64,000 nucleotides of DNA from Escherichia coli. GTDB lineage: Bacteria > Pseudomonadota > Gammaproteobacteria > Enterobacterales > Enterobacteriaceae. Position 1 is the first letter of the stretch, and the number at the start of each line of letters is the position of its first letter. Location of the stretch: the NCBI RefSeq assembly GCF_050920415.1, contig NZ_CP169309.1. One strand, given 5' to 3'. Below are positions 1 through 64,000 of this stretch, piece after piece. A program made the position numbers and the translations under genes. The notes under the pieces were generated by a model. It had not been told where the DNA came from. It made no database searches and saw nothing but the letters and a program-made list of their open reading frames with translations.

Positions 1-23494: not shown

Positions 23495-23743
23495 ATGAAG
23501 CCTTATTTTGCTGCTTTGATGTTATCAGTCTCTGTCCTTCCTGCTTATGCTGGTCCGCTCGGTACTGCTGATAAAGCCGACCTACCGCAAAGCAATGTCT
23601 CCAGCCCAATGATGGCCCAGTCGCTCAGGCAACCAGACCTGCAACCAATATCGACGGACAGGAAAACAGAATGTTTTCGCCTTTACACACCAGATCGCAA
23701 ACCGGGGGTGAACTGCGTTCCTGATGGCTCGACAGGCCATTAA
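23495..23743 (+). CDS. Small secreted protein, 82 aa, with cleavable signal peptide (position matches what I recall as yjbT in K-12; unverified)
   Basis: AGGTGG RBS 7 nt before ATG; MKPYFAALMLSVSVLPAYA signal peptide followed by hydrophilic mature part with two Cys. Confidence 0.6.
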   Translation: MKPYFAALMLSVSVLPAYAGPLGTADKADLPQSNVSSPMMAQSLRQPDLQPISTDRKTECFRLYTPDRKPGVNCVPDGSTGH

Positions 23744-23789
23744 GAATGAAGGTGCCAGTGAGTGCGAAAACTGGCACCTTTCCTCTGAC

Positions 23790-25886
23790 TTAGCGGAAAT
23801 TGACGCTTCGGTCGCTGGTCATGTCATACAACTGGAACTTACGCCCAAGTTGCTGACCACCGTCACGCGTCAGCGGCGTCCAGCCAATTGCCGCTCGGCT
23901 ACGAGTCGGGCCAGACGAGAAGAGATCCAACGGTACAGAGATATACACGCCTTTGGTGAAGTCCCCTTCGCCGTACTCCTCTTTCGAAACATTCGTGATC
24001 GTGGCATACCCACCCACTACCACGCCGCTGTCAAAGCGTTTGGCGATTTCCAGCGTGCCGCCTTTATCCCCTGCCAGATATTGCCCGACGCTGGCTTTCA
24101 CTAACACATCCTGAGCGAAAGATGGCGTCCAGTAGGCGGTCAAATGACCAGTTTTCACGCTGTAATCGGTGAATTTCATCATATCTTTCGCGCTACGCCA
24201 GTCGCGCTGTTTAACGTAGTTAGCATCCAGACCAAACGCCCAGTTGCTATCCAGCGGGCGATACAACACCTCTGCCCCCGCGCCGCCAAACATGGTTTCG
24301 AGATAACCACCGTAGACCTGACCGTAGAAGCCGTTGCCCAGATGCTGGAAATAGTTGGCTTGCAGGTTATTCACATAGACATCATTCTGCACATACTCAC
24401 GCACATGGGTACGAACGCGCGGTAAGTGCGAGTCCTGCGGTGGATTGGTGTAATTAAACTTGTCGTAATTGTTCGCCAGGTTAGCAAACAGGCTACCGGT
24501 GGTCAGCAGATGGTCCGTCAGCCACAAATCCGCCGTTCCCATCACGCCCAACTGGTACATGTAAAAGTTTTCCGGGCCCCCGACCGACTGGTTCAGCACC
24601 GGATCGATATGGAAATCAAAGCGTGATTTGTCGATATACCAGCCCTGCTCGGTGGACGCAGGAACTACCGGCTCGACGCGTTTTTGCGCCAGCGTCGTTT
24701 CGTGGCCCAACGGCTCTCCGGCAAGATGATTTTTCAGGCTGGCGACATCCGTTTCCGTCGTCACCTGCGGCATGTTAAGGCGATTTTCTGTAACGCGGAT
24801 CGTCTTGATCCCCTCCGGCAGATCGTTCATCACGATCCGATTAGCACGGATGATCCCTTCACGCGAATCACGATATTTCACCTGCTCACCGGTGACGTAC
24901 AGCGTATCGCCTTTCGTCTGGATCTGCGGATCGGCCAGTCCGGCGTTGTATTTCAACAGCGTTAACTGATTCGCCACCACCGAATGCTGCAAAATGGCAT
25001 CCTGTGGTTGCGGTTGATATTGCGGACGGGCGTTATCATTGTAGGACGGGCGTAGATCGTTAAAGTTGGTACGCAGCGTGACGCCAAACATAAAGGTGTT
25101 ACCGCGTTCATAGCTAAGGTTAACGTCGGCCCAATCGGTAACGCGATAAATCGCCCCGACGTTAAACTTACTTTTTTGCTCCAGCTTCCCGGCAAAATCC
25201 TGCTGATAATTATTGCCTTCATACTCCAGTTTCAGACGCAGCGGCTGCCAGGACGTCTGGTATTCCACGCCGCCAAACAGTGAGGCCGGACCGTGGAACA
25301 TCTGGCTGCCGTCGATAGATCCCGCTTGTTTGTAGCTGTTATCGCGATAGCAATATTTGTCACTGGCTGAACAGAGCGGATTTTTCACGTTACCGCTGGT
25401 GCCCAGATATCCCCAGCCCAGGCCGAGCGTAAAATCGAATGGCCCCCAGGCTTTGCTGGCGACAAGATATTCCGCATCGAACAGCCCCGTACCGCCGATA
25501 TCCCGCGCACCAACCGCCACCTGTGGCAGCCAGTAACTCTCTTCCCATAAACGCAGTTTGAGATCGAAGGCTTTATCTTTATACGTTTGATCACCAGAGA
25601 ACGCTTCGACGCTGCTGTACTGCCGAGTGCGCACGTCGGTATAACGCAGCGTTGTTTCCAGCCACGGGAAGAGTTGCACTGAAGCTGAGTAATAACGGTA
25701 CTGATCGTTATCGCGATAGTTCAGACTCAACTCCCCTTCCCGCGCCATGCGCGCGGTAGGTGTTTGTAATAATCCTACACCACCGAAATCCGATTGCGAC
25801 GGACCAATGGGCGCAGGATATGTTTCGCCGTAGCAAGCTGTGCTAATGCCCAGCGCCAGTAAGCTAAGCAGATGTCTTTTTTTCAT
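23790..25886 (-). CDS. yjbH: Outer-membrane exopolysaccharide-export lipoprotein YjbH, 698 aa
   Basis: 698-aa ORF with signal peptide [20 protein letters not shown]; last gene of yjbEFGH cluster. Confidence 0.88.
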
Positions 25887-26623
25887 TATTGCGGTATCCG
25901 CTGCGTCAGAGTCTGAAGAATGTCAGCGTTAAGGGCATCAGGTGTCTCACTCCAGACGGAGTCCGCGAGGCCAACATAAATAATGCTGCCGGGCATCGGC
26001 TCTACGTGACGCTTGTTCCAGTAAGCCACCGGCGCTTTTTGCGTGCGTCCGTCCGGGTAAACCACCCACGCGTAGCTGCGATCCGCACCGCTGAGCAGGC
26101 TCTGGTCAGAGAGATAGCTCGCCACGTCGCGACCGGGAGTGAATGACTGCTTGCCTGGACGACTGATAAGCCCGAACAACGTGACCGTGGACGGCGGTGG
26201 TCCGACCCACAGCGTGTAGTTGCCCTGCAACGGCGGGTTACCGCGTTCGGCAACGCGCACGATATCAGAATCAAGATTGATTTTTTGTCTGCCCGTCACC
26301 TTCAACGCCTGAATTTGCTGGCGTAAGGCGTTAATGGCGGCAGCATCGTCGGCGCTGGAATCTGCAGCCAGTTCTGCCAGCCGTGTCAGCAACGCCTGCT
26401 GCTGACGCAATGCAGCCGCCGTTGCTAGCTCTTCGCTAATCACCGCTCCGGGCCACCAACTGTTTGCGAGCCGCGGTTGACCCACCAGATCAATTAAATG
26501 CTCTGCGCCTGTCAGCGTTTTGGCCTCATTGCTGCCATTGCTGAACACTTTGACGGTGCCTGCCGCAAAGACCGATGACGCTCCCACGCTCATAATCAAC
26601 GCAGCAATAGTTTGTTTAATCAT
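25886..26623 (-). CDS. yjbG: Periplasmic capsule-assembly protein YjbG, 245 aa
   Basis: Internal Met [22 protein letters not shown] signal peptide; stop overlaps the yjbH start (ATGA). Confidence 0.85.
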
Positions 26624-27258
26624 TGTTTTGCCGCCTTGATGAGAGTGGTTTTCACCGGGAAATAATCCGCGCCGAGATACTGTTCCGACTGGCGAATTTG
26701 CCCTTCGCTGTCGATCCAATAGCGGTTATGCCAGCGCGCCTGGTCGGTGGAGACTTCTTCGTCCAGCACACGAACCGGAGTTTCATCGCTACCGACTTTG
26801 ACGGTATCGGTGCCATCCCATTTGAAAACCGAGCGTGCGGTGGCGTAGCGCACCTGCTGGTACTCGGTCCAGCCCATCGTGCGCGTCCAGGTTGCGCCAT
26901 CAACAATTTGTGCGGGTTTTATCAGCGGGTCGGCGGCAAGGTTATTCACTTCAATCAGGTTATCGCCGCCAAGCAAAGTCTTCACCAGACGACCATGTTG
27001 TGTGACGAGAGTGGCCTGATCCTGAGTGACCCATTTTTGTTGTCCATCTTCAGCGAAGGCCAGCACCACAAACAACTGCGGCCCGCCATTAAGCTGCATG
27101 TACTGGCTGGCGTAGGGCATATTTTGAATATCATCGTCCGTCAGCTGTACGCCTGGCGTACCGAACAGACTGTCCCACAGTGAATTGCCCAGCTCTTTAG
27201 TCGTGGCTGAACAGGCCTGTAATAGCAGGCAGATAAGAATGAGTGCAGGTCGCTTCAC
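26620..27258 (-). CDS. yjbF: Lipoprotein YjbF, about 212 aa (probable GTG start)
   Basis: KRPALILICLLLQACSATTKE lipobox signal peptide; overlaps the yjbG start by 4 nt. Confidence 0.8.
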   Translation of the reverse strand: MKRPALILICLLLQACSATTKELGNSLWDSLFGTPGVQLTDDDIQNMPYASQYMQLNGGPQLFVVLAFAEDGQQKWVTQDQATLVTQHGRLVKTLLGGDNLIEVNNLAADPLIKPAQIVDGATWTRTMGWTEYQQVRYATARSVFKWDGTDTVKVGSDETPVRVLDEEVSTDQARWHNRYWIDSEGQIRQSEQYLGADYFPVKTTLIKAAKQ

Positions 27259-27372
27259 GACTCTTCTCCAGAGGGGCAGAATAACCACACCGGAGTGTGG
27301 TTATGGTTAATCCCCGTCATACTTCAAGCCACAGATGCGATGACTCAAATTATTTTGGGGATACATACTTTA

Positions 27373-27615
27373 TTACTGGGTACTGGTGGTCGTGGTTGTT
27401 GTGGTCCCGGTATTAGAACCATCACCGCCACCGGTTGCCGCGAGCGCGACACCCACCGCCGAGCTTACGGTGCTGACGCTGGTTGCGGAGGAGCTACCCG
27501 CCGAAACCGACGTTGCTGCAGACCCTGCCGCTTCGCCCACCTGTACAGGTGCAGCCCACGCAGAAGTCGCCGCAAGCGCAGATATGGCAAAAATGCCATA
27601 CAGAACTTTTTTCAT
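27373..27615 (-). CDS. yjbE: Small secreted Ala/Ser/Thr-rich protein YjbE, 80 aa
   Basis: [21 protein letters not shown] signal peptide then low-complexity A/S/T/G-rich sequence ending in a poly-Thr tract. Confidence 0.85.
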
Positions 27616-27918
27616 AACAATTTCCCTTCATTGAATGAATGGAGATTTACCCAAAAACATTTCGGGCGGGATCGAGTATACACAACTAAAGCATGCGAAT
27701 TACGGCGCGGAGAATTAGTGATGGGGTTTTAGGATAATTGGAATGAATATCAAATATAAGCTTCAGCTTATATATAAATAACACTAAAAATCATAAGCTT
27801 AAAATAAAAATAAAAGTAATTAATCTGCGTATTTTCCGAAATCAATCATGATTAAAAATCTATTTTAGGATTAACCTCACGGTATGATTTTCGTTAAATC
27901 ACAGACAAGGGGATTTAT

Positions 27919-27955
27919 CTGATAAAACAATGCCGACTTATAGTCGGCATTGTTA
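27919..27955 (-). terminator. Rho-independent terminator of pgi
   Basis: aacaatgccgac-ttat-agtcggcattgtt hairpin followed on the minus strand by a U-rich tract. Confidence 0.65.
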
Positions 27956-27969
27956 TTAAGGTTATTTAA

Positions 27970-29619
27970 TTAACCGCGCCACGCTTTATAGCGGTTAATC
28001 AGACCATTGGTCGAGCTATCGTGGCTGCTGATTTCTTTGTCATCTTTCAGCTCTGGCAGAATACGGTTCGCCAGCTGTTTACCCAGCTCCACGCCCCACT
28101 GGTCGAAGGTGAAGATGTTCAGGATCACGCCCTGAGTAAAGATTTTGTGCTCATACAGCGCAATCAACGCACCCAGGCTGAACGGAGTGATTTCGCGCAG
28201 CAGGATAGAGTTGGTTGGGCGGTTACCTTCGAACACTTTGAACGGTACCACGTAGTCAAGCGTTGCCGGATCTTTACCCTGATCGCGATATTCCTGCTCA
28301 ACCACTTCGCGGGATTTACCAAACGCCAGCGCTTCGGTCTGAGCGAAGAAGTTAGACAGCAGTTTCTGGTGATGATCAGAGAGCGGGTTATGGGTGATAG
28401 CCGGGGCGATGAAATCGCACGGCACCATCTTCGTACCCTGGTGGATCAGCTGGTAGAACGCGTGCTGACCGTTCGTGCCAGGTTCACCCCAGATAATCGG
28501 GCCAGTCTGGTAATCCACAACGTTACCGTTACGGTCTACATACTTACCGTTGGACTCCATATTGCCCTGCTGGAAGTACGCTGCGAAACGGTGCATATAC
28601 TGGTCGTACGGCAGAATCGCTTCAGTTTCCGCGCCAAAGAAATTGTTGTACCAGATGCCGATCAGCGCCAGCAGTACAGGCAGGTTTTTCTCTGCAGGTG
28701 TGGTGGAGAAATGCTTGTCCATCGCGTGTGCGCCGGAAAGCAGTTCAACGAAGTTATCAAAGCCGATGGAGAGAACAATCGACAAGCCAATCGCTGACCA
28801 TAAAGAGTAACGACCGCCGACCCAGTCCCAGAACTCGAACATGTTGGCGGTATCAATACCAAACTCACCAACGGCTTTGGCATTGGTTGAGAGCGCCGCA
28901 AAGTGTTTCGCAACGTGTTTCTCATCACCTGCCGCTTTCAGGAACCAGTCACGCGCGCTATGGGCGTTGGTCATGGTTTCCTGAGTGGTGAAGGTTTTAG
29001 ATGCTACCAGGAACAGCGTGGTTTCCGGGTTTACTTTTTTCAGCACTTCCGCGATGTGAGTTCCATCGACGTTAGAAACAAAGTGCATGTTCAGGTGATT
29101 TTTGTACGGACGCAGTGCTTCGGTCACCATGTACGGCCCGAGGTCAGAACCGCCGATCCCGATGTTCACTACGTCAGTGATTGCTTTGCCGGTATAGCCT
29201 TTCCACTCACCGGAAATAATCGCTTCCGAGAAGGTTTTCATCTTCTCCAGCACGGCGTTAACTTCCGGCATGACATCTTTGCCATCAACCAGAATCGGGG
29301 TATTGCTACGGTTACGCAACGCTACGTGCAGTACGGCGCGGTTTTCAGTGCGGTTGATCTTCTCGCCAGAGAACATCGACTTAATCGCACTCGCCAGATC
29401 GCACTCTTTCGCCAGATCCTGTAATTTCGCCAGCGTCTCTTCAGTGATGCGGTTTTTGGAGTAATCCACCAGCATCTGATCGTCGAAGGTTGCGGAGAAC
29501 TTAGAAAAACGATCGCCGTCTTTAGCAAAAAGATCGGCGATCGTAACGTCTTTCATTTCATCGAAGTGTTTCTGTAGTGCCTGCCAGGCCGCGGTCTGCG
29601 TTGGATTGATGTTTTTCAT
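27970..29619 (-). CDS. pgi: Glucose-6-phosphate isomerase Pgi, 549 aa
   Basis: [72 protein letters not shown]... is E. coli Pgi. Confidence 0.97.
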
Positions 29620-29861
29620 TAGCAATACTCTTCTGATTTTGAGAATTGTGACTTTGGAAGATTGTAGCGCCAGTCACAGAAAAATGTGATGGTTTTAGTG
29701 CCGTTAGCGTAATGTTGAGTGTAAACCCTTAGCGCGATGAAGCATTTATTAGTTGAACTACTGACCGCCAGGAGTGGATGAAAAATCCGCATGACCCCAT
29801 CGTTGACAACCGCCCCGCTCACCCTTTATTTATAAATGTACTACCTGCGCTAGCGCAGGCC

Positions 29862-30060
29862 AGAAGAGGCGCGTTGCCCAAGTAACGGTGTTGGAGGAGC
29901 CAGTCCTGTGATAACACCTGAGGGGGTGCATCGCCGAGGTGATTGAACGGCTGGCCACGTTCATCATCGGCTACAGGGGCTGAATCCCCTGGGTTGTCAC
30001 CAGAAGCGTTCGCAGTCGGGCGTTTCGCAAGTGGTGGAGCACTTCTGGGTGAAAATAGTA
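29862..30060 (+). promoter_or_regulatory. Lysine riboswitch (LYS element) in the lysC 5' leader
   Basis: Leader matches the known lysC riboswitch: AGAGGCGCGTTGCCCAAGTAACGGTGTTGGAGGAGCCAGTCCTGTGATAACACCTGAGGGGGTGCATCGCCGAGGTGATTGAACGGCTGG...; about 300-nt untranslated leader before lysC. Confidence 0.85.
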
Positions 30061-30143
30061 GCGAAGTATCGCTCTGCGCCCACCCGTCTTCCGCTCTTCC
30101 CTTGTGCCAAGGCTGAAAATGGATCCCCTGACACGAGGTAGTT

Positions 30144-31493
30144 ATGTCTGAAATTGTTGTCTCCAAATTTGGCGGTACCAGCGTAGCTGATTTTGACGCG
30201 ATGAACCGCAGCGCTGATATTGTCCTTTCTGATGCCAACGTACGTTTAGTTGTCCTCTCAGCTTCTGCTGGTATCACTAATCTGCTGGTCGCTTTAGCTG
30301 AAGGACTGGAACCTGGCGAGCGATTCGAAAAACTCGACGCAATCCGCAATATCCAGTTTGCCATTCTGGAACGTCTGCGTTACCCGAACGTTATTCGTGA
30401 AGAGATTGAACGTCTGCTGGAGAACATTACTGTTCTGGCAGAAGCGGCGGCGCTGGCAACGTCTCCGGCGCTGACAGATGAACTGGTCAGCCACGGCGAG
30501 CTGATGTCGACCCTGCTGTTTGTTGAGATCCTGCGCGAACGCGATATTCAGGCACAGTGGTTTGATGTACGTAAAGTGATGCGTACTAATGACCGATTTG
30601 GTCGTGCAGAGCCAGACGTAGCCGCGCTGGCGGAACTGACCGCGCTGCAGCTGCTCCCGCGCCTCAATGAAGGCTTAGTGATCACCCAAGGATTTATCGG
30701 CAGCGAAAGTAAAGGTCGTACAACGACGCTTGGCCGTGGAGGCAGCGATTATACGGCAGCCTTGCTGGCGGAGGCTTTACACGCTTCTCGTGTTGATATC
30801 TGGACCGATGTCCCAGGCATCTACACCACCGATCCACGCGTGGTCACCGCAGCAAAACGCATTGATGAAATCGCGTTTGCCGAAGCGGCAGAGATGGCAA
30901 CTTTTGGTGCAAAAGTACTGCATCCGGCAACGTTGCTACCCGCAGTACGCAGCGATATTCCGGTGTTTGTCGGCTCCAGTAAAGACCCACGCGCAGGTGG
31001 TACGCTGGTGTGCAATAAAACTGAAAATCCGCCGCTGTTCCGCGCCCTGGCGCTTCGTCGTAATCAGACTCTGCTCACTTTGCACAGCCTGAATATGCTG
31101 CATTCTCGCGGTTTCCTCGCGGAAGTTTTCGGCATTCTCGCGCGGCATAATATTTCGGTGGATCTCATCACCACCTCCGAAGTGAGCGTGGCGTTGACAC
31201 TTGATACCACCGGTTCCACCTCCACTGGCGATACATTGCTGACGCAATCCCTGCTGATGGAGCTGTCTGCACTATGCCGGGTAGAAGTGGAAGAAGGTCT
31301 GGCACTGGTCGCGTTAATTGGTAATGACCTGTCAAAAGCCTGCGGCGTTGGCAAAGAGGTATTTGGCGTACTGGAACCGTTTAACATCCGCATGATTTGC
31401 TACGGCGCATCCAGCCATAACCTGTGCTTCCTGGTGCCCGGCGAAGATGCCGAGCAGGTGGTGCAGAAGCTGCATTTTAATTTGTTTGAGTAA
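30144..31493 (+). CDS. lysC: Lysine-sensitive aspartokinase III, 449 aa
   Basis: MSEIVVSKFGGTSVADFDAMNRSADIVLSDANVRLVVLSASAGITNLLVALAEGLE... with C-terminal ACT domains. Confidence 0.97.
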   Translation: MSEIVVSKFGGTSVADFDAMNRSADIVLSDANVRLVVLSASAGITNLLVALAEGLEPGERFEKLDAIRNIQFAILERLRYPNVIREEIERLLENITVLAEAAALATSPALTDELVSHGELMSTLLFVEILRERDIQAQWFDVRKVMRTNDRFGRAEPDVAALAELTALQLLPRLNEGLVITQGFIGSESKGRTTTLGRGGSDYTAALLAEALHASRVDIWTDVPGIYTTDPRVVTAAKRIDEIAFAEAAEMATFGAKVLHPATLLPAVRSDIPVFVGSSKDPRAGGTLVCNKTENPPLFRALALRRNQTLLTLHSLNMLHSRGFLAEVFGILARHNISVDLITTSEVSVALTLDTTGSTSTGDTLLTQSLLMELSALCRVEVEEGLALVALIGNDLSKACGVGKEVFGVLEPFNIRMICYGASSHNLCFLVPGEDAEQVVQKLHFNLFE

Positions 31494-31502
31494 ACACAGT
31501 AT

Positions 31503-31539
31503 GGCCCGAAAGACATTATTTCGGGCCGTATGTTTTTCT
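31503..31539 (+). terminator. Rho-independent terminator of lysC
   Basis: ggcccgaaa-gacattat-ttcgggcc hairpin followed by gtatgttttt. Confidence 0.75.
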
Positions 31540-31744
31540 TGTCATTATGCCCATCAATAAACGAGTCTATTTCCTGTTAACCAGCATCTTTATCTGAGAA
31601 TAATTACCTTTAATTTTTTATCTGCATCTCTAGCTAATTATCGAGAGAGATAAATATTTAAGAGAAGGCAAAATGAATATTATCAGTTCTGCTCGCAAAG
31701 GAATTCCCGTACACTGAACTCTCCGGCTCACTGAGGGCACCATC

Positions 31745-32017
31745 ATGGCACTCCCCCGTATTACCCAAAAAGAGATGACTGAACGCGAGCAGCGCGAACT
31801 AAAAACATTGCTGGATCGCGCGCGGATTGCGCATGGTCGCGTACTGACCAACTCCGAAACCAACAGCATCAAGAAAGAGTACATCGATAAATTAATGGTT
31901 GAGCGTGAGGCTGAAGCAAAAAAAGCCCGCCAGTTGAAGAAAAAGCAGGCTTATAAACCGGATCCTGAAGCGTCGTTTAGCTGGTCGGCAAATACGTCAA
32001 CACGCGGCAGGCGTTAA
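31745..32017 (+). CDS. yjbD: Small basic protein YjbD (DUF3811), 90 aa
   Basis: MALPRITQKEMTEREQRELKTLLDRARIAHGRVLTNSETNSIKKEYIDKLM...; between lysC and rluF as in E. coli. Confidence 0.8.
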   Translation: MALPRITQKEMTEREQRELKTLLDRARIAHGRVLTNSETNSIKKEYIDKLMVEREAEAKKARQLKKKQAYKPDPEASFSWSANTSTRGRR

Positions 32018-32890
32018 TCAACGCCCCTTCTTTTTGCGCCCCGGCGAGGTGAAACGTTTACCGTTGGACGCCGGGCGACCACCTTTTTCCGCCGTTTTTT
32101 CCATCTTAACGACTGGACGTTTGATGCCCGCCGTTTTCGGTTTGGCTTTCGCTTTAGGTTTTGCCTCGGAAGAGGAATTTTCGATGAGTTTAAAGAGGTC
32201 GATTAACTCATCGTCGGTTAAATCGCGCCACTCCCCCAGCGGAATGCCGCTTAAGCTGACGTTCATAATGCGCGTACGCTCCAGCTTTTTCACTTCGTAA
32301 CCAAAGTGCTCGCACATGCGACGGATCTGACGGTTCAGTCCCTGCACCAGGGTAATGCGAAAAACAAACGGCGCTTCTTTTTTGACTTTGCACTTTTTCG
32401 TCACCGTCCCGAGGATCGGCACCCCCGCCCCCATACCACGAATAAACTCATCGGTGACTGGTTTATCAACCGTGACCAGGTACTCTTTCTCATGGTCGTT
32501 ACCTGCACGGAGGATTTTATTCACCAGATCGCCGTGATTGGTGAGGAAAATCAGCCCCTGGGAATCTTTATCCAGGCGGCCAATCGGGAACACGCGTTTG
32601 CTGTGGTTAACAAAATCGACAATGTTATCGCGCTCGCCATCTTCGGTGGTGCTGACAATACCGACGGGCTTGTTCAGGGCGATAAGTACCAAATCTTCGG
32701 CTTCCCGAGGCTCAATCAACTGACCATTTACTTTCACAACGTCGCCGGGTTTCACCTGATCGCCAATGGTGGCTCGCTTGCCATTAAGGAACACATTGCC
32801 TTGCTCGATATAGCGATCCGCTTCGCGGCGTGAGCAAATTCCGCTTTCGCTGATGTATTTATTTAAACGGACTGATGAGTCGGGCAGCAT
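32018..32890 (-). CDS. rluF: 23S rRNA pseudouridine(2604) synthase RluF, 290 aa
   Basis: N-terminal S4 domain ([33 protein letters not shown]) plus RsuA-family catalytic core ([19 protein letters not shown]). Confidence 0.92.
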
Positions 32891-33101
32891 AAATTCTCCT
32901 GTAAAAAACGGAATATACCGTACCTTTGGGTTGATAAAAAATAGTCATGAGCGAACTATTTGTTATTTCCATTGGCTTGAATTCGTTACCTGCTCAAATC
33001 ACTTTCCAGAAGCAATGTGCGACATCGTGAGCCATGTCAGTAAGCGATTAAAATCACAGTGATAGCATGCCTCCCGTGATTTCTTACTAACCGGAGAAGT
33101 A

Positions 33102-33791
33102 ATGGAACTGCTTTTATTGAGTAACTCGACGCTGCCGGGTAAAGCCTGGCTGGAACACGCGCTGCCGCTGATTGCTGAACAGTTGCAGGGTCGCCGTTCA
33201 GCGGTATTTATTCCTTTCGCGGGCGTAACGCAGACCTGGGATGATTACACAGCGAAAACGGCTGCGGTTCTCGCTCCGCTGGGTGTTTCTGTCACCGGTA
33301 TTCATAGCGTTGTCGATCCCGTTGCCGCGATTGAAAATGCTGAGATCGTGATTGTCGGCGGCGGTAATACTTTCCAGTTGCTGAAACAGTGCCGCGAGCG
33401 CGGGCTGCTGACACCAATTACTGACGTGGTGAAACGTGGCGCGCTGTATATTGGCTGGAGCGCAGGCGCTAACCTTGCTTGCCCAACCATTCGTACCACC
33501 AACGATATGCCGATTGTCGATCCGCAAGGTTTCGATGCGCTAAATCTGTTCCCGCTGCAAATCAACCCGCACTTCACCAACGCGCTGCCGGAAGGCCATA
33601 AAGGTGAAACCCGTGAGCAGCGTATTCGCGAACTGCTGGTCGTCGCGCCAGAACTGACGATTATTGGTCTGCCGGAAGGTAACTGGATCACAGTAAGTAA
33701 AGGTCACGCTACGCTGGGTGGCCCGAACACCACTTATGTGTTTAAGGCTGGTGAAGAAGCGGTGCCGCTGGAAGCGGGTCACCGTTTTTAA
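33102..33791 (+). CDS. pepE: Peptidase E (alpha-aspartyl dipeptidase), 229 aa
   Basis: [41 protein letters not shown]... S51 peptidase with GGNTF and GWSAGA motifs. Confidence 0.93.
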
Positions 33792-33796
33792 GTGAA

Positions 33797-33870
33797 TTGC
33801 CGGATGCATGATCCGGCATCTTGTACATAGTGCCTGATGCGACGCTTTACGCGTCTTATCAGGCCTACAG
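33797..33870. repeat. REP element (pepE-yjbB intergenic)
   Basis: ttgccggatgcatgatccggca palindrome followed by gcctgatgcgacgctttacgcgtcttatcaggcctaca REP unit. Confidence 0.75.
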
Positions 33871-33880
33871 GGGCACGGTA

Positions 33881-35512
33881 TTAATACTCGTCCCGTCCTT
33901 CATCTTCATCCGGCTGTTCCAGCACACTGTAAGCCACCGAACAAAACAGCGAGTTCAGACGCTGCATATCTCCCAGTAAGCCTAAATGAAGCGAACTGGT
34001 TTCAATGCTCTGCACGTTTTGCTGATGCAGGCGATCGACGTGGGCGTGGGAATAGCGGCGATTAAGAATGCGAAAACGATGTTTGCTGCGGCGCAAACGA
34101 CGGGCGCTGGTAACATCGCCAGAGAAGAAAACCGACATTGCCAGTTTTAAATTACTGAGCAATTGCTCATAGAGCGCATCCAGTTCCTTCAAGCCATCAA
34201 GCGAAAATGCTCGCCTTGCAGCCAGCGATTTGTCGGCAATTTCACTCCCCATGCGCTCGACGATATCGGAGGCCTGTTCAAGGTTGAGCGACATTTCGAT
34301 GATCTCCGCCCAGCGGCGCGACTCTTCTTCTGCCAGTTCCTCTTTTGGCATTCGCGCCAGATACAGCTTAATGGCGGTATAGAGAACATTGATATCATCT
34401 GCCAACTTACGCAGCTCTTTCTCCTGCCGTGGCTCGCCGTGCATCACTTTATTCAACCCTTCCATCATCTGTTCCATGGCGTCGCCAATGCGCAGGGTTT
34501 CGCGGGCAGCGTTCGCCAGAGCAAGCGTGGGCGTATCTAGCGCGCTGACATCCAGATGTTTAGGCCGTAGCTGGGTATCCAGTTCCGGTTCATCGCGAAT
34601 AATCGTTTTGCAAAACCGTGCCATCGGGTCAACAAATGGCAGCATGACCAGGCAGCGTACAAGGTTGTAGAAGACGTGGAAATAGATCACCAGTTCCGCT
34701 TTTGGCAATGACAACTTCCCCATTGTCTCTGCCAGCAAATGAACAAACGGCAGGATAATCAGGCTACCCACCAGCTTAAACAGCAGACTACCCAGCGCGA
34801 CACGGCGGGCTGCGGCATTGGCGGCACTGTTGTTGAGCATCGCCAGCAGGCCGGAACCGAGGTTAGCACCAATCACCAGACAGAGCGCCACCGGGAAGGA
34901 GATAATGCCTGCGGCGGTCAGAGTCGCGGTCAGCAGTACAGCAGCAAGGCTGGAGTAGCTGATAATGGCGAACATCGCGCCAATCAGCGCATCCAGCAGA
35001 ATATCGCCGGTTAGCGAGGCAAAGATCACCTGAACGCCGTTTGCCTGGGTGATCGGCGTTACGGCCTGCACAATCAATTCCAGCGCCAGTAAAATCAGCC
35101 CAAGACCAATACCGACACGGCCTAGTTGCCCGGCGCGTGACTGTTTGCGGCCGAGGAAAAAAATCACGCCGATAAAAATAAGTAACGGTGACAGCCAGGA
35201 TAAGTCGAAGGTGAGAATACGCGCCATTAGCGCCGTCCCGACATCTGCACCCAGCACAATCACCAGCGCAGGCGCGAGAGCAACCAGATCCTGGGCGACA
35301 AACGAGGTCACCAGCATGGTGGTGGCATTACTGCTCTGCACCAGTGCTGTAACGCCGATCCCCGCGCAAAAGGCAAGCGGCTTCTTTTCGACGCTTCGGC
35401 TAAGAACAGTACGCAAACGCGCGCCGAAGACGCGCATTACGCCGGTTCGAACAATATGAGTCCCCCAGACCAGCAGGGCGACGGCAGAAAGCAGGTGAAG
35501 CAGCGTTAACAC
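33881..35512 (-). CDS. yjbB: Na+/phosphate cotransporter-family membrane protein YjbB (PhoU-like C-terminal domain), 543 aa
   Basis: 543-aa ORF with polytopic N-terminal half and soluble C-terminal half; position between pepE and metH. Confidence 0.88.
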   Translation of the reverse strand: MLTLLHLLSAVALLVWGTHIVRTGVMRVFGARLRTVLSRSVEKKPLAFCAGIGVTALVQSSNATTMLVTSFVAQDLVALAPALVIVLGADVGTALMARILTFDLSWLSPLLIFIGVIFFLGRKQSRAGQLGRVGIGLGLILLALELIVQAVTPITQANGVQVIFASLTGDILLDALIGAMFAIISYSSLAAVLLTATLTAAGIISFPVALCLVIGANLGSGLLAMLNNSAANAAARRVALGSLLFKLVGSLIILPFVHLLAETMGKLSLPKAELVIYFHVFYNLVRCLVMLPFVDPMARFCKTIIRDEPELDTQLRPKHLDVSALDTPTLALANAARETLRIGDAMEQMMEGLNKVMHGEPRQEKELRKLADDINVLYTAIKLYLARMPKEELAEEESRRWAEIIEMSLNLEQASDIVERMGSEIADKSLAARRAFSLDGLKELDALYEQLLSNLKLAMSVFFSGDVTSARRLRRSKHRFRILNRRYSHAHVDRLHQQNVQSIETSSLHLGLLGDMQRLNSLFCSVAYSVLEQPDEDEGRDEY

Positions 35513-35663
35513 GAGTTCAGGTTCTCCTTATCGTTATATGTTCCTGAAGCAATTGAATGACCAAAGGACCGGAAACACGCTGACTGGCATCTTTACTGTG
35601 CCTTTTGACCTTCGTTTTTCCGGCTAAGATTATTCCAGCCTGATTCCAGTATAAGTGTTTCAT

Positions 35664-35699
35664 ATTAATAAAGAGACAGGGCACTCATTGAGCGCCCTG
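35664..35699 (-). terminator. Putative rho-independent terminator of metH
   Basis: cagggc-actcattga-gcgccctg hairpin followed on the minus strand by ucucuuuauu. Confidence 0.5.
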
Positions 35700-35731
35700 T
35701 TTGTTGTAAGGAAAAGTGACAGATTTGTGAA

Positions 35732-39415
<3,684 letters not shown>

Positions 39416-39614
39416 ACTTGCTCCCGACACGCTCAACCCAGATTTAATAAAAATTCAACAAACCATACTGGCATAAACGCATCTGTGGTAAAAGCGAGCA
39501 CCACGCAACATGAGATTTGTTCAACATTAACTCATCGGATCAGTTCAGCAACTATTGCATTAGCTAACAATAAAAATGAAAATGATTTCCACGATACAGA
39601 AAAAGGAGACTGTC

Positions 39615-40439
39615 ATGGTCGCACCCATTCCCGCGAAACGCGGCAGAAAACCCGCCGTTGCCACCGCACCAGCGACTGGGCAGGTTCAGTCTTTAACGCG
39701 TGGTCTGAAATTACTGGAGTGGATTGCCGAATCCAATGGCAGTGTGGCACTCACGGAACTGGCGCAACAAGCCGGGTTACCCAATTCCACAACCCACCGC
39801 CTGCTAACCACGATGCAACAGCAGGGTTTCGTGCGTCAAGTCGGCGAACTGGGACACTGGGCAATCGGCGCACATGCCTTTATGGTCGGCAGCAGCTTTC
39901 TCCAGAGCCGTAATTTGTTAGCCATTGTTCACCCTATCCTGCGCAATCTAATGGAAGAGTCTGGCGAAACGGTAAATATGGCGGTGCTTGATCAAAGCGA
40001 TCACGAAGCGATTATTATCGACCAGGTACAGTGTACGCACCTGATGCGTATGTCCGCCCCTATTGGCGGTAAATTACCGATGCACGCTTCCGGTGCGGGT
40101 AAAGCCTTTTTAGCCCAGTTAAGTGAAGAGCAGGTGACGAAGTTACTGCATCGCAAAGGGTTACATGCCTATACCCACGCAACACTGGTGTCTCCTGTAC
40201 ATTTAAAAGAAGATCTCGCCCAAACGCGAAAACGGGGTTATTCATTTGACGATGAGGAACATGCGCTGGGGCTGCGTTGCCTCGCAGCGTGTATTTTCGA
40301 CGAGCACCGCGAACCATTTGCGGCAATTTCGATTTCCGGACCGATTTCACGTATTACCGATGATCGCGTAACCGAGTTTGGTGCGATGGTGATTAAAGCT
40401 GCGAAGGAAGTGACGCTGGCCTACAGCGGGATGCGGTGA
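39615..40439 (+). CDS. iclR: Glyoxylate-shunt repressor IclR, 274 aa
   Basis: Internal Met MVAPIPAKRGRKPAVATAPATGQVQSLTRGLKLLEWIAESNGSVALTELAQQAGLPNSTTHRLL... Confidence 0.95.
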   Translation: MVAPIPAKRGRKPAVATAPATGQVQSLTRGLKLLEWIAESNGSVALTELAQQAGLPNSTTHRLLTTMQQQGFVRQVGELGHWAIGAHAFMVGSSFLQSRNLLAIVHPILRNLMEESGETVNMAVLDQSDHEAIIIDQVQCTHLMRMSAPIGGKLPMHASGAGKAFLAQLSEEQVTKLLHRKGLHAYTHATLVSPVHLKEDLAQTRKRGYSFDDEEHALGLRCLAACIFDEHREPFAAISISGPISRITDDRVTEFGAMVIKAAKEVTLAYSGMR

Positions 40440-40455
40440 CATTTTCGCCTCTGAT

Positions 40456-42180
<1,725 letters not shown>

Positions 42181-42204
42181 TTATTGCCCTCATCAGGAGC
42201 AGTG

Positions 42205-42382
42205 AATTGCCGGATAAGACGCGCAAATCGTCGCATCAGGCGTTGATTGCCGGATGCGGCGTGAACGTCTTATCCAGCCTACGGTCAGCAACGGTTGTAG
42301 GCCTAATAAGACGCGCAAGCGTCGCATCAGGCATCGTGCACCGATTGCCGGATGCGGCGTGAACGCGTTATCCGGCCTACAA
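42205..42382. repeat. Large REP/BIME cluster (aceA-aceK intergenic)
   Basis: At least four REP units (ttgccggataagacgcg..cgcatcaggc, ttgccggatgcggcgtgaacg.cttatcc.gcctac, tgtaggcctaataagacgcg..) in alternating orientation. Confidence 0.9.
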
Positions 42383-42403
42383 TCAGCAACGTGTATCAGT
42401 TGC

Positions 42404-43708
42404 TTAGAACTGCGATTCTTCGGTGGAGCCGGTCAGCGCGGTGACTGAAGACGTGCCGCCCTGAATAATGGTCGTCACTTTATCGAAATAACCTGTACCC
42501 ACTTCCTGCTGGTGAGATACGAAGGTGTAGCCATCTTTCGCGGCGGCAAATTCCGGTTGCTGCACTTTTTCAACATAGTGCTTCATACCTTCGCCCTGGG
42601 CATAGGCGTTTGCCAGGTCGAACATGTTAAACCACATGCTGTGGATGCCTGCCAGGGTGATGAACTGGAACTTGTAGCCCATATCCGACAGCTGCTGCTG
42701 GAAGCTGGCAATAGTTTTGTCGTCGAGATTTTTCTGCCAGTTGAAGGACGGCGAGCAGTTATAAGCCAGCAGTTTGCCTGGATATTTCGCGTGGATAGCT
42801 TGTGCAAAGCGACGCGCCAGTTCCAGATCCGGCGTAGAGGTTTCACACCAAACCAGGTCAGCATATGGCGCATACGCCAGGCCACGGCTGATTGCTTGCT
42901 CAATGCCTGCATGAGTACGGAAGAAGCCTTCGTTGGTGCGCTCGCCGGTAATAAATTCGCTGTCATACGGGTCGCAATCGGAGGTGATCAAATCCGCCGC
43001 ATCAGCATCGGTACGTGCAACCAGCAGGGTTGGAACGCCCGTAACGTCGGCAGCCAGACGCGCCGCAACCAGTTTCTGGATTGCTTCCTGAGTTGGCACC
43101 AGTACTTTACCGCCCATATGACCGCATTTCTTCACTGATGCCAGCTGATCTTCGAAGTGAACTGCCGCTGCACCGGCTTCAATCATCGCTTTCATCAGTT
43201 CAAAGGCATTCAGGACACCGCCAAAACCGGCTTCCGCATCGGCAACGATCGGCAGGAAGTAATCGACATAGCGCGGATCGCCCGGCTCAATGCCCGCGGA
43301 CCATTGGATCTGATCCGCACGGCGGAAGGTGTTGTTGATCCGCTCCACCACAGCTGGCACCGAGTTTGCCGGATAGAGCGACTGATCCGGATACATGCTG
43401 GCCGCCAGGTTAGCGTCCGCCGCTACCTGCCATCCCGACAGATAGACTGCTTCAATACCCGCTTTCGCCTGTTGCAGCGCCTGACCGCCAGTCAGTGCAC
43501 CGAGGCTGTTGATGTAGCCTTTTTTCGACTCGCCATGCAGCAGACGCCACATTTTCGCCGCGCCCAGTTGCGCCAGCGTGCATTCAGGATTGACTGAACC
43601 GCGTAATTTCACCACATCTTCCGCGCTGTATGGGCGAGTAATGCCTTCCCAACGCGGTTGAGTCCACTCTTTCTGTAATTCTTCAATTTGTTGTGTACGG
43701 GTTTTCAT
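42404..43708 (-). CDS. aceA: Isocitrate lyase AceA, 434 aa
   Basis: Internal Met [54 protein letters not shown]...; catalytic KKCGH motif. Confidence 0.97.
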
Positions 43709-43737
43709 GTGCAGATGCTCCATAGTTATGTGGTGGT

Positions 43738-45339
43738 TTACGCTAACAGGCGGTAGCCTGGCAGGGTCAGGAAATCAATTAACTCATCGGAAGTGGTGAT
43801 CTGTTCCATCAAGCGTGCGGCATCGTCAAAACGCCCCTGGGAGAAACGTTCTTCGCCCAGTTCGCTGGCAATGACTTTCATCTCTTCGCCCAGCATCTGG
43901 CGGAACAAGGCTTTGGTCACCGGTTTGCCATTACTCAACGTTTTTTGGTGATGGATCCACTGCCAGATGGAGGTACGGGAAATTTCAGCCGTCGCCGCAT
44001 CTTCCATCAGGCCATAAATCGGCACGCAGCCGTTGCCGGAGATCCATGCTTCGATGTACTGCACAGCCACGCGAATGTTGGCGCGCATACCTTCTTCGGT
44101 GCGTTCACCATCACAAGGTGCCAGCAGCTGATCGGCAGTAATCGGCGCGTCTTGTTCGCGCATCACTTCAAGCTGATTTTTACGGGAGCCGAGAATGTCG
44201 TTGAATACCGCCATTGCCGTATCCGCAAGGCCCGGGTGGGCAATCCATGTGCCATCGTGACCGTTATTGGCTTCCAGCGATTTATCCGCTTTTACTTTGT
44301 TGAGCACCTGGTTATTGCGCTCTTCATCTTTGCTCGGAATAAACGCTGCCATGCCGCCCATCGCAAATGCGCCGCGTTTATGGCAGGTTTTGATTAACAG
44401 GCGTGAATAGGCATTAAGGAACGGTTTATCCATCGTCACAGCCTGTCTGTCTGGCAGGACGCGATCGGGATAGTTTTTCAACGTTTTGATATAGCTGAAG
44501 ATGTAATCCCAACGACCGCAGTTCAGACCAACAATATGGTCACGCAGCGCGTGAAGGATTTCATCCATCTGGAACACGGCGGGCAGCGTTTCAATCAGCA
44601 ACGTCGCCTTGATGGTGCCGCGCGCCAGATTAAAGCGATCTTCTGCATAGCTGAAGACTTCGCTCCACCAGGCCGCTTCCTGCCAGGACTGGGTTTTTGG
44701 CAGATAGAAATAGGGGCCACTGCCTTTTGCCAGTAAGGCCTGGTAGTTGTGAAAGAAGTAGAGCGCAAAATCAAACAGGCTGCCAGGGATTGCCTCACCA
44801 CGCCAGGTGACATGTTTTTCCGGCAAGTGCAGACCGCGTACCCGACAAATCAACACCGCTGGATTGGGCTTGAGCTGGTAAATTTTGCCTGCTTCATTGG
44901 TGTAACTGATGGTGCCATTAACTGCATCGCGCAGGTTAATTTGCCCATCGATCACTTTGTTCCAGTCCGGGGCCAGTGAATCCTCAAAATCGGCCATAAA
45001 GACTTTCACATTGGCGTTGAGCGCGTTGATCACCATCTTGCGCTCTACGGGTCCGGTAATCTCTACCCGACGATCTTCTAAGTCCGCAGGAATACCACGA
45101 ATTTTCCAGTCAACATCACGAATGGAAGCTGTTTCCGAAATAAAATCAGGCAATGTTCCGTTATCGATATCCTGCTGCTGCTGAATGCGCGCTGCCAGAA
45201 GTTTATTGCGTTGTGGCGTAAAATGCGTCACCAGCTCAGTCAGAAACTCTACCGCTTCGGCAGTAAGAATTTGCTTCTCCTGCTCGCCATACGGCCTTGT
45301 GAAAACCAGTTCATCGGTTGTTGTTGCCTGTTCAGTCAT
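43738..45339 (-). CDS. aceB: Malate synthase A AceB, 533 aa
   Basis: Internal Met [40 protein letters not shown]... Confidence 0.97.
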
Positions 45340-45424
45340 CGTGCTGCTCCTCGTCATGGATCCGAAAACTTCCCCACTGTGAACGAAGGATCGTTGTGCG
45401 CTTTTCGTTCAGCACAACTAAGAC

Positions 45425-45464
45425 TACTCATTTAAAATGCAAAATCAAAAACAATTTCCATTTT
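45425..45464 (-). promoter_or_regulatory. aceBAK promoter region with putative IclR operator
   Basis: Reverse complement reads AAATGGAAATTGTTTTTGATTTTGCATTTTAAATGAGTAG, an AT-rich partially palindromic TGGAAAT-containing site resembling the IclR box, about 80 bp upstream of aceB. Confidence 0.5.
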
Positions 45465-45539
45465 AATTAAAAATACTTAATAACTTATTGATAACAATAT
45501 AAATAAAATTTGTTCACCTACTAAGGTGCGTTTCGGAAA

Positions 45540-45564
45540 TAAAAAAGGCACCCGAAGGTGCCTG
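45540..45564 (-). terminator. Rho-independent terminator of metA
   Basis: aggcacc-cgaa-ggtgcct hairpin with U-run on the minus strand (A-run 45541-45546 on plus). Confidence 0.75.
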
Positions 45565-45607
45565 AGGTAAGGTGCTGAATCGCTTAACGATCGACTATCA
45601 CAGATGA

Positions 45608-46537
45608 TTAATCCAGCGTTGGATTCATGTGCCGTAGATCGTATGGCGTGATCTGGTAGACGTAATAGTTGAGCCAGTTGGTAAACAGCAAATTACCGTG
45701 ACTACGCCAGCTCGCTCGCGGTGTATTTTGCGGATCATTATGCGGGAAATAGTTATACGGTACATCCGGGTCTAGTCCGGCTTCCACATCGCGGAAAAAT
45801 TCCTGCGCCAGCGTTTGCGCATCATATTCGGGATGGCCCGTCACAAAGGCAATGCGCTTATCTTTGCTGGCAAACAGATAGGCATCCCCTTCTTCTGTCT
45901 CCGCCAGAATTTCCAGATCGGTGTAATCACGAATCAGCGCTGCCGGAAAGTCAGCATAGCGCGAATGCGGTGCCAGGAATGAATCATCAAAGCCACGCGT
46001 CAGAAGCGCATGAGGATGGAGAATATGATGCTCGTAAACGCCAGATAGTTTGTCGGTGCGGGTTTGCTTAGGAATGCCGTAGAGGATATTGAGCGCGGCC
46101 TGGACCGCCCAACAGACAAACAGCGTCGAGGTGACGTGATCTTTCGACCACTCCAGCACCTGTTTGATCTGCGGCCAGTAAGCGACATCATTAAACTCCA
46201 CCAGGCCCAGCGGCGCGCCGGTAACTATCAGACCGTCAAAGTTTTGTTCCTGAATATCTTCAAAGTTACAGTAGAAGTTATTCAGATGCTCTGCGGGCGT
46301 GTTGCGCGATTCACGGGAATCGATGCGCAACAGCTGAATATCGACCTGCAAAGGTGAGTTTGAAAGCAGGCGCAGAAACTGATTTTCAGTTTCGATCTTC
46401 TTCGGCATCAGGTTAAGGATAAGCACCTTTAGCGGACGAATTTCCTGACCAGACGCGCGAGAAGTTGTCATCACAAAGACGTTTTCTTCACGCAAGAAAT
46501 TGACGGCGGGTAGCTCGTCCGGCACACGAATCGGCAT
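45608..46537 (-). CDS. metA: Homoserine O-succinyltransferase MetA, 309 aa
   Basis: [58 protein letters not shown]... Confidence 0.97.
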
Positions 46538-46693
46538 AACCTGATTACCTCACTACATACGCTTATACGTTTAGACATCCAGATAGCTGAAGATAACCAG
46601 AAAATTTGCCAATGTCGAGCCTGCATGTTGAAGGTGAGAAAGTTTCAAGGAAAAGGCTACGTTAGAATATAAGAATGACGAAAAGGAGAGAAA

Positions 46694-47137
46694 ATGGTTA
46701 TTAGTATTCGCCGCTCACGGCATGAGGAAGGGGAAGAACTGGTTGCGATTTGGTGCCGTTCTGTCGATGCCACTCACGATTTTTTATCAGCAGAGTATCG
46801 GGCCGAGCTGGAAGAGCTGGTACGTTCCTTCCTGCCGGAAGCGCCGTTGTGGGTCGCGGTTAATGAGCGGGATCGGCCGGTTGGGTTTATGTTGTTAAGT
46901 GGGCAGCATATGGATGCGCTGTTTATCGATCCTGATGTGCGCGGCTGCGGCGTGGGTCGGATGCTGGTGGAACATGCGCTCTCGATGGCACCGGAACTGA
47001 CAACCAATGTTAATGAGCAAAATGCCCGGGCGGTAGGGTTCTATAAGAAGTTGGGATTTAAGGTTACGGGACGCTCTGAGGTGGACGATTTGGGGAAACC
47101 GTATCCGTTGCTGAATCTGGCGTATGTGGAGGCGTAG
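46694..47137 (+). CDS. yjaB: GNAT-family N-acetyltransferase YjaB, 147 aa
   Basis: 147-aa ORF with GNAT motif A region (RGCGVGRMLVEHAL); between metA and yjaA. Confidence 0.88.
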   Translation: MVISIRRSRHEEGEELVAIWCRSVDATHDFLSAEYRAELEELVRSFLPEAPLWVAVNERDRPVGFMLLSGQHMDALFIDPDVRGCGVGRMLVEHALSMAPELTTNVNEQNARAVGFYKKLGFKVTGRSEVDDLGKPYPLLNLAYVEA

Positions 47138-47200
47138 GCATTTTTTTTCTCATCCCGGTGAGCTGAACTTCAGGTTTCGTACCCACCAATGGTGACATGA

Positions 47201-47584
47201 TTATTTCTGCTTAAGCATTGCCATGACCGCACTATCACTGAGCACCACTGATTGCGCATGGATGTGGAAATGGCGATATTTCATTAACGTTGCACCAGCG
47301 ACCACTTCATGAAGAATGCGTTCCTCAACCTGTGACAAACCGCCCTCATTCATTTCCAGCGCGCTCACAACAATATCCATACGTTTTGCTGGCAAAAAAG
47401 AGTACCAGGGTGAACGTGGGTGGAGTTGCAAAACAAGATCTTGCAGAACTTTTTCTGCAACAAAGAAATTGGCGATTAACAGGCGCTGGTTACTGAAGGC
47501 AGCCTCTCCTGACACTTCACGTTTGCTTTCAAGATCGCGAACAGTAATTTGATTACGACGAATTTGGATATACAGAACTGACAT
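47201..47584 (-). CDS. yjaA: Stress-response protein YjaA, 127 aa
   Basis: Internal Met MSVLYIQIRRNQITVRDLESKREVSGEAAFSNQRLLIANFFVAEKVLQDL...; located next to the 5S end of the rrn operon. Confidence 0.85.
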   Translation of the reverse strand: MSVLYIQIRRNQITVRDLESKREVSGEAAFSNQRLLIANFFVAEKVLQDLVLQLHPRSPWYSFLPAKRMDIVVSALEMNEGGLSQVEERILHEVVAGATLMKYRHFHIHAQSVVLSDSAVMAMLKQK

Positions 47585-47614
47585 GAGATTCCCTTCATCA
47601 TGCAAATAATTGAT

Positions 47615-47650
47615 ATGCAAAAAACCCCGGCCTTATGGACCGGGGTTTTT
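47615..47650 (-). terminator. Rho-independent terminator of the rRNA operon
   Basis: aaaaaccccggcc-ttat-ggaccggggttttt perfect hairpin flanked by A/T runs, immediately distal to the 5S rRNA. Confidence 0.85.
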
Positions 47651-47658
47651 CTAATTTG

Positions 47659-47778
47659 ATGCCTGGCAGTTCCCTACTCTCGCATGGGGAGACCCCACAC
47701 TACCATCGGCGCTACGGCGTTTCACTTCTGAGTTCGGCATGGGGTCAGGTGGGACCACCGCGCTAAGGCCGCCAGGCA
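47659..47778 (-). rRNA. rrfE: 5S ribosomal RNA
   Basis: Reverse complement matches the E. coli 5S rRNA essentially over its full length (TGCCTGGCGGC...GGGAACTGCCAGGCAT). Confidence 0.97.
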
Positions 47779-47871
47779 AATTCTGTTTCATCAGACCGCT
47801 TCTGCGTTCTGATTTAATCTGTATCAGGCTGAAAATCTTCTCTCAATCCGCCAAAACATCTTCGGCGTTGT

Positions 47872-50774
<2,903 letters not shown>

Positions 50775-50968
50775 TCACAACCCGAAAATGTTTCTTTCGA
50801 TTCATCATCGTGTTGCGAAAATTTGAGAGACTCACGAACAACTTTCGTTGTTCAGTGTTTCAATTTTCAGCTTGATCCAGATTTTTAAAGAGCAAATATC
50901 TTAAACATGACTCGTAAGTCATCTTTAACGATATCAAGGTCGGCGACTTTCACTCACAAACCAGCAAG

Positions 50969-51044
50969 TGGCGTCCCCTAGGGGATTCGAACCCCTGTTA
51001 CCGCCGTGAAAGGGCGGTGTCCTGGGCCTCTAGACGAAGGGGAC
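50969..51044 (-). tRNA. gltV: tRNA-Glu (UUC) in the 16S-23S spacer
   Basis: Reverse complement GTCCCCTTCGTCTAGAGGCCCAGGACACCGCCCTTTCACGGCGGTAACAGGGGTTCGAATCCCCTAGGGGACGCCA. Confidence 0.95.
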
Positions 51045-51215
51045 ACGAAAATTGCTTATCACGCGCTGCGTGATATTTTCGTGTAGGGTGAGCTTTCATT
51101 AACAGAAAGCGAACGGCCTTATTCTCTTCAGCCTCACTCCCAACGCGTAAACGCCTTGCTATTCACTTTTCATCAGACAATCTGTGTGAGCACTGCAAAG
51201 AACAGTTCTTTAAGG

Positions 51216-52756
<1,541 letters not shown>

Positions 52757-52940
52757 AAAAGTTTGATGCTCAAAGAATTAAACTTCGTAATAAATTACGT
52801 GTTCACTCTTGAGACTTGGTATTCATTTTTCGTCTTGCGACGTTAAGAATCCGTATCTTCGAGTGCCCACACAGATTGTCTGATAAATTGTTAAAGAGCA
52901 GTTGCGACGCGGCTTTCAGCTCACTGTCGCGAGGTGGCGT

Positions 52941-52969
52941 ATATTACGCTTTCCTCTTTCAGAGTCAAC
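52941..52969 (-). promoter_or_regulatory. rrn P2 promoter
   Basis: Reverse complement TTGACT-N17-TAATAT upstream of the 16S leader. Confidence 0.75.
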
Positions 52970-53050
52970 CCTGAATTTCAGGATTTTTCTCTTCAACCGA
53001 ACCGGCTGTTTGTGTGAAGTGATTCACATCCGCCGTGTCGATGGAGGCGC

Positions 53051-53100
53051 ATTATAGGGAGTTCTCCGCAGGCCGCAATAGAAAAATTGCAGAAAAATGA
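53051..53100 (-). promoter_or_regulatory. rrn P1 promoter with A/T-rich UP element
   Basis: Reverse complement ...TTTTTCTGCAATTTTTCTATTGCGGCCTGCGGAGAACTCCCTATAATGCGCCTCC: UP element, -35 TTGCGG, -10 TATAAT, GC-rich discriminator. Confidence 0.8.
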
Positions 53101-53249
53101 CTGACTGCTGCATTCCCCAGCAAAACCCCGCTTTATACCTTTTTACGCACAGAGTTATCCACAACCATCAATGTAATTTCTGTATTTTTCCCACGGTAAA
53201 CACTGTCAAAATTGTGATCACCATTGAAAGAGAAAAATTCGCGAGCGTT

Positions 53250-53265
53250 GCGCAAACGTTTTCGT
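53250..53265 (+). promoter_or_regulatory. PurR operator (pur box) of purHD
   Basis: GCGCAAACGTTTTCGT, close match to the pur-box consensus ACGCAAACGTTTTCNT, about 110 bp upstream of purH. Confidence 0.85.
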
Positions 53266-53372
53266 TACAATGCGGGCGAAAAATAAGGATGCCCCGTTAG
53301 GGGCGTTAGCTGAGTTTTTCGCGAAAAATTCAGCTAACGCTCTCTGTAATAGTCAAATCCAGGGGATTTACC

Positions 53373-54962
53373 ATGCAACAACGTCGTCCAGTCCGCCGCG
53401 CTCTGCTCAGTGTTTCTGACAAAGCCGGTATCGTCGAATTCGCCCAGGCACTTTCCGCACGCGGTGTGGAGCTGCTGTCTACAGGGGGCACTGCCCGTCT
53501 GTTAGCAGAAAAGGGTCTGCCGGTAACCGAAGTTTCCGATTACACCGGTTTCCCGGAGATGATGGATGGACGCGTGAAGACCCTGCATCCGAAAGTGCAT
53601 GGTGGCATTCTGGGCCGTCGCGGCCAGGACGATGCCGTTATGGAAGAACATCAGATCCAACCTATCGATATGGTGGTTGTTAACCTCTATCCGTTCGCCC
53701 AGACCGTGGCCCGTGAAGGTTGCTCTCTGGAAGATGCGGTTGAGAACATCGATATCGGTGGTCCAACGATGGTGCGCTCCGCCGCCAAGAACCATAAAGA
53801 TGTCGCAATCGTGGTGAAGAGCAGCGACTACGACGCCATTATTAAAGAGATGGATGCCAACGAAGGATCGCTGACGCTTGCAACCCGTTTCGATCTCGCT
53901 ATCAAAGCCTTTGAACATACCGCCGCCTACGACAGCATGATTGCCAACTACTTCGGCAGCATGGTTCCGGCTTATCACGGTGAAAGCAAAGAAGCCGCCG
54001 GTCGCTTCCCGCGTACGCTGAACCTGAACTTCATTAAGAAGCAGGATATGCGCTACGGCGAGAACAGCCACCAGCAGGCTGCCTTCTATATAGAAGAGAA
54101 TGTGAAAGAAGCCTCCGTTGCCACCGCAACCCAGGTTCAGGGTAAAGCCCTCTCTTATAACAACATCGCCGATACCGATGCGGCGCTGGAGTGCGTGAAA
54201 GAGTTCGCCGAGCCGGCATGTGTGATTGTGAAGCACGCCAACCCTTGCGGTGTGGCTATCGGCAATTCCATTCTTGATGCTTACGATCGCGCGTATAAAA
54301 CCGACCCCACCTCGGCGTTCGGCGGCATTATCGCCTTTAACCGCGAGCTGGATGCTGAAACCGCACAGGCCATCATTTCTCGTCAGTTTGTTGAAGTGAT
54401 TATTGCGCCGTCCGCCAGCGAAGAAGCGTTGAAAATCACCGCCGCTAAACAGAACGTACGTGTCCTGACATGTGGTCAGTGGGCCGAGCGTGTTCCAGGC
54501 CTTGATTTCAAACGCGTGAACGGCGGTCTGCTGGTTCAGGATCGTGACCTGGGGATGGTTGGTGCAGAAGAACTGCGCGTCGTCACCAAACGTCAGCCGA
54601 CCGAACAGGAGCTGCGTGATGCGCTATTCTGCTGGAAGGTGGCGAAGTTCGTGAAATCTAACGCCATTGTCTACGCCAAAAACAATATGACCATCGGTAT
54701 TGGCGCAGGCCAGATGAGCCGCGTGTACTCCGCGAAAATCGCCGGTATTAAAGCTGCCGATGAAGGCCTGGAAGTGAAAGGTTCGTCAATGGCTTCTGAC
54801 GCATTCTTCCCGTTCCGCGACGGTATTGATGCCGCGGCCGCTGCGGGCGTGACCTGCGTAATCCAGCCTGGCGGTTCTATCCGTGATGACGAAGTGATTG
54901 CCGCCGCCGACGAGCACGGTATTGCGATGCTCTTCACCGACATGCGCCACTTCCGCCATTAA
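53373..54962 (+). CDS. purH: Bifunctional AICAR transformylase / IMP cyclohydrolase PurH, 529 aa
   Basis: [80 protein letters not shown]... Confidence 0.98.
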
Positions 54963-54973
54963 TGGAGCGACAG

Positions 54974-64000: not shown

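What the first reader, a model, noticed from the sequence alone, without database searches (positions are those of the whole stretch)
27373..27432. Poly-threonine codon tract at the 3' end of yjbE
yjbE ends in eight consecutive Thr codons (ACC/ACG/ACA) within a low-complexity Ser/Thr/Ala/Gly-rich secreted protein. Such short codon repeats are candidate slippage sites and could vary in length between strains, altering this small exopolysaccharide-associated protein.
Basis: seen in the sequence. Interest (0 to 1): 0.2.

Follow-up and report, generated by a model that had tools for sequence, protein, structure and literature searches.

The report
Conserved seven-threonine tail of YjbE
The small E. 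coli envelope protein YjbE ends in a run of seven threonines that is kept at exactly seven in 80 related species, and about 2% of E. coli genomes carry in-frame copying-slip variants with 5, 9 or 12 threonines, so this is a minor polymorphism and not a genetic switch.

Summary
The tract is real, but it has 7 consecutive Thr codons, not 8 (window 27385..27405, minus strand; 9 Thr in the last 12 codons of yjbE, 27373..27615). Such a run is far beyond chance (shuffling P≈7e-5).

Tract length is not invariant:
- 7 Thr: 5,315 genomes (98.1%)
- 9 Thr: 85
- 5 Thr: 18
- 12 Thr: 1
- one probable 2-nt frameshift

No 6-, 8- or 10-Thr alleles were found. Every change is in-frame, 6 or 15 nt, and bounded by short direct repeats (`ACCAC`, `GACCACCA`). 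That fits replication misalignment. Flanking haplotypes show at least 9 independent events. Variants are concentrated in the allele family with a perfect (`ACCACA`)×2 repeat. The window's own allele is among the least repeat-like.

Constraint dominates. All 80 species-level orthologs (about 25 Enterobacteriaceae genera, yjbF downstream in each) have exactly 7 Thr, spelled 49 different ways in DNA. The C-terminal `[10 protein letters not shown]7-ST` block is the most conserved part of the protein.

Verdict: an ordinary, rare coding-repeat polymorphism in a length-constrained tail of unknown function. It is not a contingency locus. Interest is low.

The parts
27373..27615 (-). yjbE coding sequence (80 aa plus stop), first gene of the yjbEFGH operon
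   Evidence: ORF list; Pfam PF11106 YjbE E=5e-33, full length; RefSeq annotation of the matching locus in 5,420 E. coli genomes
27553..27615 (-). Predicted signal peptide (aa 1-21, [21 protein letters not shown], cleavage after AWA)
   Evidence: Read from the sequence. Kyte-Doolittle maximum 1.65. AlphaFold2 helix at 3-16, low confidence. The AAP motif after the hydrophobic core is conserved in the family. The cleavage site is inferred from the -3/-1 rule and was not tested.
27433..27486 (-). Gly/Ala/Val-rich hydrophobic segment (aa 44-61) just before the tail
   Evidence: AlphaFold2 helix 44-61 at low confidence (mean pLDDT 55). The 19-residue Kyte-Doolittle mean is 1.24 in E. coli and 1.9-2.1 in most distant family members. 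Whether it spans a membrane is unresolved.
27406..27432 (-). Conserved GGGDGSNTG motif (aa 62-70) leading into the Thr run
   Evidence: Nearly invariant in 70 distinct orthologs from 80 species. The C-terminal block has mean column conservation 0.978 and is also present in distant family representatives.
27385..27405 (-). Run of seven Thr codons (aa 71-77): ACC ACA ACA ACC ACG ACC ACC
   Evidence: Exactly 7 Thr in 5,315 of 5,420 E. coli genomes and in 80 of 80 species-level orthologs, with 49 different codon spellings.
27386..27405 (-). Short direct repeats (ACCAC at tract offsets 0, 9 and 15) that serve as misalignment substrates. In other alleles these form ACCACN hexamers (period 6) or two GACCACCA copies (period 15).
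   Evidence: Repeat-run analysis of the three parental alleles. Every observed indel equals the spacing between such repeats.
27373..27384 (-). C-terminal Ser-Thr-Gln and the TAA stop
   Evidence: S-T is conserved; the last residue is Q or R, with a few short extensions, in orthologs.
26620..27258 (-). yjbF (YjbF-family lipoprotein), the next gene of the operon; context only
   Evidence: RefSeq annotation of matching loci. A YjbF homolog lies downstream on the same strand in 80 of 80 orthologous loci.

Best explanation
The tract encodes a conserved, length-constrained seven-threonine C-terminal tail of the small Rcs-regulated envelope protein YjbE. Selection acts on the protein (exactly T7, preceded by GGGDGSNTG), not on the DNA, whose codon spelling drifts freely. 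In E. coli, the preference for ACC, with ACA or ACG interspersed, happens to create short direct repeats: ACCAC every 6 nt, and GACCACCA 15 nt apart. During replication these occasionally misalign (slipped-strand mispairing) and duplicate or delete 6 or 15 nt. The results are in-frame alleles with 5, 9 or 12 Thr. Such events recur, and they are commoner where a synonymous ACG-to-ACA change has made a perfect (ACCACA)x2 repeat. They stay rare and are never fixed between species, which indicates purifying selection on tail length. The site is not an on/off or tuning switch. Shown here: the tract, the allele census, the repeat-bounded nature and recurrence of the indels, and the cross-species invariance. 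Inferred: the slippage mechanism, purifying selection, and any function of the tail. The best lead for function is that the tail is a Ser/Thr acceptor or docking element for the polysaccharide export proteins, as speculated for GfcA in PMC8592465.
For: Census of 5,420 E. coli genomes, using 84-96-nt queries so that 99% identity or more means an exact match: 7 Thr in 5,315, 9 Thr in 85 (54 + 31), 5 Thr in 18 (14 + 4), 12 Thr in 1, and one 2-nt deletion. The identity-band counts agree across the queries and leave no room for 6-, 8- or 10-Thr alleles. Sequenced examples: 9A = ACC(ACCACA)x3ACCACC; 9B = ACC ACCACA ACCACA ACCACG ACCACC; three 5-Thr spellings derived from three different parental alleles; 12-Thr = a duplication of ACCACCACAACCACG between two GACCACCA repeats. 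Recurrence: 9B lies on three different flanking haplotypes that differ about 37 nt upstream and about 39 nt downstream of the tract. 5a lies on at least two haplotypes. With 5b, 5c, 9A and the 12-Thr allele this makes at least 9 events. Dependence on repeat quality: length variants make up 68 of 415 genomes (16%) of the perfect-repeat 7A family, against about 1% of the 7K family (3,617 parental genomes) and at most 0.3% of the window-type 7W family (891). Constraint: 80 of 80 species-level orthologs from about 25 genera have exactly 7 Thr with 49 DNA spellings, the C-terminal block is the most conserved region (0.978), and yjbF follows in all 80. T7 also occurs in 9 of the 15 aligned family members, including representatives only 45-60% identical to E. 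coli YjbE. Isolate series that appear related by name and accession share one allele.
Against: Slippage was not observed directly; it is inferred from the structure of the indels. Genome counts are inflated by clonal sampling, so the 16% versus 1% contrast is not a rate. More distant family members do show 3-, 4-, 5- and 8-Thr runs, some interrupted by Ser or Ala. The 9-Thr alleles persist in dozens of clinical isolates, so they are not strongly deleterious. No functional data exist for the tail.
Confidence: 0.8

Rival explanations
1. Contingency (hypermutable) locus: tract length changes frequently and adaptively, tuning or switching an exopolysaccharide-associated surface property between strains.
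For: Length does vary and has changed independently at least 9 times. Variants occur in apparently successful clinical lineages. Loss-of-function mutations in yjbEFGH are selected in experiments and give mucoidy (PMC8540638; PMC8117528), so the operon can be a target of selection.
Against: 98.1% of genomes keep 7 Thr. The repeats are imperfect and short: at most 17 nt of perfect period-6 repeat, and only in one allele family. All changes are in-frame, so there is no on/off switching. No single-codon steps occur. Isolate series that appear related share one allele. 80 of 80 species are fixed at 7.
Confidence: 0.05
2. Neutral low-complexity tail: the Thr run is a dispensable disordered linker whose length drifts freely, and the variants are simply neutral polymorphisms.
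For: AlphaFold2 predicts no structure for residues 62-80. The 5-, 9- and 12-Thr alleles are annotated as intact proteins and persist in many isolates. No phenotype is known.
Against: Free drift would give different fixed lengths in different species. Instead, 80 of 80 orthologs have exactly 7 although the codons have turned over (49 spellings), and this block is more conserved than the rest of the protein. The motif is retained even in stand-alone homologs that lack yjbFGH.
Confidence: 0.12
3. Artefact: the length variants are sequencing or assembly errors in a repetitive stretch.
For: One genome (FCI56) has a 2-nt deletion inside the tract and is flagged as frameshifted. That could be an assembly error.
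Against: The 5-, 9- and 12-Thr alleles differ by clean multiples of 3. The 5- and 9-Thr alleles recur exactly in 14, 31 and 54 independent assemblies from different laboratories. The variants have their own RefSeq protein accessions (WP_000757332.1, WP_021575443.1, WP_195706902.1).
Confidence: 0.02

Closest known systems
YjbE family (Pfam PF11106), first gene of the Rcs-regulated yjbEFGH exopolysaccharide operon of E. coli K-12 (Ferrieres et al. 2007, cited in PMC8592465 and PMC8117528)
   Same: It is this gene. The protein is identical to the common E. coli YjbE (WP_000757333.1), gives a full-length Pfam match, and has yjbF downstream.
   Different: Nothing differs at the protein level. The window's DNA allele of the tract (ACC ACA ACA...) is a minority spelling, exact in 891 of 5,420 genomes, and the 401-nt locus is 100% identical to only one other genome.
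GfcA (YmcD), the 'threonine-rich inner membrane protein' encoded by the first gene of the group 4 capsule operon gfcABCDE-etp-etk
   Same: It holds the same position in a paralogous operon (gfcBCD ~ yjbFGH; PMC8592465, PMC11494523). It has the same layout: a signal peptide, a Thr/Ala/Gly-rich stretch, a Gly/Ala/Val hydrophobic segment, and a tail ...DGGSHNTSTTTSTTR that resembles ...[19 protein letters not shown].
   Different: No significant sequence similarity was found: BLASTP gave no alignment, Pfam YjbE gave no hit, and hhalign aligned only the signal peptide. The Thr runs in GfcA lie mainly in the N-terminal half, and its tail has T3 rather than T7.
Coding variable-number tandem repeats (in-frame microsatellites) of bacterial genomes, such as those used for VNTR typing
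   Same: Copy number of a 6-nt unit varies between strains through in-frame gain or loss, recurrently and with homoplasy.
   Different: The array is very short and imperfect (about 3 units) and the polymorphism is low (1.9%). No paper in the searched library pairs yjbE with VNTR.
Phase-variable contingency loci (simple-sequence repeats in Neisseria, Haemophilus and Campylobacter surface genes)
   Same: The presumed mutational mechanism (slipped-strand mispairing at repeats) and the location in a surface-polysaccharide-related gene.
   Different: The changes do not shift the reading frame, there is no long perfect repeat, switching is not frequent, and the length is conserved across species.
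Extracytoplasmic Ser/Thr-rich disordered regions that are O-glycosylated in streptococcal membrane proteins (PMC12041528, title and abstract only)
   Same: A Ser/Thr-rich, apparently disordered segment of a small envelope-associated protein. Larson et al. raised glycan attachment for GfcA (PMC8592465).
   Different: No evidence of glycosylation exists for YjbE, the compartment of the tail is unknown, and the organism and machinery differ.

Membership tests
YjbE family (PF11106) | Match to the family profile above Pfam's gathering score over the whole protein | tested here: met
   113.6 bits against a cut-off of 27.9, E=5e-33, residues 1-79 on profile positions 1-79
YjbE family (PF11106) | Genomic context: first gene of yjbEFGH, downstream of pgi, followed by yjbF | tested here: met
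   A pgi-like ORF lies at 27970..29625 and yjbF at 26620..27258, both on the same strand. RefSeq annotations of matching loci agree. yjbF lies downstream in 80 of 80 orthologous loci.
Phase-variable contingency locus | Long perfect simple-sequence repeat (a homopolymer, or many copies of a 1-8-nt unit) | tested here: not met
   The window allele has only 5-nt repeats at periods 6, 9 and 15. The best allele (7A) has 17 nt of perfect period-6 repeat. Tandem Repeats Finder score is 30.
Phase-variable contingency locus | Length changes shift the reading frame or promoter spacing and so switch expression on and off | tested here: not met
   All population variants are +6, -6 or +15 nt and are annotated as intact proteins of 78, 82 or 85 aa. 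The single 2-nt deletion occurs in one genome.
Phase-variable contingency locus | High-frequency variation among closely related isolates | tested here: not met
   98.1% of genomes have the modal length. Isolate series with related names or accessions share one allele. Relatedness was judged from names only. No within-clone rate was measured.
Coding VNTR (in-frame microsatellite) | Tandem or near-tandem repeat unit whose copy number differs between strains | tested here: met
   ACCACN hexamer: 1, 2 or 3 copies of the ACCACA/ACCACG unit (5, 7 or 9 Thr), plus a 15-nt duplication
Coding VNTR (in-frame microsatellite) | Recurrent, independent changes (homoplasy) rather than one inherited event | tested here: met
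   9B lies on three flanking haplotypes and 5-Thr has three DNA spellings from three parental alleles, giving at least 9 events
GfcA/YjbE homology | Significant sequence or profile similarity beyond the signal peptide | tested here: not met
   BLASTP found no alignment, Pfam YjbE gave no hit on GfcA, and hhalign aligned residues 1-26 only. The similarity is one of architecture and operon position.
O-glycosylated Ser/Thr-rich disordered region | Glycan covalently attached to Ser or Thr residues of the tract, and the tract located in the compartment of the transferase | not testable with these tools
   Only a published speculation about GfcA (PMC8592465). Topology is unresolved: AlphaFold2 pLDDT 55; hydrophobic-segment Kyte-Doolittle mean 1.24 in E. 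coli against about 2.0 in relatives.

The most novel reading that the evidence does not exclude
The exactly-seven-threonine tail, with its GGGDGSNTG lead-in, is a length-critical functional element of a family of tiny envelope proteins. It might be the attachment or priming site for a polysaccharide (an O-linked glycan) or a strand that docks into the YjbFGH/GfcBCD-type export machinery. On this reading the natural 5-, 9- and 12-Thr E. coli alleles are a ready-made allelic series that alters exopolysaccharide output or Rcs signalling. The evidence does not exclude this. The tail is the most conserved part of the protein, its length is invariant in 80 species despite complete codon turnover, and it is retained in stand-alone homologs that lack yjbFGH.
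Probability: 0.15. Interest if true: 0.55.

Novelty: new member of a known kind. Interest (0 to 1): 0.22.

Why it matters
As a slippage site it matters little. It is a rare, in-frame, non-switching polymorphism in a core gene of unknown mechanism, and the window's own allele is among the least mutable versions. Its modest value lies elsewhere.

1. It is a clean natural example of how one synonymous change (ACG to ACA) creates a perfect hexamer repeat and raises the local load of length variants.
2. The strict conservation of exactly seven threonines across about 25 genera, against complete codon turnover, marks the tail of an uncharacterized protein as functionally constrained.
3. The existing 5-, 9- and 12-Thr strains give experimenters a simple handle on what YjbE, and perhaps GfcA, does in exopolysaccharide export.

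Tried and rejected
1. Exact-sequence look-up of ten YjbE length variants (tracts of 3 to 13 Thr) in the 15-billion-protein collection. None was found, not even the common 80-aa protein, so the collection does not hold this gene call and gave no allele frequencies.
2. The word-indexed protein search returned mostly fragments and frameshifted calls, presumably because of low complexity. It was of little use for tract comparison.
3. NCBIfam gave no family.
4. The lead that a 'yjbE insertion (+9 bp)' in a mucoid E. coli clone evolved under Myxococcus predation (PMC8540638) might be a tract expansion was rejected. The sister entry 'yjbH insertion (+8 bp)' is 'IS1 +8 bp' in the source table (PMC6754418 supplement). 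This is breseq notation for an IS1 insertion with a target-site duplication. The position of the yjbE event itself was not found.
5. GfcA as a sequence homolog: not supported.
6. Structure: AlphaFold2 on a 15-sequence alignment gave mean pLDDT 55, too low for a fold search, so none was run. There is no relative in the PDB (best E=0.31).
7. Phage origin of stand-alone homologs: tblastn of P0058 against 50,697 phage records found nothing.
A 6-member alignment worked but imposed a pattern requiring at least 6 Thr.
9. Literature: no paper in the library pairs yjbE with VNTR. Papers that pair yjbE with threonine only repeat the 'threonine-rich' annotation.

Full report
**1. What is at the coordinates**

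The finding (27373..27432) lies at the 3' end of an 80-codon ORF on the minus strand, 27373..27615. Its product is [80 protein letters not shown]. It matches Pfam PF11106 (YjbE) over its whole length (E=5e-33). It is identical to the common E. coli YjbE, WP_000757333.1. A pgi-like ORF lies upstream and yjbF downstream on the same strand.

Codon by codon, the tail reads T69 G70, then T71-T77 (ACC ACA ACA ACC ACG ACC ACC; window 27385..27405), then S78 T79 Q80 and TAA. There are therefore seven consecutive Thr codons, not eight, and nine Thr in the last twelve codons.

The run is not a by-product of composition. Only 7e-5 of one million shuffles of the protein give a Thr run of 7 or more (2.4e-4 for the mature part). 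It is the only homo-amino-acid run of 6 or more in any ORF of at least 60 aa in the window. As DNA, the window allele is a poor repeat: Tandem Repeats Finder gives score 30, period 9.

**2.

A 401-nt query found the locus in 5,420 of 5,426 complete E. coli genomes. Some match lengths differed from the query. Fetching those showed an 82-aa YjbE with nine Thr in strain 2023CK-01687. Its tract is ACC(ACCACA)x3ACCACC, where another allele has two ACCACA copies.

I then used queries of 84-96 nt (36 nt upstream, the tract, 33 nt downstream), so that 99% identity or more can only mean an exact match and a 6-nt indel falls in a separate identity band. The counts agree across six such searches:

| Tract | Genomes | Detail |
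|---|---|---|
| 7 Thr | 5,315 | 7K (K-12 spelling, ACC ACC ACA ACC ACG ACC ACC) exact in 3,617; 7W (window spelling) in 891; 7A (ACC ACC ACA ACC ACA ACC ACC) in 347; about 460 with other substitutions |
| 9 Thr | 85 | 54 '9A' + 31 '9B' |
| 5 Thr | 18 | 14 exact to the query + 4 with one substitution |
| 12 Thr | 1 | strain Res13-Lact-ER07-18, 85 aa |
| 2-nt deletion | 1 | strain FCI56, flagged frameshifted |

The 95-99% bands of the 5-Thr and 9-Thr searches are fully accounted for by listed or reciprocal alleles. Alleles with 6, 8 or 10 Thr are therefore absent, unless they carry two or more additional substitutions. Tract length is not invariant, but 98.1% of genomes keep seven.

**3. Nature of the changes**

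Every variant is explained by duplication or deletion of the DNA between two short direct repeats of a parental allele.
- **From 7A:** this allele has an 11-nt period-6 match, which is 17 nt of perfect ACCACA repeat. It gives 9A by adding one unit and 5a (ACC ACC ACA ACC ACC) by losing one.
- **From 7K:** this allele has only ACCAC repeats at period 6. It gives 9B (ACC ACCACA ACCACA ACCACG ACCACC) and 5c (ACC ACC ACG ACC ACC).
- **From 7W:** the window spelling gives 5b (ACC ACA ACA ACC ACC).
- **12 Thr:** this allele duplicates the 15 nt between two GACCACCA copies of 7K.

This is the signature of slipped-strand misalignment. The mechanism itself is inferred, not observed.

**4. Recurrence**

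I aligned about 670 nt around the gene from 21 loci.
- **9B** sits on three different flanking haplotypes: K-12-like, B2-like with a 72-nt insert in the spacer, and a third. They differ at sites about 37 nt upstream and about 39 nt downstream of the tract. Transfer of a single allele would need implausibly short recombination tracts.
- **5a** occurs on at least two haplotypes. 5b and 5c occur on two others.
- **9A and most 5a** share the haplotype family of 7A.

Together with the 12-Thr allele, this makes at least nine independent events. The 78-aa protein is found beside six different YjbF alleles.

Length variants make up 68 of 415 genomes (16%) in the 7A family. The figure is about 1% for 7K and at most 0.3% for 7W. 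That fits a dependence on repeat perfection, but these are genome counts affected by clonal sampling, not rates. Isolate series that look related by name and accession all share one allele, which argues against rapid switching.

**5. Constraint across species**

An exhaustive HMMER search of 1.84 billion cluster representatives found a small family of 29 hits. Full-length members only 45-60% identical to the E. coli protein mostly end in [18 protein letters not shown]71 and T75 are invariant in the family alignment. In three of these members the run is spelled with fully mixed codons.

A scan of one genome per species (GTDB) returned 80 loci from about 25 Enterobacteriaceae genera, including Citrobacter, Enterobacter, Kosakonia, Salmonella, Buttiauxella, Cedecea, Siccibacter, Trabulsiella and Lelliottia.
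- All 80 have exactly seven Thr.
- They represent 70 distinct proteins and 49 distinct DNA spellings of the run.
- The C-terminal block is the most conserved part of the protein (mean column conservation 0.978, against 0.81 for the signal region and 0.89 for the middle).
- yjbF follows on the same strand in all 80.

One caveat applies. It would, however, have found 6, 8, 9 or more, and it found none. Polymorphism within E. coli without any fixed difference between species is what purifying selection on length predicts.

**6. What the tail does**

This is unknown. According to the papers read here, yjbEFGH is Rcs-regulated and linked to production of an uncharacterized exopolysaccharide. Disrupting the operon gives colanic-acid-dependent mucoidy or resistance to sedimentation (PMC8117528; PMC8540638).

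GfcA is encoded by the first gene of the paralogous gfcABCD group. It has the same layout and a similar tail...DGGSHNTSTTTSTTR, but no significant sequence similarity beyond the signal peptide. [quoted passage not shown] That is a lead only.

Topology is unresolved. The segment before the tail is strongly hydrophobic in most relatives (Kyte-Doolittle mean about 2.0 over 19 residues) but weaker in E. coli (1.24). AlphaFold2 gives helices at 3-16 and 44-61 and an unstructured tail, at pLDDT 55. No solved relative exists.

**7. Comparison with known kinds, and novelty**

The gene and its 'threonine-rich' character are already annotated. Strain-to-strain variation in the tract length was not found in the searchable literature.

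The locus behaves as a very short, weakly polymorphic in-frame coding VNTR. It fails all three defining features of a contingency locus: a long perfect repeat, frame-shifting steps, and high-frequency variation.

I file it as a new member of a known kind, of low interest. The most notable by-product is that the tail is held at exactly seven threonines across genera.

Noticed in passing
window 27300..27700: This 401-nt stretch is 100% identical to only one of 5,426 complete E. coli genomes (strain MFDS1022581). All the others are at most about 98.3% identical, yet the encoded YjbE protein is the common one. The window strain therefore carries an unusual set of synonymous and intergenic substitutions here (haplotype table).
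   Followed up: partly
L005 ~628-700, L015, L020 (yjbE-yjbF spacer; corresponds to window ~27340): B2-like strains carry a 72-nt GC-rich insert with an internal inverted repeat (…GTGAGTCCCCGGGAGCATAGATAACTATGTGACCGGGGTGAACGAG…) in the yjbE-yjbF spacer. From memory it resembles the core of the ERIC/IRU intergenic repeat, but this was not tested. Strain EC-1639 (L009) has instead lost most of the spacer.
   Followed up: partly
L006 (NZ_CM169476.1), L002 (NZ_CP169013.1), L017 (NZ_CM172715.1): yjbE is occasionally inactivated in natural isolates. An IS1A insertion truncates the 5' end in strain EC25. Strain UTAK-22 has an early frameshift. Strain FCI56 has a 2-nt deletion inside the Thr tract. IS1 insertions in this operon are also reported from laboratory evolution (PMC8117528; PMC6754418 supplement).
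   Followed up: partly
L023 5001-5240, L024 5001-5252, L026 5001-5252: Distant PF11106 members (P0058, P0060, P0064) are stand-alone small genes with no YjbF, YjbG or YjbH homologs within 5 kb. P0058 lies beside phage-tail-like genes (FNIII-A_GpJ, a GDSL lipase) and a TolA-domain gene. P0058 and P0060 keep the GSNTG-T7-ST tail, and P0064 keeps a Ser/Thr-rich tail. This suggests the small protein can act without the yjbFGH partners. A tblastn search of phage records found nothing.
   Followed up: partly
L082 (CACSKA010000007.1): A contig labelled 'Chryseobacterium sp. 18061' carries an Enterobacteriaceae-type yjbE-yjbF pair (83% identity to E. coli YjbE). This probably reflects contamination or mislabelling of that assembly.
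   Followed up: no
E. coli genome search results: One of the 5,420 yjbE copies lies on a record classed as a plasmid, one genome has two places matching the locus, and six genomes have no match at all.
   Followed up: no
window 27386..27634 (+ strand): An 82-aa antisense ORF begins MVVVVVVP…. Its Val run is simply the reverse-complement reading of the Thr codons and is not evidence of a gene.
   Followed up: yes

What the first reader, a model, noticed from the sequence alone, without database searches (positions are those of the whole stretch)
29862..30060. Lysine riboswitch in the pgi-lysC divergent region
The roughly 300-nt lysC leader contains the conserved LYS-element sequence. It is the only cis-regulatory RNA element I can recognise with confidence in the window and should be annotated separately from the CDS.
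Basis: established knowledge. Interest (0 to 1): 0.25.

Follow-up and report, generated by a model that had tools for sequence, protein, structure and literature searches.

The report
E. coli lysC lysine riboswitch, confirmed

Summary
Confirmed and already known. A covariance-model scan gives one full-length Rfam Lysine (RF00168) hit at window 29856-30052 (+), 99.5 bits against a gathering score of 30, E = 9.6e-27. RefSeq annotates a 'riboswitch' over the same bases in a 100%-identical E. coli chromosome. The element lies between divergent pgi (27970-29619, -) and lysC (30144-31493, +), and the region is present in 5425 of 5426 complete E. coli genomes. All five helices, the conserved junction sequences and the L2-L3 kissing loops are present.

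Downstream there is no intrinsic terminator. Instead there is a long anti-P1 stem (about 30027-30061 with 30074-30105), a C-rich tract with a tandem UCUUCC, and a CCUUGUG/CACGAGG helix that can cover the Shine-Dalgarno sequence. This matches the published mechanism: lysine binding represses translation initiation and exposes RNase E and Rho entry sites.

Across 49 enterobacterial leaders both alternative helices keep 97-98% pairing potential, but statistical covariation is not significant.

The only thing the papers I could read do not mention is a structurally conserved small hairpin directly 5' of P1 (29844-29859). Interest is low.

The parts
27970..29619 (-). pgi (glucose-6-phosphate isomerase), the divergent upstream neighbour
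   Evidence: NCBIfam NF001211 equivalog, 909.5 bits. RefSeq annotation in the identical genome.
29803..29837 (+). Probable lysC promoter: TTGACA at 29803-29808 and an AT-rich -10 region (TTTATTTATAAAT) at 29825-29837
   Evidence: Read directly from the sequence. Its position fits a +1 at G29838. The simple consensus scan did not call it. Inferred, not demonstrated here.
29838..29838 (+). Inferred transcription start (+1 = G), giving a 306-nt 5' UTR
   Evidence: With this anchor, published G309 is the G of the AUG (30146), published Site1 (250-253) is UCUU at 30087-30090, and the published C-rich region at about 240 coincides with the 50% C / 17% G peak at +231 to +270. Inference from numbering.
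29844..29859 (+). Small 5' hairpin directly abutting P1 (CCUGCG / CGCAGG, loop CUAG). Outside the Rfam model's paired region.
   Evidence: Present in the MFE fold. A hairpin ends 0 nt before P1 in 24 of 33 distinct enterobacterial leaders, with 30 different sequences. Cognate strands give 6.29 contiguous pairs against 4.71 for non-cognate; 0 of 5000 permutations reach the observed value.
29856..30052 (+). Lysine riboswitch aptamer (Rfam RF00168 match)
   Evidence: 99.5 bits, E = 9.6e-27, full model. RefSeq 'riboswitch' feature over the same bases. 47 of 53 model pairs are canonical.
29860..29866 (+). P1 5' strand (CCAGAAG), pairs with 30042-30048 (CUUCUGG)
   Evidence: CM alignment and constrained fold.
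29871..29934 (+). P2 arm: P2 29871-29879 with 29926-29934; P2b 29886-29893 with 29912-29919; L2 loop 29894-29911
   Evidence: CM alignment mapped to window coordinates.
29899..29903 (+). L2 kissing segment GCCAG, complementary to L3 CUGGC at 29951-29955
   Evidence: Cognate L2/L3 complementarity 4.42 against 3.77 for non-cognate. 17 distinct duplexes among 38 aptamers. 0 of 2000 permutations reach the observed value.
29938..29968 (+). P3 hairpin (29938-29949 with 29958-29968), with L3 carrying CUGGC at 29951-29955
29969..29995 (+). P4 hairpin (29969-29979 with 29986-29995)
   Evidence: all 10 mapped pairs are canonical.
29997..30037 (+). P5 (29997-30003 with 30031-30037), with an enlarged loop that has an 18-nt insertion relative to the Rfam consensus
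   Evidence: CM alignment. The insertion is larger still in L012 and L027.
30042..30048 (+). P1 3' strand (CUUCUGG): the switching sequence, shared between P1 and the anti-P1 stem
30027..30105 (+). Anti-P1 / antisequester stem of the ligand-free (ON) state. Consensus pairs: 30033-30040 with 30093-30099; 30047-30051 with 30081-30085; apical hairpin 30056-30061 with 30074-30078. In E. coli it can extend by GCAAG 30027-30031 with CUUGU 30101-30105.
   Evidence: MFE folds. Unguided RNAalifold consensus on 49 leaders. 98.4% of cells paired against 50-68% when the partner is slid, but only one compensatory change. Literature: the anti-P1 stem is 'particularly large' (PMC5234074).
30068..30107 (+). 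C-rich, G-poor tract (50% C, 17% G): the rut-like region, containing tandem UCUUCC at 30087-30092 (+250) and 30095-30100 (+258). The first coincides with published RNase E Site1.
   Evidence: Composition profile and motif positions. Function taken from PMC10946432, not tested here.
30100..30106 (+). [quoted passage not shown]
   Evidence: Pairing read from the sequence. 96.8% of cells paired in 49 leaders against 29-58% when slid, with no compensatory changes. Helix probability 0.43-0.80 when the aptamer 3' strands are locked, and 0.00 in the apo fold with ORF sequence.
30132..30138 (+). SD-side strand CACGAGG, containing the Shine-Dalgarno GAGG at 30135-30138
   Evidence: CCTGACACGAGG is nearly invariant in 49 leaders.
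30144..31493 (+). lysC CDS (lysine-sensitive aspartokinase 3). The G of its AUG (30146) corresponds to the published G309 pause and Rho-termination site.
   Evidence: NF006570 equivalog, 765.2 bits. RefSeq annotation. Numbering.

Best explanation
Window 29856-30052 (+) is the aptamer of the E. coli lysC lysine riboswitch. Together with the roughly 90-nt expression platform downstream (to the AUG at 30144), it feedback-represses aspartokinase III when lysine is abundant. Without lysine, the 3' strands of P5 and P1 (30027-30051) pair with 30081-30105 to form a long anti-P1 stem. That stem occupies the C-rich tract and the CCUUGUG anti-SD segment, so the Shine-Dalgarno GAGG (30135-30138) is free and lysC is translated. 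With lysine bound in the five-way junction, P1 (29860-29866 with 30042-30048) closes and the anti-P1 stem cannot form. CCUUGUG then pairs with CACGAGG and hides the SD. The now single-stranded C-rich UCUUCC region (30077-30100) becomes an entry site for RNase E and for Rho, which terminates at the pause at the start codon. Shown here: the family match, the helix anatomy, the kissing loops, the mutually exclusive pairings, their conservation, and the absence of an intrinsic terminator. Taken from the literature and not tested here: lysine binding, RNase E cleavage, Rho termination and the in vivo effects.
For: Family match: RF00168 at 99.5 bits, E = 9.6e-27, full length. An identical span is annotated 'riboswitch' in RefSeq. 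The region is present in 5425 of 5426 complete E. coli genomes, at 99% identity or more in 5004. The downstream gene is lysine-sensitive aspartokinase 3. 47 of 53 model pairs are canonical, and the junction sequences AGAGG, GCCGA, UGUCAC and GGAG..CU match the consensus. L2-L3 kissing complementarity co-varies across 38 aptamers, with 0 of 2000 permutations reaching the observed value. There is no terminator-like site on the + strand between the aptamer and the AUG. The anti-P1 stem is recovered by MFE folding and by unguided RNAalifold on 49 leaders, with 98.4% pairing against 50-68% when slid. The SD-sequestering helix shows 96.8% pairing against 29-58% when slid. Its probability goes from 0.00 (apo) to 0.43-0.80 (aptamer 3' strands locked). 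The C-rich peak and the UCUUCC at +250 match the published rut site and RNase E Site1. Published mechanism: PMC10946432, PMC5234074, PMC5584792. Two conformations are detected in living cells (PMC13271884).
Against: Nothing contradicts the identification. The limits concern mechanistic detail. Platform helices show almost no compensatory substitutions (0 pairs for OFF, 1 for ON) and the shuffle controls are not significant, so comparative support is conserved pairing potential, not covariation. Unconstrained folding of the whole leader does not reproduce the aptamer fold and is not clearly better than shuffles (z = -1.78). For a transcript ending at the pause site, the model predicts the sequester helix even in the apo state. 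In the comparative ON-state register, Site1 (30087-30090) lies in an internal loop rather than a duplex, while an alternative register (GGUGGAG with UUCCGCU) pairs it. I could not decide between them. The TSS is inferred from numbering only.
Confidence: 0.97

Rival explanations
1. It is a lysine riboswitch but acts like the Bacillus subtilis lysC L-box, by lysine-induced formation of an intrinsic (Rho-independent) terminator in the leader.
For: This is the commonest mode for the family in Firmicutes (PMC5584792). The aptamer itself is the same family.
Against: The terminator scan finds no stem plus U-tract on the + strand anywhere in 29600-30200. The only hit is on the - strand. The sequence after P1 is a C-rich tract and an SD-pairing helix. 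The literature shows translational, RNase E and Rho control in E. coli.
Confidence: 0.02
2. The covariance-model match is a chance resemblance or a decayed relic with no regulatory role. lysC is then controlled only at its promoter and by allosteric inhibition of the enzyme.
For: Promoter-level regulation of lysC also exists (Liao and Hseu 1998, as cited in PMC10946432).
Against: E = 9.6e-27 with a full-length match. The aptamer and platform are conserved across Enterobacterales whose LysC is only 71-90% identical. The kissing loops co-vary. Experimental lysine-dependent regulation has been published.
Confidence: 0.01
3. The leader works through a translated leader peptide (ribosome-mediated attenuation) rather than by direct metabolite sensing.
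For: Mechanical ORFs exist on the + strand within the leader: 57 aa starting at a TTG (29943-30116) and 36 aa starting at a GTG (30031-30141).
Against: Both use non-ATG starts inside aptamer helices. Homologous leaders differ by indels of 18-90 nt and other lengths that are not multiples of three, which would destroy any frame. RefSeq annotates no gene there. The region is fully explained by the aptamer model.
Confidence: 0.005

Closest known systems
E. coli K-12 lysC lysine riboswitch (Caron et al. 2012, as cited; Ghosh et al. 2024, PMC10946432)
   Same: It is the same element. The locus is 100% identical to several complete E. coli genomes and carries the same RefSeq riboswitch annotation. 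The published landmarks (Site1 250-253, C-rich region at about 240, pause G309, large anti-P1 stem) all map onto the window sequence with +1 at 29838.
   Different: No difference detected. I could not retrieve Caron 2012 to compare its drawn secondary structure base by base.
Rfam RF00168 Lysine riboswitch family (L-box / LYS element)
   Same: Five-helix junction P1-P5, conserved junction sequences, L2-L3 kissing loops, and a position upstream of a lysine biosynthesis gene.
   Different: The P5 loop has an 18-nt insertion and the 5' side of the P2 internal loop is 2 nt shorter than the consensus. These are ordinary within-family variation.
Bacillus subtilis lysC L-box riboswitch
   Same: Same aptamer family and the same regulated enzyme class (aspartokinase). 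Lysine gives an OFF switch.
   Different: The B. subtilis platform is an intrinsic terminator/antiterminator (established knowledge; PMC5584792 contrasts the two modes). Here there is no terminator. Instead there is an SD-sequestering helix plus RNase E and Rho entry sites.
E. coli thiC, thiM, btuB and ribB riboswitches (translational, with Rho and pausing)
   Same: An anti-P1 stem competes with P1, the SD is sequestered in the bound state, and RNA polymerase pauses near the start codon (PMC5234074).
   Different: Different ligands and aptamer families. For lysC the pause half-life is not ligand-dependent, and RNase E access is gated directly by the RNA structure.

Membership tests
Rfam RF00168 Lysine riboswitch | Covariance-model score at or above the curated gathering threshold (30 bits) | tested here: met
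   99.5 bits, E = 9.6e-27, model 1-182 of 182, no truncation. Reproduced in the whole-window scan.
Rfam RF00168 Lysine riboswitch | Five helices P1-P5 radiating from a central junction | tested here: met
   All helices mapped. 47 of 53 model pairs are canonical. P1, P3 and P4 have no non-canonical pair among the mapped positions.
Rfam RF00168 Lysine riboswitch | Conserved junction (ligand-pocket) sequences: AGAGG at J1/2, GCCGA at P2/J2-3, UGUCAC at J4/5-P5, GGAG..CU at P5/J5-1 | tested here: met
   Identical to the consensus in the CM alignment. AGAGGCGC, CGCCGA and TGTCAC are invariant in the eight genome-derived leaders, though these three motifs were the search pattern for seven of them.
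Rfam RF00168 Lysine riboswitch | L2-L3 loop-loop (kissing) tertiary interaction | tested here: met
   GCCAG 29899-29903 is complementary to CUGGC 29951-29955. Complementarity is maintained through 17 different duplexes in 38 aptamers, and cognate exceeds non-cognate with 0 of 2000 permutations reaching the observed value. The permutation test ignores phylogeny.
Rfam RF00168 Lysine riboswitch | Internal-loop motifs in P2 (turn / loop-E-like elements) | tested here: inconclusive
   The internal loop is present, but its 5' side is 2 nt shorter than the consensus and there are non-canonical U-U and C-U positions. Motif geometry cannot be judged from sequence.
Rfam RF00168 Lysine riboswitch | Located in the 5' leader of a lysine biosynthesis or transport gene, on the same strand | tested here: met
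   91 nt upstream of lysC, lysine-sensitive aspartokinase 3, same strand.
Rfam RF00168 Lysine riboswitch | Direct, specific binding of L-lysine | not testable with these tools
   Reported for this RNA in the literature: lysine-dependent effects in vitro in PMC10946432. Not tested here.
Translational / RNase E / Rho-controlled expression platform (E. coli lysC type) | No intrinsic terminator between the aptamer and the start codon | tested here: met
   No + strand terminator-like site in 29600-30200.
Translational / RNase E / Rho-controlled expression platform (E. coli lysC type) | Anti-P1 stem mutually exclusive with P1 | tested here: met
   It uses 30033-30051, which includes the P1 3' strand 30042-30048. 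98.4% pairing in 49 leaders. Covariation is not significant.
Translational / RNase E / Rho-controlled expression platform (E. coli lysC type) | Helix sequestering the Shine-Dalgarno sequence in the ligand-bound state | tested here: met
   CCUUGUG 30100-30106 pairs with CACGAGG 30132-30138. 96.8% pairing in 49 leaders. Predicted probability is 0.43-0.80 in the locked state and 0.00 in the apo state with ORF sequence. There are no compensatory changes, so support is pairing potential only.
Translational / RNase E / Rho-controlled expression platform (E. coli lysC type) | RNase E cleavage sites and a rut site exposed only in the bound state | tested here: inconclusive
   The sequence features are present: 50% C / 17% G tract and tandem UCUUCC at +250 and +258. 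Predicted accessibility rises from 0.28-0.33 to 0.71-0.84 in the short transcript, but the effect depends on register and transcript length. Cleavage and Rho loading are not testable here.

The most novel reading that the evidence does not exclude
The small hairpin at 29844-29859, which directly abuts P1 and is structurally conserved with divergent sequence across enterobacterial lysC leaders, is a functional extra module of this riboswitch that the accessible literature does not describe. It might be a 5'-terminal stem-loop that blocks 5'-end-dependent RNase E/RppH decay, so that the riboswitch-gated internal site is the only entry route. Or it might be a coaxial stack that tunes P1 stability and so the lysine threshold. 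A related possibility is that the species-specific hairpins in the 18-90-nt sequester loop tune folding kinetics.
Probability: 0.15. Interest if true: 0.3.

Novelty: already known. Interest (0 to 1): 0.08.

Why it matters
It matters only for correct annotation. The 306-nt lysC leader should carry a separate riboswitch feature at 29856-30052, as RefSeq already does. Its expression platform (to 30146) should not be mistaken for coding sequence or for the 181-aa antisense ORF that a mechanical ORF caller reports. The element is a textbook case of one RNA switch controlling translation, mRNA decay and Rho termination together, but nothing here adds to that beyond a modest comparative confirmation.

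Tried and rejected
1. Unconstrained MFE folding of the whole leader gave long-range pairings that do not reproduce the aptamer, with z = -1.78. Thermodynamic folding alone is not diagnostic here, so I relied on the CM alignment.

2. My first accessibility calculation used an off-by-one SD coordinate and gave a misleading result. It was redone with correct coordinates.

3. Covariation statistics for the two platform helices showed conserved pairing but no significant covariation. I do not claim covariation support.

4. I asked whether the variable insert between anti-SD and SD is always a stable hairpin. Many species have one, but the mean z is only -0.8 and E. coli has none, so this is kept as a side note only.

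5. MAFFT plus RNAalifold on the 5' hairpin found nothing because the divergent stems were misaligned. It was replaced by an alignment-free cognate versus non-cognate test.

6. Caron et al. 2012 and Rodionov et al. 2003 are not in the held library, so the published secondary structure could not be compared base by base.

7. Searches failed on search-term syntax. A corrected search found no mention of a 5' hairpin in PMC10946432.

8. The simple promoter scan did not call the lysC promoter. The promoter and TSS remain inferences.

Only 17 had a LysC-like ORF within 2.2 kb downstream, and 7 of those were Enterobacterales.

Full report
**Observation**

An Rfam scan of 29000-31000 at a permissive threshold returns exactly one match: RF00168 (Lysine) at 29856-30052 on the + strand. 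It scores 99.5 bits against a gathering score of 30, E = 9.6e-27, covers model positions 1-182 of 182 and is not truncated. The same hit appears in the whole-window scan.

**Context**

- The ORF at 30144-31493 (+) is lysine-sensitive aspartokinase 3 (NF006570, 765.2 bits).
- The ORF ending at 29619 (-) is glucose-6-phosphate isomerase (NF001211, 909.5 bits).
- The 601 bases around the element are 100% identical to several complete E. coli chromosomes. They occur in 5425 of 5426 complete genomes, at 99% identity or more in 5004.
- In one identical genome, RefSeq annotates a 'riboswitch' at locus 2757-2953, which is window 29856-30052, between pgi and lysC.

So the feature is already annotated in public records.

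**Aptamer anatomy**

Mapping the CM alignment to window coordinates gives the following helices:

| Helix | 5' strand | 3' strand |
|---|---|---|
| P1 | 29860-29866 | 30042-30048 |
| P2 | 29871-29879 | 29926-29934 |
| P2b | 29886-29893 | 29912-29919 |
| P3 | 29938-29949 | 29958-29968 |
| P4 | 29969-29979 | 29986-29995 |
| P5 | 29997-30003 | 30031-30037 |

47 of 53 model pairs are canonical. The junction sequences (AGAGG, GCCGA, UGUCAC, GGAG..CU) match the consensus. The P5 loop has an 18-nt insertion relative to the consensus.

L2 carries GCCAG (29899-29903) and L3 carries CUGGC (29951-29955). Across 38 distinct enterobacterial aptamers this loop-loop complementarity is kept through 17 different duplex sequences. 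Cognate pairs are more complementary than non-cognate ones (4.42 vs 3.77 bp), and 0 of 2000 permutations reach the observed value. That test ignores phylogeny. The hallmark kissing interaction of the class is therefore present.

**Expression platform**

There is no terminator-like site on the + strand between the aptamer and the AUG, so this is not a Bacillus-type terminator switch.

Folding recovers a long anti-P1 stem pairing 30027-30051 with 30081-30105, capped by a small hairpin. It uses the 3' strands of P5 and P1, so it cannot coexist with the closed aptamer.

Downstream, CCUUGUG (30100-30106) can pair with CACGAGG (30132-30138), which contains the SD GAGG (30135-30138).

With the aptamer 3' strands locked away (mimicking lysine binding), the predicted probability of that helix is 0.80 for a transcript ending at the start codon and 0.43 with 34 nt of ORF. 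In the apo fold with ORF sequence it is 0.00, and the unpaired probability of the SD rises from 0.29 to 0.52. The model is only qualitatively consistent: for the short transcript it predicts the sequester helix in the apo state as well.

**Match to the literature**

Ghosh et al. 2024 (PMC10946432) describe three layers of control. Lysine binding sequesters the SD. It exposes RNase E sites, with Site1 at nucleotides 250-253. [quoted passage not shown] In the ON state an anti-P1/antisequester stem protects this region.

Chauvier et al. 2017 (PMC5234074) place the lysC pause at 309 in the RBS/AUG region and call the predicted anti-P1 stem particularly large.

If +1 is G29838, three published landmarks fit at once:
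- G309 is the G of the AUG (30146).
- Site1 is UCUU (30087-30090), the start of a UCUUCC that recurs 8 nt later (30095-30100).
- The 30-nt windows with the highest C and lowest G (50% / 17%) are +231 to +270.

This agreement supports the anchor, but the TSS remains an inference. A TTGACA at 29803-29808 and an AT-rich stretch at 29825-29837 lie where a promoter would be.

**Comparative test**

Seventeen had a LysC-like ORF within 2.2 kb downstream, and seven of those were Enterobacterales. A second scan of metagenome contigs, using a platform motif that excludes the E. coli allele, gave 56 loci. All those usable had lysC downstream at 71-88% identity.

In 49 distinct platform sequences the blocks GGTGGRGCNCTTCTGGG, GCTCT, CCTTGTGCC and CCTGACACGAGG are nearly invariant. 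The spacer between the last two varies from 18 to 90 nt.

Unguided RNAalifold recovers the anti-P1 stem.
- The ON-state stem has 98.4% of cells paired, against 50-68% when the partner is slid.
- The OFF-state sequester helix has 96.8%, against 29-58%.
- There is one compensatory change in the first and none in the second, and the shuffle controls are not significant.

I therefore claim conserved pairing potential, not covariation. Strong sequence conservation is what one expects for segments that must satisfy two alternative pairings plus SD, RNase E and Rho recognition, but that explanation is an inference.

One unresolved detail concerns Site1. In the comparative register it sits in an internal loop of the anti-P1 stem, whereas an alternative E. 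coli register (GGUGGAG 30033-39 with UUCCGCU 30089-95) pairs it.

**Rivals**

- A terminator-type L-box is contradicted by the absence of a terminator.
- Chance resemblance is excluded by the score and by conservation.
- A leader peptide is excluded. The mechanical + strand ORFs in the leader use TTG or GTG starts inside aptamer helices, and homologous leaders differ by frame-breaking indels.

**Noticed beyond the finding**

A 6-bp hairpin (29844-29849 with 29854-29859) directly abuts P1.
- In 33 distinct leaders, 24 have a hairpin ending 0 nt before P1, with 30 different sequences.
- Cognate strands are more complementary than non-cognate ones (6.29 vs 4.71 contiguous pairs), and 0 of 5000 permutations reach the observed value.
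- Several pair types occur at homologous positions.

This hairpin lies outside the paired part of the Rfam model, and it is not mentioned in PMC10946432. Whether Caron 2012 shows it I could not check.

**Verdict**

The finding is real, correctly interpreted and already known. It is annotated in RefSeq and mechanistically characterised. Interest is low.

Noticed in passing
window 29844-29859 (+): Small hairpin (CCUGCG/CGCAGG) directly abutting P1, at about +7 to +22 of the transcript. It is structurally conserved with divergent sequence in enterobacterial lysC leaders: 24 of 33 abut P1, there are 30 distinct sequences, and cognate complementarity exceeds non-cognate with 0 of 5000 permutations reaching the observed value. 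It is not in the paired part of the Rfam model and is not mentioned in the papers I could read. It may be a 5'-end protective stem-loop or a coaxial stack on P1.
   Followed up: partly
window 30107-30131 (+), and the homologous spacers in L027, L074, L087, L089, L122-L176: The spacer between the anti-SD and SD strands varies from 18 to 90 nt between species and usually holds a species-specific hairpin just before CCCUGACACGAGG. E. coli has a short, unstructured 25-nt version. Fold z-scores are modest (mean -0.8).
   Followed up: partly
window 30087-30100 (+): Tandem UCUUCC repeats 8 nt apart (+250 and +258). This allows two alternative registers of the anti-P1 stem. Only the second repeat (GCUCUUCC) is conserved in other Enterobacterales.
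   Followed up: partly
window 30004-30030 (+); L012 and L027: The P5 loop has an 18-nt insertion relative to the Rfam consensus, predicted to form its own hairpin. Two other enterobacterial leaders have insertions tens of nucleotides longer at the same place.
   Followed up: no
window 27812-27961 (+): Rfam hit to the enterobacterial sRNA family STnc430 (72.6 bits, gathering score 47), ending 9 nt before the 3' end of pgi and on the opposite strand, in the yjbE-pgi intergenic region.
   Followed up: no
window 47661-52756 (-): A complete rRNA operon: 16S at 51216-52756, a tRNA at 50972-51044, a StyR-44 family hit at 50782-50890 just upstream of the 23S, 23S at 47872-50774, and 5S at 47661-47776.
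   Followed up: no
window 15903-15973 (-) and 42300-42377 (-): Two hits to Rfam naRNA4 (nucleoid-associated ncRNA 4 / CssrE), at 76.9 and 80.6 bits.
   Followed up: no
window 29819-30364 (-): A 181-aa ATG ORF runs antisense across the whole lysC leader and the start of lysC. RefSeq annotates no gene there. It is probably a by-product of the 60% G+C structured leader and would be a false positive for an ORF caller.
   Followed up: partly
search result for window 29600-30200: Among 5426 complete E. coli genomes, one lacks the pgi-lysC intergenic region altogether. One genome has a second copy, and that copy is on a plasmid.
   Followed up: no
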